Source of the DNA: Candidatus Parcubacteria bacterium
GTDB lineage: Bacteria > Patescibacteriota > Patescibacteriia > UBA1558 > GWA2-36-10
Direction of reading: 5' to 3'
Assembly (NCBI GenBank): GCA_018669975.1
Contig: JABHSK010000008.1
Span: forward strand, 2,622-66,621
DNA length: 64,000 nucleotides
Position numbers and translations under genes: made by a program. Shown one piece after another: positions 1 through 64,000 of this stretch (position 1 is the first letter of the stretch; every line of letters starts with the position of its first letter). The notes under the pieces were generated by a model. That model was not told the DNA's origin and did not search any database. It saw nothing but the letters and a program-made list of their open reading frames with translations.

Positions 1-635
1 TCAGGATGAAGTCCAGTAGCAATTAAGCCAGCAATATGAGCCATGTCTACCATTAGATAAGCACCTACTTCATCAGCTATTTGTTTAAATGGTTCAAAGT
101 CGATTTTTCTAGAATAGGCAGATGCACCAGCTAAAATTATTTTTGGTTTATGTTTTTTGGCTTGAGCACGTACCTCGTCCATATCAATCAGCTCTTTTTC
201 TTTATCTACTCCGTAGCTGACAAAATTATAGAATTTTCCAGAGAAATTAACTGGGTGTCCGTGAGTTAAGTGTCCGCCATGGGCTAAATCAAATCCTAAA
301 ATAGTATCACCCAACTCAACTAGCGCGAAATAAGCTTCCATATTAGCTTGTGAGCCAGCGTGTGGTTGCACATTAGCGTGTTCGGCACCGAATAATTCTT
401 TGGCACGTTCAATGGCTAGTGATTCAGATTGATCGATAAATTCATTACCACCATAATATCTTTTACTAGGATAGCCCTCAGCATATTTATTAGTTAGTAC
501 TGACCCAGCCGCTTCTAACACAGCCAATGAAACAAAATTTTCCGAAGCAATCATCTCTGCCCCGTGTCTTTGTCGATTTAGCTCTTTTTTTAAAATATCG
601 GATATTTTCGGATCCGTTTTTTTTAAACTAGCCAT
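1..635 (-). CDS. glyA: Serine hydroxymethyltransferase, N-terminal part; 3' end lies beyond the window start
   Basis: Minus-strand translation from ATG (complement of 633-635) reads [56 protein letters not shown]..., the canonical SHMT N-terminus (IASENF...[11 protein letters not shown]). The ORF runs off the window edge. Confidence 0.9.
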
Positions 636-709
636 GTTGTTTGAGTGATTAATTACGATATTTAGTTTATCATATTAAGCCCGATATGCAATAGCCGAGG
701 TTGCTACCC

Positions 710-738
710 TTGACATTTTTGCCAAAATTAGCTATAGT
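710..738 (+). promoter_or_regulatory. Sigma70-like promoter (TTGACA-17-TATAGT) upstream of the rhomboid gene
   Basis: TTGACA at 710-715, a 17-nt spacer, TATAGT at 733-738. It is followed by the RBS AAGGAGG 7 nt before the ATG at 794. Confidence 0.4.
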
Positions 739-793
739 CCTATGTTATTATTTGATCGTTTCAAAAACCAAAAAAACTTAAAGGAGGAGTCAA

Positions 794-1354
794 ATGAGAC
801 TCAAGTACAACTCGCCGATAATCCTCACCTTTGCTTTGATTAGTACTGTTGTGCTACTGCTTACCAAATATTTGATGCCTGACCTGACCAGCGCCTGGTT
901 TGTTGCGCCGGCACAATTTAGCTTCGGCAACCTTATGGATTATCCACGGATGTTTTCGCATGTCATCGGACATGCTGATGTCAATCATCTACTCGGCAAC
1001 TTCACCTTTATTTTGTTGCTCGGTCCAATCATCGAGGAAAAGTACGGCTCTGGTCGCCTTTTGGCCATGATTCTACTAACAGCTTTGATTACTGGCTTGG
1101 GTAATGCTTTTTTGTTCAAGAGCGGATTACTCGGTGCCAGTGGCATCGTCTTCATGTTGATCATCATTTCTTCTTTTACCAATATCAAGGACAAGGAGAT
1201 TCCGATCACTTTTCTGCTCATCGTTGGTATTTTTCTCAGCAAAGAAATTGTTCACGCCTTTCAGGAGAACAACATTTCTGAGTTTGCTCACATCATCGGC
1301 GGCCTCTGTGGCGGCCTCTACGGTGTAGCTCTAGCCAAGGGCAAAGAAGAATAA
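794..1354 (+). CDS. Rhomboid-family intramembrane serine protease (multi-pass membrane)
   Basis: Hydrophobic helices, a GASG motif (rhomboid GxSG catalytic serine) and a downstream His in a TM helix (AHIIGGLCGGLYG). Strong RBS aaaggagg precedes the start. Confidence 0.65.
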   Translation: MRLKYNSPIILTFALISTVVLLLTKYLMPDLTSAWFVAPAQFSFGNLMDYPRMFSHVIGHADVNHLLGNFTFILLLGPIIEEKYGSGRLLAMILLTALITGLGNAFLFKSGLLGASGIVFMLIIISSFTNIKDKEIPITFLLIVGIFLSKEIVHAFQENNISEFAHIIGGLCGGLYGVALAKGKEE

Positions 1355-1360
1355 CCTCAA

Positions 1361-1395
1361 CAGAGGAGACCACTTTCAAATGGAAGTGGTTTTTT
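1361..1395 (+). terminator. Rho-independent terminator
   Basis: Hairpin accactttcaaatggaagtggt followed by ttttttattt. Confidence 0.6.
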
Positions 1396-1441
1396 ATTTA
1401 TAAAAAAACCGTCGAGAAAATCTCGACGGTCGATATTTTGG

Positions 1442-2212
1442 CTACGTTTGGTCTATTAATACTTCATGGGTAAAGTACCAGTGGCCGCGGTGATTTTTTT
1501 CACCAAAGAGACGACCGGAACGAGCCCAACGACGGATAGTACTGGCATCCTTTTTGAAAAGTTTGGCAACTTTTTGGATATGCCAGTGACTGGTCATCTC
1601 CAGCCAAAGTTGCCAAATCTTGTCCAGCAATTGGGAGATACTCATGCTCCAGCGTTGTCCCAGAGCAACTTCCATATTATGCTCATTGAATTCTCCCTCG
1701 GCTCTGAGGATAGGCAGGATGACCTGATTGATGAATTCACGTTCACGTATTTTGGGGGACTTCTCGAACATAATGGGTTTTTGTCTTTTTTCCAAGTATG
1801 CTTGAAAATCACGTTGGCGGTCAGCAGCCAATTTGATATACCAGTCAATCTTCATGTCCAGCCTCCTTTGGAAAGCCACTAGGAAGTGGCCTCGCATGCT
1901 GTTGGGGATATCCCAATCCATAATCCCCATTTTGATTAATAGAGTCTGAAAATCCTCGTCATCTCGAGGAATTACCCCTCCATTTTTGAGGATGGGAATA
2001 AAGTGTCTGGTTTCTGGATTATCATATAGGAGCCCCATCTTGATTAACAGAGCTTTAAAATCTTCGTCGACAGGAATATAGTGTTCTGTATCTGGATCTT
2101 TATTTTCCAGGATAAAATCTAGGAATATTTGAAGTGTTTGAGGGGAGTCAAAATCAACCCCCAGTTTTCCATCAGATCTTGTTAGTCTGATGGTCATTTC
2201 ATCACTAGACAA
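1442..2212 (-). CDS. Hypothetical protein with C-terminal excisionase/MerR-like HTH (HTH_17-type) and internal DEDF-x-LLIKMG repeats
   Basis: C-terminus ...DASTIRRWARSGRLFGEKNHRGHWYF matches the 'TVYRWI..GKLPA.K.G..WRF' excisionase-family DNA-binding motif. Two internal repeats (EHYIPVDEDFKALLIKMGLL / RHFIPILK..DEDFQTLLIKMGIM). Confidence 0.5.
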   Translation of the reverse strand: MSSDEMTIRLTRSDGKLGVDFDSPQTLQIFLDFILENKDPDTEHYIPVDEDFKALLIKMGLLYDNPETRHFIPILKNGGVIPRDDEDFQTLLIKMGIMDWDIPNSMRGHFLVAFQRRLDMKIDWYIKLAADRQRDFQAYLEKRQKPIMFEKSPKIREREFINQVILPILRAEGEFNEHNMEVALGQRWSMSISQLLDKIWQLWLEMTSHWHIQKVAKLFKKDASTIRRWARSGRLFGEKNHRGHWYFTHEVLIDQT

Positions 2213-2293
2213 AACTAGCCTCTTTTCGTTTTAAGGTTTTGGAAAGATCATTTCGCCTGCATTTAAGTATATTTTAGAGTTTTTGTCAATACT

Positions 2294-3937
2294 TTAGAGG
2301 TTTTTGGTCATATAGGTGCCTTCTAATGTATAACCAAGTTTTTTATAATAATTTCGTACCCCAATTCCGGAAATCACAGCCACTTTATTGAGTTTGTTAG
2401 CTCTGGTTATTTTTTCAGCTTCAGCCATCAATTTTTTTCCAAAACCACTGTGCTGAGTTTGTGATGTTTCGTCATCCAAACCTTCACCATAAGTTGGAAT
2501 CATTTTGCCATAAACATGTAGTTCACGAACTATACTAGCACCTTTTAGCTCCTCAAAAATATTCTGTTGTGAATTTTCATTGAGCCGTAGTCTTAGGAAG
2601 GCATAAATTTTTTGTCTATCTGGACTTTCAAAGCTTAAAAATATTTCACGACCCCTTGAGGACTTATATTCTCTAGTCACTAGTTCAGCTTGAGCGATAC
2701 CTGTGGTATCACCTTTTACTTCACGGCAGCGAATACACTGACAAGCTTTATTTTGTTTTTTGAGTCCCTGTTGTAGATATTGTCGTAGATTTGTAATTTT
2801 GTTACCAGCGGTAATACTTTCTTCAGGGATATCTCTAATTAAACGGTTAATGCGAACATATGGAGGAGTTAGTAATTTTATTTTCATCAATAAATCTGAT
2901 AAATCTTTTTCAGAATATGGTTTATATTTACCATCTTGATACCATTTGTGTAGTTCGGAATATTCGTTGACTATGCAGGGATATATTTTTATTTGATCTG
3001 GCTGCAGGTCAGAGGACTCAAAAACATATTTAAACATTTTTAAATCTTTGTCAGGACTTGAACCTGGTAGGTCAGGCATATAGTGATGATCTACTTTGAA
3101 TCCAGTCTCTTTTAGTAATCTAGTGGCTTCGATACTTGATTGTAGATCATGACCTCTTTGGATTTTGTCTAAAATTTTATTATCAGTGTGCTGAATACCG
3201 ATTTGTACTCTAGTGCAGCCTAAATGACGCATCCTTTTTATTTCAGCGGCTGTGACAAAGTCTGGTCTAGTTTCCAAAGTCAGGCCAATGATTTTATATT
3301 TAGTGTCTTCGTTTATTTTTTGTTCTTCTTCCAGACTTTTAGCGTGTCTTTTTTTCGTATCACCAAAAGTGTTTGCAGCAAAAAAACAATCACGAATAAA
3401 TTCATCCTGATATTTGACTGGATAGACAGACCAGGTGCCACCCAAGACTAATAGTTCTAATTTATCAACCTGATGACCATTGTTTAGTAGTGCCTGAATG
3501 CGCATAGTTACTTGGCGCATAGGATCAAACAAATTCATCTTAGCTCTCGCTGCTGCCGGTTCATTGGAAAGGTAACTTTTTGGCATATCTGGTTCAGATG
3601 GACAGTAAACACATTTGCCCGGACAAGTGAATGGTTTTGATAGAACTGTTATAACTGATACTCCGGATAATGTACGAACAGCTCGTTTTATTAATAATTC
3701 AGAGAATTTTCTATTTTCTTTCAATTTCCCCTTTTTTATCAAGTTTTTATATGCTACAATAAGGTTAGCTTTACTGGTTGGCGTCATTTTATGGCGGCTA
3801 AATACTTGTCGTAGAGCTTTGACAAAATCAAGTTCACTGGAATAGCTTTGTGTGGCCAGTTCCAGTACTATAGTTTCTAATTTTTCCTGCTTGTCAGGAG
3901 CCCGCTTAGCGGGATTATTTACAATATGTTTAGTCAT
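2294..3937 (-). CDS. elp3: Elp3-family tRNA uridine(34) carboxymethyl/acetyl-transferase (radical SAM + GNAT/KAT domain)
   Basis: KCVYCPSEPDMPKSYLSNEPAAARAKMNLFDPMRQVTMRIQALLNNGHQVDKLELLVLGGTW aligns with the Elp3 radical-SAM core ([30 protein letters not shown]...GHSVDKVEFILMGGTF). The C-terminal GNAT fold reads ...QHSGFGKKLMAEAEKI...GIGVRNYYKKLGY. Confidence 0.9.
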   Translation of the reverse strand: MTKHIVNNPAKRAPDKQEKLETIVLELATQSYSSELDFVKALRQVFSRHKMTPTSKANLIVAYKNLIKKGKLKENRKFSELLIKRAVRTLSGVSVITVLSKPFTCPGKCVYCPSEPDMPKSYLSNEPAAARAKMNLFDPMRQVTMRIQALLNNGHQVDKLELLVLGGTWSVYPVKYQDEFIRDCFFAANTFGDTKKRHAKSLEEEQKINEDTKYKIIGLTLETRPDFVTAAEIKRMRHLGCTRVQIGIQHTDNKILDKIQRGHDLQSSIEATRLLKETGFKVDHHYMPDLPGSSPDKDLKMFKYVFESSDLQPDQIKIYPCIVNEYSELHKWYQDGKYKPYSEKDLSDLLMKIKLLTPPYVRINRLIRDIPEESITAGNKITNLRQYLQQGLKKQNKACQCIRCREVKGDTTGIAQAELVTREYKSSRGREIFLSFESPDRQKIYAFLRLRLNENSQQNIFEELKGASIVRELHVYGKMIPTYGEGLDDETSQTQHSGFGKKLMAEAEKITRANKLNKVAVISGIGVRNYYKKLGYTLEGTYMTKNL

Positions 3938-4625
3938 GAGTGAAAAAATAAAAAAAGATTTGCAGAAAACCTATAACGATATTGCTAAGGAGTTTTCAGC
4001 TTCCCGTGTTTATCCCTGGGAAGAATTACAAGTCTTTATACCATACATAAAGGAAAACTTCAAGATACTAGACCTGGGTTGCGGCAATGGTAGATTGCTA
4101 AAATCTTTAGAGCCTTTGGAAAAAAGTTATAATTATATAGGCGTTGATTTTAGTGAAAATTTGATTGTCGAGGCTAAGAAACAATTTGCAGGTGTTAATA
4201 ATGCAGTATTCAAATTGTCAGACATTAATAAGATAAATTTTCCTAGCAATAGTTTTGATATGATTTTTATGATTGCTACCTTCCACCATCTGCCTAAAAA
4301 AACAGAAAGACTAGATTTATTATTTAAAATAAATAGGTGGCTTAAACCAGGTGGGCACCTTTTTATGACTAACTGGAATTTGTGGCAGAAAAAATATTTT
4401 AAGTATTCCATACAAAATTTTTGGCGTAAGCAGTCTTGGAATGATTTTTTTATTCCCTGGACTACCAATGATGGCGTAACAGCTTGGCGTTTTTATCATA
4501 GCTTTACTACTAAGGAACTTGTTAACCTACTTAAGCTTACTGGTTTTGAACTTAGGCCTGGTGGAGTTTATAAAACTAAATATAATATAGACTGTTTTGT
4601 AAAAAAACCTTTTAAGATAGAATAA
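3936..4625 (+). CDS. Trm9/ALKBH8-like SAM-dependent tRNA methyltransferase (class I MTase)
   Basis: ILDLGCGNGRLL (motif I) ... IATFHHLPKKTERLDLLFKINRWLKPGGHLFMTNWNLWQ parallels Trm9 [39 protein letters not shown]. Start chosen at MSEKIKK (ATG 3936), which overlaps the divergent elp3 start by 2 nt; the 3852 start in the ORF track is rejected. Confidence 0.7.
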   Translation: MSEKIKKDLQKTYNDIAKEFSASRVYPWEELQVFIPYIKENFKILDLGCGNGRLLKSLEPLEKSYNYIGVDFSENLIVEAKKQFAGVNNAVFKLSDINKINFPSNSFDMIFMIATFHHLPKKTERLDLLFKINRWLKPGGHLFMTNWNLWQKKYFKYSIQNFWRKQSWNDFFIPWTTNDGVTAWRFYHSFTTKELVNLLKLTGFELRPGGVYKTKYNIDCFVKKPFKIE

Positions 4626-4642
4626 AAAATAAAAATAAAAAT

Positions 4643-5587
4643 ATGGACATTTTAAGTTATCCATTGATCATTAACATGCTACTATTGGTGGTAGTAGCAT
4701 TTTTTTTATTAAGAATGAACAACGGGCAGGACACTGGTAAGAAAGTAAGCGGTGTATTTGGTAAGTCTAAAAGTTTCCAACCAGTGGTTGAAAAATTTAC
4801 TGTTAATCTGACAGATATGGCCAGGCAGCAAAAACTTGATCCAGTGATTGGTCGCGATAAAGAAATCAAAAGAGTTATACAAGTACTATCTCGTCGCAAG
4901 AAAAACAACATTATTTTATTTGGTAAAGCTGGTATTGGCAAGACAGCTGTTGTAGAGGGTTTAGCCATTGCTATAGCTGAAGGAAAAGTACCCAGATCAT
5001 TATTGACCAAAAAAGTATTAAAATTAGACATTTCATCTGTATTGGCAGGCACTAAATATAGAGGTGAATTTGAAAATAGGTTTAAGGCTTTAATTGACGC
5101 TTTTGTAGAAACGAATAAACAAATAATTGTTTTTATTGATGAAATTCATACTATTGTTCAGGCTGGTGGGGTCGATGGCGCTGTTGATGCCGATGACATC
5201 ATTAAGGGTCCGTTAGCCAGGGGTGATTTACAAATGCTTGGGACAACTACTACCAAAGAATATAATCAATATATTGCTACAGACCCCACTTTAACTAGAC
5301 GCTTCGAAGGTCTGTTGGTTTATGAGCCTAGCAAGACTCAAACTGTGGAAATGCTCAAGGCTTTGCGCAAAAACTATGAAGATTATCATAATGTTATTAT
5401 CGGCGATGAAGTTATTAAAAAAATGGTAGAATTATCTGCTAAGATAAAGACTAGAGTTTTTCCAGATAAGGCTATTGATATTATGGATGAAGTCTCAGCT
5501 AAGGTGCGTTTAGATAATATAGATAATAATAAAAAGATTAAAATAACAATCCAGGACATTAAGGAAATTTTAAAAGATTTTAAATAA
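4643..5587 (+). CDS. ClpA/B/C-like AAA+ ATPase containing only a first nucleotide-binding domain, with N-terminal TM helix
   Basis: [53 protein letters not shown] matches Clp NBD1 ([44 protein letters not shown]). Walker B [12 protein letters not shown] is present. The N-terminal hydrophobic helix is [12 protein letters not shown]. The protein is 314 aa with no second AAA module. Confidence 0.6.
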   Translation: [314 protein letters not shown]

Positions 5588-5617
5588 AGATTATATTTAA
5601 AAAAGCTTTAATTTTGT

Positions 5618-5806
5618 ATGCACGGCAATAATATGAAAACCGATACCAAGCAAGAGGTGTCAATTAAGACTAAAACCCTATTAATGGTCAGTGCAGCTTT
5701 GGCAGTTTTTGGCACGGCTATGTTTTTAGCCACCTTGATCAAAGGCATGGAGTCATTTAGTCAAAAAATGGCTACTGAAAATGTAAAGTTTAAAAATATC
5801 AGATAA
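5618..5806 (+). CDS. Small single-pass membrane protein (hypothetical)
   Basis: 62-aa ORF with one TM helix (LLMVSAALAVFGTAMFLATLI). A terminator hairpin follows at about 5811-5845. There is no homology signal. Confidence 0.25.
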   Translation: MHGNNMKTDTKQEVSIKTKTLLMVSAALAVFGTAMFLATLIKGMESFSQKMATENVKFKNIR

Positions 5807-5810
5807 AACA

Positions 5811-5845
5811 GTATAAATACTCCTGTAAATGGGAGTTTTTATTTT
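5811..5845 (+). terminator. Rho-independent terminator
   Basis: aaatactcctgtaaatgggagtttttatttt: the stem is actcc/ggagt and a T-run follows. Confidence 0.5.
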
Positions 5846-5944
5846 GTATAAAACTGCCATAATTATGGCATTATATGGTTGTATTTTTGCTGGGGGCTGT
5901 GTTAAGATATATATAATAATTTTATAACTAAAATAGCTACGTTT

Positions 5945-7315
5945 ATGAAGGATAATATTTTTAAATCTTACGATATCAGGGGTATATATCCAGAGGAGCT
6001 CAATGAACAAGATGTACAGCAAATAGCCCAGGCCTATCTGACCATGTTATCTGAAAAGCTTAATAAACCAATAAAGAAATTAAAGATAGTAGTCTGTAAA
6101 GATGTGCGTGGTTCTTCAGGGTTATTACTTGAGGAGGCTATTAAAGTCTTTTTGGAATATGGGGTTCAGGTAGACGATTATGATTTTATATCTATCAATG
6201 GTTATTATTTTGCAGCTGGATACTATAAGTATGATGGCGGTCTTATGGCTACAGCTTCTCACAACCCACCAGAGTATGGTGGATTTAAAATGGTCATCAA
6301 AAATACAGAGTATAGCGACAGTATAGAATTTATTAGTGGTAAGGAGCTACTAGACAGATTAAAGAAGATAGATTTTCCCATTAAAGACGAAAAGATTAAA
6401 GGTGGCAGAGAAACAAAAGAGCTTAGACATGAGCACCTAAAACATATATTTAGTTTTGTTCAACAAGAGAAATTTAAACCTTTTAAAGTGGTGGTTGATA
6501 CTGGAAATGGTATGAATGGTTTGTTGATTCCTAAAATTTTTGAGAAAACACCCTGTGAGTTGATTAATATGTTTCCAGATCCAGATGGTAGTTTTCCTAA
6601 TCGTAATCCAAATCCTTTAGCTCCTGGCGCGGCTGATAAAATCAGTCAGAGAGTAGTAGCCGAAGGTGCTGATATGGGTTTTATTTTTGATGTAGATGGT
6701 GATCGCATGTTTATGGTTGATGAAAAAGGGCAGTTTATAAGAGGTGATATGATTTTACCTCTAATGGCTAAGCCAATGTTGGAACGTTTTCCTGGTCAGG
6801 GCATAGCTTACAATTTAATTTGTTCTCATACCGTGCCAGAGTTAATTAGAAAATGGGGCGGTAAGCCCATCCGTAGTGAAGTTGGCTATTTAAATTTAGC
6901 TAGACACATGCGAGAAGAGGGTGGGGTTATGAGTGGTGAGGTTTCTGGGCATTTTGCTTTTCGTGACAATTATTATGCTGACTCAGCTTTTATAGCCATG
7001 TTATTAGTCTTGCAACAATTAACAGAAGATGGGCGCAAGTTATCTGAAATTATAAAAGAAAACACGTTTTATTCTAGAGGTGATGAAATAAACATCAAGG
7101 TAGATGACATACCTGCCAAGCTAGATAAAATTCGCCAGACCTATAGTGCTAATATTTTAGATGAGATTGATGGCATCACTGTCGAGTTTGATGATTGGTG
7201 GTTTAACGTTCGTGCATCTAACACAGAGCCTTTATTGAGGGTGACTGTTGAGGCTAGTAATGAAGACAAGCTTAAGGCTAGGCAGCAGGAAATTTTAAAT
7301 CTTATTAATAATTAA
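5945..7315 (+). CDS. Phosphomannomutase/phosphoglucomutase (alpha-D-phosphohexomutase)
   Basis: Active-site serine loop ATASHNPPEYGGFK, Mg-binding loop FDVDGDR and phosphohexomutase domain order. Confidence 0.85.
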   Translation: MKDNIFKSYDIRGIYPEELNEQDVQQIAQAYLTMLSEKLNKPIKKLKIVVCKDVRGSSGLLLEEAIKVFLEYGVQVDDYDFISINGYYFAAGYYKYDGGLMATASHNPPEYGGFKMVIKNTEYSDSIEFISGKELLDRLKKIDFPIKDEKIKGGRETKELRHEHLKHIFSFVQQEKFKPFKVVVDTGNGMNGLLIPKIFEKTPCELINMFPDPDGSFPNRNPNPLAPGAADKISQRVVAEGADMGFIFDVDGDRMFMVDEKGQFIRGDMILPLMAKPMLERFPGQGIAYNLICSHTVPELIRKWGGKPIRSEVGYLNLARHMREEGGVMSGEVSGHFAFRDNYYADSAFIAMLLVLQQLTEDGRKLSEIIKENTFYSRGDEINIKVDDIPAKLDKIRQTYSANILDEIDGITVEFDDWWFNVRASNTEPLLRVTVEASNEDKLKARQQEILNLINN

Positions 7316-7325
7316 TATAAATATT

Positions 7326-8078
7326 ATGTGGTTTATCGTATTACTTATTGTTGTTATTTTCGTACTTTTGATTTCTATTCGTCAGGTTAATCAGTATGAG
7401 CGTGGTATTAAATTCCAGTTAGGTAAATATCGTCGGACTATAGAACCGGGTTGGCGTTTAGTATTCCCTATTTTTCAGTCAATGACTAAGGTAGACATTA
7501 GGGTTAAGGCTGTGGATGTACCAGATCAAGATGCTATCACCAAGGACAATGTTACTGTCAATGTAAATGCAGTGCTTTATTATAAGGTTGTCGCAGCTGA
7601 TAAGGCAATATTAGAGGTGGAACATTATTATTATGCTGTGTCTCAATTGGCACAGACTACTATGCGTGATGTCGTGGGCGAAGTGACTTTGGATGAGTTA
7701 TTGAGTAATCGTGACGAGATTTCTCAACGTATCCAACAGATCGTTGATAAAGCAACTGACCCTTGGGGTATTAAGGTGGTCTCTGTAGACCTTAAGCATA
7801 TTGAGTTGCCAAAAGACATGCAGAGAACCATTGCTAAGCAGGCTGAGGCTGAACGTGAAAGAAGGGCAGTAATTATTAAAGCAGAGGGTGAAGTAGCTGC
7901 TGCTGATAATATGGCCAAGGCTGCTAACATTTTAGCTTCATCAGCTGGCGCTCTACATTTGAGGACACTGCAATCTATCAATGATTTATCTTCAGATCAA
8001 TCTAATACAGTTATCTTTGCTATGCCCCTTGAAATTCTTAGGGCTTTTGAAGGTATAGCCAAGAAAGGTAAAGAATAA
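7326..8078 (+). CDS. SPFH/band-7 (stomatin/prohibitin-like) membrane protein
   Basis: N-terminal TM helix followed by an SPFH core (YERGIKFQLGKY...VDIRVKAVDVPDQDAITKDNVTVNVNAVLYYKV) and a C-terminal coiled-coil with AEAERERRAVI. Confidence 0.85.
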   Translation: MWFIVLLIVVIFVLLISIRQVNQYERGIKFQLGKYRRTIEPGWRLVFPIFQSMTKVDIRVKAVDVPDQDAITKDNVTVNVNAVLYYKVVAADKAILEVEHYYYAVSQLAQTTMRDVVGEVTLDELLSNRDEISQRIQQIVDKATDPWGIKVVSVDLKHIELPKDMQRTIAKQAEAERERRAVIIKAEGEVAAADNMAKAANILASSAGALHLRTLQSINDLSSDQSNTVIFAMPLEILRAFEGIAKKGKE

Positions 8079-8884
8079 TGATTGGAGTTTTTGATTCAGG
8101 ATTTGGTGGTCTAACTATCTTCAAGGATATTGAGACGAGCTTACCCCAGTATAATTATATTTATTTGGGGGACAATGCTCGTGCGCCTTACGGTAATTCT
8201 GATCAAGAAACTATTTATGAATACACTAAACAAGCAGTAGATTATTTATTCGGTCAGGGTTGCAATTTAATTATTTTGGCCTGCAACACTGCTTCAGCTG
8301 GAGCCCTACGACGTATTCAACAGGAACATTTGCCAGACAAATATCCAGGCAAAAATGTTTTGGGAGTTATTAGGCCCTTGGTAGAAGAGGTTAGTCAAAT
8401 GACCAAAAATAAAATCGTAGCTGTAATGGGTACTCTTAGCACAGTCAAATCAAGGACTTACATTGAGGAATTTTTGGAGCAGGATGGTAGTATCGATGTC
8501 ATGCAGCAGGCATGCCCTTTATTGGTGCCACTTATAGAAAAATCTTGGGAGAATAGACCAGAAGTGGATTTACTGATTAGGGAATATGTGGCAGAGCTTA
8601 AGGATAGAAAGCCAGATATAGTGGTTTTAGGCTGTACTCACTATGGTTTTGTACATGATTTAATTCAAGAACATTTTGGAAAAAGGACCAGGGTTTTAGA
8701 TAGTGGGGTAATTGTAGCAAAGAAGTTAGCCGACTATTTAAAAAAACATTATGACTTGGTTCCTATGGCTAAAGGAAAACCAAAAAGAATATTCCTTACC
8801 ACCAATAGCAGAAAAATTTTTGATCAGGCCGCAGAAAAATTTTTGGGGCGTCAGATAAAATCAAAAAAAGTTAAAATAATTTAA
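8078..8884 (+). CDS. murI: Glutamate racemase
   Basis: IGVFDSGFGGLT (DSGxGGL) and ILACNTASA motifs with the catalytic cysteines, and the VLGCTHY second cysteine motif. The ATGA overlap with the upstream gene suggests translational coupling. Confidence 0.9.
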   Translation: MIGVFDSGFGGLTIFKDIETSLPQYNYIYLGDNARAPYGNSDQETIYEYTKQAVDYLFGQGCNLIILACNTASAGALRRIQQEHLPDKYPGKNVLGVIRPLVEEVSQMTKNKIVAVMGTLSTVKSRTYIEEFLEQDGSIDVMQQACPLLVPLIEKSWENRPEVDLLIREYVAELKDRKPDIVVLGCTHYGFVHDLIQEHFGKRTRVLDSGVIVAKKLADYLKKHYDLVPMAKGKPKRIFLTTNSRKIFDQAAEKFLGRQIKSKKVKII

Positions 8885-8887
8885 AAC

Positions 8888-8918
8888 AAAAAATCCCGCT
8901 ATAACGGGATTTTTTGTT
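8888..8918. terminator. Bidirectional rho-independent terminator between convergent murI and the minus-strand ORF
   Basis: aaaaaatcccgctataacgggattttttg: a perfect 7-bp stem flanked by an A-run and a T-run. Confidence 0.7.
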
Positions 8919-9259
8919 TATATTTTTTTGTAGCTTTCAAAGTGTATTCCGTCATCAGTAAATACTCCAGTAACCTTATATTTTCCTTTAGTAAACATTT
9001 GTTTATTTTCTAAGAAGTGTGTAGCCTCTAAAATAACAATGCTAGCCCTAGGTCGTGACAGAACTTCATTACCTTTTGTTTCTAATAAAGGGATTTCACC
9101 GTGAAGCCAATAATTTCTTTGACCACCCTTTAAAAAGTCGTAAGTCTTTCCTGCTTTTAGGTCTTTTGGAATGCACTCTTCGGTAGCCCTGTTACCATTT
9201 TTGTGCTCTTCTATAGAGCGTAGGGCTAAATCCGGATTAAATTCAATTTGGATACCCAT
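8918..9259 (-). CDS. Hypothetical small protein (possible cupin-like fold)
   Basis: 113-aa ORF in an operon position upstream of trpS, with no confident motif. The ATGA-like spacing (9259/9264) to trpS suggests co-transcription. Confidence 0.45.
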   Translation of the reverse strand: MGIQIEFNPDLALRSIEEHKNGNRATEECIPKDLKAGKTYDFLKGGQRNYWLHGEIPLLETKGNEVLSRPRASIVILEATHFLENKQMFTKGKYKVTGVFTDDGIHFESYKKI

Positions 9260-9263
9260 AGTT

Positions 9264-10220
9264 TTAATTTATACCGACTATTTTATTGATTTTAGTTAAA
9301 TTTTTGTCAGCTATTTTTTGAGCATCCCTAGCTCCATGTTCTAAAATTTCATAAACTTTTTTAGGATTTTTTTCATACTCTTTTATTTTGCCTTGAACTG
9401 GTTCTAAGAATTTAATGACCACCCTACTAAGCTCTTCTTTTAATTCAGAATTCATTAGTTTGCCAGCTTTATAATCATTGACCATTTGCTGATGTTTTTT
9501 AGTGGTACCAAAATAGGAATATAGTTCTAGGAGGTTTTTTATGCCCTTGTCGTCAGCTACGGCTTTTTTTATTTTCTTTTTAATAGTCTCTGCATCATCG
9601 CGGATAGCAATGTAACTTCTGTCTCCCAGAGATTTACTCATTTTTTTACTAGGATCATGTAATGACATTACCCTGGGAGTAGGAGATAAAACAGGTTTAG
9701 TTTCTGGAAAAAATTGACCGTATTTATTATTAAATTTTCTAGCTATAATACGAGTTAATTCCAAATGTTGTAATTGATCTTCACCCACTGGTACAGCTTC
9801 GGCTAAATAGAGCAGTATGTCAGCTGCCTGCAGAACGGGATACATTAATAAGCCTGTGTTGGTGCCCTGGTGGTTGGCTTGATCAGATTTTTCTTTAAAT
9901 TGAGTCATTCGACCTAGCTCTCCAATTGGTGTAATACAATTAAATATCCAGGCCAACTCAGTGTGTCCGATTACCTTGGATTGTTGGAAAATTATTGATT
10001 TTTTAGGGTCAATGCCAACTGCTAGTAAATCTACTGTTGCATCAAAAATATTTTGATGTAATTCTTCTGGTTTCATGTTTCCACTTAAAGCGTGGTAATC
10101 GACCACAGAAAAAATACACGCATATTTATCTTGCAAGTCTACCCAATTTTTGACAGCTCCAAGATAATTACCTATGTGTATGTTGCCAGTTGGTTGTATG
10201 CCTGAGAATAAAGTTTTCAT
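9264..10220 (-). CDS. trpS: Tryptophan--tRNA ligase
   Basis: N-terminal FSGIQPTGNIHIGNYLGA (class I HIGH region typical of TrpRS) and a KMSKS motif (KMSKSLGD). Confidence 0.95.
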   Translation of the reverse strand: MKTLFSGIQPTGNIHIGNYLGAVKNWVDLQDKYACIFSVVDYHALSGNMKPEELHQNIFDATVDLLAVGIDPKKSIIFQQSKVIGHTELAWIFNCITPIGELGRMTQFKEKSDQANHQGTNTGLLMYPVLQAADILLYLAEAVPVGEDQLQHLELTRIIARKFNNKYGQFFPETKPVLSPTPRVMSLHDPSKKMSKSLGDRSYIAIRDDAETIKKKIKKAVADDKGIKNLLELYSYFGTTKKHQQMVNDYKAGKLMNSELKEELSRVVIKFLEPVQGKIKEYEKNPKKVYEILEHGARDAQKIADKNLTKINKIVGIN

Positions 10221-10546
10221 TATTTTAGTTTAAATTTTATTATTTTTACTTTTGTATCTTCATTTATTTTTTTACCTACATAATGTTTGGAAAAAGATTG
10301 ATACATCTTTTCATCACTGGAATATTTTTCATGACCATCTCGATCATCTTCTGTTAATTCAGCAAAGGTTTTTTCTTTGACCTCGGTGATTATAGCCTGA
10401 GCAAATTCAGTTTTAGTATATGAATCAAGAAAAGATATTTCATCATCGACTGATAGATTTTTGTCATCCCAAAGACGCCAGGTGGTAGTTTTACTACCCT
10501 CTAATATAAGCTCAACTAAACTAGGATGAAATTTCAGTGTTTTCAT
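10220..10546 (-). CDS. ASCH-domain (PUA-like, RNA-binding) protein
   Basis: About 108 aa with a K-x-x-T-x-R-like core (GSKTTTWRLWDD) typical of ASCH. Its stop overlaps the trpS start by 1 nt. Confidence 0.55.
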   Translation of the reverse strand: MKTLKFHPSLVELILEGSKTTTWRLWDDKNLSVDDEISFLDSYTKTEFAQAIITEVKEKTFAELTEDDRDGHEKYSSDEKMYQSFSKHYVGKKINEDTKVKIIKFKLK

Positions 10547-10591
10547 AGTATGTTAATTTTATCTGAATAAACCTTGGTGGTCAACCAAGTA

Positions 10592-10628
10592 ATAAAAAAC
10601 CGCCCTAAGTGTAGTCGAGTGGGCGGCT
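10592..10628 (-). terminator. Rho-independent terminator downstream of the minus-strand membrane-protein gene
   Basis: On the minus strand: gccgcccactcgactacacttagggcggtttttt. Confidence 0.5.
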
Positions 10629-10637
10629 TGAGTCTGT

Positions 10638-11147
10638 TTAGACTCTATAGTGTCCGGGGAGGTATTTTTTGACATGCTTGGCAGTTCTTTTGCCATGATC
10701 TTTGATTATTTGTAGTGAGTCGTGCATCCTACGGTCATTTTCAAATAAATAGGCAAAGTCATCTTTGAGGCCTTTGACTTTCTTGCCGAAGATATATTTT
10801 CTGCAGATCAGCTTGCCAAGCAAGTTTACGGGAATACAACCAAGTAGCATTAGAAAGAAGATGGTCCAGGTCATATTGGTGTTAATATGTAGGCTTGCAA
10901 ACATCATGGCAAAAACATAGAACATTGTGAGAAAGGCACTGCTCATGCCAATGTTGGATTCCATGCCGACTGCTTGGTTCATTTTTTGTAGTAATTGGAC
11001 AGTGCGGTCTTGGTCTTCTTTGGATAATCCTTGTCGGTAGATTTGTAGCTCGATGTGGTCAGTGTACATTATTACCTCTCCTTTATTGAGATGCAACTTT
11101 GCATCATGTTTTATGGAACGTGAATATGACCATATTGCCATAGACAA
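10638..11147 (-). CDS. Hypothetical membrane protein
   Basis: 169-aa ORF with 2-3 predicted TM helices. There is no family-level motif. Confidence 0.45.
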   Translation of the reverse strand: MSMAIWSYSRSIKHDAKLHLNKGEVIMYTDHIELQIYRQGLSKEDQDRTVQLLQKMNQAVGMESNIGMSSAFLTMFYVFAMMFASLHINTNMTWTIFFLMLLGCIPVNLLGKLICRKYIFGKKVKGLKDDFAYLFENDRRMHDSLQIIKDHGKRTAKHVKKYLPGHYRV

Positions 11148-11157
11148 TATTTTTTGT

Positions 11158-11190
11158 CAAAAAAAACAACCCCACTTTGGGGTTGTTTTG
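11158..11190 (-). terminator. Rho-independent terminator downstream of rnj
   Basis: Minus strand: aacaaccccaaagtggggttgtttttttt. Confidence 0.6.
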
Positions 11191-11196
11191 ATTTGA

Positions 11197-13119
11197 TTAA
11201 ACTTCTATTACAACGGGTAATATCATCGGTCGTCTTTGTGTTTTTTGGAATATAAATTGTCCCAAGTCATTACGGATTGAGTCTTTGATATATGCTTCGT
11301 TGGCCTGACCAGTAGTTTTGTGATGCTCGTTGACCACATTTTTAACTTTGGTGCGGATAGCCTCAACTATGCCCTTGTTTTCTCTCATGTATATAAATCC
11401 ACGTGAGATTATATCCGGTGAGTGTACAAGACGGCCAGTTTTACCAGAGATAGTTGTTATAACAACTACCATACCGTCTTCAGACATCATTTGTCGATCA
11501 CGTAATACGATGTGTGAGACATCGCCAACACCAAGGCCGTCTACAAAGACGTAGTCAGAATTGGCTTTTTGTTTAGTTAATTTACCAAATCCTTTTTTAT
11601 CGAATTCCATGATTTGGCCGTTATCAGGAATAAAGATTCTGTTTTCAGGAATACCTGCTCGTTGAGCTACTTTACCATGTAATTTTAAGAATGAATGGTT
11701 ACCATAGACAGGTATATGGTATCTCGGGTTAACCATCTTAGCCATTTCTAGTAAATCGTCTTGTTTAGCATGACCACCAGCATGAATGTCCATCATTTTG
11801 TAATGAACTACATCTGCTCCTTCACGATAAAGGGAGTCCTTGAGTCTTTGTACAGATCTTTCATTACCTGGAATAACGGATGATGAGAATACGACTGTAT
11901 CTCCTTTTTCAATACGAATTGATCTGTGCTCCCTGTTAGCAATACGCATCAGTACAGCTCGTCCTTCTCCTTGGGCACCAGTACAGAGGATGATGATTTT
12001 ATTGTCAGGATAGTTTTTCATATCCTTAGTTGGGATGATAGTGTCTTTTTTGACTTTCATATATCCCAGTTGTTGGGCCAGTTCAACATTTCGTTTCATG
12101 CTGAAACCCTCAACCACAACTTTTTTATTGATTCTCTCGGCTGCCCAGATGATTTGTTGGATACGACCCAATAGTGAGGCAAAGGTACCCAATATAATTC
12201 TAGCTGGAGCTTGCTTTAATATTTCATCAATATTTGTTTGAATATCACCCTCAGTCAATTGTTTGCCTGGCTCAGGTGCGTTGGTACTATCAGCCATTAG
12301 CGCTAAGACATTTTGTTTTCCCAGAGCTTTAATTTTAGCTATTTCAGTTGGTGCATCACCAGATGATTTTGGGTCTAGTTTAAAATCACCCGTGTGTACG
12401 ACTTTACCAGCTGGACTTTCGATAATTACACCAACAGATCCAGGTATGTTATGGCTAACTCCAAAGAAGCTAACACTAAATTTACCCAATCTCAATTTTG
12501 CGTTAGTAGTAATTGATTTTAGTTTCAAGCTTGGTTTATTTTTAAAGTCTTCTTGTCTTTTGGCAATGATTCCTAAGGTCAGTGGTGTGCCGTAAATAGT
12601 TGGATTGCCAAGTTGAGGTGCTAAATGCGGTACGGCACCAATATGGTCATAATGTCCATGGGTAATGATGACACCGCGGATGTTTTTTTCTTTGCCCTTT
12701 AGGTAATCAATATTAGGTATAATATAGTCAATGCCAGGCATATCTTCCTCAGGCCATTGTAGACCCATATCAACAATAACAATATCATTGTCGTATTCAA
12801 AGACAGTCATATTACGACCAACTTCTTCACAGCCACCTAAAGGTATGATACGCAATTTTTCACCTATGGGTTTAGCAGGGGGTGTAGTTTTTTTACCACC
12901 CCTATTTGGATGAGTAAACCTTGTGTTAGTTTTTTTTGTTCGTTGAAAAGTTTTTTTGGCAGCAGGTTTTTTAGCGGTCGTTTTTGTTTTAACCACATTT
13001 GTTTTTTTAGCCTTGCCAAAGTGTTTAGTTTTTTTAGCCGTACCAGTAGTTTTCTTTTTCCTAGTAACAGCAGTATCTCCTGATAATAGTTTATCAGTTG
13101 AATCTTTCATTTCTTTCAT
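11197..13119 (-). CDS. rnj: Ribonuclease J (metallo-beta-lactamase/beta-CASP RNase) with Lys-rich N-terminal extension
   Basis: IIPLGGCEEVGRNMTVFEYDNDIVIVDMG ... ITHGHYDHIGAVP (HxHxDH metallo-beta-lactamase motif) followed by beta-CASP. The N-terminal 70 aa are Lys/Thr-rich (KKTKHFGKAKKTNVVKTKTTAKK). Confidence 0.9.
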   Translation of the reverse strand: MKEMKDSTDKLLSGDTAVTRKKKTTGTAKKTKHFGKAKKTNVVKTKTTAKKPAAKKTFQRTKKTNTRFTHPNRGGKKTTPPAKPIGEKLRIIPLGGCEEVGRNMTVFEYDNDIVIVDMGLQWPEEDMPGIDYIIPNIDYLKGKEKNIRGVIITHGHYDHIGAVPHLAPQLGNPTIYGTPLTLGIIAKRQEDFKNKPSLKLKSITTNAKLRLGKFSVSFFGVSHNIPGSVGVIIESPAGKVVHTGDFKLDPKSSGDAPTEIAKIKALGKQNVLALMADSTNAPEPGKQLTEGDIQTNIDEILKQAPARIILGTFASLLGRIQQIIWAAERINKKVVVEGFSMKRNVELAQQLGYMKVKKDTIIPTKDMKNYPDNKIIILCTGAQGEGRAVLMRIANREHRSIRIEKGDTVVFSSSVIPGNERSVQRLKDSLYREGADVVHYKMMDIHAGGHAKQDDLLEMAKMVNPRYHIPVYGNHSFLKLHGKVAQRAGIPENRIFIPDNGQIMEFDKKGFGKLTKQKANSDYVFVDGLGVGDVSHIVLRDRQMMSEDGMVVVITTISGKTGRLVHSPDIISRGFIYMRENKGIVEAIRTKVKNVVNEHHKTTGQANEAYIKDSIRNDLGQFIFQKTQRRPMILPVVIEV

Positions 13120-13168
13120 AATTTTAATTAGTTTTTAATTATTATTTTAGTAAAAATCTAGATGATTT

Positions 13169-15013
13169 TTACTGAGAGAACGTTCGTCTGGTTTTAACAA
13201 ACCAAGAATTAACGTTGTTAAAACGATCAGCTGGTAAATTTATAAACTGAAGGTCATCCAGTCCTTGTAATTTATCAGTGGTCGGGTAAATGTATGTAGG
13301 GTTATATAAAAATATAGCAAAATTTAACTCAAGTAATTTTTCTTGAAAATTTTTCAAGGGCTCTAATTTATTCTCGTCAATATTTGCAGCACGTACATCT
13401 TCTAAGTGTTTATCAATATCTTTATTGGCTAACAAGCTAAGGTTTAAACCGGGGTGTTGATTTTGGCTAGAATGCCAAAAAGGGTAGGGTCCAGAGTTTA
13501 TATTAACTACTTCGCCAAATACCAATACTTGATAATCACGTGGCTCTATCACATTTTTTTTTATTTTTTCTTTACTGACTATTTCCAAATCTATTTTAAT
13601 TCCAATTTCTTCCCAGGCTTCTTTAATAATGTTAACAATTTTAACATTTTCGGATTGATCTATAGTTGTTAATTTAATTGAAAGCTCTATTGGGTCTTCA
13701 TCTTCTTCTTCACTAGCTTTTGTTCTGAATGAACCTTCTTCAGGCATTTTCCAGCCTAGTTCATCTAGAGTTACAGCAGCTTGTTCAGGAGAATATTCAG
13801 GAGCTTTTAATTCTGAATCATATCCGAGAAGTCCAGGTAAAATTGGAGTATGAATAATTTGGCCATCACCATTTAATACTTCGGTGAGTACCCTTTCTTT
13901 GTTGATACTTACAGCTAAGGCCTGACGAAATTTTTTGTCAGATAAAAGTTCATTATTTTTTGGATTGAAAAATACAGCTGTAAATTGTGGGAATTGTAAG
14001 TTGTGCAAAGAAACCTTATTCGTATCTATTTGATCTTTAAATTCTTTTGGTAAGTATATTAAACCATCAATGTTTTTATTTTCTAGAGCTGATACGCCAG
14101 TAAAAAAGTCAGGATAAAACTTGAAATGCAATTCGCTGATAAAAGCCGGAGGTAAATGATATCCTTCGTAAGCCTCTAAGGTATAATTTTTTATATTACC
14201 ACTAGTATCTCTAATCAACGATGAGAAACTATAGGGGCCAGAGCCAATTGGTTTGGTATTAAGATCAGTTAGGGACGCACTAAAAGCGGGAACGCTGTAC
14301 CACAAATGTTCAGGGACAATGCCAGTTGTTAAGATAGATAAAAACGGGGAGAATGGTTTTTCTAAATTAAACTGTATTGTCTTATCATTGATGCGTTGGA
14401 TAGTTACTCCGCTAAAGCTATTTTTTAAAGGGCTGTTGTAGTCAGGATTTTTAATACTATCTATTGTAAAGATGATGTCGTCAACAGTTATGGGTTCGTC
14501 ATCGTGCCAACGTAAATTATCACGTAATTCAAAAGTATAGGTTGTTTGTTCAGCATCTATGGTGTAGCTAGAAGCTAGGTCAGGCACTAGATTTCCCTGT
14601 TCATTAAATTTCATTAACCCAGAGAAAATTAACTTGACCAAATCTCTATCCACATCAGATGAAGCCAGGATAGGATTGACTAGGTGGGGAGCGCCTATTA
14701 GGCCTTCAGTATAACTACCTCCAAAATCAGGAATAGCTATAGAGCTTTTTATATACAGACGCCAACCAAAAATTCCAATGGCTAACACAAGAACTATTAA
14801 AGCTGTGCTTAAATTAAATTTTTCCGCTCTATTTAGAAACTTTGGTAATTGTTTGACTTGGGACCAATTGGGTATCTTCTTGTTACTCAGTTGCAATATT
14901 AATTGTTGATTAACGTCGTTTTGTTCAGATGGATTAATTCGTCCCTTTATTTTTTTATAGAAGACAAAAATATACGTACTAGTACGACGAGAATTTTTTC
15001 TAACGAAAAACAA
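13169..15013 (-). CDS. ABC transporter substrate-binding protein, family 5 (oligopeptide/nickel-type)
   Basis: Signal/anchor helix, then an SBP_bac_5-like core (LASSYTIDAEQTTYTFELRDNLRWHDDEPITVDDIIFTIDSIKNP). Confidence 0.75.
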   Translation of the reverse strand: MFFVRKNSRRTSTYIFVFYKKIKGRINPSEQNDVNQQLILQLSNKKIPNWSQVKQLPKFLNRAEKFNLSTALIVLVLAIGIFGWRLYIKSSIAIPDFGGSYTEGLIGAPHLVNPILASSDVDRDLVKLIFSGLMKFNEQGNLVPDLASSYTIDAEQTTYTFELRDNLRWHDDEPITVDDIIFTIDSIKNPDYNSPLKNSFSGVTIQRINDKTIQFNLEKPFSPFLSILTTGIVPEHLWYSVPAFSASLTDLNTKPIGSGPYSFSSLIRDTSGNIKNYTLEAYEGYHLPPAFISELHFKFYPDFFTGVSALENKNIDGLIYLPKEFKDQIDTNKVSLHNLQFPQFTAVFFNPKNNELLSDKKFRQALAVSINKERVLTEVLNGDGQIIHTPILPGLLGYDSELKAPEYSPEQAAVTLDELGWKMPEEGSFRTKASEEEDEDPIELSIKLTTIDQSENVKIVNIIKEAWEEIGIKIDLEIVSKEKIKKNVIEPRDYQVLVFGEVVNINSGPYPFWHSSQNQHPGLNLSLLANKDIDKHLEDVRAANIDENKLEPLKNFQEKLLELNFAIFLYNPTYIYPTTDKLQGLDDLQFINLPADRFNNVNSWFVKTRRTFSQ

Positions 15014-15072
15014 AGTTTTCTTTATGATTGACGAGAAAGGTTTTATGAGCTTGTTTTAATTATTAACTATAA

Positions 15073-15291
15073 TTAGTCAACGAAAAGATTAGCCAAAGCA
15101 GTGGCTAAGAATAAAACACTTAAAAGTATAGTAATCCTAAAAATAAATTTTTCGGCTCCTCTCTTGGTGCGATAAACTGCGCTGTCTCCGCCGAAAGCAG
15201 AACCAAGTCCGGACCCTTTTTGTTGCATCAAAATAACGATAATCAAAAGAATCGAAATCACGATCTGAGCAATGTAAAGAATGTTTTTCAT
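15073..15291 (-). CDS. secG: Preprotein translocase subunit SecG
   Basis: 72 aa: two TM helices flanking LMQQKGSGLGSAFGGDS, the SecG signature. Confidence 0.8.
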   Translation of the reverse strand: MKNILYIAQIVISILLIIVILMQQKGSGLGSAFGGDSAVYRTKRGAEKFIFRITILLSVLFLATALANLFVD

Positions 15292-15388
15292 TGTTTGAGC
15301 GAATAAATTAACTACCTTATACTAGCAAATACAGGGTATTTTGTCAAGTGAATAGAGTATTGGTTTTTTTGGTCTCAACCTTTAATTC

Positions 15389-15417
15389 TTGACGCAGCAG
15401 TAAATCCGTGATACTAT
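15389..15417 (+). promoter_or_regulatory. Sigma70-like promoter upstream of uvrA (TTGACG-17-TACTAT)
   Basis: TTGACG at 15389-15394, a 17-nt spacer, TACTAT at 15412-15417, about 45 nt upstream of the uvrA ATG. Confidence 0.4.
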
Positions 15418-15460
15418 GGTCGAGATTAGTGTTTTTAAATTTATAAAATACAAATAAATT

Positions 15461-18313
15461 ATGCCAAAAGATATTATTATCAAGGGGGCAAAAGTACACA
15501 ATCTCAAAAATATAGATGTTAAAATTCCACGTGATAAATTTGTAGTGGTAACAGGCCTTTCTGGTTCAGGAAAGTCTTCTTTAGCATTTGATACTATTTA
15601 TGCCGAAGGACAGAGGCTCTATGTAGAGTCACTATCAGCCTATGCTAGGCGTTTTTTAGATATGATGGATAAGCCAGATGTAGAACGCATCGAGGGCTTG
15701 TCACCAGCTATATCTATTAGTCAAAACTCTTCTTCTCGTAATCCTCGTTCAACAGTAGGAACCATTACGGAAATTTATGATTACATGAGACTTTTGTTTG
15801 CTAAGGTTGGAACACCCTTTTGTCATAAATGTGGGCAAGCTCTAGTTAAGCAAGTATTGCAGCAAATTGCAGACCAAATTTGGGCCTTACCAGCTGAGAC
15901 AGCCTTTATGTTGCTCTGCCCAATTGTGCGTGAGAAAAAAGGTGAACATCGTAAAGCTTGGGAAAGAGTAAAGTTGGCTGGTTATAAAAAGGTTAGGGTC
16001 GATGGCGAGATAATAAATATTGATGAAGCTGAAAAACTAGACTTAGATAAATATAAACAACACACCATTGAAATAGTGATTGATCAGCTACGTAGAGATG
16101 GTAATAAAAAAACCAAATCACATTTGTCAGATGTTTTAAAAGTAGCCTTAGATTTGGGTAATGGTTTTGTGACTGTACATATTCCCAAAGAAGGTGAAGA
16201 TATGAATTTTAGCCAGCACTTTACCTGCCCCGATCATCGGGAGGTTAATTTTGCTAGCATTGAGGCTCGTGATTTTTCATTTAATAATCCCCATGGTGCC
16301 TGTCCAGCCTGTACAGGTCTAGGTACAAAGCTTTTAGTTGATCCAGAGTTGGTTATGCCAAATAAGAGACTGTCCATAGCAGAGGGTGCTATTAGGCCTT
16401 GGTCAAGAACCGCTGCTAATCAAGGTTGGTACAATGCTATTTTAGAAGCAGTAGCTAAAAAATATAAGTTTTCTACTAGAACTGCGGTTGGTAAGCTTAG
16501 CAAAAAACAAGTAGAAGTAATATTGAAGGGTACTGGTAGTACAGAATATAAATTAGACTGGAGTGGTGATAAATTTTCTGGTGACCACAGACGCACCTTT
16601 GAGGGTGTAATGCCGAACTTAGAAAGAAGATATAGAGAGACTGATTCAGATTATATTCGCAGTGAGATTGAAAGATACATGAGAATAGAGATTTGCGAAT
16701 CATGTCATGGAAAAAGGTTAAAACCAGAAATTTTAAGTATTAGAGTAAATAATAAAAATATTTCAGAAGTATCCTCTTTTAATATTACCGAACTGCAGAA
16801 GCTTTTTAACGGTTTGCCAAAGAAGATTAGTGAAACGCAGTTGATTATTGCTAGGCAGATTATCAAAGAGATAAAAGAACGTTTGAATTTTTTACATAAT
16901 GTTGGTTTAGACTATCTAACTTTAGATAGGTCAGCTACCACCTTATCAGGCGGTGAAGCACAACGTATTCGTTTAGCCACACAGATTGGGTCCTCATTAA
17001 CTGGTGTTTTATATATTTTAGATGAGCCATCCATTGGACTGCATCAACGTGATAATAAGAGGTTGATAGAGACTCTTAAAAAGTTACGTGATTTAGGCAA
17101 TACAGTTATTGTGGTAGAGCACGATGAAGAAACTATATTGTCCGCGGACCATGTAATTGATATTGGTCCAGGAGCAGGTAAGCATGGTGGAGAAGTTACA
17201 GCTCAAGGTACACCCAGTGTAGTTAAAAAGAATAAGAAGTCTTTGACTGGAAAATATTTATCAGGAGTAATGTCTATACCAGTGCCGAAGAAAAAACGTA
17301 AGGGTAATGGTAAAACATTGTCTATTTTGGGAGCCTCTGAATTTAATCTTAAAGATATTGATATAAATTTACCCCTAGGTAAATTTATTAGCATTACCGG
17401 AGTTTCAGGTTCAGGTAAGTCTACTTTAATGACCGGAATTTTATCTAAGGCGCTATCTAAACACTTTTATCGTTCTAAAGATAAGCCTGGTCAGCATAAA
17501 GAAATTAAAGGCTTGGATAATGTAGATAAGGTAATTAGTATAGATCAGTCACCTATTGGCCGTACTCCAAGGTCTAATCCAGCTACCTATACTGGAGTCT
17601 TTACTTATATCAGGGATTTATTTGCTGAATTACCAGAAGCAAAGTTACGTGGTTATAAAGCTGGTCGTTTTAGCTTTAATGTTAAAGGTGGCCGTTGTGA
17701 AAATTGTCAGGGTGATGGTGTCATCAAGATTGAAATGAATTTTTTACCCAATGTTTATGTTGAGTGTAAAGAGTGTCATGGCCGACGTTATAATAATGAT
17801 GCTTTGGAGATTCACTATAAGAGCAAGGACATATCGGAGATATTAAAAATGACAGCTGAAGAAGCAATGAATTTTTTCTCTGATATACCTAATATTTTTA
17901 ATAAACTTAAAACCTTAGTAGACGTTGGTCTGGGCTATATTAGGCTAGGTCAGCCAGCCACCACCTTGTCAGGCGGTGAAGCACAGAGAATTAAGCTGGC
18001 CACTGAGTTGTCACGTCGTTCATCAGGTAAAACTTTATATATTCTAGATGAGCCGACCACTGGTTTGCATTTTGATGATATAAAACGTTTATTGGAAGTT
18101 CTGCATCGATTGGTAGACAAGGGCAATACGGTTTTAGTGATAGAACACAATCTAGATGTTATTAAAAGTTCTGATTGGGTAATAGATTTAGGTCCAGAGG
18201 GTGGTGACAAAGGAGGTTATATAGTAGCCGAAGGTACGCCGCAGCAAGTTTCTAAGGTTAAGGAAAGCTATACAGGACAATATTTAGCAGAAATTTTTAA
18301 GAGAAAGAAATAA
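15461..18313 (+). CDS. uvrA: Excinuclease ABC subunit A
   Basis: [60 protein letters not shown], two ABC modules ([12 protein letters not shown] ×2) and zinc-finger Cys clusters. Confidence 0.95.
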
Positions 18314-18407
18314 ACCTATTTATTATTTTAAGTCCCTCCGCCGTTTGGTGGGGGGATTTTATGTTGCTAAAAAGGGTTATATTTAGTAATATATTATTAT
18401 AGACATT

Positions 18408-19373
18408 ATGACAAATTTAGAAAAATCTATTTTAAAAACGCTGATATTTTTCGATATTTTTGATTATCCTTTGACCGCTACTGAAATTTGGAAATGGCTT
18501 TATCGGCCAGGTAAAAAATATAGCTTATCACAAGTCAGGCAGACTTTGTCTGATAGTCAGTTTTTGAATAAGAAAATAGATAGTGCAGAAGGTTTTTATG
18601 GTCTTCAGGGAAGGATACATATTTTTCTTCGCAGTAAACATAATAATAATTTAGCCGAGAGAAAGTTTGCTAAAGCAGTACGCCTAGCTAAGCTTTATCG
18701 TTTTATTCCTTTTGTGCGTATGATAGCTATAGTTAATTCTTTAGCCTATAGTAATGCCAAAGAAAATAGTGATATAGATTTTTTCATTATCACTAAACGA
18801 AATAAAATTTGGTTGGCGCGTTTCTTTTCGATATTTTTTGTTAGAATGTTTGGTCTGCGTCCAAGTACCGAGAGTAATCGAGATGCTTTTTGTATGAGTT
18901 TTTTTATTGAGGAGGATAGTCTGAACATCAAGAATATTATGCTGCATAGTAAAGATATATATATGCCCTATTGGGTGCAGCAAATGTTGCCAATCTATGA
19001 TCCAGATGGTTTACATCAAAAATTTTTGGAGGCCAATAGTTGGTTTAGAGATTATCTACCCAATGGTTATGCTAATCAATTCTCTAAAGAAGTTAAAGAA
19101 AATTTTTGGACACGCTTATTTGGAAACATTTTTGGCTTTGTGGTTTCACCGCCGATTATTAGTCGTTGGTTAAACAATGTCTATCGTCGAGTGCAAACAA
19201 ATATTATTGATAATAATTTAAAATCACTAGTCAACATAGACACTAGGGTAATCATCAATGAAAAGATGCTTAAGTTTCACGCTAATGACCGTCGAGAAAT
19301 TTTTTATAAAAAATGGCGTGAGAAAGTTTCTAAGATCATTAAACCCAACTCAGAACTTATAATAAATAGGTAA
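18408..19373 (+). CDS. Hypothetical protein with nucleotidyltransferase-like (Pol-beta superfamily) motif
   Basis: ...NAKENSDIDFFIITK resembles the [GS]-x-D-x-D NTase motif. It lies directly upstream of cell-envelope polymer genes. Confidence 0.35.
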   Translation: MTNLEKSILKTLIFFDIFDYPLTATEIWKWLYRPGKKYSLSQVRQTLSDSQFLNKKIDSAEGFYGLQGRIHIFLRSKHNNNLAERKFAKAVRLAKLYRFIPFVRMIAIVNSLAYSNAKENSDIDFFIITKRNKIWLARFFSIFFVRMFGLRPSTESNRDAFCMSFFIEEDSLNIKNIMLHSKDIYMPYWVQQMLPIYDPDGLHQKFLEANSWFRDYLPNGYANQFSKEVKENFWTRLFGNIFGFVVSPPIISRWLNNVYRRVQTNIIDNNLKSLVNIDTRVIINEKMLKFHANDRREIFYKKWREKVSKIIKPNSELIINR

Positions 19374-19395
19374 ATTTATACAATAAAATAAAAAT

Positions 19396-20724
19396 ATGTT
19401 TTTCAAAAAAACAAACAAGGAGGCAATAAAGGCACATCAACGTTTATTCAAATTTTTTATAGCTTTATTTATTTTCCTTATACCCTGGCAGACCCGATTT
19501 ATCTTTTATGATTGGAGATTAGGAGATCAAGTATGGCAATATGGCCGCCTGAGTATCTATTTTAGTATGACATTTTTGTTGGTAGCGGGAGTATTTTTTA
19601 TATTAGCGCACAAAAAAGAACTTCGTTTTTCTAAAAATAAGTTTCTTTATTTAATTTTTGGATTTTCAATATTAGCAAGTTTTTTCGCTGCTCAACCATT
19701 GGTGTCATTTTATTATTTGGCAATGATATACATGGCGGTGTTGTTTGCCTACCTGGTAAAATTTTTACCAAAGCATTTTATTTTTAGGGCATTCTTGTTT
19801 AGTGGTTTAATACAGGGATTGATAGCGCTACAGCAATTTTTGGCCCAAAGAATTTTTGCCAATAAATGGCTTGGTATAGCTGAACATCTACCTGAAATTG
19901 CTGGCACTTCAGTAGTTGAGGTGGCTGGGCAGAGGATATTGAGATCCTATGGGGCTTTACCACATCCAAATATTTTGGGTGGTTTTATGTTTCTGGTTAT
20001 TTTTTTAGGAATATATCTTTGGATAAATTTTTATCAAAAATGTGCAAAAAATAATTGGAAGAGCTCTTTTCTACAAAAACACCTGCCAGAATTTATTTTT
20101 ATTTTATCTACTTTAGTAATCAGTACCTATGGTTTACTTACTTCATTCTCTCGTAGTGCTTTGCTAGCTTTATTTTTAGGATTACTGAGTGTGTTACTGA
20201 TCAATACACTTAGAAACAATTGGCTGGTAGTCAATGTGATTATTAAATATGCTGTAGTTTTCATGTTAATTTTTTGGTCATTCAATTTTTGGTCACCCGG
20301 CACTTGGTCTAATCGTTGGCATATGGAAGGTCGCTTAGAGGAGCAGGCAATTGAGGAGAGGATTAGTACCATGGAACAGTTGGGCTTTGACTCTTATAAA
20401 AATATGATGATTGGTCAGGGCTTGGGAATGAATACTTATTTAACTTTCCAAAAAGATTTAAATCGCCCTGTTTATAATATTCAACCGATTCATAATATAT
20501 TCATGCTGTCTTTAGCGGAATTGGGTATTATTGGAGTGTTACTTTTATTCAATATTATAGCGATGGTTTTTAAGGCGGCCAACAAGGTAGACATTATGTC
20601 GACCAGTCTAATACTGGGTCTAGCTGTCATTGGTATGTTTGATCATTATTTATGGACCTCTTGGGTTGGTGTGTTGATGCTCGCTTTTGCGTTCATAAAT
20701 TTATTTAAACAGCAGGAGAAGTAA
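19396..20724 (+). CDS. O-antigen ligase/polymerase-like (Wzy_C family) multi-pass membrane protein
   Basis: About 11 predicted TM helices with a large loop plus a GxxMFLxxxxG-type segment, typical of O-antigen ligase-like proteins. This is a topology-based call. Confidence 0.5.
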   Translation: MFFKKTNKEAIKAHQRLFKFFIALFIFLIPWQTRFIFYDWRLGDQVWQYGRLSIYFSMTFLLVAGVFFILAHKKELRFSKNKFLYLIFGFSILASFFAAQPLVSFYYLAMIYMAVLFAYLVKFLPKHFIFRAFLFSGLIQGLIALQQFLAQRIFANKWLGIAEHLPEIAGTSVVEVAGQRILRSYGALPHPNILGGFMFLVIFLGIYLWINFYQKCAKNNWKSSFLQKHLPEFIFILSTLVISTYGLLTSFSRSALLALFLGLLSVLLINTLRNNWLVVNVIIKYAVVFMLIFWSFNFWSPGTWSNRWHMEGRLEEQAIEERISTMEQLGFDSYKNMMIGQGLGMNTYLTFQKDLNRPVYNIQPIHNIFMLSLAELGIIGVLLLFNIIAMVFKAANKVDIMSTSLILGLAVIGMFDHYLWTSWVGVLMLAFAFINLFKQQEK

Positions 20725-20796
20725 ATTTTATTTTATATTTTTTTAAAGAAGAGATTGGTCATTGGCTAATCTCTTTTTGTATAATATAATATCTAC

Positions 20797-22255
20797 ATGT
20801 TGTTCAATTCTATACATTTTTTGATATTTTTTCCGCTTATTGTCTTATTATATTTTAGTTTAAGTCATAAATATCGGTGGATTTTATTGTTATTAGCCAG
20901 CTATTATTTTTATATGAGCTGGAAGGTTGAGTATGTAATTTTAATTATATTCTCAACCTTAGTGGATTATTTTGTAGCCATAGCCATAGCCAAAGAGGAT
21001 GATAAACGCATTAAAAAAACCCTGTTGTTTACTAGTATACTCGTCAACGTTGGGCTTTTATTTGTTTTTAAATATTTTAATTTTGTTAGTGATTCCCTAA
21101 GATTAGTTTTAGCTAATTTTAGTATACAATTTTCAGCACCTACTTTGAATATCTTGTTGCCGGTTGGAATATCTTTTTATACTTTCCAAACTTTAGGCTA
21201 CACTATTGATGTTTATCGAGGCAAAATTAATCCAGAAAAACATTTGGGTATATTTGCTCTTTATGTTTCATTTTTCCCCACAGCTTGTAGCTGGACCGAT
21301 TGAGCGTGCCAAAAATTTATTGCCACAGTTTTTTAGAAAAGTTTATTTTGACTATATTAGGGTGACTGATGGGCTTAAGTTGATGCTGTGGGGTATGTTT
21401 AAAAAAATAGTTATAGCTGACAACTTAGCGAAATATGTCAATCTTGTTTATAATGATGTCCACGCTTATACTGGGTTGCCACTTATTATAGCGACTATAT
21501 TTTTTGCTTTTCAAATATACTGTGATTTTTCCGGATATTCAGATATTGCTATTGGTGCTAGTCAGGTGATGGGATTCAAGTTGATGGACAATTTTAAGCG
21601 GCCATATTATTCCAAGTCAATTGCAGAGTTTTGGAAGAGATGGCACATCTCCCTGTCTTCTTGGTTCCGGGATTATTTATATATAACCTTAGGAGGGAAC
21701 AGAGTTTCAATATCACGTTTACATTTTAATTTATTTATAACCTTCTTAGTTAGTGGCTTATGGCATGGTGCAAACTGGACCTTTGTTATTTGGGGAGCAC
21801 TACATGCTTTTTATATTATTTTTGCTTTATTTTCTAAAGGTATTAGAGAAAGAATAGTTGCCTTTATCAAAATTAGGCGTCTGCCCACTTTAAATAAATA
21901 TTCGCAAGTATTAACCACTTTTTCTTTAGTTAGTTTTGCTTGGATATTTTTTCGATCTAATAATGTGTCAGACGCTTTTTATGTAGTAGGTAATTTATTT
22001 AATTGGCAGGGATTTACAGATTTTAGTTATATTCGTGCATCTTTATTTTTGGCTTCCCCATATATCTTTATTGTGAGTGTGGTGGGGATTATATTTTTAG
22101 AGTTTGTTCATTATATCCAACGACAGGGTAGTATACGACATATGATGTCGAATAAGCCCGTCTACCTTAGGTTTTTTGTTTATTATGTTTTACTTTTTAG
22201 CATCTTGTTATTTGGTAACTTTACTAGTCAAGAGTTTATTTATTTCCAATTTTAA
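20797..22255 (+). pseudogene. MBOAT-family membrane O-acyltransferase (DltB/AlgI-like) interrupted by a +1 frameshift in a C4 homopolymer
   Basis: The N-terminal piece (20797-21303) begins MLFNSIHFLIFFP (DltB/AlgI N-terminus). The second piece (21206-22255) carries FSPQLVAGPIERA and FWKRWHISLSSWFRDYLYITLGG with the catalytic His (MBOAT signature). The frames join if one C is removed from cccc at 21276-21279 (YVSFFPQLVAGPIE). Confidence 0.7.
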
Positions 22256-22257
22256 TT

Positions 22258-23319
22258 ATGAAAAATATTTGGTTAAAATTATTAATTTTTATATCTCCAT
22301 TGATTGTTTTAGTGGTTGTTGATTTGTATGTATTGCCACCAGGATATTTTACTTATCGTAGCTGGGAGGAAGTTTCATATAATAGATTTGATAATTTTAA
22401 AGTAGGACCATTTTATCCCAATGTTAAAGTAAACAGGTTGGAGGAGGGTAACCTAGGGCACCATAGTGGGTATGCAGAAATTAAAGAAGTTGAATGGGTT
22501 ACAGATCAGTATGGTTATAGAAGTTATGAAGGTAAGGGACACGACACAGTAGTAATTGGAGATAGTTTCATAGCGGGAGCTACCCTTGATCAGGTAGATA
22601 CTTTTACAGAGGTTTTAGAGAGCATGATAGATGGTGATGTTTATTCAATGGCTAACGCTAACATCAATGATTATTTGAGCGATAAAAGATTTTCAGAAGA
22701 GCCTCCTAAAAGAGTAATTATGGCAAGTATTAGATTGTTATCAAATATAGAAACAAAAACGACGAACGAAAGTAGCGTGGAGAAATTTTTTAAGGAGAAA
22801 GATATTACACAAGAAATTATTAAAGAGATTGATAGATTTTTAAAGTTAAGGATAATACGTTATACAAATAGTGCACTTAAAAGAACCATTAATCAGTTTT
22901 TTGATAAAGATACAGTAGCTGACATTGCTTTTATTAGTAATGACGTTTTATTTTTAAAATTGAAAAATGATTATTTACGAAGAACTGATGATGATGTGAA
23001 GCCAGCTGTTTCCATTATAAAAAGTTATCATGATTATTTTACTTCTCAGGGGATAGAATTTATGTTTTTACCTATACCTAATAAGAGAGATATCTATCAT
23101 GAGTTATTACCACAGGAACAAAAATCAAATTTTGTACCTTTATTAGTAGATAGTTTGCAAGATGAGGGGGTGGGGGTTGTAAATATATATACAGTTTTTG
23201 AGGAAGCCTATGAAAACGGAGAAGACTTTTATCATCTTGATGATACACATTGGAACAAAGAGGGTGCTCGCGTAGCTGCCGGGTTAACAGCTGACATGAT
23301 AAATAATACTGAAGAGTAG
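22258..23319 (+). CDS. AlgJ/AlgX/DltD-like SGNH-fold acyltransferase partner of MBOAT
   Basis: N-terminal anchor, GDSF block (VVIGDSFIAG) and the C-terminal YHLDDTHWN motif (D-x-H-W of the AlgJ family). It lies immediately downstream of the MBOAT gene. Confidence 0.6.
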   Translation: MKNIWLKLLIFISPLIVLVVVDLYVLPPGYFTYRSWEEVSYNRFDNFKVGPFYPNVKVNRLEEGNLGHHSGYAEIKEVEWVTDQYGYRSYEGKGHDTVVIGDSFIAGATLDQVDTFTEVLESMIDGDVYSMANANINDYLSDKRFSEEPPKRVIMASIRLLSNIETKTTNESSVEKFFKEKDITQEIIKEIDRFLKLRIIRYTNSALKRTINQFFDKDTVADIAFISNDVLFLKLKNDYLRRTDDDVKPAVSIIKSYHDYFTSQGIEFMFLPIPNKRDIYHELLPQEQKSNFVPLLVDSLQDEGVGVVNIYTVFEEAYENGEDFYHLDDTHWNKEGARVAAGLTADMINNTEE

Positions 23320-23339
23320 TCTCTTTTTGGTATAATATA

Positions 23340-23368
23340 TTGACAAAATATAGTTAGCACTCTATAAT
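23340..23368 (+). promoter_or_regulatory. Sigma70-like promoter of groES-groEL (TTGACA-17-TATAAT)
   Basis: TTGACA at 23340-23345, a 17-nt spacer, TATAAT at 23363-23368. It overlaps the CIRCE operator. Confidence 0.6.
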
Positions 23369-23380
23369 ATGGAGTGCTAA
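23354..23380 (+). promoter_or_regulatory. CIRCE inverted repeat (HrcA operator)
   Basis: TTAGCACTC-tataatatg-GAGTGCTAA is a perfect match to the CIRCE consensus TTAGCACTC-N9-GAGTGCTAA, located directly upstream of groES. Confidence 0.9.
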
Positions 23381-23407
23381 TTTTAATTAATATTAATATT
23401 AAAAAAT

Positions 23408-23683
23408 ATGAACTTAAAGCCATTGGGCGATAGGGTCATTGTTCAACCAATGCCCAAAGAAGAAACCACAAAATCAGGTATTATCTTACCAGAAACAGTC
23501 AATAAAGAGGCTCGTCAAGAAGGTAAATTAGTAGCCATTGGCAATGGTGAAAAAGTCAGCCAGCTTAATCTAGCTACTGGACAAAAAGTTGTATTCTCTG
23601 AATATGGCGGTTCAGATATTAAAGTTGATGATCAAGAGTATAAAATTTTAAATCATGATGATTTACTCGCAATAGTTGAGTAA
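23408..23683 (+). CDS. groES: Co-chaperonin GroES
   Basis: MNLKPLGDRVIVQPMPKEETTKSGIILPE..., 91 aa. Confidence 0.95.
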   Translation: MNLKPLGDRVIVQPMPKEETTKSGIILPETVNKEARQEGKLVAIGNGEKVSQLNLATGQKVVFSEYGGSDIKVDDQEYKILNHDDLLAIVE

Positions 23684-23697
23684 TTTTTTATTAATAA

Positions 23698-25356
<1,659 letters not shown>

Positions 25357-25387
25357 TAATCTAGAATAATATATAAATATGCAAAAA

Positions 25388-25410
25388 TACCCTTTACGGG
25401 TGTTTTTGTG
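25388..25410 (+). terminator. Weak rho-independent terminator after groEL
   Basis: taccctttacgggtgtttttg: a short 4-5 bp stem plus a T-run. Confidence 0.35.
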
Positions 25411-25473
25411 TTATAATAGAAAAGTTATAATATTTTATATATATTGCTTTAAAAACTAATAATTTTAAACATT

Positions 25474-28191
25474 ATGAACAAGAAAATTATTTTAATGACT
25501 ACAATTCTAGCTATGGTAGGCTTGCTTTTTGTAAACCTAGTCGAAGCCAGACAATATGTTGGTCGTTATTCCACTATTTTTGATTTAGATGGTGGAGGAG
25601 ATATTGACTTAACGGATATATCATTAATTGCTAGTTATTTACAAACTAGTAATAACGATGCTTGCTTTAATCAATATGAACCATTTTTAACCTCAGCTTT
25701 TATGGAGTCTGACAGCTGGTGCAGCTCTCTATTAGGGATTACGGGGGCTACTTTAAGATCAGGAGAATATGATGCAGTGGCTGATCTAAACGATGATGGT
25801 ATAGTAAATATTTCAGACCTTGCTTTAATTGCCACTTATTACGGAAATGACTACGGGCAAGTTTGTATGGCTCAGATTGCCAACAACTATAGTATGGAAG
25901 GCACCCCTTGGTGTGATGGTATTTATCAAGGTATTGCTGATACTATCGGTGAGGCTGATGGTGGTCCTGATTTAAGTCCGGAGACTATTACGATATCTCC
26001 AGAGGAGCCTATTGTTTGGACAGAAACAGAAATAACTGTTCAGGTTAGGAATACTGGCACTACTTCTTTTACAGATCAGAGCACTATCAATGATTTTTAT
26101 AGGATGTTAGGAAATTTTGAAGTAGAGCAAGAAATACTACCAGAAGTTTCTACTAGTAATCCAATAGAGCCAGGTGAAACTTACGAGGTTATTTTTCGAG
26201 GTAAATATACTAGACTGGGCAATCAACACTTGAGTTTTGTGGTTGATCCTCAGGATAATTTAGATGAACTAAATGAATATAATAACAGTATAACAGCTAG
26301 AGTTAGCGCTTCAGCATCTTCTGATATTGATTTATCTGTTGAAGATATTAATTTTGAGTCAGATAACAATTTACCCAATGAGACAGGTGTGCTATCCGTT
26401 ACTTTGAAGAATAATGGAGAAGCTATTACCAGTTCACTTGGTGTTTATAGTATATCTAATAATTTTGCTAATAAAGGTTTTGTGTTTTCTGGTGGATCTA
26501 ATAACTATACAGTAGACAGAGACAATAAACATATAACTGGTAGCTTTCCTTTTCACGCTGGAGACACCTTGACCATGTCTTGGCAGGGGCACTTTGCTTC
26601 AGAAGGTAATAAATCTCTACAGTGTGATGCAGATAGATATAATCATTTAGCGGAGACCAATGAGTTAAATAATAGTTTAACTAAAGTAATAGTTATTAGT
26701 TCAAATCAGACCACTTTACCAGATTATCCCGTTTGTGATCACAATGGCGATGGTTTGTATAATTTAAGTGATGTTGCTTTGTTTGCTGGTTGTCAAAACA
26801 CCTTTGATGCTAACGGTGACGGAGTACACAATTTAACCGATCTTTCTTTGTATGCTAGTAACTATAGTGATGCAGCTTGGTGCGCAACTAATTTACCTGA
26901 ATGTGCTCCAGAAGAAGCAGATGAAATGCCCGAACATACAACTTGTGATCATAACAGTGATGGTTTGTATAATTTAGCAGACATTTCTTTGTTTGCTAGT
27001 TGTATGGATACTTTTGATGCCAACGATGATGGTGTACATAATTTAACCGATCTTTCTTTGTATGCTAGTAATCACAATGATCAAGATTGGTGTGAACAAT
27101 ATTTACCTGAATGTGCCTCTGAGGACGATACAGATGATAACAGTGATTATTTAACCATTGTTAAGACTAGAGTAGATCAAATCACGCAAACCTCAGCTAG
27201 AGTGTATTGGCAGGCTAGTATGGGTAGCATGGGCGAATATCGTTATGCTACTTCTACCCAAGGTTTAGCTAGTGCAAGTAGCTGGTCAAATGGTATAGAT
27301 AACCATCCAGACCAGACAGGAAACATGTTTGCTAGTATGGTTACATTGAATAATTTGGAATCTAATACTAAATATTACATAGAGCTCAAAAAATTCTATA
27401 TGGATGGCCCTAACTATGTTTACGGAGATCCTAAGATAATTACTTTCGTTACTTTAGGTGAAGATGATGAGGGTCCAGAGGAAAAAATAACCATTTGTCA
27501 CACAACAGGTAGTGGTAAGAATCAGACTTTAAGTGTCGCAGAGTCTGCTTGGGTAGCCCATCAGAGACACGGGGATACTAGAGGTGCTTGTGAAGAAATT
27601 GACTTGCCACCGGTTATAGTCAAGCCACCAACAATAGTAGACAGTAGTTTAGTTGGTAGAGTTCGTGGTCGAATTTTGCTCCAAGTAGAAAACAATGGTG
27701 AAGCTTGGTATGTGCGCCCTAGTAACGGTAAGAAGGTTTATATGAAAGATGGTGGCGCTGCCTATGGTATGATGAGAAATCTTGGTTTAGGCATTACCAA
27801 TGCGAATTTAAAGAAAATTCCAGTTGGTGTAGAAGATAGGTTTGAGTCACGCGATACAGATGGTGATGGTTTGCCAGATAAACTGGAAGAAGGTCTAGGC
27901 ACAGATCCGAATAATCCTGATACAGATGGTGATGGTCACAATGACCGAACCGAGGTGCTTAATGGATATAATCCACTAGGAACAGGTCAGATGACTTACG
28001 ATAGTAATCTAGTCAATGGTATCTTGGGCAAGATTGTACTTCAGGTAGAGTCTCGTGGTGAAGCCTGGTACATTAATCCTGTAGATGGTAAGCGCTATTA
28101 TATGAAAGATGGTCCCGCTGCCTATCAGATTATGAGATACCTTAGTTTGGGTATTACTAACAAGGATTTAAATAGTATTGATACAGAGTAG
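25474..28191 (+). CDS. Large secreted/anchored repeat protein with dockerin-like Ca-binding modules, TSP3-like D-x-D-x-D-G repeats and a duplicated C-terminal GEAWY repeat module
   Basis: N-terminal signal/anchor (MNKKIILMTTILAMVGLLFV). Four dockerin-like segments (DLNDDGIVNISDLALIATYYGN; CDHNGDGLYNLSDVALFAG ... DANGDGVHNLTDLSLYAS ×2). TSP3-like DTDGDGLPDKLEEGLGTDPNNPDTDGDGHNDRTE. Two copies of LLQVE..GEAWYV.P..GK..YMKDG.AAY.MMR.LGLGITN. Confidence 0.6.
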   Translation: MNKKIILMTTILAMVGLLFVNLVEARQYVGRYSTIFDLDGGGDIDLTDISLIASYLQTSNNDACFNQYEPFLTSAFMESDSWCSSLLGITGATLRSGEYDAVADLNDDGIVNISDLALIATYYGNDYGQVCMAQIANNYSMEGTPWCDGIYQGIADTIGEADGGPDLSPETITISPEEPIVWTETEITVQVRNTGTTSFTDQSTINDFYRMLGNFEVEQEILPEVSTSNPIEPGETYEVIFRGKYTRLGNQHLSFVVDPQDNLDELNEYNNSITARVSASASSDIDLSVEDINFESDNNLPNETGVLSVTLKNNGEAITSSLGVYSISNNFANKGFVFSGGSNNYTVDRDNKHITGSFPFHAGDTLTMSWQGHFASEGNKSLQCDADRYNHLAETNELNNSLTKVIVISSNQTTLPDYPVCDHNGDGLYNLSDVALFAGCQNTFDANGDGVHNLTDLSLYASNYSDAAWCATNLPECAPEEADEMPEHTTCDHNSDGLYNLADISLFASCMDTFDANDDGVHNLTDLSLYASNHNDQDWCEQYLPECASEDDTDDNSDYLTIVKTRVDQITQTSARVYWQASMGSMGEYRYATSTQGLASASSWSNGIDNHPDQTGNMFASMVTLNNLESNTKYYIELKKFYMDGPNYVYGDPKIITFVTLGEDDEGPEEKITICHTTGSGKNQTLSVAESAWVAHQRHGDTRGACEEIDLPPVIVKPPTIVDSSLVGRVRGRILLQVENNGEAWYVRPSNGKKVYMKDGGAAYGMMRNLGLGITNANLKKIPVGVEDRFESRDTDGDGLPDKLEEGLGTDPNNPDTDGDGHNDRTEVLNGYNPLGTGQMTYDSNLVNGILGKIVLQVESRGEAWYINPVDGKRYYMKDGPAAYQIMRYLSLGITNKDLNSIDTE
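26735..27152. repeat. Tandem ~209-bp intragenic duplication (2 units) encoding Cys-containing dockerin-like modules
   Basis: Unit 1 starts at tgtgatcacaatggcgatggtttgtataatttaagtgat (26735). Unit 2 starts at tgtgatcataacagtgatggtttgtataatttagcagac (26944). They are roughly 85% identical at the DNA level by eye. Confidence 0.6.
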
Positions 28192-28197
28192 TATAAG

Positions 28198-28228
28198 AAA
28201 AACCCCGCTAAAAGCGGGGTTTTTTATT
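28198..28228 (+). terminator. Rho-independent terminator
   Basis: aaaaaccccgctaaaagcggggttttttattt: a perfect 7-bp GC-rich stem plus a T-run. Confidence 0.8.
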
Positions 28229-28279
28229 TATTTTAATAATGCTATAATTAACATAATAAAAAATAAGTAATTAAAATTT

Positions 28280-30151
28280 ATGAAAAAATTATTATTATTT
28301 TTCGGTCTACTATTAACCTCTCTTGTTATAGCTGACAGTGTTAGCGCTGCTTCTTTAGAGGTGGTTTATCCAAGTGGAGGTGAAAGATTAAAGGGTGGCG
28401 AGACCTATGAGTTTCGGTTGAATCAAGTGGGCTTAAAGTCAGTCAGGATTCGGTTAGAAAATTCGGAGGGCTATACTATGACCGGAACCTCTGCCTCTAT
28501 AGATATAGATTCAGACGCTAGTCAAGTGAGTTATCAGTACACAGTTCCGAATAGACCAGATTTAGAGGGGGACAATGAATATAAAGTGGACCTGACAGGG
28601 TATAAATTAGATTCTTCTGAACCAGGGGGTAATCCCAGCGCCCAGAGCGATGGTTATTTTTCTATATATCGTGATTTGCCAGATTTAGTGATTACAGATC
28701 TACAGGTTAAACAGTCTGTTGGTTGGTTAATTAACTGGTCTTCTGAGCCTCTAGTTTCTAATAACCGTCTATATTTTGATATTGTAACGGCTAACGAGGC
28801 TAATCCTATAGGTAATTATAGCTCAAAGATTAGAATAGAAGTAGGAGGCATGGTTTGTGAAAGAGAATATTCTACATCAGTACTTTCAGAATACACGACT
28901 TCTTGTTCTTCTTCTGATTTGAAGTTGTCGCCAGGTACTTATCAGGCTATTGCTACTATTGATCCAGAAAATAATGTTGCGGAAGTAGATGAAAATAATA
29001 ATACACAAACAATGACTCTTGAAATTATCGATGCCAACGAATATGTCTGGCCTATAAACGAATGCCAGTCTATTTATCCGCTGCCAGAAGGACACTATCA
29101 TGAGACATGTCTGGATATATTTATTGAAGACATCGAATTATCTTCAGCTAGTCCAAAGGTGAATGAAGAAATAACAATAGCAGTCAAAGGTGTTACTGAT
29201 TTTACCGGTGGACCTGTCACATTAGGAGATTTGGATAGGTATGACAATAATTTTCAAGATTTTATAACAACCAATATAGCGATTACCGAAGAACTTATAA
29301 ATCCAGGCGGACCCTTTGAATATTTATTTACAGGTCATTTTACATCCATTGGACAGAAAGAACTTCATTTTCAATATGACCCATTGAATAGAAAAAATGA
29401 AGCGAGCGAAAGCAATAATGAATATACGGAGGTAGTCTCTGTAGTTGCCAGCTCTAATGGTGATATAGGGGACGCTGATGGTGATGATGAAGCAACGGAC
29501 GATGACGAGCCAACAGAATGTATTGGTGGAACAGGTGATGGTCAGTTGGAATGCATGGATGATTCCGATGACGATACACCACCTGTGCCAACACTCTATG
29601 TAGATCAAAATTTAACCAATCGTCTTAAAGGTAAAATTTTATTGCAAGTGGAAGAACACGGTGAAGCTTGGTATGTTAGGCCAGATGATGGCAAGAGAAT
29701 GTACATGGCCGATGGTGATGCGGCCTATGGTATGATGAGAAATCTAGGTCTAGGTATCACCAACGCTGATTTAGCTAAAATACCAATTGGCTTTGAAGAT
29801 AGATTTGAATGTTTGGATACTGATGGCGATGGTTTATGTAATAAGTTAGAAGATGGGCTAGGCACTGATAAGTATAAAGCAGACTCTGACGGTGATGGTT
29901 TTGATGATGGCACAGAAATACGTAGTGATTATCAACCCCTAGGACCCGATAAGCTAAGTTATGATAATAATTTAATTAATCGTCTTAAAGGTAAGATTTT
30001 ATTGCAAGTTGAGGCTCATGGTGAAGCTTGGTACATAAATCCAGATGACGGCAAGAGGTATTATATGCCAGATGGTCCATCTGCCTATCAAATTATGAGG
30101 TTTCTCAGTTTGGGTATTACCAACAGCGATTTAGCTAAGATTGATACATAA
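28280..30151 (+). CDS. Paralogous secreted repeat protein sharing the C-terminal GEAWY-repeat / TSP3-like module with the upstream gene
   Basis: Signal peptide MKKLLLFFGLLLTSLVIADSVSA. C-terminus ...LLQVEEHGEAWYVRPDDGKRMYMADGDAAYGMMRNLGLGITNADLAKIPIGFEDRFECLDTDGDGLCNKLEDGLGTDKYKADSDGDGFDDGTE...LLQVEAHGEAWYINPDDGKRYYMPDGPSAYQIMRFLSLGITNSDLAKI. About 75% DNA identity to the corresponding part of 25474-28191 by eye. Confidence 0.6.
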   Translation: MKKLLLFFGLLLTSLVIADSVSAASLEVVYPSGGERLKGGETYEFRLNQVGLKSVRIRLENSEGYTMTGTSASIDIDSDASQVSYQYTVPNRPDLEGDNEYKVDLTGYKLDSSEPGGNPSAQSDGYFSIYRDLPDLVITDLQVKQSVGWLINWSSEPLVSNNRLYFDIVTANEANPIGNYSSKIRIEVGGMVCEREYSTSVLSEYTTSCSSSDLKLSPGTYQAIATIDPENNVAEVDENNNTQTMTLEIIDANEYVWPINECQSIYPLPEGHYHETCLDIFIEDIELSSASPKVNEEITIAVKGVTDFTGGPVTLGDLDRYDNNFQDFITTNIAITEELINPGGPFEYLFTGHFTSIGQKELHFQYDPLNRKNEASESNNEYTEVVSVVASSNGDIGDADGDDEATDDDEPTECIGGTGDGQLECMDDSDDDTPPVPTLYVDQNLTNRLKGKILLQVEEHGEAWYVRPDDGKRMYMADGDAAYGMMRNLGLGITNADLAKIPIGFEDRFECLDTDGDGLCNKLEDGLGTDKYKADSDGDGFDDGTEIRSDYQPLGPDKLSYDNNLINRLKGKILLQVEAHGEAWYINPDDGKRYYMPDGPSAYQIMRFLSLGITNSDLAKIDT

Positions 30152-30159
30152 TAAACTAT

Positions 30160-30192
30160 ATGACCCTCGAGTTTTTCTCGGGGGTTTTTAAA
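30160..30192 (+). terminator. Rho-independent terminator (imperfect stem)
   Basis: gaccctcgagtttttctcgggggttttta. Confidence 0.45.
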
Positions 30193-30222
30193 TTAAGCTA
30201 ATTTTTGGTATAATATAGATGT

Positions 30223-30747
30223 ATGATTTTTAGAAGTTCAAAACATAGTGTAGACTCCGACACAGGCTTAGAGTTTGATGAAACTACCGAGGTTTGGGTA
30301 GCAGACTTCGGATCTCATAATGTTGAGACTGAGATCAGAGAACAGGTTTTAAAATTAAAGCCGAAAAAGGAAAAAGGCATTAGTTGGATACTGACCTCTA
30401 TTATATTATTATTGTTTATAGTGGCTACAGAGTTTTCATTACGGCAATTTGCAATAAGCTTATATTGGTCTGAATTTACTATTTTTTGGGTCACCTGGCT
30501 GTGGAGATTACTTTTGATTGTTGTTTGGATGTACCTGTCTAGATTTGTCTGGTATGTCAAAATAGATAAAATGTTTGCAGTGGCTATAGTGTCTTTTACT
30601 TTAGCAGTTATTATTCTAGCCATACTCAAGATTTTTTATGTACAAGCTGCTTGGACATGGCTTAATTTATTGGTGGAGCCAATTTGGATGGTTTTAATTG
30701 TTACTTTATTAGGCGTTTTGTTTTTAAAATTTAATAAATATAAATAA
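30223..30747 (+). CDS. Hypothetical membrane protein
   Basis: 174 aa with about 4 TM helices in the C-terminal two-thirds. No family assignment. Confidence 0.4.
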   Translation: MIFRSSKHSVDSDTGLEFDETTEVWVADFGSHNVETEIREQVLKLKPKKEKGISWILTSIILLLFIVATEFSLRQFAISLYWSEFTIFWVTWLWRLLLIVVWMYLSRFVWYVKIDKMFAVAIVSFTLAVIILAILKIFYVQAAWTWLNLLVEPIWMVLIVTLLGVLFLKFNKYK

Positions 30748-30767
30748 TTAATAAAATAAAAATAAAG

Positions 30768-31088
30768 ATGGAAGAACACAAGAAAGAAGTCAAACCAGAC
30801 GCAAAGGATATTGAAGCAAATAAAACAATAGCAGCTTTAGCCTATATTGGAATTATTTGTTTTGTACCTTTACTCTTAAAAAAGAGGTCTAAGTTTGCTC
30901 AATTCCATGCTAAGCAGGGCTTACTTTTATTGATCATTGAGGTAGTCGCTTGGCTAATACCGTTTATTGGTTGGTTCTTGATGATGATAGCCATCATCTA
31001 TTCTGTTTTAGGCATTATCAATGCCATGGACGGCAAGTATTGGAAGATGCCTTATCTAGGCAAGTACACAGCTAAATTAAATTTATAA
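30768..31088 (+). CDS. Small two-pass membrane protein (DUF4870-like)
   Basis: AALAYIGIICFVPLLL...HAKQGLLLLIIEVV...AIIYSVLGIINAMDGKYWKMPYLG: two TM helices with an HAKQG loop, resembling the widespread small DUF4870-type proteins. Confidence 0.45.
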   Translation: MEEHKKEVKPDAKDIEANKTIAALAYIGIICFVPLLLKKRSKFAQFHAKQGLLLLIIEVVAWLIPFIGWFLMMIAIIYSVLGIINAMDGKYWKMPYLGKYTAKLNL

Positions 31089-31179
31089 TTTGACAATTAT
31101 CGATTAAGCGAGATTGAGTCCGGCTTTTTGGTATTGTCTGGCTTAATTTTTATCAACATTAAGATATTAAAAAAATATT

Positions 31180-33582
31180 ATGGCAAAGAAAAAATCTATT
31201 CTATGGTTTAATCAAATAAGTAATACAGACGTACCTAAGGTTGGTGGTAAAAATGCATCTCTAGGAGAGATGTATAGTAAGCTAACAAAAAAAGGTGTGG
31301 CTATCCCAAATGGTTTTGCGGTTACTGCCGATGCTTATGATGATTTTGTTACTACCACAGGAGTTAAAAAAGAAATCAGGAGAATTCTAAAAGGTTTGAA
31401 TACTCACGACATACGTGATTTACAGGCAAAAGCTAAGGCGGTTAGGCAGGCAATTTTGCAAGCAGATTTTCCAGAAGATCTAGAGCAAGACATTATTAAA
31501 GCTTACGAAAAGTTATCAAAAGAATTTAAGAAAAAAGATGTTGATGTAGCTGTTAGAAGCTCTGCTACAGCTGAAGACTTACCAGATGCTTCTTTTGCTG
31601 GTCAGCAGGATACCTATTTGAATGTCGAAGGCGCAGAAGAACTTTTAGATGCTTGTAAGAGATGCATGGCTTCGCTTTTTACAGATCGAGCTATATCCTA
31701 TCGTACTGATAAGGGCTTTAGTCATTTTAAAGTAAAATTATCTATCACCATACAGAAAATGGTACGCTCAGACAAGGCTACTTCTGGCGTGATGTTTTCT
31801 ATTGATACAGAATCTGGGTTTAAAGACGCGGTGCTTATTAACTCTATTTATGGCTTGGGAGAGTACATTGTACAAGGTGCGGTTAATCCAGATGAATATT
31901 ATGTATTCAAACCAACTCTAGCCAAGGGCTTTAATGCTATTATTAGTCGTCGTCTAGGAGAAAAGAGGAAGAAGTTGGTTTATGATAGTAAGGCCAAAAC
32001 CAACATGAAGAGTTTGCCAGTGACCAGAAAAGATCAACACAGGTTTGCTTTATCTGATAAAGAAGTGCATCAGCTGGCTAAATGGGCAGTGACCATTGAA
32101 GAACATTATAAAAAGCCAATGGATATGGAATGGGCTAAGGATGGTTTTACTGGCAAGTTATACATTGTTCAAGCTAGACCAGAGACTGTTCGCTCACAGG
32201 ATGATCCAAATACTTTGACAGAATATAAATTAAAGGAGCACGGAAAGCTTTTAACTATTGGAGCTTCCGTTGGCAACAAGATTGGTCAGGGTAAGGCACA
32301 CATCATTAGAGATGTTAAAGATATTCATAAATTTAAGGAAGGCGAGGTCTTAATTACAGAAATGACAGACCCAGATTGGGAGCCGATTATGAAAATTGCC
32401 GCAGCAATTGTCACTGAGTCTGGTGGTCGAACTTGTCACGCAGCTATCATTTCTCGTGAGTTAGGCATTCCTTGTGTTGTTGGTACTAGAGACGCCACTA
32501 AAAAGATCAAAGATAAACAAAATATCACAGTGTCTTGTGTAGAGGGCGAAAAGGGATTTGTATATAATGGTTTACTTGATTTTGACGTAACCAAACATAA
32601 TCTTAAGAATTTCAAGAAGTCCAAAACTAAAGTCATGATGAATGTTGGTAATCCAGAAATGGCCATGGCCCAAAGCTTTATTCCTAACGAAGGTGTCGGT
32701 TTAGCCCGTGAGGAATTCATTATTTCTAATTACATTCGTATTCATCCTTTGGCCTTGCTAAACTTTTCTAAAGTTAAAGATGCAAAAGCCAAAAAGATTA
32801 TTGAAAATCACACAGCCGCCTATAAGAGTAAACCACAATTTTTTATAGATAAATTAGCTGAGGGTGTAGCTCGTATTGCCGCTAGTTTTTATCCCAAAGA
32901 TGTAATCATGAGATTGTCCGATTTTAAATCAAATGAATACGCTAGTCTGATCGGCGGAGAGCAGTTTGAGCCCGAAGAAAGAAATCCAATGATTGGTTGG
33001 CGTGGAGCTAGTAGGTATTATAGTCCAAAATATTTACCAGCCTTTATACTAGAGTGCAAAGCTCTAACTAAGGTGCGTAAAGAAATGGGTCTTAAAAATT
33101 TAAAAATCATGGTTCCATTTTGCCGAACCATAGAAGAAGGTAAAAAGGTTCTCAAGATTATGGCAGACAATGGCTTAAAGCGAGGGGTGGATGGATTAGA
33201 GGTTTATGTGATGTGCGAGATTCCATCCAACGTTATTTTAGCTGATGAGTTCTCTAAAATTTTTGACGGATTTTCTATTGGTTCCAACGATTTAACACAG
33301 TTAGTGCTTGGTGTTGATCGTGATAGTGAATTGGTTGCCCATGTCTATGATGAGAGAAATGAAGCGGTCAAAAGTATGGTCAGGCAAGTTATTGCAGCTG
33401 CTAGAAAGAATAAGAGGAAAATTGGTATCTGTGGGCAAGCGCCATCAGACTTTCCAGACTTTGCTCAATTTTTAGTAGAAGAAAATATTGATTCCATTTC
33501 TTTGATCCCAGATACAGTCATTAAAACTATGTTAGCTATTAAAAAAACAGAGAGTAAGAAAAAAAGAAAAAAGAAAAAATAA
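31180..33582 (+). CDS. ppsA: Phosphoenolpyruvate synthase (pyruvate, water dikinase) with Lys-rich C-terminal tail
   Basis: SILWFNQISNTDVPKVGGKNASLGEMY (PpsA N-terminus), phosphohistidine domain GGRTCHAAIISRELGIPCVVG and a C-terminal PEP-utilising TIM barrel (SIGSNDLTQ). The tail is KKTESKKKRKKKK. Confidence 0.9.
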   Translation: MAKKKSILWFNQISNTDVPKVGGKNASLGEMYSKLTKKGVAIPNGFAVTADAYDDFVTTTGVKKEIRRILKGLNTHDIRDLQAKAKAVRQAILQADFPEDLEQDIIKAYEKLSKEFKKKDVDVAVRSSATAEDLPDASFAGQQDTYLNVEGAEELLDACKRCMASLFTDRAISYRTDKGFSHFKVKLSITIQKMVRSDKATSGVMFSIDTESGFKDAVLINSIYGLGEYIVQGAVNPDEYYVFKPTLAKGFNAIISRRLGEKRKKLVYDSKAKTNMKSLPVTRKDQHRFALSDKEVHQLAKWAVTIEEHYKKPMDMEWAKDGFTGKLYIVQARPETVRSQDDPNTLTEYKLKEHGKLLTIGASVGNKIGQGKAHIIRDVKDIHKFKEGEVLITEMTDPDWEPIMKIAAAIVTESGGRTCHAAIISRELGIPCVVGTRDATKKIKDKQNITVSCVEGEKGFVYNGLLDFDVTKHNLKNFKKSKTKVMMNVGNPEMAMAQSFIPNEGVGLAREEFIISNYIRIHPLALLNFSKVKDAKAKKIIENHTAAYKSKPQFFIDKLAEGVARIAASFYPKDVIMRLSDFKSNEYASLIGGEQFEPEERNPMIGWRGASRYYSPKYLPAFILECKALTKVRKEMGLKNLKIMVPFCRTIEEGKKVLKIMADNGLKRGVDGLEVYVMCEIPSNVILADEFSKIFDGFSIGSNDLTQLVLGVDRDSELVAHVYDERNEAVKSMVRQVIAAARKNKRKIGICGQAPSDFPDFAQFLVEENIDSISLIPDTVIKTMLAIKKTESKKKRKKKK

Positions 33583-33599
33583 TTTAATATTATATAAAA

Positions 33600-33630
33600 A
33601 GGGTGTCTAGGCACTCTTTTTATTATTGAC
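33600..33630 (+). terminator. Putative rho-independent terminator after ppsA
   Basis: agggtgtctaggcactctttttatt: a 7-bp stem with wobble pairs and a T-run. Confidence 0.35.
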
Positions 33631-33662
33631 TAAAAAGGCAAGAAAAATTATACTTTATCCAT

Positions 33663-35249
33663 ATGAATGAAGGAAAAATTTTCAAAGAACCAGTTAATCC
33701 CGATCAGGACATAGTTAGTTCTGAAAAGATACCATTGGCTGATGATTATATAGAAACCTTGCAAGCCGAGGGGCTAGAAGGGCATGCGGAGGCTTACCAA
33801 AAAGTGATAGAATTATCACAAGCTGTTGGTGAGGCTGGCGGTCGTTCTCTTTTAGTTGGCGGTAGTGTCAGAGATATGGTCTTTGGTAAAATTTCTAAAG
33901 ATTACGATATTGAGATTTATGGCTTGGAGGCCCAACAGGTTGAAGAGATAGTAGCTAGATTTGGCAAAGTATCTGATGTTGGCAAAGCTTTTGGTATTTT
34001 AAAAATATTTCTCGGACAGGGTATAGATATTGATGTGTCTTTACCAAGAACAGATTCTAAAATAGGTGAGGGACATCGGGGTTTTGAAGTTAAGACTGAT
34101 CCGAATATGAGTATTGCTGAAGCTGCTAAGCGTCGTGATTTTACGATGAATTCTGTAGCCGCCGATCCTTTGACTGGTGAACTATTTGATGCCTATGGTG
34201 GTGTGGAGGATATTAAAAATAGGACGCTAAAGATTACTGATCCAGAGAGGTTTCGTGATGATCCACTACGTGTCATGAGAGCCTTGCAATTTATTGGACG
34301 TTTTGGTTTACAGTTAGATCCAGACAGCGCTAAGATTATCCAGGAGATGACACCAGAGTTAAAAGAGTTACCAAAGGAAAGAATTTTTGAAGAGTGGAAA
34401 AAATTATTATTGAAGTCAAGTAAACCATCTTTAGGCTTAGCAGCCGGGATGACTTTGGGAGTTTTCAAAGAGTTGCACCCTGAATTTCCACCTTTAGCTA
34501 AAACAGAACAAGATCCAGAGTGGCACCCAGAGGGAGACGCCTGGATACACACCTTAATGACAGTTGATGAAGCAGCTCAGATAACACGAGAAGAAAATTT
34601 AGATAGTAAGGAAAGTTTGACTGTTATGCTGGCGACCCTGTGTCATGATTTAGGTAAGGCTGATACTACAGAAATAAAAGATGGACGGATTATTTCACAT
34701 GGTCATGAGCAGGCTGGTGGAGAACCTACTAAAGAATTTTTGAATTCAGTTGGAGCTGATAAGCTAACTAAACAAAAAGTTAAACAACTTGTAGAAAATC
34801 ATTTGATGCCAACTATGTTGTATATCAATGCGGTTGTTAAACAAGAAAAAGTTAGTGATGGAGCAATTCGTCGTTTAGCCAAGCGTATTTATCCAGCTAC
34901 TATCAATGAATTGGTTTTAGTGGCTCAAGCTGATCATGCAGGCCGAGGACCATATATGGATCCAAAGCATCCAGAGCAATATTTAATGCCAGATGGATTC
35001 CCAGCAAAAAAGTGGTTACTAAAAAAAGCTAGAGAATTAGCAGTAGAAGATAGTAAGCCAGCAGATTTGTTAGCAGGTAGAGATTTAATTGCCACTGGTT
35101 TGAAGCCTGGTAAGGATTTTGGTCAGTTGATAGAGTTGGCTAATAGATTGCGTGACGAGAAAGATTTTGATAAGCGTCGTGTTTTGCAAGCCTTGTATGA
35201 AATTATTGATAATGCGCAGGCTATTGTAAAGTTGAGCTCTTTGTTGTAA
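33663..35249 (+). CDS. cca: CCA-adding tRNA nucleotidyltransferase with HD domain
   Basis: Class-II NTase head LLVGGSVRDMVFGKISKDYDIEIYG plus RRDFTMN. The HD domain reads LATLCHDLGKADT...HGHEQ. Confidence 0.85.
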   Translation: MNEGKIFKEPVNPDQDIVSSEKIPLADDYIETLQAEGLEGHAEAYQKVIELSQAVGEAGGRSLLVGGSVRDMVFGKISKDYDIEIYGLEAQQVEEIVARFGKVSDVGKAFGILKIFLGQGIDIDVSLPRTDSKIGEGHRGFEVKTDPNMSIAEAAKRRDFTMNSVAADPLTGELFDAYGGVEDIKNRTLKITDPERFRDDPLRVMRALQFIGRFGLQLDPDSAKIIQEMTPELKELPKERIFEEWKKLLLKSSKPSLGLAAGMTLGVFKELHPEFPPLAKTEQDPEWHPEGDAWIHTLMTVDEAAQITREENLDSKESLTVMLATLCHDLGKADTTEIKDGRIISHGHEQAGGEPTKEFLNSVGADKLTKQKVKQLVENHLMPTMLYINAVVKQEKVSDGAIRRLAKRIYPATINELVLVAQADHAGRGPYMDPKHPEQYLMPDGFPAKKWLLKKARELAVEDSKPADLLAGRDLIATGLKPGKDFGQLIELANRLRDEKDFDKRRVLQALYEIIDNAQAIVKLSSLL

Positions 35250-35262
35250 TATATTCTTTCGT

Positions 35263-35353
35263 GGAGAGGTCGCATAGTTGGTCTAGTGCGCCCGCTTGGA
35301 AAGCGGGTAGAGTGTCAAAACTCTCGCAGGTTCGAATCCTGTCCTCTCCGCCA
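35263..35353 (+). tRNA. tRNA-Ser (anticodon GGA), long variable arm, CCA encoded
   Basis: GGAGAGG...CCTCTCC acceptor stem. The anticodon stem-loop is CCCGC-TTGGAAA-GCGGG (anticodon GGA). There is a long extra arm (GTAGAGTGTCAAAACTCTCGCAG) and a T-loop GGTTCGAATCC, ending GCCA. Confidence 0.85.
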
Positions 35354-35675
35354 CATCGTGTCAGCACAATAATATATTTACACTAATCATTCCAAAGAAA
35401 GGGGTGATTTTTATTATCATCTGAGCTTAGAAAAAGTAATTTTTTTGAGGGCCACTTTACAAATTTATATACATAAGGTATTGTAAATTAGATGAAACAA
35501 ATCAAACAAAATTTTAACTCTTTGAAGCATAATGCTTATTACAGCGCTTATATTGTTAAGCGGTGATTTGTTATTTATAACTTTATAATATTAGATACTA
35601 GTTCGTCGCTTACCAATAAGCGGCTTTTTTGTTCTTTGCAATGCTTACTATAAGTAAGCCAAAAACGGAGGTAGG

Positions 35676-36239
35676 TTGATGATGGATACTTTAATTTTGG
35701 TTTCTGGACTTCCAGGAGCAGGGAAGACAACGGTAGCCAAAAAACTGGCTTATCGGCTAGGAGATCAAGCTATACATTTTGATATCGATGACATAAAGAG
35801 AGGGGTTGTTGTCGATAGCGTAGCGCTTGAGAATGATATTGACCCAGATGAAATACGTTGGGTTTATTATCAGGAAGCCCTGAACCTTACTCATAGAACG
35901 TTTGAGGAAGGTGTATACAATTGCGTTATCATGGACGAGGTTTTTCACAGCAAAGAACTTCGTACAAGAATAAGTGATTGGTGTATTTGTCAGGGCGTAC
36001 AATCCCAGTGGGTTGTTGTGCAGTGTTCATATGAGGTGATTGAGCGTCGTCTCAATAGTAATCCCCGGGATGGGCATATTCTCACGGCCGAACAATGCTT
36101 AAAACTTAATCGTAGATTCGAAGAGTTATTTGATGAATTTACGATTGAAGAATCTGTCACTGTTATAAATAGTGACGGAAAGCATGTGTCTAATTTTGAC
36201 ATGTCCAAAATTAGACAGTCTAAAGTTCCGCCACTTTAG
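35676..36239 (+). CDS. P-loop kinase-like protein (AAA_33/zeta-toxin-like nucleotide kinase fold)
   Basis: LILVSGLPGAGKTTVAKKLA Walker A at the N-terminus. Small, 187 aa. G+C is modestly higher than the neighbours by eye. Confidence 0.5.
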   Translation: MMMDTLILVSGLPGAGKTTVAKKLAYRLGDQAIHFDIDDIKRGVVVDSVALENDIDPDEIRWVYYQEALNLTHRTFEEGVYNCVIMDEVFHSKELRTRISDWCICQGVQSQWVVVQCSYEVIERRLNSNPRDGHILTAEQCLKLNRRFEELFDEFTIEESVTVINSDGKHVSNFDMSKIRQSKVPPL

Positions 36240-36305
36240 ATATTTTACACCTGTGCTCCCTCTTTTTAGAGGGAGCCAACCAACTTAAAAATGTAAAACA
36301 ATATT

Positions 36306-37019
36306 ATGATTTCACAAAAACAAATTAAAGAAATTAAACAGATTGGTCTAAAAATAGACCACGACGTTTCTTTTAATGGAAAATCAAAAGGTAATAATCA
36401 TTTACAAAGAACAGTAAATTTAGCAAGTCATATTGCAAAAAAAGTAGGAGCAAATTTACAGGTTGTTGTAGCTGCAGCATGGCTTCATGATACGGCACTT
36501 CCGACAGGAGATGATTATAATTACAAAAATAATTTACAGATCGTTAAAGATATATTAAAAGATATCACTCTGTCAGAAGATGATAGAAATGCAGTTGCAG
36601 AGTGCGTTGCTTCACACGAGGGAACAAAGATTCCGGAATCATTAGAAGCAAAGGTAGTGCATGATGCAGATGTATTAGAAAAAGTTGGTATATTAGGATT
36701 AATTAGACATACTTGGAAGATGACTAATCTTAAAAATATTGATTCAGAAAAAATTATATCTGATGATCTTAAAAAAATTATCGAACACATTGAATGGAGG
36801 AAGAATATGCTTCAGTTAGAAGAATCAAAAAATATTGCTAAAAATTTAACAATAGAAATTGATAATAATATTATTTTGAAGCTTATAGAACGTTCTGCGC
36901 AGATGGCTAATAAAGGAGTAATAACGGAAAAAATTGCCGTAACATTAAAAGATATATTGAATAAAAACCAATTATTAATATTAGAAAAACAATTAAATCA
37001 AAAATATTTAACAATATAA
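36306..37019 (+). CDS. HD-domain phosphohydrolase
   Basis: H...HD motif (AAAWLHDTALP) and a downstream D (VVHDADVLEKVG), typical of the HD superfamily. Very AT-rich. Confidence 0.55.
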   Translation: MISQKQIKEIKQIGLKIDHDVSFNGKSKGNNHLQRTVNLASHIAKKVGANLQVVVAAAWLHDTALPTGDDYNYKNNLQIVKDILKDITLSEDDRNAVAECVASHEGTKIPESLEAKVVHDADVLEKVGILGLIRHTWKMTNLKNIDSEKIISDDLKKIIEHIEWRKNMLQLEESKNIAKNLTIEIDNNIILKLIERSAQMANKGVITEKIAVTLKDILNKNQLLILEKQLNQKYLTI

Positions 37020-37110
37020 TATTAATTTTAAAGAAAAACCTTATCGTCTAGCGGAGAGTTTTTGTTTTACACTTATCGTTATTTATTGTAGAATTTAAGT
37101 ACTTTTATCA

Positions 37111-37830
37111 TTGAAAAATATTATGCTACAAAGATTAATATCAGCAGGAGAGTACTCCATTGAACAGGTATTATCTAAGGCCTGGAGACTTTACAAGGAT
37201 AATTTTAAATTGATTTTAAAAATTATTGTAGTTGTTTATTTGCCTATTAATATTGTCCTGGGCATGATACCTGTTGGAGACACTGCAGAGGATGCAAGGT
37301 ATTATATGACTATAGTGCAAACACTAGAAGGTTTATTTGGTATTGTGGCGGTTATGGCGGTTACTTTTGTAGCAAAATATAAGATTGATAACAAAAAAAT
37401 AGATTTTCAAAAAGCCTTTGAAAAATCTTTTTCTCGATGGTGGCCAGTTGTTTGGACAAATATAGTAGCCGGAGTCTTTTTGCTAGGCTTATTTTTATTA
37501 TTAGTGGTGCCTGGTATTATTTTTTCAGTCTACTGGATATTTATTATTTATATAGCAATTTTATTTGATAAAACAGGTAAGGAAGCCCTAGATAGAAGTA
37601 AGGCAATTGTTAAGGGTAGGTGGTGGACAACTTTCTTGTATACTCTTATTTTAACCTTACTGTTTTTCTTGGCTGTAGCAATTGGGTCCTCATTAACCTA
37701 TTTATCAGGTACCTATATATTTAATCTAATTATTGAAATGTTACTGGATGTAGTCGGCGCCTATTTTATGGTAGCCTGGACTATACTTTTTCTCAATTTT
37801 GATAAAACTAAAAAAAAGGCAGTTAAATAA
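37111..37830 (+). CDS. Hypothetical multi-pass membrane protein (DUF975/YciC-like appearance)
   Basis: N-terminal amphipathic segment, then 4-5 TM helices. Weak resemblance to DUF975-type proteins. Confidence 0.4.
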   Translation: MKNIMLQRLISAGEYSIEQVLSKAWRLYKDNFKLILKIIVVVYLPINIVLGMIPVGDTAEDARYYMTIVQTLEGLFGIVAVMAVTFVAKYKIDNKKIDFQKAFEKSFSRWWPVVWTNIVAGVFLLGLFLLLVVPGIIFSVYWIFIIYIAILFDKTGKEALDRSKAIVKGRWWTTFLYTLILTLLFFLAVAIGSSLTYLSGTYIFNLIIEMLLDVVGAYFMVAWTILFLNFDKTKKKAVK

Positions 37831-37836
37831 TTTTTT

Positions 37837-38556
37837 ATGCAGCATAGGTACAACCCAGATTATATTCATCATCGTGATTCAAAATTAATCTCAAGCATGA
37901 GAGAGGTGGTTTTTGGAATGGAGGATGGTATGGTTTCTACCCTAGGCGCGGTTACTGGTATTGCCGTGGGCAGTCAGGATCCTTTTACTGTTATTTTGGC
38001 TGGTTGTGTTATTATTGCAGTAGAATCTATCTCCATGGGCATGGGTTCTTATATATCAAGTTTGTCAGAGCAAGATATTAGGACGAGGATGTTGTATGAA
38101 GAGAAGATGGAGATAGATGAGTTCCCCTTTGAAGAAGAAAGGGAGTTGCAGGGCATGTATATAGAGGATGGCTGGCCAAAGAAACTAGCAGCAGAGATGT
38201 CCAGGGTAGCCAAAGGAAATAAAAATCTTATGCTGCAGGAAATGGCTTATAGAGAGTTGAATTTTTCTATGAAAGAAAAGAAGCACCCGTGGCGCAATGG
38301 CATCTTCATGTTTTTTGCCTATATAGTGGGTGGTCTAATTCCTTTATTTGCTTATTTTATGGCACCGATTAATACAGCTACCAAGATTTCAGTGGTGATT
38401 ACATTACTTGGTTTGTTTACTCTAGGTGCGGCCACTACTAAATATACCAAAGGAAACTGGATTAAAATGGGCTTTAGAATTTTAATCTTAGGAAGCATTG
38501 CCCTGTTAATGGGTTATTTTATAGGTAAGTTAGCCACTGTTATAAACTTAACATAA
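37837..38556 (+). CDS. VIT1/CCC1-family iron/manganese transporter
   Basis: REVVFGMEDGMVSTLGAVTGIAVG matches the VIT-family REAVFGANDGIVSTFALVAGVAGA motif. About 5 TM helices with a central cytoplasmic acidic loop. Confidence 0.75.
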   Translation: MQHRYNPDYIHHRDSKLISSMREVVFGMEDGMVSTLGAVTGIAVGSQDPFTVILAGCVIIAVESISMGMGSYISSLSEQDIRTRMLYEEKMEIDEFPFEEERELQGMYIEDGWPKKLAAEMSRVAKGNKNLMLQEMAYRELNFSMKEKKHPWRNGIFMFFAYIVGGLIPLFAYFMAPINTATKISVVITLLGLFTLGAATTKYTKGNWIKMGFRILILGSIALLMGYFIGKLATVINLT

Positions 38557-38562
38557 AACGAT

Positions 38563-38790
38563 ATGGATATTTTTAAGATAGCTGGAATAGTTGGCTTGGT
38601 GTTGATTTCTATTGGGGTCATTACACAAAAGAAAGAGAGTGAAGATTTGATATATATTTTTGGCGGAGTCTGCCTATTGGTGTATAGTAGTTATATTGGC
38701 GATTTGATATTTATTGTCTTGCAAATAATTTTTATAATATCCGCTGTTTTTCATTTTTTAAAAACAAGAAGAGCAAAGGGTGCTAAATAA
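38563..38790 (+). CDS. Small two-pass membrane protein (hypothetical)
   Basis: 75 aa with two hydrophobic helices. Tightly spaced after the VIT gene. Confidence 0.3.
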   Translation: MDIFKIAGIVGLVLISIGVITQKKESEDLIYIFGGVCLLVYSSYIGDLIFIVLQIIFIISAVFHFLKTRRAKGAK

Positions 38791-38798
38791 TAATATAT

Positions 38799-39143
38799 AT
38801 GAAGAAAAAAATATTTTTAGTTATAATATCTCTTATTATCATCGGTGGTGGAGTTTATATCTGGCAGCTTAAAAGTTCATTTTGTGTTAATTATGTTTTA
38901 GATGAAACGCACGCGGTTTTTAATAGAGATCAAATTCCCTATAAAGAAGATGGGAAAATGAAGTCTCCCTGGGATAAGTCAGAATTAGAATTAATAGTGA
39001 TTGACCCCGATGATCCTGAGATTATGGACGAGCCTTGGCGTTATGCTTATTATTCTAAAAATGATGACACTTTTTGGATAGCTGAAATGCCAGGAAAATT
39101 TTTACAATGGTTTGGACCATACACTGGGCATCCTTGCGATTAA
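38799..39143 (+). CDS. Hypothetical exported/anchored protein
   Basis: 114 aa with an N-terminal signal/anchor helix. No motif. Confidence 0.35.
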   Translation: MKKKIFLVIISLIIIGGGVYIWQLKSSFCVNYVLDETHAVFNRDQIPYKEDGKMKSPWDKSELELIVIDPDDPEIMDEPWRYAYYSKNDDTFWIAEMPGKFLQWFGPYTGHPCD

Positions 39144-39203
39144 TAATTATTTAAACTTAATCATATAGAATTTCCTAGACAACCAGAAAACCCCACAGAA
39201 ACG

Positions 39204-39827
39204 ATGGACAGATTGGTTGGTTTTGATGTTCAGAAAGTGGTCGGCAGGCACTATGAGAATTTACCCTACCATAATTTTCAACACGCTTTAAATGTGGTAG
39301 CAGAGTGTCAGAAATTGGTAGAGAAATGCAAAACATACGATGTTCAAGTAGATGAACAAGTTGTTATACTAGCAGCATTATTTCATGACGCGGGTTATCA
39401 TCAAGATCATGAAGAACAGGGTTTTGAATCTAAAGAAGAATACAGTGCTGATATAGCGGAGCAAGAATTAAATAGACTAGGTCTAGAAACAGGGGTTATT
39501 AATTTAGTAAAAGAGTGTATAATAGCCACTCATAGAAACAAGCCATTTGTTTTGGTAGAGCAGAAAGTTTTACGGGCAGCAGATCTGGCAGGCTTAGCAG
39601 GATCATACGAAGACTTTTTATATAATAATGAAATTCTTAAACAGGAGCTGGAAGAGGTGCATCAGCAAGAGATAGGTGACGAAGAATGGAAAGATGTGGT
39701 CGCTAGCCTGATAAAGTTTTATTTGTCACAGGATATAAAACTTACTCCTGAGCATGATGATGAAGAGGGGTTTTCTATTTTTCATCGGCAGGCTCAAGAA
39801 AATCTAGATAGATTTTTAAAAAGATAA
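39204..39827 (+). CDS. HD-like metal-dependent phosphohydrolase (putative)
   Basis: YHNFQHALNV ... LFHDAGYHQDHEE ... D: His / HD / Asp spacing compatible with an HD domain. Confidence 0.45.
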   Translation: MDRLVGFDVQKVVGRHYENLPYHNFQHALNVVAECQKLVEKCKTYDVQVDEQVVILAALFHDAGYHQDHEEQGFESKEEYSADIAEQELNRLGLETGVINLVKECIIATHRNKPFVLVEQKVLRAADLAGLAGSYEDFLYNNEILKQELEEVHQQEIGDEEWKDVVASLIKFYLSQDIKLTPEHDDEEGFSIFHRQAQENLDRFLKR

Positions 39828-39843
39828 AATAACCAAAATAATT

Positions 39844-40767
39844 ATGTCAAAAAACAACGCACCTAAATTTGCTTTTTTCTACTTACTGTCATTGGTGGCC
39901 TTAGTTTTTACATCTGTGTCAGTGGGCATTATAATTTTTCAAATTATAAACAAAGAAATTGTTGATATTATTGATCAATTTCAAGGTAGCTATTCAGACG
40001 GGGCAATGAAATTCGCTATTTCTACTATCATTATCTCCACACCTATTTATTATTTGACTTCACGGCAGATTTATAAAAACTTATTTAAAGGCAACCTTGA
40101 TGAAGAGTCAGGAGTTCGCAAATGGCTAACTTATCTTATATTGTTAGTATCTATTATAGTAATGATTGGTTGGTTGATTGGTATCATCAACGGCTTCCTA
40201 GACGGCGAATTGACCACAAAGTTTATGCTTAAAGGATTAACTGCCTTAGTTATATCTGGTAGTATTTTCTCTTTTTATCTCTACGACATTCGCCGAGAAA
40301 ATATTAAAGGCAAAAAAGACAAGGTGATTAAAGTTTATTTTTACGCTTCCCTACTAGTTATTTTAGTAGCCTTTGTGTCATCTTGGTTCATCGTTGAATC
40401 TCCTGCTGAAACTAGGAAAAGAAAATCAGACCAAAATATTATTAGTGATTTTTACACAATTGATAGTAGTCTGAGTAATTATTATCAGAAGAATGATGTT
40501 CTGCCACAGAGCTTGGATGATTTGGATATGGATAAATATTCAAGGCTAGATTTAGATGATCTGACAAACCCATTTACTGATAAGAAATATGAATATAAAG
40601 TTATCTCTGAAGATGAATATGAGGTATGTACAGATTTTCAAACTTCAAATAAGGAAGAAGAGTATGACCGCTATAAAGATGATCAGTGGCAGCACGAAGT
40701 AGGTTATCAATGTATAGGGCAGAGAGTAATGGATAGAAAACTTAATGATGTTGAAGTGATAAGATAA
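39844..40767 (+). CDS. Hypothetical membrane protein with extracellular acidic C-terminal domain
   Basis: 307 aa with 4 TM helices in the first 200 aa, then an Asp/Tyr-rich soluble domain. Confidence 0.4.
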   Translation: MSKNNAPKFAFFYLLSLVALVFTSVSVGIIIFQIINKEIVDIIDQFQGSYSDGAMKFAISTIIISTPIYYLTSRQIYKNLFKGNLDEESGVRKWLTYLILLVSIIVMIGWLIGIINGFLDGELTTKFMLKGLTALVISGSIFSFYLYDIRRENIKGKKDKVIKVYFYASLLVILVAFVSSWFIVESPAETRKRKSDQNIISDFYTIDSSLSNYYQKNDVLPQSLDDLDMDKYSRLDLDDLTNPFTDKKYEYKVISEDEYEVCTDFQTSNKEEEYDRYKDDQWQHEVGYQCIGQRVMDRKLNDVEVIR

Positions 40768-40770
40768 TAT

Positions 40771-41508
40771 ATGATTAGCAAAACACAATTAAAATTTTTA
40801 ACTTCTTTGAAACAAAAGAAATATCGTCTTGAGCACCAGCAATTTTTAGTTGATAACCCTAAAGTCATTTTTGAAGAAATAAGTAATGATGCTCTAGATA
40901 GTATTTTTGCTACCCAAAAGTTTTTTCAAGCAAACGAAAATAGTATACCAGTTGATTTGTTTGAGACACTACGTGATAGCGATCTTAAAAAAATAACTTC
41001 TAGTGTTACACCACAGGGAATCGTAGCAGTTTTTAATATAGTTGATCCAAAAGAATTTGATATGCGAGATAAAAGTATTTTGCTTTTGGAAAATATTCAG
41101 GATCCCGGCAACATGGGGACTATTATCAGAACAGCAGACTGGTTTGGATTTGAGAATGTTTTTCTCAGTGAGGACTGTGTAGATATTTACAATCCCAAAG
41201 TGGTAGCAGCTAGTATGGGTTCTATTTTTCATATAAATATTTTTCAAGATCTAGATTTAATGGAATTTGCCAAAGAGTTGAAGCAAAATAAATATCGAGT
41301 GATAGTGAGTGACTTAGAGGGTGGTCAGGATAAAATTGACACCAAGAATAAAGCTGCTTTAGTGATTGGCAATGAAGCTCAAGGTGTATCACTAGAATTA
41401 AAGTCCTTGGCAGATACTAAAGTTAAAATTCCTAAAATTGGCCAGGCAGAGTCACTTAATGCAGCCGTGGCAGCCGGTATTTTTATGCACAAAATAAAGC
41501 AACCATAA
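40771..41508 (+). CDS. TrmH/SpoU-family RNA 2'-O-methyltransferase (RlmB-like)
   Basis: LLLENIQDPGNMGTIIRTADWFGF (SpoU motif 1), LVIGNEAQGVS (motif 2) and IPKIGQAESLNAAVAAGI (motif 3). Confidence 0.8.
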   Translation: MISKTQLKFLTSLKQKKYRLEHQQFLVDNPKVIFEEISNDALDSIFATQKFFQANENSIPVDLFETLRDSDLKKITSSVTPQGIVAVFNIVDPKEFDMRDKSILLLENIQDPGNMGTIIRTADWFGFENVFLSEDCVDIYNPKVVAASMGSIFHINIFQDLDLMEFAKELKQNKYRVIVSDLEGGQDKIDTKNKAALVIGNEAQGVSLELKSLADTKVKIPKIGQAESLNAAVAAGIFMHKIKQP

Positions 41509-41546
41509 GACTTGATTGAAACGCCCATATGTTGTAGTTTATTGTT

Positions 41547-43937
41547 ATGGTAATAAAGGATATATATCTTAGATACAGGGGGGCAATTATAACGACATTC
41601 GCGCTATTTTCTTTTATGATTATAGTATATGTCGTTATTTTTTATGGCTTATCTACTGGTCAAAGGTATATGATGATGCGTAATCCGATTGGTTATAAAA
41701 TCTTGGCCAATTGGCACTCTTTGCGTAAAATAGTCAATATAGTCCATCTTCCCTATTGGTTCAAAGATTCTCAACTAGAGATCTATACTATCGTCATTAG
41801 TCCTAATAATACTCAGGAGATGAACAACTATAAACCAGTCGGTGATGATGGTCTGACATTTGGTAGGATGTTTGATGATCTCAAGCATTATGTTAATGCT
41901 TACTTTGTCGGGAGCCAAGAGTATATTGAAGAAATAGATATTCGCTATCGCGGTATACAAAATAACAATTGGGATGCAGAGAAAACTGCCTTTAGGATAA
42001 AGTTTCCCAAAGAAAATTTATTTCAGGGTCAAAGAAGTTTAAATTTATTTTTACCATATGACCGTGGATTTTTTATTGAGCCGCTGAATTCTCATCGAGC
42101 TGATAAGCTGGGAGTGTTTAGCGCTGAATTTGAATTTGTTCGAGCCATGATCAATGGCCGTGATTTGGGAGTTTACCTAGCATCTGAGCCATGGTCTAAA
42201 GAATTTTTGGCCAAGCAAAATATCATGGACAGTAATAATATTTTTTCCAATAAAGACATAGATGTGTCTGAAGAGGTGATCAAACTATCAATGGATAGAT
42301 TGTCAGATTGGAAAAGCTATACAGCTGAAATAGAGGAAGGTCCATTTGAAGAACTGGCAGCCTTGCTGACTTTGATAGACAAGGCTGACGAACAAGAGTT
42401 TGCAAATAAAATATCAACTCTGGTTAATTTGGAAGAATTTTATGCCTGGCACGCTCTCAATGTTTTGGCAGGCTCCAGTCATCAGAGTGATAACAGTAAT
42501 TCAGTTTTACTTTTTAGACAGGAAACTGGAAGATTTGAGCTAGCGTCTTGGGACGTAAATATTGATAATCCAGATCATTATACTTTGGAGAAAACAAATA
42601 TACTAGCTAGGCGCATTTTAGCTAATCAGCATTTTTTTGAAGAATCTCAAAAAGTCTTGAGTGAATATGTTGAAGATGAAAATAACTTGGTGGATGATTT
42701 AAAGTTTTATGATGATATTTATGAACGCATGAAGCCAGAGTTTTATAATGATCAAGCTAAACTCTACAATGATTTTATGTTTGATGACACTATTGTTAAA
42801 TATCGTGATTGGTTGATTGGTAATTTTGCTAATGCCAAGGAGATAGCTAGTTTAGAACAAACACCGTTTACTTTTCATGCCCCAGAGTCTAGTGGAGAGA
42901 TAGATTTTCAAGGCAGTTTTAAATATCTTAATGATGTATCTTTAAGTTTAGAGCAGTTTTTGGTTAAACATCCACAGTTTATAAAATACGATCAGAATAC
43001 TGTTTGGTTGCCAGGTGGCTCACATATATTTAGAGAGACAGTTGTTGTGCCGCAAGGATTAAAGCTGGAGATTAGACCAGGAGCGCGTTTGTTTTTTGAT
43101 GAGGGTGTATCTATGATTTCCTATAGCCCAGTAGAAGCCAAAGGCAATAAACATTGGCCAATCATTATGAAACCTTTAGCCGCCAATAGGCCATGGGGTA
43201 GTTTTGCTGTAGTTAATGTTGAACAAGAAAATATTTTTGAATATCTAGAGCTTAGCGGAGGATCCAACGATTTGATAAATGGTACATTGTTGACTTCACA
43301 GTTTTCATTGCACAATACAAAATCTATTATTAATTATTGTACTTTCAGCAACAGTCAATCTGATGATGCTTTCCATGCCATACTAGGCTCAGTTAATATC
43401 AGTGATAGTATTTTTAAAAATAATATGGCAGATGCCATCGATGTTGATTATGTGCAAAATAGTTATATTATGAATTCCTTTTTTGACAATGATCAAGCCA
43501 GTGACCACAATGGAGACGCCATTGATCTGTCTGGGGTTGATGATTTCTTTATTATGGACAATGATATTCGCAATCATGGAGATAAATGTATCAGTGTGGG
43601 GGAAGCAGCTAACTTAGACATTACTAATAATATTATTAGTGGTTGTAATATTGGCATTGCCGTTAAAGATAATTCACGAGTCGTTATGGATAATAATATA
43701 ATTATTGGTAATCATGACAGTGGTCTATCTTTATATAGAAAAAAACAGGAGTTTATTAGTGGTGGAGAAGCGTTGCTGCAAGATTCTATTTTATGGGGTA
43801 ATCAAGAACAGCTGAACCAAGATGAACTTTCAAACTTAGAAATTAAAGATTCAATTATTCAGGGTGAGCAGGAGCAGCCAGATTTTCAAACATTATTACC
43901 AAAAGATTTATATCTTTTATATCAGGATAAATTATGA
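41547..43937 (+). CDS. CotH-family atypical protein kinase fused to right-handed parallel beta-helix (NosD/pectate-lyase-like) repeats
   Basis: N-terminal TM helix. CotH core spans about 100-360 (IRYRGIQNNNWDAEKTAFRIKFPKE...LNLFLPYDRGFFIEPL...FEFVRAMINGRDLGVYLASE). The C-terminal 300 aa hold repeated beta-helix turns (ISGCNIGIAVKDNSRVVMDNNIIIGNHDSGLSLY). Confidence 0.6.
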   Translation: MVIKDIYLRYRGAIITTFALFSFMIIVYVVIFYGLSTGQRYMMMRNPIGYKILANWHSLRKIVNIVHLPYWFKDSQLEIYTIVISPNNTQEMNNYKPVGDDGLTFGRMFDDLKHYVNAYFVGSQEYIEEIDIRYRGIQNNNWDAEKTAFRIKFPKENLFQGQRSLNLFLPYDRGFFIEPLNSHRADKLGVFSAEFEFVRAMINGRDLGVYLASEPWSKEFLAKQNIMDSNNIFSNKDIDVSEEVIKLSMDRLSDWKSYTAEIEEGPFEELAALLTLIDKADEQEFANKISTLVNLEEFYAWHALNVLAGSSHQSDNSNSVLLFRQETGRFELASWDVNIDNPDHYTLEKTNILARRILANQHFFEESQKVLSEYVEDENNLVDDLKFYDDIYERMKPEFYNDQAKLYNDFMFDDTIVKYRDWLIGNFANAKEIASLEQTPFTFHAPESSGEIDFQGSFKYLNDVSLSLEQFLVKHPQFIKYDQNTVWLPGGSHIFRETVVVPQGLKLEIRPGARLFFDEGVSMISYSPVEAKGNKHWPIIMKPLAANRPWGSFAVVNVEQENIFEYLELSGGSNDLINGTLLTSQFSLHNTKSIINYCTFSNSQSDDAFHAILGSVNISDSIFKNNMADAIDVDYVQNSYIMNSFFDNDQASDHNGDAIDLSGVDDFFIMDNDIRNHGDKCISVGEAANLDITNNIISGCNIGIAVKDNSRVVMDNNIIIGNHDSGLSLYRKKQEFISGGEALLQDSILWGNQEQLNQDELSNLEIKDSIIQGEQEQPDFQTLLPKDLYLLYQDKL

Positions 43938-44665
43938 ATCAGGATCGACACAGATTTGAATTCAAATATCAAATGACAGTTCAGACTGCCGAGGAGATTG
44001 CTAAATATATTCAAAAATTTGGCATGAAGCGAGACAAGCACGCTTCACCCATAGATGGTAGCTATGTAGTCACTAGCCTTTATTTTGATTCTTTTAGATT
44101 GTCTGATTATGTGGAAAAATCTGCTGGATTGACTAAACGAAAAAAAATACGTATGCGTATTTATGAGCCATATCTTAAAGATTCTGATTATGTTTTTTTT
44201 GAAATTAAGCACAAGGAAGATATGACCAATCGCAAGACCAAGGTCATGCTATCTAGACAGGAAGCAGAGGATCTTATGAAGTATGGCACGTCAGTTTTAG
44301 CTAGACGGGAATGGAAAGAGGGCGAGGATGAAATTAGAAATCGTTTTTTACATTTTTTAATCAGAGAGCCAGTCAAACCAAATTTGATTGTCAGATACAA
44401 GCGTCGGCCATTCATGAACCACGATAAAAGTCTGCGCGTTACCTTTGACTCTAATATTGAGGCCTGCCTGCAAAGAAATTTAGTTGATAATAAATTTATG
44501 GAGCAGGTTAGTGGCGACATGGTGACCATGGAAGTAAAATTTGCCTATACGTTGCCTTTTTGGTTAAAATCTGTAATAGTAAAGCATAATCTTAAGCGGG
44601 ATGCCTATTCTAAATACGCTCGTAGCCTAGAAGAGATTTATAAATATACCCCATTACTTCGTTAA
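43934..44665 (+). CDS. VTC-domain (polyphosphate-polymerase-like / CYTH-like) protein
   Basis: RFEFKYQMTVQTAEEI...TSLYFDSFRLSDY...KIRMRIYEP...FFEIKHKEDMTNRKTKV follows the VTC-domain pattern (E-x-K-Y ... YFD ... R-x-R ... E-x-K). The ATGA overlap with the CotH gene suggests translational coupling. Confidence 0.6.
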   Translation: MNQDRHRFEFKYQMTVQTAEEIAKYIQKFGMKRDKHASPIDGSYVVTSLYFDSFRLSDYVEKSAGLTKRKKIRMRIYEPYLKDSDYVFFEIKHKEDMTNRKTKVMLSRQEAEDLMKYGTSVLARREWKEGEDEIRNRFLHFLIREPVKPNLIVRYKRRPFMNHDKSLRVTFDSNIEACLQRNLVDNKFMEQVSGDMVTMEVKFAYTLPFWLKSVIVKHNLKRDAYSKYARSLEEIYKYTPLLR

Positions 44666-44686
44666 TAAAAATTAAATTTAAATACT

Positions 44687-45367
44687 ATGGAAGATCTATT
44701 GAATTTTTCAAACCTTACCCTAATAGAATATAGCTCAGCAGTTATTGTAACTAATATTTTAGTAGCCTTTGTACTTAGTTTGTTAATTGCCTGGGTTTAT
44801 CAGAAAACTCATCGGGGCATTTCCTATTCCCAGTCATTTGTTACATCTTTGGTGATGATGAATGTGTTGTCTACTATCGCAATGATGATATTAGGTAATA
44901 ATTTGATACGGGCCTTAGGAATTTTAGGTGTATTTACCTTGCTTAGATTTAGAACGATAATCAAAGATACTCGTGATGCTACTTATTTATTTTTCGCCTT
45001 AGCTATTGGTATGGCAGTTGGTACGAACAACTATACTATTGCTGCCATCGGCACAGTGATGCTGCTTTTGATCAATATCATCTTATATAAAGTAAATTTT
45101 GGTTCAGTGGTACGCGAGGGATTTTTATTAACCTTAACTATCAATAAAGATTTTGAAGAGAGTTCCTACAAAGACATTTTTTCTAAAAATCTCTTATCTC
45201 ATAAGCTATTACAAATTAAAACCAGATCAGAAGGTGATGGTGAGTATTATTTTTCTGTGCGTTTCAAAAAAGACGATGTCAAAGAAGTGTTTCTTAAGGA
45301 AATTAAATCTTTGCCCGGAGTTATGTTCGTGGATCTAGTCACTAGTCGTGATGCAGCTGAGTATTAA
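44687..45367 (+). CDS. DUF4956-family membrane protein
   Basis: 4 TM helices with the characteristic LGILGVFTLLRFRT..KD.RD..Y.F.A...G...G segment of DUF4956, which is recurrently encoded next to VTC-domain and CotH genes. Confidence 0.6.
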   Translation: MEDLLNFSNLTLIEYSSAVIVTNILVAFVLSLLIAWVYQKTHRGISYSQSFVTSLVMMNVLSTIAMMILGNNLIRALGILGVFTLLRFRTIIKDTRDATYLFFALAIGMAVGTNNYTIAAIGTVMLLLINIILYKVNFGSVVREGFLLTLTINKDFEESSYKDIFSKNLLSHKLLQIKTRSEGDGEYYFSVRFKKDDVKEVFLKEIKSLPGVMFVDLVTSRDAAEY

Positions 45368-45368
45368 T

Positions 45369-45824
45369 ATGCATAAAGCATATTATAAATCACCCATCGG
45401 TATTTTAGAGATTGTGGCTAATAATAAAGGAATTACGGCCATTAGTTTTGTTAAAATTAAATCAAATAATTCAAAATCCAATGCACTTATCACTAGGTGC
45501 ATTGTTCAATTAAAAGAATATTTTTCTGGACAAAGAAAAACATTTGATGTTCCGATAGTCATCGAGGGTACCGAATGGCAAGTTAGGGTTTGGACCGAGT
45601 TAACCAAAATACCCTTTGGTAGTATTATAGCCTATCAAGATTTAGCTGCTATGTCTGGCAACAAGCAAGCAGCTAGGGCGGTTGGTAATGCAGTCAATAA
45701 AAATAAAATTCCAATAATTATACCCTGTCACAGAGTCCTAGGTAGTAGCGGAAAACTTGTTGGCTATGAAGGGGGTTTGTGGCGTAAAAAATACTTATTA
45801 GAGCAAGAAATTAAATATAGTTAA
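45369..45824 (+). CDS. ogt: Methylated-DNA--protein-cysteine methyltransferase
   Basis: IPIIIPCHRVLGSSGKLVGYEGGLWRKKYLLEQE: the PCHRV active site and the helix-turn-helix of the MGMT family. Start chosen at MHKAYYK (ATG 45369) to avoid overlap with the upstream stop. Confidence 0.85.
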   Translation: MHKAYYKSPIGILEIVANNKGITAISFVKIKSNNSKSNALITRCIVQLKEYFSGQRKTFDVPIVIEGTEWQVRVWTELTKIPFGSIIAYQDLAAMSGNKQAARAVGNAVNKNKIPIIIPCHRVLGSSGKLVGYEGGLWRKKYLLEQEIKYS

Positions 45825-45862
45825 TTTTTGACTTATATGTAATTTTGGCATAATATAACTAT

Positions 45863-47650
45863 ATGAATCCGGTAGAAGAAGTTAAGAATAAACTTGATAT
45901 TGTGGAGATAGTTTCAGGCTATATTAGCTTGAATCAGGTCGGTGGCAACTTTAAAGCTTGCTGCCCTTTTCATAATGAAAAAACACCAAGTTTCATGGTA
46001 TCTAAAGAAAAACAAATTTACCATTGTTTTGGCTGTGATAAGGGTGGAGATGTAATTAGTTTTGTGCAGGAGTATGAAGGGATAGATTTTAAAGAGGCCT
46101 TGAGAATTTTAGCTCAAAAAGCCAACGTGCCTCTTAGTGGGTTTAGCTTTAAACAAAAACAAGATTATAGTCGTCTTTATGAAATAAATAACTTAGCCGC
46201 CGATTTTTATCACAACTTGTTGATGCAGGATTCGCAAGTTGGTAAAAAAGTACTCAAATATTTAGATAATAGAAAAATCAATAAAGGCAGTCTCACTAAT
46301 TGGAGACTGGGTCTATCAGGAGAAAGTTGGGATGGGCTACTCAAGTATTTAATTTCCAAAGGTTTTAAAGAGCAGGATATATTTGAGGCCGGTCTTATTT
46401 TAAGGAAAAAAGATGGTAGTGGGTATTTAGATCGTTTTCGTAAACGATTAATGTTTCCCATTTCTGATACACAGGGTAGGGTGGTTGCTTTTACTTCACG
46501 AACTTTATCTGGTATTGCCTATGATGAAATTGAGCAGGGTGGTAAATATATAAACAGTCCCCAAACCGCCATTTATGATAAGAGTAAAGTTTTGTATGGC
46601 TGGCATTTAGCCAAAGATACGATTCGCAAGAAAAAATATTTGATTATAGTAGAGGGCAACATGGATGCCATCGCTGTATCTCAGACTAGTTCCAAAAATG
46701 TTGTGGCAGTATCTGGTACAGCTCTAACCGCTGATCATATTAAATTGATTAAAAGGTACGCTAATAATATTATTTTGGCCTTTGATGGTGATGCAGCTGG
46801 ATCACGAGCAGCTTTTAGGAGTGTGGTGCTAGGTTGGCAAAATGATATGAACCTGAAGATATTGATTTTACTCAAAGGAAAGGATCCGGCAGACATCGTC
46901 AAAGAGGATCCGCAGAAGTGGTTGCAATTGGTCAAAGATTCAGTGCAGGTCATGGATTATTATTTTAAACGTATTATTGCTGGCGTTGATTTGAGTCGGG
47001 CAGATCACAAGAAGATAGCTATTAGTAAATTATTGCCGATTATTAAATTTCTAAAGAGTCAGGTAGAGCAGGCGCACTATTTAAAATTGATTTCCGATAG
47101 GTTGCAAATACCTTTAGAGATATTACAACAAGATTTAACTAGTACAAAGTCTTTTATAGAAAATCAACAAACCCCGACTACTAAGAGTAATGAAACACAG
47201 AAGAGGGTCTCGTTTTCTCTTAGCGAAGAGTTGTTGTCACTGGTCTTTTTAAAGGGTATTTATCTTGAAAAATTGGTCGCCGAAGTCGAGCCAGAGATGG
47301 TTTCTTCTGACCTAGAGTCCCTTTACAGAAAGGTTGTAATCTACTATACTAAGCATCAGAATTTGGATAATTTCATAGATTATTCAGAATTAGACAATAA
47401 TGAAAAAGAAGCATGGGTAAGATTGTCTATGCTAGGCGAGAAAGACTATCAAAGTTTATCAGATACTGAATTGCTAGATAGTTTTGAAAGTATGTTGTCC
47501 AATCTCAAATTACGTCATCTAGAGGATAAACGGAAAGAGTTAATTGTTGATATTAAGCAGTCGGAATTGACGGGTGATGAACAAAAAGTCAATCAATTAG
47601 AAAGTGAAATTCATTTATTAGGAAAAGAAATAGAAAAGTTAAAAAAATAA
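45863..47650 (+). CDS. dnaG: DNA primase
   Basis: CHC2 zinc finger [35 protein letters not shown]. The Toprim domain reads [13 protein letters not shown] ... AFDGDAAG. Confidence 0.9.
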
Positions 47651-47663
47651 TTTACAGCTAAAT

Positions 47664-49028
47664 ATGCCTGTAAAGAAAAAGACTACAATTAAAAAGAAGA
47701 TCACTAAGAAAGTGGTCAAAAAAAACACTGCCAAAAAAAGCAGTGCTACCAAACCTATCAAGGTACGTAAACCGGTTGCCAAAAAGAAAAAAGCAACGGT
47801 CAAAAAAACTACCAGCAAAAAGGTAACTAAAAAAACTCCTAAAAAAGTGGTTAAGAAAACCAAGGCAGTTAAAAAAGTTGCCAAGAAAACAACTAAGATT
47901 GCCAAGAAAAAGGCGGTCAAAAAAGTAAAAGCTCCAAAGGCAAAACTTAATAAGGACTTGGTTGAAAATTTAATCAAGAAATCTCGTTCACGTAGCTTTA
48001 TTACAGAAGACGAGGTCTTGAGGATTTTTACAGACATGGAAGATTATACTTCAAGCTTTGAAGATTTCCTAGATACATTGGATGACCTAGCTATTCAGAT
48101 TATTGCCACCGAAGGCGGTATTCTGGATATGCAAGCCAATGCTTCCGATATTTTATCAAAATCAGGATTAGGTAGCGACAAGAATCGTGGTGACCTGACA
48201 GATATTGCATCGGATTCTATTCAGATGTATCTCAGAGAAATAGGCAAAGTGCCTTTGCTAAAAGGAGAGGAAGAGGTAATGTATGCCAAGCGTAAGGAAA
48301 GAGGACAGTTGGATGCTAAAAAGAAGTTGATTGAAGCAAATCTTCGTTTGGTAGTTAGTATTGCCAAAAAATTTACTGGCAGGTCACTGACACTTTTGGA
48401 TTTGATCCAAGAAGGTAACATCGGGTTATTTAGAGCAGTGGAGAAATTTGATTACCGCAAGGGGTATAAATTTTCTACCTATGCAACTTGGTGGATTCGC
48501 CAGGCTATTACTCGTGCCCTAGCTGATCAATCTAGAACTATCAGAATTCCAGTTCATATGGTTGAAACAATTAATCGTTTTAATCAAATAGAGCGTAGAC
48601 TAGTCCAAGAATTGGGCAGAGATCCATTGCCAGAAGAAATTGCTGCTGAGATGGGCGAAGAAGTTGACAAGATTAGACAGATTATAAAAATATCCCAAGA
48701 GACAGTTTCTTTGGAAGCATCAGTTGGTGATGATGATGAAGATAGTACTCTAGGAGACTTCATTGAAGATGAGAAGAATATCGGTCCTGACAAAGTAGCT
48801 TCATTAAAGTTATTAAGTGATCATGTTAAAAAAGTTATTTCTGATTTGACTCCTCGAGAGCAGAAAATTTTGGAGATGCGCTTCGGTCTAAGTGACGGAG
48901 TAGCACATACCTTGGAAGAAGTTGGACAGGAATTTGGTGTGACTCGTGAGCGTATTAGACAGATAGAAGCCAAGGCTCTAGAGCGTATCAAAAAGCACGA
49001 AGACATGAGAAAATTGAGAGATTACTAA
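47664..49028 (+). CDS. rpoD: RNA polymerase sigma-70 factor RpoD with Lys-rich N-terminal extension
   Basis: Region 2 [40 protein letters not shown]. Region 4 [24 protein letters not shown]. The N-terminal roughly 95 aa are a K/T/V-rich low-complexity tract. Follows dnaG as in the conserved macromolecular-synthesis operon. Confidence 0.9.
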
Positions 49029-49046
49029 AGATATATTACAATTTAA

Positions 49047-49082
49047 AACCCGCCCAGTCGAATAGATTTAGGGCGGGTTTTA
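49047..49082 (+). terminator. Rho-independent terminator after rpoD
   Basis: aaacccgccc-agtcgaatagattta-gggcgggtttta. Confidence 0.8.
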
Positions 49083-49094
49083 CTTATCATTTTT

Positions 49095-49571
49095 TTGTGT
49101 TATCATAAACTTATGTTTCTAACACCACATACTTCAGTAGCTTTATGGATAACCACCAAGGTCGATAATCCCGGCCTGGCTTTTGTTTTTGCCCTAATTT
49201 CTCATTTTATTTTGGACATTATTCCACACGGAGACGAGTCTATCGGCAAGCATAAAGCCAAGGGTCGAGCAAGATTTTTTTATCTAGTTAAGGTAGCTTT
49301 TGTGGACATTATTTTAGCAACTATATTGGTATATTATTATATAATGCAAAACAATGGTTTTGACAGAATGATTATGGTTGGTGCACTGATGGGTGCTTGG
49401 GTACCTGATTTTCTCTGGATAGGCATTGAGACTTTTAGACTTCGCTTTCTAAACTTCTACATAAGGTTTCATAGTCGGGTGCATCGTTTGATAGATTGGC
49501 ATTATTCACCAGTATATGGTGTGCCTTTTCAAATCATATTCACCCTGTTTATGATTAAGATGGCTTTTTGA
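49095..49571 (+). CDS. Hypothetical membrane protein
   Basis: 158 aa with 4 predicted TM helices. Confidence 0.4.
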   Translation: MCYHKLMFLTPHTSVALWITTKVDNPGLAFVFALISHFILDIIPHGDESIGKHKAKGRARFFYLVKVAFVDIILATILVYYYIMQNNGFDRMIMVGALMGAWVPDFLWIGIETFRLRFLNFYIRFHSRVHRLIDWHYSPVYGVPFQIIFTLFMIKMAF

Positions 49572-49581
49572 TAACAAGCAA

Positions 49582-51219
49582 ATGATGGAAATAGCTAAAA
49601 GAAAATTTTATCATCCATTAGTCTGGTTGATTTTTTTAGTGGTCGCCCTATTGGCATATCATAAGTCACTGGGAAATTATTTTGTTTCAGATGATTGGCA
49701 TTGGCTATCATTGGCTAGAGATACCAGTTGGAGCTGGCATATTTTTTGGTCTAACTATGAGGGCACCAACTTAGGTGGGTCCTATAATCCATTATTAATT
49801 TCAATCTGGAAGTTATTTTTTAATATTTTTCAGCTCAAATATTCTGCTTATCATTTAGTGAGTTTGATTTTGCATGCCAGTAACGCTTTTGTGCTTTATC
49901 TACTCGCTAAAAAAATATTTACTTTGACCAAACTAGCCAGTAAAGAATTTTGGTCTATTGTGGCTGCTAGTTTATTTTTGTTGTGGCCAGTGCAGGTAGA
50001 GGCTGTTACTTGGATTTCAGCTTGGCCACATCCTTGGGTAACTATACTTTATTTACTATCATTATTATTTTATTTTTCCTGGCGTCAGCAAGGACGCAGA
50101 AAGCACATTTACGTATCTTTAATATTTTTTGTTTTAGCTTTATTGATTAAAGAAGTGGCCATTAGTTTGCCATTTGTGATTTTATTGTGGGAAGCTTATT
50201 TTCATTCTACTAGAGATAGAATCAAAACCAAGACATTGCCCATCTATTTTATTATTCTAGCCTTGTTTATTTTTATTCGCTATCAAGCTACGGCAGTTTT
50301 ATTTGGTTATTATGGTCGCAGTTCGTTTGGTTGGCCAATTAAAGAATGGATCGGCAACATAGGCGGACTCCTTAATGATTTTCTATCAGCTGGATATTTT
50401 AGGGAAATGTATTTTAAGGGATGGTATCATTATCTTGATTCGCTGGTTATTGTGATCACGGTTGCTCTGGGAATATATTTTTATTATCTACTGGCAAAGA
50501 AAAAATTTTTACAGTTTACTATTTTCTTCTCTTTGCTACTTAGCATGGTGCCAGCTTTACCGCTTGGTCTTAGTCGAACAACTTTTGAAGGAGAGCGATA
50601 TCTTTATCTACCGAGTATATTTTTTATTCTTTGGTTTGTATATATCCTAGCTAAGATACGTTTAGCTCAAAAATTTAAATATATATTGCTAGTAGTTTTA
50701 TTGTTGTCTAATCTGGTTACTGTTTGTTATAAAAATAATATTTGGCGAGCAGCCGCAGATTTAAGCAATCAAATAGTCAGTAGTTTTGATAGATTGGATT
50801 CCCCAGCTGGGCAAAAACTAATGACAGTGGCCCTGCCTGATAATCTATCTGGCGCTCAAGTCTTTCGTAACAATTTACAGCAGGCGCTAGAATTTACTTA
50901 TCCAGACAAAGCCCCACGAATTTTATCACTACCAGTTTATCAGAGATTTACTATGTTTAATATTAACGATCGTTTGTTGAATTGGCAGTCTAAAGATGTA
51001 GGTTGGTTGGCTGAGAGTCAGAGTGGCGATTTTGTTGTCACCGGCATCACCTCCATAGAAGTAGAGAACATGTATTTTGAACTTTGGAATTATAATTATC
51101 AAAATTATACCTCAAATATAATTCGTTTAATCCCCAATGAAATTTTGGCGGAGCAATTAAACTCGCAAGACATTAATTTACTTATTTTTGACAGAGGATT
51201 GTTGAAGCTTTTTAAGTAA
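49582..51219 (+). CDS. Large multi-pass membrane protein, GT-C-like glycosyltransferase (PMT/ArnT-like) candidate
   Basis: 545 aa with more than 10 TM helices. The first loop has the D-D-W-H acidic motif (FVSDDWHWLSLA) seen in GT-C (PMT_2/ArnT) family transferases. Confidence 0.4.
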   Translation: MMEIAKRKFYHPLVWLIFLVVALLAYHKSLGNYFVSDDWHWLSLARDTSWSWHIFWSNYEGTNLGGSYNPLLISIWKLFFNIFQLKYSAYHLVSLILHASNAFVLYLLAKKIFTLTKLASKEFWSIVAASLFLLWPVQVEAVTWISAWPHPWVTILYLLSLLFYFSWRQQGRRKHIYVSLIFFVLALLIKEVAISLPFVILLWEAYFHSTRDRIKTKTLPIYFIILALFIFIRYQATAVLFGYYGRSSFGWPIKEWIGNIGGLLNDFLSAGYFREMYFKGWYHYLDSLVIVITVALGIYFYYLLAKKKFLQFTIFFSLLLSMVPALPLGLSRTTFEGERYLYLPSIFFILWFVYILAKIRLAQKFKYILLVVLLLSNLVTVCYKNNIWRAAADLSNQIVSSFDRLDSPAGQKLMTVALPDNLSGAQVFRNNLQQALEFTYPDKAPRILSLPVYQRFTMFNINDRLLNWQSKDVGWLAESQSGDFVVTGITSIEVENMYFELWNYNYQNYTSNIIRLIPNEILAEQLNSQDINLLIFDRGLLKLFK

Positions 51220-51255
51220 TTTAGACAAAAAATTCACCTTGACCTTATCCATGAC

Positions 51256-51290
51256 GCGTGTTATAAATAAGTGTTTTTGTAGTACTTTTA
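51256..51290 (+). promoter_or_regulatory. Candidate sigma70-like promoter (TTGACC-17-TATAAA) upstream of the MutS-domain gene
   Basis: ttgacc ttatccatgacgcgtgt tataaat, about 100 nt upstream of the RBS aaaaggagag. Confidence 0.3.
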
Positions 51291-51388
51291 TATTTAGAGA
51301 ATAACTAGTGTTTTAGACTAGTGCTATATAGATTATCGTAAGTATTGTCACGGTAAAAACCTAAAACCACACTCAAAAGGAGAGTCAA

Positions 51389-53425
51389 ATGGCCGCAACC
51401 GTACCGAAGATTCCCTATCCGGAACCTGATAAGCTCACTCTTTGGAACACCAGTGTTTCCAAGAAGGATCGTCTCAGGATTATTAATGAGGAAGATTTTC
51501 CTCGCGAGGAGATTCTCAGTAGTCTGGGTCTGGGTAAGAAATCGGAATTGGTCAAAAGTTTTGGTATCACTGATGAAGGTGAGCTTCGTGCTCGTCATGC
51601 ACTCGGTGCCATGCTCTTAGCCGACGATGATTTCATGGACTGGTCACGACAGAATCATCGTTCGTTACCCAATATTCCCGCGAACGAAGGAGCTTTTTTG
51701 GAGTTCTATGATCCCCAGTTGGAGCACAATCCCTACTGGACTGAAGTTCATCGTTTCCTGGCTTTCGTGGACAACTATCCCGATCCGCCTGTCAGGCTCA
51801 AGCAAGTAGCTGACAAGCTGCGCGAAGGCTTACCTCTCGAGGACATGGAGACCGAAATGGCTCGGCAGATTGCTGAGCGACTCAAGGTCGTCACGGTTAT
51901 CGAGGGTGTCATGCACATGAGACTGGTTGTGGATCACTATACGCCTACCAAGAAAAATGCCGAAGGCGAGAAGGTTCCCAATGGTCCGTCATTTTGGAGA
52001 CTGAAAGATATTTCTCATTCACACAGCAGGGTATTTGGCCATCGGCTCTATAGTCAAGGCCTGTCCTCTGTGCGTATGGTGGAAAATCCCGACTGGAACA
52101 AAAGCAAGTGGAATCCGGCCATCTGGCTGGGTATTGCTAAGGCTTGGCGGGGTGTCGTTAATCTGCGTAACTGGTGGCGTCGCCGTAAGGCTTATCGTCA
52201 GATGGTGATCACCGGGCAAAGCAAAGATATGGTTAAGGATGTTGGCGACGCTATCAAGCGACGCATTTCTAAGGTTCCTATGAGCGATAAGTTCAATGGA
52301 GCGCTAGTGACAGTGTCTTTTGTCTATGACAAGGATGGTCTTAGGGTTCAGATTATGGACATCAAGTCTGCCAAGCGTACCCTGGATAGTGATCAACGTC
52401 GCGAGATTTCTTCGGGCGTCGATAATTTCGAGGGCTATACTTCATTACAGAAGGAGCAGATCGAAAGGGCTCACGTCGAGCGACGTGAAGCTGCTATGGA
52501 ACTGCAACGTTGTCAGAAGTCCGACGCTCTGCGCCTACTTTTAGCAGCAGTTAATCCAAGCTTCTTCAGTAGTCTGACAACCGAGCGCTCAACGGAGATG
52601 GACAAAGAGTATCGCTGGTTCGCTATCAGTAATGAATACTACGGTCGCTGGGATGAGCTTTATCAAGCTCTGCGTCAGAATCGTGGTTTCTTTACCCGTC
52701 ACTTCAATCGACTGAGCCAGGTGGCTGAGTTGGTCAACAAGGTGGCTGATAAGGGTAGAGATCTCGGTGTCCCTGTTTGTTCACCGGAGATTGTTTCCAA
52801 TGGTCATATTGTGGTCTTTGAAAAACTCTGGCCTACACACCTGCTTTTCCGTTTGGATCGCAAGTCGGTAGTTCCGATCGAGCGTTTGCCCGAGCTCAAT
52901 GGGCAGATGATCGGTTTGACTGGCAAGCATGGTGGCGGCAAGACTGAAACTCAGATTGCGGTGGTAGCCAACATCTATCTGGCCCATTCTGGTGTACCGG
53001 TCTTCGGCAGCTACTTCAAGTCCAACGTCAAAAAGGTGTTGGGTATGGTCTTTATTGCCCAGCGTGGTGATGGCTCGACCTGCGAGATGTTGCTGGCCAA
53101 GATCCGCAAGGTCCTCGAAGGTATCAAAAAGTGCGACGGCAGAGAAGTCGTACTGGTACTGGACGAGGTCGGTTCGGCTACTCAGGAAGTGGCTGGCTTC
53201 GAACTCGGTCGTGACCTGCTGTCCACTCTGTCCGGACGAAACGTCTCTGTGCTCTTTAGCACGCAGATCACTTCGCTGGCAGAGTATGCTGACACTGAAC
53301 TGGGAGCTTTGAGTTTCCAGATGGATCGCAAGCACAGGATTAATACCGGCATCGGTGATGGCGGCATGACTGACTTGCGTCGTTCCATGGGAGTGGATAA
53401 GTTCCTGACCAAAGTCGCTAGCTAA
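51389..53425 (+). CDS. Standalone MutS domain V-like ABC ATPase with large uncharacterised N-terminal region
   Basis: C-terminal 230 aa: IGLTGKHGGGKTETQIAVVANIYLAHSGVPVFG (compare MutS [31 protein letters not shown]), GDGSTCEMLLAKI (MutS GRSTFMVEM), VVLVLDEVGSATQEVAGFELGRDLLSTL (MutS [23 protein letters not shown]), VLFSTQITSLAE (MutS TLFATHYFELT). The N-terminal roughly 450 aa have no recognisable motif. The coding DNA is visibly G+C-richer than the genome background. Confidence 0.6.
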   Translation: MAATVPKIPYPEPDKLTLWNTSVSKKDRLRIINEEDFPREEILSSLGLGKKSELVKSFGITDEGELRARHALGAMLLADDDFMDWSRQNHRSLPNIPANEGAFLEFYDPQLEHNPYWTEVHRFLAFVDNYPDPPVRLKQVADKLREGLPLEDMETEMARQIAERLKVVTVIEGVMHMRLVVDHYTPTKKNAEGEKVPNGPSFWRLKDISHSHSRVFGHRLYSQGLSSVRMVENPDWNKSKWNPAIWLGIAKAWRGVVNLRNWWRRRKAYRQMVITGQSKDMVKDVGDAIKRRISKVPMSDKFNGALVTVSFVYDKDGLRVQIMDIKSAKRTLDSDQRREISSGVDNFEGYTSLQKEQIERAHVERREAAMELQRCQKSDALRLLLAAVNPSFFSSLTTERSTEMDKEYRWFAISNEYYGRWDELYQALRQNRGFFTRHFNRLSQVAELVNKVADKGRDLGVPVCSPEIVSNGHIVVFEKLWPTHLLFRLDRKSVVPIERLPELNGQMIGLTGKHGGGKTETQIAVVANIYLAHSGVPVFGSYFKSNVKKVLGMVFIAQRGDGSTCEMLLAKIRKVLEGIKKCDGREVVLVLDEVGSATQEVAGFELGRDLLSTLSGRNVSVLFSTQITSLAEYADTELGALSFQMDRKHRINTGIGDGGMTDLRRSMGVDKFLTKVAS

Positions 53426-53502
53426 TTCTCTAATCTATATTCCCTGTCACTTCGGTGGCAGGGCTTTTTATTTTCTTGAAAAACAGAATACCCCTTTAAT
53501 CG

Positions 53503-53531
53503 TTGACATTTCGTAAAAAATATGGTATTAT
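53503..53531 (+). promoter_or_regulatory. Strong sigma70-like promoter (TTGACA-17-TATTAT) followed by a leader hairpin
   Basis: ttgaca-tttcgtaaaaaatatgg-tattat. About 30 nt downstream is the hairpin accacg-gggttt-cgtggt, within the 5' leader of the 53576/53606 ORF. Confidence 0.45.
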
Positions 53532-53605
53532 TTCTAATCGCGTAAATTTAAGCGCAAAACCCACCACGGGGTTTCGTGGTAGCACTTTCACAAAGAGGTT
53601 GTGCA

Positions 53606-54205
53606 ATGCACGATTACACGGTTGTACTGGGTGTTGGAGCAGCTTTGTTCCACGGTGCAGCCTACGTGTTGTACAACATCCAAACTCACTTCGGAAAATC
53701 AAAACCAAATCCAGCTAGCTGGGCCATTTGGACACTGTTGTCTATTTTAAATGCCTGGTCTTTTAAGGAAGTTAGTGCGGACAATCTGTCCACTCTGCAA
53801 TTTTTTACTGGCTCGGTGGCCTGCATGATCACTTTTTTCTATACCTGGTATCGAGGTAAACTCAAAAGCCTCAAGCCTAGCGAATGGAGAATTTTAGCTC
53901 TAGCTTTGTCAGTCATCCTAGTCTGGCGAATATTTAACAGCGCTACTGGTGCTAACATGCTCGTCGTCCTAACTTTCATCATTTCATTTATTCCCACCCT
54001 TAAGGGTGTACTAGCTGATCCGTTCAAGGAGTCACCGCGTTCTTGGTGGCTATGGACTATGGCTTTTGCCCTTACCATCGGTAGTATCCTACTGCGTTGG
54101 AGGGGAGAACCTCTAGCACTGGTCATGCCGATCGTTCTGTTGATTGCTCACGGCAGTATTGCCGTACTTTCATCGCAGAAGCGTAAAGATAAATTTTCCA
54201 CTTGA
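53606..54205 (+). CDS. Hypothetical multi-pass membrane protein (G+C-rich island)
   Basis: About 200 aa with 6 predicted TM helices (VVLGVGAALFHGAAYVLY...; WAIWTLLSILNAW...). The start is ambiguous between GTG/ATG 53576 and ATG 53606 (MHDYTVVL). G+C is higher than the flanking genome. Confidence 0.45.
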   Translation: MHDYTVVLGVGAALFHGAAYVLYNIQTHFGKSKPNPASWAIWTLLSILNAWSFKEVSADNLSTLQFFTGSVACMITFFYTWYRGKLKSLKPSEWRILALALSVILVWRIFNSATGANMLVVLTFIISFIPTLKGVLADPFKESPRSWWLWTMAFALTIGSILLRWRGEPLALVMPIVLLIAHGSIAVLSSQKRKDKFST

Positions 54206-54217
54206 GTTATTCGACAC

Positions 54218-54265
54218 CGAGGCAAGTATTTCACAGCATGTGAAACAACTACCTCGGTTTTTTAA
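54218..54265 (+). terminator. Rho-independent terminator
   Basis: accgagg-caagtatttcacagcatgtgaaacaactac-ctcggtttttt. Confidence 0.55.
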
Positions 54266-54305
54266 TAAATAAAAGAACAGCTCCACGGGGAGTTGTTCTT
54301 CAAGT

Positions 54306-54797
54306 CTAATTTTTACTAGTACCTATCACTATCAAAGTTTTTCCATTGTCTTCTCCAATGGTAATGGAGACACTACGGTCATCTTTCTCAGCGCCTAGCA
54401 TGACATTGTTTTCAATCACGAAAGACATGGTTGTATTCCAGCCTTCTTCTTCTAATTTGTTTTCATACTCCTCTTGTAGCTCGGTGACAGATTTAGTAGA
54501 TTCAATACTGACATTAAAGATTCCATTTTCATGACTAGAGGCAGAAGTAATTGCACCTTCGGCAATATAAATGTCATCTGGCCAATCTTCAGGTAATTCT
54601 GTTCCAGCGCCAACTTGCATCGTGCCTTCATCAGTTTTTATTTTTACAGAGTCATCGTCTAGATCCACATCTGCATTGCCACCCATGGAGTTTTCAATTT
54701 GTTTCTCCATTGATTTTTCAGTAGCCGTTTTCTTGCCACAAGCACTAAGTGTTAGTGATAGCAACAAACAAAAGCTAATAATAAAGAGTTTTTTCAT
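54306..54797 (-). CDS. Putative lipoprotein (hypothetical)
   Basis: Signal peptide plus lipobox: MKKLFIISFCLLLSLTLSACGKK. The mature part is acidic and soluble. Confidence 0.5.
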   Translation of the reverse strand: MKKLFIISFCLLLSLTLSACGKKTATEKSMEKQIENSMGGNADVDLDDDSVKIKTDEGTMQVGAGTELPEDWPDDIYIAEGAITSASSHENGIFNVSIESTKSVTELQEEYENKLEEEGWNTTMSFVIENNVMLGAEKDDRSVSITIGEDNGKTLIVIGTSKN

Positions 54798-54806
54798 ATG
54801 CTTTTA

Positions 54807-55454
54807 TTAATTATTGAATAAATAATTTCCTCCGGTAGCACTACAGGTGCCGGCTGCATAGGTGATTAAGTCACCAGTGATTGGATCACCACCATGAGGA
54901 TAATACCAAATAATTGTTTCGTAACTAGTACCAACAGAATTTTGGCAGCCTCCTGAGGTGGGTTGCGGACAAGGATTATCACTATATATGCCTACACCTT
55001 GGCAGTTTAAATCTTTGACACTTGGGGTTGCCCAATAAGAGCCAATATAGTCTGTGCAAACACTAGAATCGTTTATCACATTACATGAACCAATAGCATT
55101 AGACTCCTCACCACTACCTGGTCCGTTTGGTTCATCATCTTCTAGTCCAGCATAATAATCGTCTGATCCGGGTCCTTGTGGCTCTGGTTCATATGGCAGT
55201 TCTTCACCTGATCCGGGTCCAGTTGGTTCTGGTGAATAATCGAATTCACCACTGCCAGGACCATCGTAGGCGGGATCATGTTCTAGTCCAGCATTATAAT
55301 CATCTGAACCGGGATTATCGTATTCGGCAAAATCTCCACTACCTGGTCCTGTCGGTTCGTCGGGAAACCAATCATCAAGTTGAGTATAAATAATGCCACC
55401 AACAATTACTAAAGCAGCTGCTCCTCCTATGGCAATTCCCTTTAATCTATCCAT
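54807..55454 (-). CDS. Secreted/anchored acidic repeat protein with GPGSG(E/D) repeats and Cys-rich C-terminal domain
   Basis: N-terminal TM helix, then at least 5 repeats of (E/D)P-x-GPGSG(E/D)... (PTGPGSGDFAEYDNPGSDDY / DGPGSGEFDYSPEPTGPGSGEELPYEPEPQGPGSDDYY / PNGPGSGEE). The C-terminal roughly 90 aa contain 8 Cys. Confidence 0.45.
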   Translation of the reverse strand: MDRLKGIAIGGAAALVIVGGIIYTQLDDWFPDEPTGPGSGDFAEYDNPGSDDYNAGLEHDPAYDGPGSGEFDYSPEPTGPGSGEELPYEPEPQGPGSDDYYAGLEDDEPNGPGSGEESNAIGSCNVINDSSVCTDYIGSYWATPSVKDLNCQGVGIYSDNPCPQPTSGGCQNSVGTSYETIIWYYPHGGDPITGDLITYAAGTCSATGGNYLFNN

Positions 55455-55543
55455 AATAGTTATTAATTTTATTATATAAGCATTATAGCACTAAAATTTT
55501 TTATGTAAAATAAAAGGAGCCGCTAAGCGACTCCAGGATAAAA

Positions 55544-56614
55544 TTAATTGGGTTGGCGATAAGCGAATTTGTATTTCAGTTCTTTTTCTACCAACTCACC
55601 CTCCCAGGGACCAACAAAGGTAGCTCCGGCCAACCAGTCTTTGCTCTCAGTGCTGTAGCTACGACTAGCTCGGTAGGCCTTTTTGCCATCTCGGCCAACA
55701 CGGTAACACAAAAAGCCTCCGTAGTTATTGAGTGCAACTACAACCCAGTCAAGCTGATCATTAAGCCACTCATCTGATCCTTTGGATTGTTTTCTTACAT
55801 TGACTCTGACATGGGCTGGTAGCGGCAGGTCTCTGATAGTTCCCTTACGGATGATATCACCTGACTTGAATGTCTTAGGCACTCTTTCTTTCTTAGGCTT
55901 TTGAGCCTGTGCCTTGGGTACGTCTGCCAAGCCTCGTTGTTCCAGTGTTTCGCAGAGAAGATTCAGGAATTCGATATCCCGTTCGACACGAGTGGCCTTG
56001 AAAGAAGCATCGTAATCGACTACTTCAAAGTCAGGGTCTGCATCCCGTATTTCTTCTTCTACATCAGCGTAGGACATAAGCACTTGGGCATAGGCCGAAC
56101 GTTTGTCGGCAAGGATTTCACAGATAGCTGTGATATTTTTTTCTTTCCAGCCATAGTCTTTGCCAAACATCCCAGCGCCATGATACTCAGCACCCTTTTG
56201 TTTGCCAACGCCTCTGAGGAAGCGGACAAAAGCTGAGCGAGCCCAAGTCTTGGGAATTTCTGTCAGTGCCCGAAGGATAGTATAGAGCTCTCGGCGGCTT
56301 TGAGGGTTGTTGTGAATATCGAGCACTTCAATTGTTTTTGGTGCATCAGAATTAACAAATGCACCGTCCAAGGAAATGAATAATTCACCACGACTGCCAA
56401 CAAAAATCAGCAGAGCATTGAGGAATTCGTTTGGCCGTGCTTGTACACGGCGAACCTTGGTAATTAGATGAGCTCCCTCGATAGCTTCTTTCTGAGCCCA
56501 ATACTCACTATGTGACATGCCGGCATCTCGTTTTTGAGCATATTCAGTGCTGGCAGCATCCAAACTCTTTTTTAATGCTACTAACTCTGTCTTAGTGAAA
56601 AGTGGTTTAGCCAT
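55544..56614 (-). CDS. Hypothetical 356-aa protein (orphan, G+C-rich)
   Basis: Good RBS (aaaggaggcc-ATG on the minus strand) and uninterrupted coding potential. No family motif recognised. G+C is clearly above the genome background. Confidence 0.5.
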   Translation of the reverse strand: MAKPLFTKTELVALKKSLDAASTEYAQKRDAGMSHSEYWAQKEAIEGAHLITKVRRVQARPNEFLNALLIFVGSRGELFISLDGAFVNSDAPKTIEVLDIHNNPQSRRELYTILRALTEIPKTWARSAFVRFLRGVGKQKGAEYHGAGMFGKDYGWKEKNITAICEILADKRSAYAQVLMSYADVEEEIRDADPDFEVVDYDASFKATRVERDIEFLNLLCETLEQRGLADVPKAQAQKPKKERVPKTFKSGDIIRKGTIRDLPLPAHVRVNVRKQSKGSDEWLNDQLDWVVVALNNYGGFLCYRVGRDGKKAYRASRSYSTESKDWLAGATFVGPWEGELVEKELKYKFAYRQPN

Positions 56615-56763
56615 TTTGGCCTCCTTTGTTTGTGGTCTTGTTTCAAGGTGCTATATTAAAAACAATAGATATGCCATAATATTTCACCTTACCTTAGCAC
56701 TTAGCCATTTATTCTGTCAAACAAAAAACCGATCAATCTAGATCAGTTTTTATATTCAAAATT

Positions 56764-57399
56764 TTATTTAACGAGATATCGTTGAGCCTCTGCCAGTTTG
56801 TTTTTGAAGTGGGTATCTGTATTGTATAGTTTTAAGTTATATTTTTTTGCCTCCCTATTAAAAAATTTACTGAGCTCAACTATCATATGAGCAATTTTCA
56901 AGTAGGTTGTTTCATTTTTCGTTCTATTCACAAACCAATCATTTTTATCTGCAAATTTTTTACCCTTACTTACAATATCCTCGGCGTCCATTTTTGTAAA
57001 AAAGACAGCCCTTACATTGCGTGGTCCATATTTCTTGCTTAGTTTTTTAACTAGCTCAGGATGAATATGGTAGCCTTCGATAACAATACTCCTACCCTCA
57101 TATAATTCACAGTCAACAAATGTCTCAACGGCAGTCCATATTGCCCGTGACTGTTTGAGGTAAGTGGAGGTTATTTGCTTAGTGGTATATTGACTGTACA
57201 TTAAATCATTGCTGTATTTGGTTTTTCTTCTGATGACAGTTTTGGGAAATTTTTTTGTTATTTCTTTTGCTGACATACAAGATCGGACAACTCTTTCAAG
57301 GGTGTCTGTAGATAACCAACTAACATTCAATTTTTTGCTTAGTCTTTTTGCGGTAGTTGTTTTACCACAGCGTGGTGCACCACCTATTAAATAAATCAT
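56764..57399 (-). CDS. P-loop NTPase/kinase-like protein
   Basis: MIYLIGGAPRCGKTTTAKRLS Walker A at the N-terminus. An internal Met was chosen as the start rather than the upstream MFIKKCYNLC extension. About 210 aa, AT-rich (native composition). Confidence 0.5.
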   Translation of the reverse strand: MIYLIGGAPRCGKTTTAKRLSKKLNVSWLSTDTLERVVRSCMSAKEITKKFPKTVIRRKTKYSNDLMYSQYTTKQITSTYLKQSRAIWTAVETFVDCELYEGRSIVIEGYHIHPELVKKLSKKYGPRNVRAVFFTKMDAEDIVSKGKKFADKNDWFVNRTKNETTYLKIAHMIVELSKFFNREAKKYNLKLYNTDTHFKNKLAEAQRYLVK

Positions 57400-57425
57400 G
57401 CATAAATTATAGCATTTTTTTATAA

Positions 57426-57453
57426 ACAAAAAAACCGCCAGTAGGCGGTCTTT
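57426..57453 (-). terminator. Rho-independent terminator downstream of typA
   Basis: Minus strand: agaccgcc-tact-ggcggttttttt. Confidence 0.65.
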
Positions 57454-57459
57454 AATATA

Positions 57460-59277
57460 TTAGGCTTTAGTACTTCTCTTTCTATCGTTTTCAGTTAAAC
57501 CTTGTTTACGTAGGCGGATACTATCTGGAGTTATTTCTAAATATTCATCTTCAGAGATTATTTCTAAACCAGTTTCAATAGTCAGTATAGCTGGTGGAGT
57601 CAAAGTAATAGCATCATCAGCACCTGAACTACGCATATTAGTCAGTTGCTTACCTTTGATTGGATTGACTGCCATATCAAAGCCTTTGGCGGTATTACCA
57701 ATGACCATGCCTTCGTAGACATCTACGCCAGGTCCAATATATAGATCACCACGTTCTTGCAGATTGAATAATGAAAAACCTAGAGCTTTACCAGTAGCCA
57801 TTGAAATCATAGAACCAACATTACGTTTTTTGATCTCACCAGTATAAGGACGATATTCAAGGAAGTGTGAGCAAAGGATTCCTTCACCACGAGTATCAAC
57901 AGTAAATTCACCACGATAGCCAAGCAGGCCTCTGGTTGGTATTTCAAACACCAAACGCATTTGGCCATTTTCAGTGTTCATAGAAGTGACAATACCTTTT
58001 CGTTTGCCAAGTTTTTCCATCACTACACCAGAACTGACTTCCGGCACATCGATAGTCACTTCTTCAAAAGGTTCAAATTTTTTGCCATCTCTTTCTTCGA
58101 TAATTACTTTTGGTTGAGATACTTGCAATTCATAACCTTCACGACGCATTTGTTCAATCAAGATAGCAGCGTGTAATTCACCACGACTATATACTTTGAA
58201 GTATTCACCAGAAAAATCAATTTTCATTCCAACATTAACTTCTAGTTCTTTTTCCAAACGTTCTTTGATTTGTTTGCTGGTCACATATTTACCTTCACGA
58301 CCAGCTAGAGGAGAGTTGTTTACCAAAAAATCTAGAGAGATAGTTGGTTCATCTACAGTGATAGCAGGTAGAGCTTCTTGCTCGGTGTTTAGACATAGAG
58401 TTTCACCAATATCAATACCAGGAAAACCAGCGATCATCACAATATCACCAGCCACAGCTTCTTCGGTTTCTTTTCTTTCCAAACCATGAAAGGTAAACAG
58501 CTTGCTGACACGACCAGTTTCATTTGTGCCATCCATTTTCTTTAGAGTCAAATTAGAACCAGTTTTTAGACTACCTTCATAGATACGGCCAATAGCCATA
58601 CGTCCCAAGAAATTGTCATAGGCTAGATTGAAAACCTGACAACGTAGATCAGTTTTTAAGTCTGATTTAGCAGCTGGTACTTTTTCCAAGACCACATCCA
58701 ACAGAGGCATGATATCTTTATCTTCATCAGTTAGATAGCGTTTGGCAGTACCATTTTTGGCAATAGCATAGACAGTAGTAAAATCTAATTGTTCATCAGT
58801 AGCACCCAGGTCCATAAACAATTCAAAAACTTGTTCATGAGCTAGATTAGGATTAGCAGCTGGTTTATCGATTTTGTTTAGTATAACAATTGGCTTCAAA
58901 CCCAATTCCAAAGATTTCTTTAAAACAAATCTAGTTTGAGGCATTGGACCTTCTTGAGCATCAACTACCAAGAGCACAGAGTCGATTGAACGGAGTACTC
59001 GTTCTACTTCTGAACCAAAATCAGCATGACCAGGAGTATCAACAATATTGATCTTTGTGTCTTTATAGAAGACAGAGGCGTTTTTTGAGTATATCGTAAT
59101 TCCACGCTCTTTTTCGAGTGTGTTTGAGTCCATACTGACACTTTCGTCTGATAGGGCACCTGTTTGCTTGAGGATAGCATCCGTCAAAGCAGTCTTGCCG
59201 TGATCAACGTGTGCGATAATTGCAATATTTCTTATTTCCATAGCCGCAAGGATAACAGGAATAGGGTTAAATGTCAA
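57460..59277 (-). CDS. typA: Translational GTPase TypA/BipA
   Basis: IRNIAIIAHVDHGKTALTDAIL (G1), DTPGHADF (G3), NKIDK (G4), then EF-G-like domains and the BipA C-terminal domain. Confidence 0.9.
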   Translation of the reverse strand: MTFNPIPVILAAMEIRNIAIIAHVDHGKTALTDAILKQTGALSDESVSMDSNTLEKERGITIYSKNASVFYKDTKINIVDTPGHADFGSEVERVLRSIDSVLLVVDAQEGPMPQTRFVLKKSLELGLKPIVILNKIDKPAANPNLAHEQVFELFMDLGATDEQLDFTTVYAIAKNGTAKRYLTDEDKDIMPLLDVVLEKVPAAKSDLKTDLRCQVFNLAYDNFLGRMAIGRIYEGSLKTGSNLTLKKMDGTNETGRVSKLFTFHGLERKETEEAVAGDIVMIAGFPGIDIGETLCLNTEQEALPAITVDEPTISLDFLVNNSPLAGREGKYVTSKQIKERLEKELEVNVGMKIDFSGEYFKVYSRGELHAAILIEQMRREGYELQVSQPKVIIEERDGKKFEPFEEVTIDVPEVSSGVVMEKLGKRKGIVTSMNTENGQMRLVFEIPTRGLLGYRGEFTVDTRGEGILCSHFLEYRPYTGEIKKRNVGSMISMATGKALGFSLFNLQERGDLYIGPGVDVYEGMVIGNTAKGFDMAVNPIKGKQLTNMRSSGADDAITLTPPAILTIETGLEIISEDEYLEITPDSIRLRKQGLTENDRKRSTKA

Positions 59278-59354
59278 GTATTTTGGGTAAATAAGGCACT
59301 AAAAGTGGTATAAAGAAATTGGCTAAAACAACAGCTTTTTGATATGATTTAGAT

Positions 59355-59972
59355 ATGAAAAATATACTTTTAGCCTCAAACTCAGATGCTATCTTTGACC
59401 TAGACTATACTATAGTCGGCAAAGCTAAAGACAAGGTCAAATGGGCCTATATTACTACTGCTGGAGATGATGTGCCTAGCAGGGATTATTTAGAAAGGAC
59501 CGAGGCTCGACTAAAAGAGTTGGCTTGGGACTATGAAGAAATGGATATCACTGGTAAAACAGGGGACGAGGTATATAATATGTTAAAGGGTAAAGACGCT
59601 ATTTTTATGCAAGGCGGTAATACTTTTTATTTACTAAAACAAGCCCTGGCTTGTAATTTTTCAAAAGTGCTTAAAAGATTACTATCTGAAGGCAAGTTTT
59701 ATGCTGGCACTAGTGCTGGTAGTTATCTACTTTGTCCAAATATAGATATGATGGATTGGACGGAAGATACAAAGTTTAATAGACATGGAGTAAGTGATTT
59801 AACTGCTTTAGGTATTGTGCCTTTGCAAGTAGTTTGCCACATGAATAGAAAAGAAGATATTTATGATAAAATAAAAAAACAAGCAGACAAATCTCCTTAT
59901 GACGTAGAACTTTTAAATGATGGTCAGGCAATCTTGGTAGAAGATGATAAGGTGACTTTGTTGGAAACATAA
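59355..59972 (+). CDS. Peptidase S51 (dipeptidase E-like, class I glutamine amidotransferase-like fold)
   Basis: IFMQGGNTFYLLK ... YAGTSAGSYLLCPNI (the Ser nucleophile in an S-A-G context) ... H further downstream. Size 205 aa. Confidence 0.6.
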   Translation: MKNILLASNSDAIFDLDYTIVGKAKDKVKWAYITTAGDDVPSRDYLERTEARLKELAWDYEEMDITGKTGDEVYNMLKGKDAIFMQGGNTFYLLKQALACNFSKVLKRLLSEGKFYAGTSAGSYLLCPNIDMMDWTEDTKFNRHGVSDLTALGIVPLQVVCHMNRKEDIYDKIKKQADKSPYDVELLNDGQAILVEDDKVTLLET

Positions 59973-60017
59973 AAAATAAATAAAGCATTTGCAGCATATA
60001 AAATTTAAATTAAAAAT

Positions 60018-60917
60018 ATGAAAAAAATCGTTACACTTGGAGCCAAACTAAACGACGACTACAAACAAAGATTGGAAGCAGTAGGAGAACTGGAAGTATT
60101 AGAATCCCCAACATCTGTTGAAGATTTTCTACAAAAAGCAGAGGGCGCTGATGTACTCTATAGCAACGGAGCATTTTTGCTAGACAGTCTTCCCAAACTA
60201 AAAAATGTTTTTATTACCTATCCCTATGTTGAGTTAGGTGTTTTTGATAGCGATGAGCTAACCAAGAATGGAGTGACTATTGCCAACTCTCAAGGTGGAA
60301 ACAGGGATTCAATTGCTGAGTGGGTAATGTTTATGGTCTTGTCTTTGTTTAGAAACTTTGCTCCCATGGTCAGAGCCACTGAAAATTTTCCAGTTGAACT
60401 CCAGCAAAGTCTAGTTGCCAAAAAAGTCCTTATCGTCGGTCACGGTAGTATTGGTAGTCAGATTGGAGTATTGTGTCAGGCATTTGGTATGGACGTAAAC
60501 TTTTTTGACAGAGGAGATGATCTAGCAGTTAGCTCCAAAGAAGTTGACTTAGTTATCAATTCTCTAAATTGTAATTCCAGTAGTAAAAATCTTTTGGATG
60601 AAACATTTTTTATGAATCTGAAACCAGGAGCCTACTATCTGACTTTTTCTAGACCATATACCTATGATATTGATGGTTTGATTAAGTCTATTGAAGCAGG
60701 AGTAGTTGGCGGTGCAGCCATTGACTGTGATCCAGAAAAGTTTGGTGATACCACCAATGATTTTTATCAAAAAGCTTTGAGTAATGACAAGATACTGGTG
60801 ACGCCTCACATTGCTTTTTCAACCACTCAGGCTGTGGCTCAGGGAGGCGAGATTGCCATCGGGAATATAGAAGCATTTTTGGCAGGTAAACCAAGGAATA
60901 TATTAAAGAAAAAATAA
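60018..60917 (+). CDS. D-isomer-specific 2-hydroxyacid dehydrogenase family protein
   Basis: NAD-binding Rossmann VLIVGHGSIGSQIGVLCQAFGMDV, the catalytic region ...LKPGAYYLTFSR...D...TPHIAFST (His/Glu/Arg triad context). Confidence 0.75.
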   Translation: MKKIVTLGAKLNDDYKQRLEAVGELEVLESPTSVEDFLQKAEGADVLYSNGAFLLDSLPKLKNVFITYPYVELGVFDSDELTKNGVTIANSQGGNRDSIAEWVMFMVLSLFRNFAPMVRATENFPVELQQSLVAKKVLIVGHGSIGSQIGVLCQAFGMDVNFFDRGDDLAVSSKEVDLVINSLNCNSSSKNLLDETFFMNLKPGAYYLTFSRPYTYDIDGLIKSIEAGVVGGAAIDCDPEKFGDTTNDFYQKALSNDKILVTPHIAFSTTQAVAQGGEIAIGNIEAFLAGKPRNILKKK

Positions 60918-60921
60918 AATT

Positions 60922-61401
60922 ATGATTACTTGTAAATTCGAAGATGAGGGTAAAGGCAATTTACGTCACGTAACTGTTGATGCATTACTCGTTGAAGACG
61001 ATAAAATTTTAATAGTTAAAAGATCAGCTGAAGAATTACTTGGTAGTGGTAAATATTGTTTGCCGGGTGGATTTTTAGATCGTGATGAAACAACTAGGCA
61101 AGCTGTAATAAGAGAAATAAGGGAAGAGACGGGTTATAAGGCAAAGGTAAAAGAATGTTTTTTTGTAAATGATGATCCAAAGAGAGAAGGGGAAGACAGA
61201 CAAAATGTTAGTTTTATATATATAATGGAGCCTATAAAAAAAGTTGGTGAATCAGACTCGGAAGTTGATAGTATACATTGGTTTAAACTAGACGAAATAA
61301 AAGACAAGGATAGCTTTGCTTTTGATCATTATAAAACTATTATGCTTTACAAGGCTTACTTAAAAGAGAAATTTGATTTACCTGTTATTGGTAATAAATA
61401 A
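60922..61401 (+). CDS. NUDIX hydrolase
   Basis: Nudix box GGFLDRDETTRQAVIREIREETGY (GG-x5-E-x7-REUxEExGU). Confidence 0.8.
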   Translation: MITCKFEDEGKGNLRHVTVDALLVEDDKILIVKRSAEELLGSGKYCLPGGFLDRDETTRQAVIREIREETGYKAKVKECFFVNDDPKREGEDRQNVSFIYIMEPIKKVGESDSEVDSIHWFKLDEIKDKDSFAFDHYKTIMLYKAYLKEKFDLPVIGNK

Positions 61402-61405
61402 ATCT

Positions 61406-61798
61406 ATGAAAAAAATTATTATTGTAGTTGGCCTAATCTTTGTGCTAGGAGCTGGCACAGCCATGGCTGGCACTGGTGAGAAAAATCCATTTGCAGCTAT
61501 ATGGAAAGCTATCTCTAGCTTACAAGATAAAGACAATGAACTAGAAAGAAAAAATAGTGAACTGGAAAAGAAAATTTATTGTTTGGAATTAATTAAAAAA
61601 ACACCTAGCTGGGGACACTCCTCTTATATAAATACCGATATAGTTAATTTTTATGAAGATGCAAAAGAGCGATGGACAGCATGCCAGGCAGACCCAGGCA
61701 CATGTGATTATCCAGGAATGCCTGCAAAATGGGAAACAGCATTTAATGAGTCGCAACCGCTTTACACAAAATATATGGAAGAGTGCGGTGAATTATAA
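61406..61798 (+). CDS. Hypothetical secreted protein
   Basis: Signal peptide MKKIIIVVGLIFVLGAGTAMA, a coiled-coil-like segment and conserved Cys pairs at the C-terminus. The ATG at 61406 is preferred over the overlapping upstream start. Confidence 0.4.
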   Translation: MKKIIIVVGLIFVLGAGTAMAGTGEKNPFAAIWKAISSLQDKDNELERKNSELEKKIYCLELIKKTPSWGHSSYINTDIVNFYEDAKERWTACQADPGTCDYPGMPAKWETAFNESQPLYTKYMEECGEL

Positions 61799-61816
61799 AA
61801 ATTTAAATTAAGATTA

Positions 61817-62308
61817 ATGAAAATTTTAAAAACAATAGGTATTATACTCGGAGTAATTGCTTTGTTTGTTATTTGTTTTAGAACATGGGTTCTATATACT
61901 GTCTATGATAGAAATTATGACTACGTAGCTGAATATAAAATAGAAAATAGTAACTATAGATATGTTGATGCATCTGATAGTAGTCGTGGTTCTATGTGTG
62001 GCGATATAATTATTTTCTTACCAGATAATAAAAATAAATACATTGATTCATTTAGACTGTGTGAGGATAATGTAAGTGTTGCCAAACAAGAGGGGGATGA
62101 TTTACTTTTTGAAACTAGTTTGGGATTTTATAAAAAAAATATTAAAACTGGCAGATCGTCTTTAGAAAAAAAAGAGTTTGAGACAGAGATAGTAAAAATA
62201 GGAGATACAGAGTTTGTAGCTGGTGGGTCAGTGGGCGCAATTGAAAAAAATAGTTCAATTTTTTTTAGAAAAGTTGTTCCAGAAATAACAAAGCCTTTAG
62301 AGGAATAA
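61817..62308 (+). CDS. Hypothetical membrane-anchored protein
   Basis: N-terminal TM helix (ILKTIGIILGVIALFVICF) plus a soluble domain. No motif. Confidence 0.4.
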   Translation: MKILKTIGIILGVIALFVICFRTWVLYTVYDRNYDYVAEYKIENSNYRYVDASDSSRGSMCGDIIIFLPDNKNKYIDSFRLCEDNVSVAKQEGDDLLFETSLGFYKKNIKTGRSSLEKKEFETEIVKIGDTEFVAGGSVGAIEKNSSIFFRKVVPEITKPLEE

Positions 62309-62390
62309 ATTTTAATTAGTTGACAGTTTTAGCTATATTATATAATATTATTTGAAACTTCGTGAATTCCCCCAATCAAAGGAGAAAGTG

Positions 62391-62630
62391 ATGTTACGAA
62401 GATTGTTCCGAAAAGTATTCAGAAGAAAACACAGTTTGACCCTTTTGGTCAATCAACCGATGCAAGATGCCATCGAAGAGATTGGCCGCAATCAAGGGTT
62501 GACCACTCCCCAGGTTCTCCGTCGATCAATTGCAGTACTCAAGTTCTGCAGGGACGAAGTCAGATCTGGCAAAAGGATTATTATCCGTGATGCCGAAGGC
62601 GAGCCAGTCAAGGAGATAGTGGGTCTCTGA
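62391..62630 (+). CDS. Small basic protein, possible DNA-binding (ribbon-helix-helix-like) regulator, G+C-rich
   Basis: RBS aaaggagaaagtg-ATG. 79 aa: MLRRLFRKVFRRKHSLTLLVNQPMQDAIEEIGRNQGLTTPQVLRRSIAVLKF... The beta-strand then two helices pattern is compatible with RHH. Composition is distinct from the neighbours. Confidence 0.35.
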   Translation: MLRRLFRKVFRRKHSLTLLVNQPMQDAIEEIGRNQGLTTPQVLRRSIAVLKFCRDEVRSGKRIIIRDAEGEPVKEIVGL

Positions 62631-62668
62631 AAAAAAACAACCCCGTACATTGAGTGCGGGGTTTTTAA
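62631..62668. terminator. Bidirectional rho-independent terminator between convergent small genes
   Basis: aaaaaaaacaa-ccccgtacattgagtgcgggg-ttttt. Confidence 0.65.
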
Positions 62669-62697
62669 ATTATTTTGCTATGGGATATTATATTGTC

Positions 62698-62931
62698 CTA
62701 CTGTGAGGACTTCGGAGTATACTCGATGGTGAGCATAAAGACGATTTCGGGCTCGAGCTTTTCACGATCACGGACAGTGAGAGCGGTTTGAGTTTTCATC
62801 TCAGTGTCGGGTTCGACATTTTCTTCGATCCATTGGGATACACCATAGTCGAATTCAATTCTTGGATTGGCATGAATTGCATTGGTTTTACCCTGATCAC
62901 AGCGTCCGATAAACGTCTTGATTTTTCGCAT
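62698..62931 (-). CDS. Hypothetical 77-aa protein, G+C-rich
   Basis: Open frame with the same elevated G+C as the convergent partner. No motif. Confidence 0.35.
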   Translation of the reverse strand: MRKIKTFIGRCDQGKTNAIHANPRIEFDYGVSQWIEENVEPDTEMKTQTALTVRDREKLEPEIVFMLTIEYTPKSSQ

Positions 62932-63038
62932 TTTAAATCCTCCTAGGGATGAGTTAAATGAACTACAACCACCTTATATAAAATAGTGATATATGTCAAT
63001 AAAAACAAAAGACTGCCTAGTCGGCAGTCTTTAAGTAT

Positions 63039-64000
63039 CTAGATGCTTTCTCCAGCTACAAAACCCGTACTCCAACAAGCTTGTAGATTGTAGCCTCCAG
63101 TCGGACCATCCAGATCTAGGATTTCACCAGCTAGGTAGAGATTGTTGATAATTTTTGATTGCATGGTCTTGGGGTCTACTTCTTTTAGTAGGACGCCACC
63201 GGCGGTGACTATTGCTTTATCAAAACCATATAAAGATTTGATATTTAATTCAAAGTTTTTTAGCAGGTGTAATAATCTTTTTCTTTCTTCTTTGGTGATA
63301 GCATTAGCTGGTTGGTCAGGATTTATTTTTGACAACTTTATTATCAGCGGGATTAGTTTTTTGGGTAGTAAATCACCTAGGCTGTTTCTAAATAATTTTT
63401 TATTAGATTTAGCAAAATCATTTTGTACCCGTTGATCTAGAGTTTTAAAATCTAAACTTGGTTTAAAATCAATCTCTAGTTTAACAGCGCCATCTTTTAG
63501 GGCTAGACCAATTTTTTTACTCATGTCCAATATAATCGGACCACTCATGCCGTCACCAGTAAATAGTGCTTCCCCAAAACGGGAGTCTATTTTTTTATTA
63601 TTTTGATAGATATTGATATCTACATTTTTTAAACTCAAACCCTCTAGCTCTTTGACCAACGATTCTTTGATTAGCAGGGGAGTTAGAGCAGGATTAGTGT
63701 CTACTATAGTATGACCCATGGCAGTTAGCCATTTATAGCCATCTCCACTGGAGCCAGTCATGGCATAGGATTTACCACCAGTGGCGATTAGATATTTTTT
63801 AGCCTGCAACTCACTCTTGTCAGACAATATTATTTTATCGATAACTTTATTTTTAGTGACAATAGATTTAATTTGAACTTTAGTCCTCACCTCTACCTTG
63901 CCTTTGTTTAAATAATCTTTTAGTATAGCCAAAACATCAAGGGAGTTACCGTTTTCAGGGAATACTCGATTACCCCTTTCTACATTAGTCGGTAGATTTC
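63039..64000 (-). CDS. HI0933/BaiN-family FAD-dependent flavoprotein (aminoacetone-oxidase-like), C-terminal part; 5' end beyond window
   Basis: ...FPENGNSLDVLAILKDYLNKGKVEVRTKVQIKSI...YLIATGGKSYAMTGSSGDGYKWL...GPTGGYNLQACWSTGFVAG is characteristic of HI0933-like proteins. The reading frame stays open through position 64000 (the TTG at 63930-63932 is an internal codon, not the start). Confidence 0.7.
   Translation of the reverse strand, partial: NLPTNVERGNRVFPENGNSLDVLAILKDYLNKGKVEVRTKVQIKSIVTKNKVIDKIILSDKSELQAKKYLIATGGKSYAMTGSSGDGYKWLTAMGHTIVDTNPALTPLLIKESLVKELEGLSLKNVDINIYQNNKKIDSRFGEALFTGDGMSGPIILDMSKKIGLALKDGAVKLEIDFKPSLDFKTLDQRVQNDFAKSNKKLFRNSLGDLLPKKLIPLIIKLSKINPDQPANAITKEERKRLLHLLKNFELNIKSLYGFDKAIVTAGGVLLKEVDPKTMQSKIINNLYLAGEILDLDGPTGGYNLQACWSTGFVAGESI

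Follow-up and report, generated by a model that had tools for sequence, protein, structure and literature searches.

Does the G+C-rich stretch between a membrane glycosyltransferase gene and bipA in this uncultivated low-G+C Parcubacteria (CPR) lineage represent one genomic island, or several genes that reached the same slot separately? The stretch (51230-56700) belongs to 64,000 nucleotides of contig DNA, referred to here as the window. The original prediction had described it as either an old horizontal acquisition, possibly a defence/offence or surface-interaction module, or a set of genes that are highly expressed and atypical in composition. The reading that we favour, at a probability of roughly 0.6, is that the slot is a hotspot where genes are gained and lost without a recombinase, single-gene units having been acquired separately. 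The five predicted open reading frames (A-E) were all found at the positions claimed, and the features of the region, including some conserved in the relatives L007 and L049 (see below), are the following.

49582..51219, plus strand: GT-C-like membrane glycosyltransferase, 545 aa, left conserved flank (weak PMT_2 match)
51319..51329, plus strand: TG-extended -10-like element TAGTGCTATAT, ~60 bp 5' of gene A
51389..53425, plus strand: gene A, 678 aa, divergent MutS-family protein
53442..53463, plus strand: gene A intrinsic terminator, conserved in L007
53484..54263, plus strand: B cassette, ~780 bp, promoter-ORF-terminator
53503-53531, plus strand: B promoter, near-consensus TTGACA-17-TG-TATTAT
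53606-54205, plus strand: B ORF, 199 aa, alternative GTG start at 53576
54217-54257, plus strand: B long terminator hairpin with T-tract
54306..54797, minus strand: gene C, 163-aa lipoprotein, lipobox LSAC (precomputed PF27226 AF_1845 match)
54807..55454, minus strand: gene D, 215 aa, N-terminal membrane anchor or signal
55509-55482, minus strand: promoter of D, likely shared by C
55516..55534, minus strand: gene E intrinsic terminator, conserved in L007 and L049
55544..56614, minus strand: gene E, 356 aa, G+C 46.3%, GC3 0.42
56709-56731 / 57415-57437: ~13-bp A-rich direct repeat around the kinase cassette
56732..57414, minus strand: kinase cassette, promoter TGCTATAAT 6 nt before the ATG, own terminator
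56764-57399, minus strand: kinase ORF, 211 aa, P-loop kinase resembling 2-phosphoglycerate kinase
57460..59277, minus strand: BipA/TypA translational GTPase, right conserved flank

The G+C content of 51230-56700 is 45.4%, compared with 35.8% across the remaining window. Among 953 equal-length windows taken elsewhere the mean was 35.6% (sd 1.2, maximum 38.0), which places the interval at z = 7.9, and the tetranucleotide distance within it peaks at z = 7.5, so that the G+C-richer stretch of ~5.5 kb seen originally is real. The accompanying shift to G/C-ending codons holds only in part: GC3 is raised in A, B and E (0.55, 0.45 and 0.42), while C and D, at 0.32 and 0.24 against a background of 0.30 ± 0.07, therefore have native codon usage, D owing its elevated G+C to Gly/Pro codon positions 1-2. 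Deviation from the host is thus restricted to A, B and E, with A being the strongest outlier (G+C 50.6%), and the tetranucleotide anomaly is essentially that of A and B, E being marginal (z about 2). The neighbouring GT-C-like gene has a native G+C of 34.6%. The genes of the interval form separate transcription units, four in all and convergently arranged, with C and D likely sharing one transcript from their promoter.

The relatives compared were L007, L049 and a 214-kb JGI contig, the last as a gene map without its DNA. The GT-C-like gene and BipA border the interval in the window, in L007 and in the JGI contig. Between them, the window carries A, B, C-D, E and the kinase; L007 carries A, C-D and E; L049 and the JGI contig carry C-D, B and E. 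Three genomes give three gene orders, and the content of the slot differs among close relatives. Had the block been a single indel, as envisaged earlier, its genes would vary together; instead A, B and the kinase vary independently, gene by gene, and C-D-E is constant in the window, L007 and the JGI relative. Gene A, present in L007 and missing from the JGI relative, is a single-gene indel among sister genomes. L007 lacks the B cassette; L049 and the JGI relative have it, with D and E on either side. The kinase, originally considered native, occurs in the window only: its cassette, AT-rich at 34.6% G+C, is missing from both sister genomes. In this part of the window, independently assembled contigs repeatedly end at 56741 and 56750. 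C-D and E hold one position throughout the three close relatives, so a portion of the interval is inherited stably, which counts against the hotspot reading.

The description of gene A as a MutS-domain-V ATPase with a novel N-terminus agrees with the profile searches. The family comprises 299 cluster representatives, its profile matches MutS2 in the PDB at 6.7e-16, and 47 of 51 family members match Pfam MutS_V (PF00488), the window protein alone being sub-threshold (E = 0.02). A novel N-terminal region of ~250 residues, outside the reach of MutS alignments, is followed by the core/lever and clamp domains (III-IV) and by the ABC-type ATPase of domain V, in which the Walker A, Walker B and signature motifs are present. 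Residues G512, K518, S563, D592 and E593 are invariant, the AF2 model has a pLDDT of 93.5, and the protein ends (residue 678) with the ATPase and terminal helices. The mismatch-binding and connector domains I-II (MutS_I, MutS_II) were matched in 0/51 family members, and Pfam scans of the window protein and family members gave no Smr domain. Assignment to MutS1 was rejected since domains I-II are missing, as was assignment to canonical MutS2, from which A differs in having neither Smr nor KOW and in its novel N-terminal region. MutS3 and MutS4 are MutS paralogues without mismatch-binding domains (Lin, Nei & Ma 2007, PMC2190696), and, compared by the description in that paper only, gene A is compatible with MutS3 in architecture (C-terminal core plus ATPase) and sporadic distribution. 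By structural analogy, A is likely a dimeric ATP-driven clamp of the MutS2 type, which would act on DNA or stalled complexes without a nuclease of its own. One member of the family apparently lies on a putative viral contig.

The product of gene E begins with a helical hairpin, continues into an RQC-like winged helix and a basic linker, and closes with a beta domain (AF2 pLDDT 93). The predicted fold of the winged helix may resemble the RQC domain of RecQ-family helicases (WRN, BLM), and by structural analogy E would bind duplex or branched DNA. The 74 homologues, with 7 loci in 185,579 GTDB species representatives, are confined to Patescibacteria-type genomes, and Pfam matches 0/65 family members. 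E adjoins BipA in all three close relatives, and its contexts are unrelated at <=63% identity. What looked like a second copy of E turned out to be a chimeric assembly. Of the envelope proteins, C is a lipoprotein, found in all three relatives, and D carries five acidic (P/D)xGPGSG-type repeats followed by a 6-Cys C-terminal domain, the repeat number differing between relatives (181-230 aa). Searches for transmembrane segments and repeats show that B spans the membrane several times and contains a weak 3+3 internal repeat; it has no match in Pfam, the PDB or viral sequences and is, by analogy, likely a small-molecule transporter-like protein.

Homologues of A elsewhere, the closest non-sister one at 48% identity, stand in genomic contexts unrelated to this interval and have a G+C close to that of their hosts (59 vs 54, 44 vs 40 and 34 vs 31%), with window A exceeding its host by 15 points; E homologues are within ~6 points of the host, compared with +10 for window E. 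From their composition, A and E seem to have been imported from Patescibacteria richer in G+C, with amelioration still in progress; the donors would lie outside the genomes sampled so far, a point against this reading. Alternatively, the composition could be gene-intrinsic, arising from selection for expression or for properties of the mRNA or protein, or from GC-biased gene conversion in accessory genes that recombine frequently, with no foreign origin. Such a view would account for A homologues lying 3-5 points above the host everywhere, for A keeping a GC3 of 0.55-0.58 in the window and L007 despite a dS of 0.68, and for a homologue in L012 (47% identity) that also has ~50% G+C beside AT-rich flanks, although that flank is only 485 bp long. 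However, the A homologue in the 31% G+C genome has a GC3 of 0.23, and so nothing in the gene itself demands a high G+C; A and B are indels among relatives as well. Moreover, the 547-aa ORF (23713-25356), BipA and sigma-70 are kinds of genes that are usually well expressed, and they have the lowest GC3 in the window (0.23-0.34). We thus regard a gene-intrinsic origin as unlikely, and high expression, the second option put forward originally, is rejected as the cause. The dS of A versus L007 is below that of all neighbours (1.0-2.2), which would fit a later exchange of A. With dS close to saturation and discordant from gene to gene, the events can be ordered only tentatively.

The strong promoter claimed for B is indeed near consensus, and the 5'-UTR of the cassette contains a hairpin. 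The window and L049 copies share 89.7% nucleotide and 95% amino acid identity and have the same ends, and both sites lie next to the A-tract of the neighbouring gene's terminator, with precise insertion. Together with the occurrence of ACAGAATA at the 5' edge of the cassette and just 5' of E, and with a long imperfect hairpin at its 3' end, this could suggest that cassettes, B in particular, were moved by a dedicated and so far unrecognised site-specific mechanism, integron- or transposon-like, with the enzyme encoded elsewhere. We find this doubtful: the part of the window that was covered encodes neither integrase nor transposase, only two insertion sites are observed, ACAGAATA is not over-represented (6 observed vs 3.4 expected), and a terminator is explanation enough for the hairpin. 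The E and B units show no transposase domain, terminal inverted repeats or target-site duplication. In addition, the dS of B (0.37) is close to that of BipA (0.42), and therefore one old insertion plus one local rearrangement also fits the two positions of B. Integron cassettes are likewise small single-ORF units found at differing array positions, but the cassettes of this interval have their own promoters and terminators and mixed gene orientation, and no attC-type site or IntI was found. An integron cassette was rejected given that no integrase is encoded in the region and that comparing the ends of the cassette (CAGAATA... / ...CCTCGGTTTTTT) gave no pair of core sites. That the promoter-ORF-terminator cassettes (B, the kinase, A, perhaps E) are distinct CPR mobile units, inserting precisely beside terminators and relocating without a linked recombinase, is also a long shot; if true, it would mean integrase-less, integron-like shuffling of accessory genes in tiny CPR genomes.

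As predicted, mobility genes are absent: Pfam, PHROGs and NCBIfam scans of the five genes and flanks, and precomputed Pfam matches over 41389-64000, gave no integrase or transposase, and the nearest tRNA, at 35263, is the only one found. No terminal inverted or direct repeats were found around the region. The 9-bp word reported near both edges exists, in the form of three GTGCTATAW occurrences, and is not an attachment repeat: 15/100 shuffles match as well, and it is a TG-extended -10 promoter-like element 5' of A and D. The contiguous G+C-rich signal, the synteny of A-C-D-E in L007 with the same composition, and the encoding of two nucleic-acid-binding and three envelope proteins would be expected if 5.5 kb had been acquired once, as a defence/offence or surface-interaction module now decaying. 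This we consider very unlikely. GC3 is native in C and D; A is missing from the relative closest by BipA, which nevertheless carries C-D-E; B and the kinase vary independently; the transcription units are separate and convergent; and beyond the closest relatives A, B, E and C-D are not found together, with distant A and E homologues never standing beside other island genes. For known anti-phage defence systems, PADLOC gave nothing credible, only sub-threshold P-loop noise (mad8, E = 8e-4, P-loop stretch; DrmC, E = 6e-3, 47 aa). A classical integrative island was rejected, there being no integrase, tRNA insertion, edge repeats or single-block presence/absence; the interval shares with tRNA-associated, integrase-bearing islands a compositional deviation and accessory genes of no known function, but is heterogeneous in composition and is not one indel. 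A chimeric join with DNA of a G+C-richer organism, conceivable given the metagenome source and contig L003, which is truly chimeric at gene E, has a negligible likelihood, because both junctions and the whole island recur at 99.9-100% identity in over 20 contigs, assembled independently by megahit, SPAdes, JGI and Logan from many samples, and the island is also present, with sequence divergence, in sister species.

Horizontal acquisition is supported for A, B and E, whose G+C and GC3 lie far above the host, A and B also being indels or relocated among sister genomes; it falls for the region as one block, which is not demonstrably a module either. In the favoured reading of a hotspot filled gene by gene, units, each equipped with a promoter and a terminator, would have arrived or shifted on separate occasions: the intergenic position of B differs from one sister genome to another, the AT-rich kinase would be the newest arrival, and C-D would be a resident surface-protein operon. 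The probable route is DNA uptake followed by homologous recombination via the conserved flanking genes, or else illegitimate recombination where A/T tracts adjoin terminators, and we infer that the island genes do not act jointly. Oliveira, Touchon and Rocha reportedly described in 2017 HGT hotspots without mobile-element genes between core genes, in naturally transformable bacteria. The interval shares with such hotspots or 'plasticity zones' the conserved flanks, variable content, atypical composition and lack of integrase, tRNA and repeats, and differs in its small scale (one gene per event), in the promoter and terminator of each unit and in the two positions of B. For Patescibacteria, HGT, mostly between Patescibacteria, and mobility-gene-poor islands have been reported, with competence as the proposed route (PMC12455944).

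A recombinase-free HGT hotspot is a known phenomenon; the gene families in this one are uncharacterised. The locus gives a gene-by-gene view of accessory-gene gain and loss in an ultra-small CPR genome without mobile-element machinery, and cautions that a visually uniform compositional island may be a mosaic of unrelated events. It also flags two unannotated families, a MutS-core ATPase that carries a new domain at its N-terminus (~300 cluster representatives) and a Patescibacteria-specific protein of ~355 aa with an RQC-like winged helix, both with confident structure models that make biochemical characterisation possible.

The G+C content of the compositional island (51230-56700) is 45.4%, compared with 35.8% in the remainder and 36.6% in the whole window. 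Across 953 windows of the same length placed off the island, the mean was 35.6% (sd 1.2, maximum 38.0), which gives the island a z of 7.9. The tetranucleotide distance (strand-symmetrised, 2-kb windows) peaks at z = 7.5 at 51501-53500, is still above 4 as far as 54500, and falls to ~2 across gene E. The enrichment that had been noticed by eye is genuine and well outside what chance would give, though three genes (A, B and E) account for it.

Genes of the island and its conserved flanks, with G+C content and GC3
49582..51219 (+), GT-C-like gene, left conserved flank
51389-53425 (+), gene A, MutS-family ATPase, G+C 50.6%, GC3 0.55
53576-54205 (+), gene B, membrane protein, G+C 45.9%, GC3 0.45
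54306-54797 (-), gene C, lipoprotein, G+C 37.6%, GC3 0.32
54807-55454 (-), gene D, Gly/Pro-rich repeat protein, G+C 43.5%, GC3 0.24
55544-56614 (-), gene E, protein with a putative RQC-like winged helix, G+C 46.3%, GC3 0.42
57460..59277 (-), BipA, right conserved flank
46 other window ORFs, G+C 35.8 ± 3.4%, GC3 0.30 ± 0.07

The shift towards G/C-ending codons, described for the block, is thus seen in A, B and E (GC3 0.42-0.55) and not in C and D (0.32 and 0.24). Gene C is native-like in composition, gene D is G+C-rich at codon positions 1-2 only because it is Gly/Pro-rich, and the intergenic DNA within the island is mostly AT-rich (25-40%). Raised GC3 is also found in isolated genes elsewhere in the AT-rich window, namely a rhomboid gene (794-1354, 0.55), an HTH_17/MerR-like gene (1442-2212, 0.45), an ORF with no Pfam match (10638-11147, 0.47) and a VIT1 gene (37837-38556, 0.40), and these may be further single-gene imports.

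The island is not an assembly artefact. By exact-protein look-ups, every internal junction was recovered at 99.9-100% identity in other contigs, which came from megahit, SPAdes, JGI and Logan assemblies of many samples (e.g., JGI 3300000164, SI39no09_200m), so that the suspicion of chimerism could be set aside. At NCBI the genome is filed as a ‘Candidatus Parcubacteria bacterium’ MAG (longest contig 844 kb; proteins here MBT6691606-15), with all island genes annotated as ‘hypothetical protein’, and close relatives carry the label Ca. Komeilibacteria.

For the gene order comparison, the window was set against L007, L049 (3.1 kb) and the JGI 214-kb contig (JGI 3300072015, as a gene map only). 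The last two were counted as one genome type, since their B proteins fall in one 90% cluster, giving two sister genomes.

Gene order in the window and its relatives
Window: GT-C, A, B, C-D, E, kinase, BipA
L007 (~80% nucleotide identity): GT-C, A, C-D, E, BipA
L049: BipA, E, B, D
JGI 214-kb contig: sigma-70, 969-aa vault-like protein, orf152, GT-C, C-D, B, E, BipA

Judged by these orders, the relatives differ by single-gene indels of A, B and the kinase and not by an indel of the whole block: the JGI contig lacks both A and the kinase and has B between D and E. The kinase, originally regarded as native and outside the island, is likewise missing from L007. Amino acid identity between L007 and the window is 77% for GT-C, 85% for A, 65% for C, 78% for D, 79% for E and 94% for BipA, and the high G+C of A and E is present in L007 as well. 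Another single-gene indel lies nearby, as the 969-aa protein of the JGI contig (Vault_3 and MVP_shoulder domains, between sigma-70 and orf152) corresponds in the window to a 66-bp spacer only (about 49028-49095); here a CPR genome encodes a vault-like protein. In the sigma-70 gene, the product starts with an N-terminal extension of ~100 residues (47664-48000) that is Lys-rich and of low complexity, and a long antisense ORF (47639-48037) arises from the repeat composition of this extension.

The window and L049 have the same B unit, which extends from 53484 (CAGAATA...) to 54263 (...CCTCGGTTTTTT) and contains the ORF together with a near-consensus promoter (53503-53531), a hairpin in the 5' UTR that is conserved, and a long hairpin as terminator. 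Between the two copies, DNA identity is 89.7% and protein identity 95%; for the neighbouring genes of the same two sequences, protein identity is 76% for E and about 59-72% for D. Empty sites in the other genomes indicate a clean insertion beside the A-tract of a neighbour's terminator, with no target duplication or inverted repeats visible. The product, as predicted, is a strongly promoted multi-pass membrane protein (~200 aa, with a weak 3+3 internal repeat), and it has no match in the Pfam, PDB or viral databases. The 5'-UTR hairpin (53559-53585, CCACCACGGGGTTTCGTGGTAG) is kept in L049 and has no Rfam match.

The kinase unit (about 56732-57414) is flanked by a ~13-bp A-rich repeat that is part of two similar terminators. 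Ends of independent contigs cluster at its edge, at 56741 on the E side and 56750 on the kinase side (two samples, one SPAdes and one megahit assembly). Both points lie within the kinase terminator hairpin, and the contig ends may mark polymorphism in natural populations. The -10 element of the kinase, TGCTATAAT (57399-57414, -), is just 6 nt upstream of the ATG, which suggests a leaderless or near-leaderless mRNA.

The original prediction offered horizontal acquisition as one explanation for the composition. It is supported for genes A and E, is probable for B, and does not apply to the island as one block, as composition and gene presence are heterogeneous. A-family genes elsewhere track their hosts in G+C (59.0 vs 53.8%, 44.0 vs 39.6% and 33.6 vs 30.6%), with a GC3 of 0.23 in the 30.6% host, whereas gene A in the window is 15 points above its host. 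Similarly, E homologues elsewhere differ from host G+C by at most about 6 points, and E in the window by +10. The dS between the window and L007 (Nei-Gojobori) is 0.68 for A (51389-53425 vs L007 1015-3051), lower than for all neighbour genes (1.0-2.2 for GT-C, C, D, E and BipA). This would fit an exchange of A after the lineages split, although stronger constraint on A may also have lowered its dS. How the events followed one another is uncertain, since dS values are high and imply different relationships among the three genomes for BipA, D and E. A rough calculation of amelioration would place the GC3 of A at the split near 0.7, like that of the homologue in the 54% G+C host. Taking homologue G+C, GC3 and dS together, import of A and E from G+C-richer Patescibacteria is the best reading, and B was probably imported in the same way. 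The AT-rich kinase implies that recent arrivals need not look compositionally foreign.

The other explanation first proposed was that these genes are highly expressed. BipA, sigma-70 and the 547-aa ORF at 23713-25356, which has the size of a chaperonin, are expected to be well expressed, and GC3 is low in all three (0.27, 0.34 and 0.23, respectively). Expression-linked codon bias therefore runs in the opposite direction.

As originally observed, the island holds no integrase, transposase or tRNA: Pfam and PHROGs scans of its genes and flanks gave no integrase or transposase domain, and no tRNA is closer than 35263 in the window. Repeats bounding the island do not exceed AT-rich chance matches. 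A 9-bp word pointed out near both edges was rejected as an attachment site, given that its count is not significant (three occurrences in the window, reached in 15 of 100 shuffles) and that the copies at 51321 and 55483 are TG-extended -10 elements, belonging to the A and D promoters respectively. ACAGAATA, tried as a cassette core site, is not over-represented. Gene E was also considered as a mobile, IS-like unit, because E and its flanks (55460-56741, 1282 bp) recur at 100% identity at the end of the 117-kb contig L003 with different neighbours. Directly beyond this segment, 351 bp of L003 come from the interior of an 869-aa gene in an unrelated, transposase-bearing genome (JGI contig L045, 6226-6576, found by exact junction search). 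The two pieces overlap by 16 AT-rich bases only, L003 departs from L045 again beyond the 351 bp, and coverage in the same sample is 10.5x for L003 and 2.5x for the window-like contig. For these reasons L003 (ERZ508549 NODE_88) was taken as an assembly chimera, with positions 1-1617 joining gene E, the 869-aa gene piece and the main contig, and was left out of the comparison.

The suggested defence module was negative in PADLOC, and a phage origin of E and B in PHROGs, BFVD and tblastn against phages. Viral leads amount to two IMG/VR contigs. One (L020, 7773-8549) encodes a 258-aa homologue of the N-terminal and winged-helix part of E and has an NAD-dependent ligase and an endonuclease close by; the other (L050, 3003-5189) encodes a 728-aa distant full-length A-family member adjoining a PHROG of unknown function. 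An Rfam search of the intergenic regions gave no RNA, riboswitches included, at E <= 1.

Gene A has 299 relatives among 1.84 billion cluster representatives (HMMER), of which 191 have E-values below 1e-30. Among those listed, the majority measure 600-730 aa and align over their full length, and a word-indexed search returned at least two. The family profile matches MutS2 at 6.7e-16 and MutS/MSH at about 1e-8 across the ATPase, and Pfam MutS_V is matched in 47 of 51 members, MutS_I-IV or Smr in none of the 51. By these matches, A is a MutS-family core, clamp and ATPase, which extends the domain V ATPase originally recognized; its ~250-residue N-terminal region is novel as stated, and it has no nuclease domain. 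The architecture resembles that of MutS3 paralogues as described in the literature, which are sporadically distributed and suspected of horizontal transfer (Lin et al. 2007, PMC2190696). Neighbours of A homologues differ in every genome examined. Structural analogy would make A a dimeric ATP-driven clamp of the MutS2 type without a nuclease of its own.

Gene E has 74 homologues (38-90% identity), those with a named source coming from Uhrbacteria, Paceibacterota, Parcubacteria and Patescibacteria. Further loci lie in MAGs of Saccharibacteria and in one MAG that bears the label Bdellovibrionales; only seven loci were found among 185,579 GTDB species-representative genomes. None of 65 family members matches Pfam, and the AF2 model (pLDDT 93) has no whole-protein fold match in PDB or BFVD. 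Structural analogy hints that E might bind duplex or branched DNA. Homologues at 63% identity or less lie in unrelated genomic contexts. A strain variant (L026, ERZ4200964) has a clean 105-bp in-frame deletion in E (window 56428-56530; 321-aa product, P0001), and the Bdellovibrionales-labelled MAG (L019, 7860-9892) carries two tandem paralogues, one full-length and the other the N-terminal two-thirds only. Gene C encodes a lipoprotein that carries a precomputed match to the AF_1845 domain, and gene D an anchored, acidic and repeat-bearing protein with six cysteines, its repeat number differing among relatives.

Overall, we favor, with a probability of about 0.6, that the GT-C/bipA slot is a recombinase-free hotspot whose genes do not form a functional module. 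DNA would be taken up from related Patescibacteria and integrated by homologous recombination through the conserved flanks or, alternatively, by illegitimate recombination at A/T tracts beside terminators. As each unit brings its own promoter and terminator, it could be expressed without disturbing its neighbours. For Patescibacteria, horizontal transfer mostly among themselves has been described, as have islands, with competence proposed as a route (PMC12455944). Hotspots of small independent gains that look like one compositional island are already known, here from a new lineage, and nothing in the evidence calls for a new mechanism; noteworthy are the MutS-like and RQC-like families that have so far gone without annotation and the relocating B cassette.

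Follow-up and report, generated by a model that had tools for sequence, protein, structure and literature searches.

A solo MutS2-like ATPase of Candidatus Parcubacteria that probably represents an unnamed MutS subfamily

What kind of ATPase is encoded at positions 51389–53425 of the window, the 64,000-nucleotide stretch of a Candidatus Parcubacteria contig analysed here, and does it work alone? The original prediction described a standalone MutS domain V with an unrecognised N-terminus, as a candidate novel NTPase system possibly involved in defence. The gene and its control elements are the following.

51239–51267, + strand: promoter-like element TTGACC (51239–51244), 17-nt spacer and TGT-TATAAA (−10 at 51262–51267), read from the sequence
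51379–51382, + strand: ribosome-binding site GGAG, 6 nt 5' of the ATG (sequence)
51389–53425, + strand: ORF with ATG start, encoding a MutS2-like ATPase of 678 aa whose subfamily has no name so far (sequence)
53442–53473, + strand: strong intrinsic terminator, also placed at 53442–53463, 9-bp stem and T-run (sequence; kept in L001)

L001 is the locus of the closest relative, which is 85% identical. Both promoter hexamers are kept there despite ~20% nucleotide divergence; the A at the end of the −10 caused a consensus promoter scan to miss the element. The intrinsic terminator makes the gene monocistronic, and the ATPase gene is a single self-contained transcription unit, outside any operon or multi-gene system. 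Comparison with the L001 orthologue gave dN 0.09 and dS 0.68 (dN/dS ~0.13), from which purifying selection on the gene is evident. As predicted, the gene, with its promoter-like element and ribosome-binding site, lies in a G+C-rich island, the G+C content climbing from ~0.35 to 0.43–0.50 over 51–56 kb of the window. An ORF of 356 aa in the same island matched only DrmC (E 0.006) and a short repeat in the PDB. No second MutS-like ORF was found in the window.

The family was revealed by an exhaustive profile search of a 1.84-billion-protein library, which gave 329 matches with E≤1e-3, of which 208 had E≤1e-30, most members being 640–700 aa long. A word-index homology search had returned two relatives from the single protein and one from a 94-sequence alignment, a poor yield due to saturation of its candidate list. 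The family is real and conserved along its full length. With just 329 of 1.84 billion proteins retrieved, the full-length profile stops short of canonical MutS2 and of other MutS subfamilies in this library. Residue conservation is given below as counts in an alignment of 94 family members.

The C-terminal third carries the nucleotide-binding motifs.

52769–53353, + strand: MutS domain V ABC ATPase, residues 461–655 (family profile against the PDB, hhalign, Pfam MutS_V)
52922–52945, + strand: Walker A GKHGGGKT, residues 512–519 (G512 and K518 in 94/94)
53066–53089, + strand: signature (MutS 'STF') motif GDGSTCEM, residues 560–567 (aligned to MutS2 and MutS; S563 in 93/94)
53147–53188, + strand: Walker B and D-loop VVLVLDEVGSATQE, residues 587–600 (D592 and E593 in 94/94; aligned to DELGSGT of MutS2)
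53255–53266, + strand: H-loop position FSTQ, residues 623–626, with Gln for the His of MutS 'TH' (alignments)
53354–53422, + strand: two short C-terminal helices (660–667 and 669–677), residues 656–678 (model helices)

When the protein is aligned with MutS2 and MutS, the ATPase motifs named in the original prediction hold: Walker A, the 'ST' signature, the D-loop and a Walker B that includes the catalytic Glu are all in MutS register. At the H-loop, Q626 is aligned with the histidine of TTHL in MutS2 and of ATHY in E. coli MutS. This position is Gln in 93 of the 94 members and His in none, so that the H-loop histidine of the MutS superfamily is absent from the family. Searched against the PDB, the family profile matched MutS2 with E values of 5.4e-16 to 1.5e-14 and MutS1/MSH proteins with 5e-9 to 1e-5, and hhalign against the single E. 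coli MutS sequence gave 96% probability, with only the ATPase aligned. Each of the 19 locus-encoded members has a Pfam MutS_V match, but the window protein stays below the PF00488 gathering threshold (15.3 vs 30.2 bits), which only three of the 19 reach (L023 37.8, L024 35.0 and L019 30.2 bits). In fold, the ATPase and the preceding lever resemble MutS proteins more closely than they do other ABC ATPases, and the earlier placement as an uncharacterised MutS-type ABC ATPase outside MutS1 and MutS2 is supported.

The protein ends at residue 678, ~23 residues past the ATPase domain. In the model, the C-terminal helix pair resembles the MutS helix-turn-helix dimerisation element and may play the same part in a dimer. 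Smr, KOW and further Pfam domains were found neither in the window protein nor in the longest members, and MutS_I, MutS_II and MutS_IV matches neither in the window protein nor in the locus-encoded members. Pfam searches thus bear out the claim that mismatch-binding, connector, Smr and HTH-type effector domains are missing.

For the N-terminal two-thirds, the original prediction could name no motif. They consist of three parts.

51476–51883, + strand: helical core, first part of MutS domain III, residues 30–165 (model helices, weak Pfam MutS_III matches)
51884–52423, + strand: family-specific insertion, residues 166–345, ~180 aa (secondary structure of the model)
52424–52768, + strand: lever, residues 346–460, two ~37-residue helices (352–388 and 422–459)

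These boundaries were drawn from the model's secondary structure, from the lengths of the aligned segments and from weak matches to profiles. AF2 reached a pLDDT of only 36.6 with a 3-sequence alignment; the model used was built from 94 sequences and was excellent. In the core, the motif SFGItDegElraR (residues 57–69) is strongly conserved (E65 in 92/94 members, R69 in 94/94), and weak Pfam MutS_III matches in three members place residues ~57–126 on profile positions 46–108 in a consistent register. The insertion is modelled as a long β-hairpin with a variable tip (169–219), a basic helix (249–272), a helix (279–293) and a second hairpin (306–326). The base of the first hairpin is marked by G173 (93/94) and G217 (94/94), and residues 241–270 carry net positive charge across the family. 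No PDB or Pfam sequence matches were obtained for the insertion, and profiles of the N-terminal 345 residues and of the lever segment alone returned no significant match from the PDB. In favour of domain III, alignments to KamC and Msh3 begin at ~residue 320. Between the lever helices (389–421), only ~30 residues are modelled, as a short strand and a pair of short helices, with no MutS_IV Pfam match, and a conserved tip, SPxxDxxxxWxAxxNxY (397–420), occupies the position of the MutS clamp.

Hence the N-terminal two-thirds are a MutS core/lever (domain III) interrupted by an insertion, and an ATPase preceded by a core/lever that starts close to the N-terminus is the core architecture of MutS2. 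The description as a bare domain V has to be given up. The refuting outcome named in the original prediction, an N-terminus that falls into canonical MutS domains I–IV, has come about in part, with domain III recognised but not domains I, II or IV.

We consider it probable that the gene encodes a member of a separate MutS subfamily that has not yet been named, with a MutS2-type core, and that the protein acts as a solo ATP-driven clamp. It departs from the MutS2 core in five respects: domains I and II are absent, as are KOW and Smr, a small helical tip of ~25 residues appears to stand in place of the clamp, ~180 residues are inserted in the core, and the H-loop His is replaced by Gln. We infer that the protein would form a homodimer through its ATPase domains and C-terminal helices, with composite ATP sites in which one subunit would provide Walker A and B and the other the signature serine. 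ATP binding may then close the two levers around a bulky substrate, either nucleic acid or nucleoprotein, which the conserved tips would hold together with the basic insertion, and hydrolysis would release or remodel it. The His-to-Gln change probably slows hydrolysis, which would make the protein more switch-like. By analogy with MutS2, the most likely substrate would be DNA, either duplex or branched, with a stalled ribosome as the alternative.

The surroundings of the gene fit solo organisation. Neighbourhood clustering of 51 loci revealed no adjacent distant paralogue of the ATPase gene and no conserved partner gene, such as the nucleases or membrane proteins that the original prediction had proposed to look for, which argues against a multi-gene NTPase system. 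The genomic context changes at nearly every locus, and Pfam families of 136 neighbours correspond to housekeeping genes. The membrane ORF downstream does have a promoter of its own, as proposed, but it is missing from L001, where the flanking genes are syntenic with those of the window; being an indel without counterpart at the nearest relative, it was rejected as a partner. Adjacency to typA was seen repeatedly among the loci. Association with GTPase neighbours is weak (Fisher p 0.09, from a crude count), too weak for typA or other GTPase neighbours to be retained as a functional clue.

The clamp model leaves two features unexplained, which suggest an accessory or conflict role. First, the distribution is sparse and patchy, with ~21 loci among 185,579 species genomes (at 54% pattern sensitivity), mostly in Patescibacteria (ultra-small CPR bacteria) and spanning distant classes of this group and at least one diderm bacterium. 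Second, the ATPase gene is compositionally foreign, departing strongly from the composition of its host, and in 16 of 38 loci it alone is an outlier in GC3. A bolder reading, to which we would give a rather low chance, sees a horizontally mobile single gene for an ATP-gated clamp whose function is not known from MutS proteins. The clamp might, unaided, sense and block nucleic-acid structures that are foreign or aberrant, or it might be a ribosome-collision factor of ultra-small episymbiotic bacteria that is independent of KOW and Smr. The 180-residue insertion would then be the recognition module and the Gln H-loop a slow timer. If so, the GC3 excess would reflect selection on the gene's own composition, for example rare-codon throttling of a dangerous protein.

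Another proposal is a horizontally spread single-gene conflict module, serving anti-phage or anti-plasmid defence or the control of incoming DNA, in which the clamp would sense foreign DNA structures or replication/recombination intermediates and block them sterically, with no separate effector. The patchy distribution, the phylogenetic span, the shifting context, the gene-specific GC3 excess and the autonomous promoter-to-terminator unit all favour it. However, the protein shows no effector domain, be it a nuclease, a TIR, a membrane domain or another, the neighbours are housekeeping rather than defence genes with no conserved partner among them, and the only PADLOC-DB v2 match is to mad8 (E 8.4e-4), at the level of the P-loop (residues 506–592). 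In addition, no copies were found on phages, plasmids or IMG/VR contigs, a PHROGs search was also empty, and the GC3 richness of the ATPase genes is maintained through a deep clade, contrary to the expectation for recent transfer. These observations speak against the defence-island role first suggested, and we regard a conflict module as unlikely.

Equally, the protein could be a ribosome quality-control ATPase that splits stalled or collided ribosomes like MutS2/RqcU, with the insertion and the N-terminus standing in for recruitment by KOW and Smr. MutS2 has the architecture core/lever-clamp-ATPase-KOW-Smr and requires its ATPase activity, and its recruitment to ribosomes and disomes requires KOW and Smr (PMC10897456), both missing here. 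The GTPase association is weak, as noted, and one would expect to meet a rescue factor much more widely than in a few dozen species. The chances of such a function seem to us low.

Two further readings are highly improbable. One is a KamC-like protein-remodelling or reactivase ATPase with an enzyme, not a nucleic acid, as target: KamC (NF052383) is the best NCBIfam match (E 6.9e-6, residues 321–627 on profile positions 145–428), but it scores 25.1 bits against a cut-off of 300, the likeness is limited to the common MutS lever and ATPase, and no aminomutase, B12 or KamB-like gene occurs among the 136 neighbours. The other is a vertically inherited Patescibacteria MutS2 orthologue that lacks the Smr/KOW tail; the MutS2-like core, the synteny shared with L001 and the recurrent typA adjacency would agree with it, whereas the sparseness of the gene, its un-host-like composition, a profile that misses canonical MutS2, a TIGR01069 (MutS2 equivalog) score of 17 bits (E 1.4e-3; cut-off 400) and the family-specific insertion and H-loop Gln all oppose it.

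How, then, does the family compare with known MutS proteins? Many MutS paralogues lack domains I and II, and most are uncharacterised. MutS1/MSH proteins have a mismatch-binding domain I, a connector domain II and a β clamp; the first two are missing from the family described here, and the clamp appears to be missing too. The only viral structural matches are the giant-virus proteins MutS7 and MutS8 (BFVD Foldseek E 7e-14 to 1e-9; 530–1112 aa), which match no better than cellular MutS does (TM 0.28–0.41); no homologue of the family was found in bacterial viruses. KamC, a MutS-like ATPase that serves as the reactivase of lysine 5,6-aminomutase, is an example of such ATPases having a protein as target instead of nucleic acid. 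It likewise has neither domains I and II nor a nuclease, and its N-terminal half is unrelated to that of the window family.

The prokaryotic paralogues MutS3, MutS4 and MutS5 (Lin, Nei & Ma 2007, PMC2190696) and further uncharacterised prokaryotic subfamilies without domains I and II (PMC12292046) are, like the window family, built around a MutSac/domain V at the C-terminus, to which MutSd/domain III is added in some cases. All of them also share with it a patchy distribution, suspected horizontal transfer and an uncharacterised function. On the other hand, they are recognised by ordinary BLAST/SMART similarity, whereas the window family mostly falls under the Pfam MutS_V threshold; MutS4 occurs as adjacent A/B pairs and the window gene stands alone. 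The family is found mainly in Patescibacteria, a group not known in 2007, and, judging by their descriptions, is probably distinct from MutS3–5. It would give the large pool of 'hypothetical proteins' in these bacteria a family that is well delimited and open to structure prediction, with a clear compositional signal in its gene-specific GC3 excess, and leaves existing concepts unchanged unless its substrate proves unexpected.

The closest known system is MutS2 (reference examples B. subtilis 7qv3, T. maritima 9kce and T. thermophilus 7vuf), lately reassigned from anti-recombination to ribosome rescue. The window family has the motor and levers of MutS2 without its known recruitment and effector modules, together with a new insertion and a near-universal His-to-Gln change, and thus offers a natural test of the capabilities of a bare MutS2 core and of the way in which substrate specificity is added to it.

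The MutS2-like ATPase gene of the window occupies the expected ORF at 51389-53425 on the forward strand and encodes 678 residues from an ATG start, with the anticipated ribosome-binding site, GGAG, 6 nt before this codon. The promoter-like element named in the original prediction was also recovered, and a terminator follows the gene. L001 denotes the locus of the closest relative, whose protein is 85% identical.

51239-51267, forward strand: promoter-like element TTGACC-17-TGT-TATAAA, read from the sequence; both hexamers are kept in L001 although the DNA is about 20% diverged
53442-53463, forward strand: strong hairpin terminator downstream of the gene, kept in L001

A consensus promoter scan passed over the promoter-like element solely because of the A at the final -10 base. 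With its own conserved promoter and terminator, the gene is hence an autonomous, monocistronic unit. The G+C-rich island in which it had been placed is real, G+C rising from about 0.35 to 0.43-0.50 across 51-56 kb, and there is no second MutS-like ORF anywhere in the 64-kb window.

Taken alone, the window protein is weakly recognized by family databases. It scored 15.3 bits against Pfam MutS_V (E 0.021; threshold 30.2), and its NCBIfam matches to KamC (E 6.9e-6) and MutS2 (E 1.4e-3) fell far under the cut-offs. In the PDB, it matched MutS2 (9kce, E 8.9e-6), and a word-index search returned two relatives only. Searching 1.84 billion representatives exhaustively with a profile gave 329 matches at E<=1e-3, including 208 at E<=1e-30, mostly 640-700 aa long and matching end to end. 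The family profile built from 94 full-length members (alignment A2) reached E 5.4e-16 to 1.5e-14 with MutS2 structures and E 5e-9 to 1e-5 with MutS1, MSH2, MSH3 and MSH6; hhalign against E. coli MutS gave 96% probability over the ATPase core. Most members fall under Pfam thresholds, and two named members checked (NCBI, IMG) are called "hypothetical protein".

The predicted ATPase motifs all align as claimed in MutS2 and MutS alignments. K518, D592 and E593 are invariant in the 94 members and S563 is present in 93. At the position of the MutS 'TH' histidine, Gln is found in 93/94 members and His in 0; judged from the alignment, Gln at the H-loop marks the family.

The AlphaFold2 model obtained with the 94-sequence alignment has a pLDDT of 93.2 and a pTM of 0.81 (pLDDT 36.6 with 3 sequences). 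The ATPase and C-terminal helices account for only about 215 residues, so some 100-190 residues beyond these must superpose on the core/lever of MutS. Three features agree with this assignment: two helices, each about 37 residues long (352-388 and 422-459), directly before the ATPase in the model, a modelled helical block at 63-165, and Msh3 and KamC sequence alignments that start near residue 320. In addition, three different members gave weak Pfam MutS_III matches, placing residues ~57-126 on profile positions 46-108, and one of these matches covers 57-444 on positions 46-186. The conserved motif SFGIxDxxEIxxR (E65 in 92/94 members, R69 in 94/94) lies at what we take to be the '...I..R' start of MutS domain III, a correspondence supported by the profile register. 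The proposal of an isolated domain V with an unrelated N-terminus thus fails, given the core/lever helices and MutS_III register before the ATPase. The likeness of the N-terminus to canonical MutS domains is partial: the weak MutS_III register stands, and neither MutS_I nor MutS_II was found in the window protein. KOW was not found either, nor, as predicted, was Smr, and the longest members carry no extra domains. Segment ~166-345 has no match among PDB or Pfam profiles; the model shows here a long β-hairpin whose tip varies in length, then a basic helix, another helix and a second hairpin. Between the lever helices, the model has only about 30 residues with a conserved tip, SPxxDxxxxWxAxxNxY, which probably takes the place of a clamp domain. 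Overall, the core/lever evidence, the unrecognized segment and the lack of KOW and Smr indicate that the predicted fold is a MutS2-type core with an insertion.

The L001 contig is collinear with the window from an upstream glycosyltransferase-like gene through typA. The following features lie in the window:

35263-35350, forward strand: tRNA, 88 nt, the one Rfam match of the window that reaches gathering threshold
47664-49028, forward strand: sigma-70 (RpoD-like) ORF with an N-terminal extension, lysine-rich and about 100 residues long
53576-54205, forward strand: multi-pass membrane ORF, 209 aa, in indel region 53474-54288, no family match
54306-54797, reverse strand: lipoprotein, 163 aa, adjoining the 215-aa protein, conserved in L001; PF27226 AF_1845 in the relative
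54807-55454, reverse strand: secreted-looking protein, 215 aa, repeated (E/D)P-x-GPGSG(D/E) units, then a Cys-rich C-terminus
55544-56614, reverse strand: ORF, 356 aa, no family assignment
56764-57429, reverse strand: P-loop kinase-like ORF, 221 aa, with AAA_18, AAA_33 and shikimate-kinase-like matches; segment 56732-57414 is missing in L001
57460-59277, reverse strand: TypA/BipA orthologue (counterparts at L015 12050-13831 and L026 9019-10815, in further loci of the family)

The length of the tRNA suggests a long variable arm, and the lysine-rich extension of the sigma-70 ORF accounts for the long but spurious ORF on the opposite strand at 47639-48037. The 54807-55454 gene, conserved in L001, has a G+C of 0.44 and a GC3 of merely 0.24. 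The 356-aa ORF is G+C-rich like the ATPase gene (0.46 in the window, 0.50 in L001) and kept in L001 at 79% identity with dN/dS ~0.12; it is not found beside other family members, and its sole matches are weak (DrmC N-terminus, E 0.006, and a short PDB repeat). It directly abuts typA in L001, which lacks the P-loop kinase ORF. The membrane ORF does have its own near-consensus promoter, as predicted (TTGACA-17-TGnTATTAT, 53503-53531), and sits between the terminators of two convergent flanking genes; its absence from the syntenic L001 rules it out as a partner of the ATPase.

Sequence patterns run against 185,579 species genomes picked out 21 loci of the MutS2-like gene; as these patterns would detect 51/94 aligned members, the number of species with the gene comes to just a few dozen. 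Metagenomes yielded 29 further loci, and no copy was found in the phage, plasmid or IMG/VR collections, nor any match in PHROGs. Most records are titled as Patescibacteria (Parcubacteria, Nomurabacteria, Saccharibacteria, Uhrbacteria, Vogelbacteria), some with other labels. In a contig labelled 'archaeon' (L012, JBDRIN010000004.1), the family member adjoins a phosphate-selective porin O/P gene (1829-3064, E 8e-19), so that the contig is from a diderm bacterium and not an archaeon. The family is not exclusive to Patescibacteria, and the labels of some MAGs are open to doubt. Two overlapping ORFs of 237 and 494 aa take the place of the gene in a Candidatus Uhrbacteria MAG (L021, 9797-11991), through a frameshift, pseudogene formation or an assembly error.

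GC3 of the family gene exceeds the neighbours' mean by >0.1 in 16/38 loci and is never below it by that much (Wilcoxon p 4e-6). Outliers (listed: window, L007, L008, L011, L015, L020, L024, L029-L031, L035, L036, L050) reach 0.51-0.68 against 0.29-0.42 in neighbours, and this gene alone is affected. Between the window and L001, its dN is 0.09 and its dS 0.68, flanking genes having a higher dS of 1.0-2.2. Together with the patchy distribution, these values favour horizontal movement from GC-richer donors. In a deep clade (~47% identity; window, L001, L006, L031, L007, L008), every member has a GC3 of 0.51-0.58 in hosts at 0.29-0.37 where neighbours are scorable (L006 has no scorable flank); an excess throughout the clade does not match the prediction of a simple recent transfer.

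The window protein has MutS-superfamily homology, a MutS2-like core and intact catalytic residues, and is encoded by a solo gene under purifying selection. MutS and MutS2 work as dimers: each composite ATP site takes its signature Ser from the partner subunit, and ATP binding shifts the lever arms. By analogy, the protein would most likely be an ATP-gated homodimeric clamp, whose conserved lever tips and basic insertion may engage a bulky substrate, either nucleic acid or nucleoprotein; with Gln at the H-loop, hydrolysis is probably slow and switch-like. MutS2 architecture and ATPase requirement have been described (PMC10897456). Among candidate substrates, we would put duplex DNA or DNA junctions in first place. 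Stalled ribosomes are the next candidate, for two reasons. MutS2 is the nearest relative, and there is a weak association with typA and GTPase neighbours: typA/bipA orthologues (66-70% identical) lie a few genes from the MutS2-like gene in three distant branches, with an EngB-like GTPase in between in L026. A conflict role, floated in the original prediction, ranks third. The sparseness, mobility and foreign composition of the gene speak for it, but no effector, partner or defence-island context was found, and the PADLOC match is at P-loop level only. When all ORFs of 51 loci were clustered, neighbours were conserved only where close relatives share synteny, and no distant paralogue lay alongside the gene. 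The genes up to two positions away, 136 in all, have housekeeping functions (NusA, ribosome-binding GTPases, RecR, UvrD, ribosomal protein S13, PPDK, H+-PPase, GatB). Two further readings are unlikely: a protein reactivase of the KamC type, and a degenerate MutS2 orthologue inherited vertically.

Lin et al. 2007 described MutS paralogues that lack domains I and II (MutS3-5, PMC2190696), and such proteins are acknowledged to be largely uncharacterized (PMC12292046). The MutS2-like family is of the same kind, likened to MutS3-5 by description. By defining features, it is none of MutS1, MutS2 or KamC; what sets it apart is the insertion, the small tip and Gln at the H-loop.
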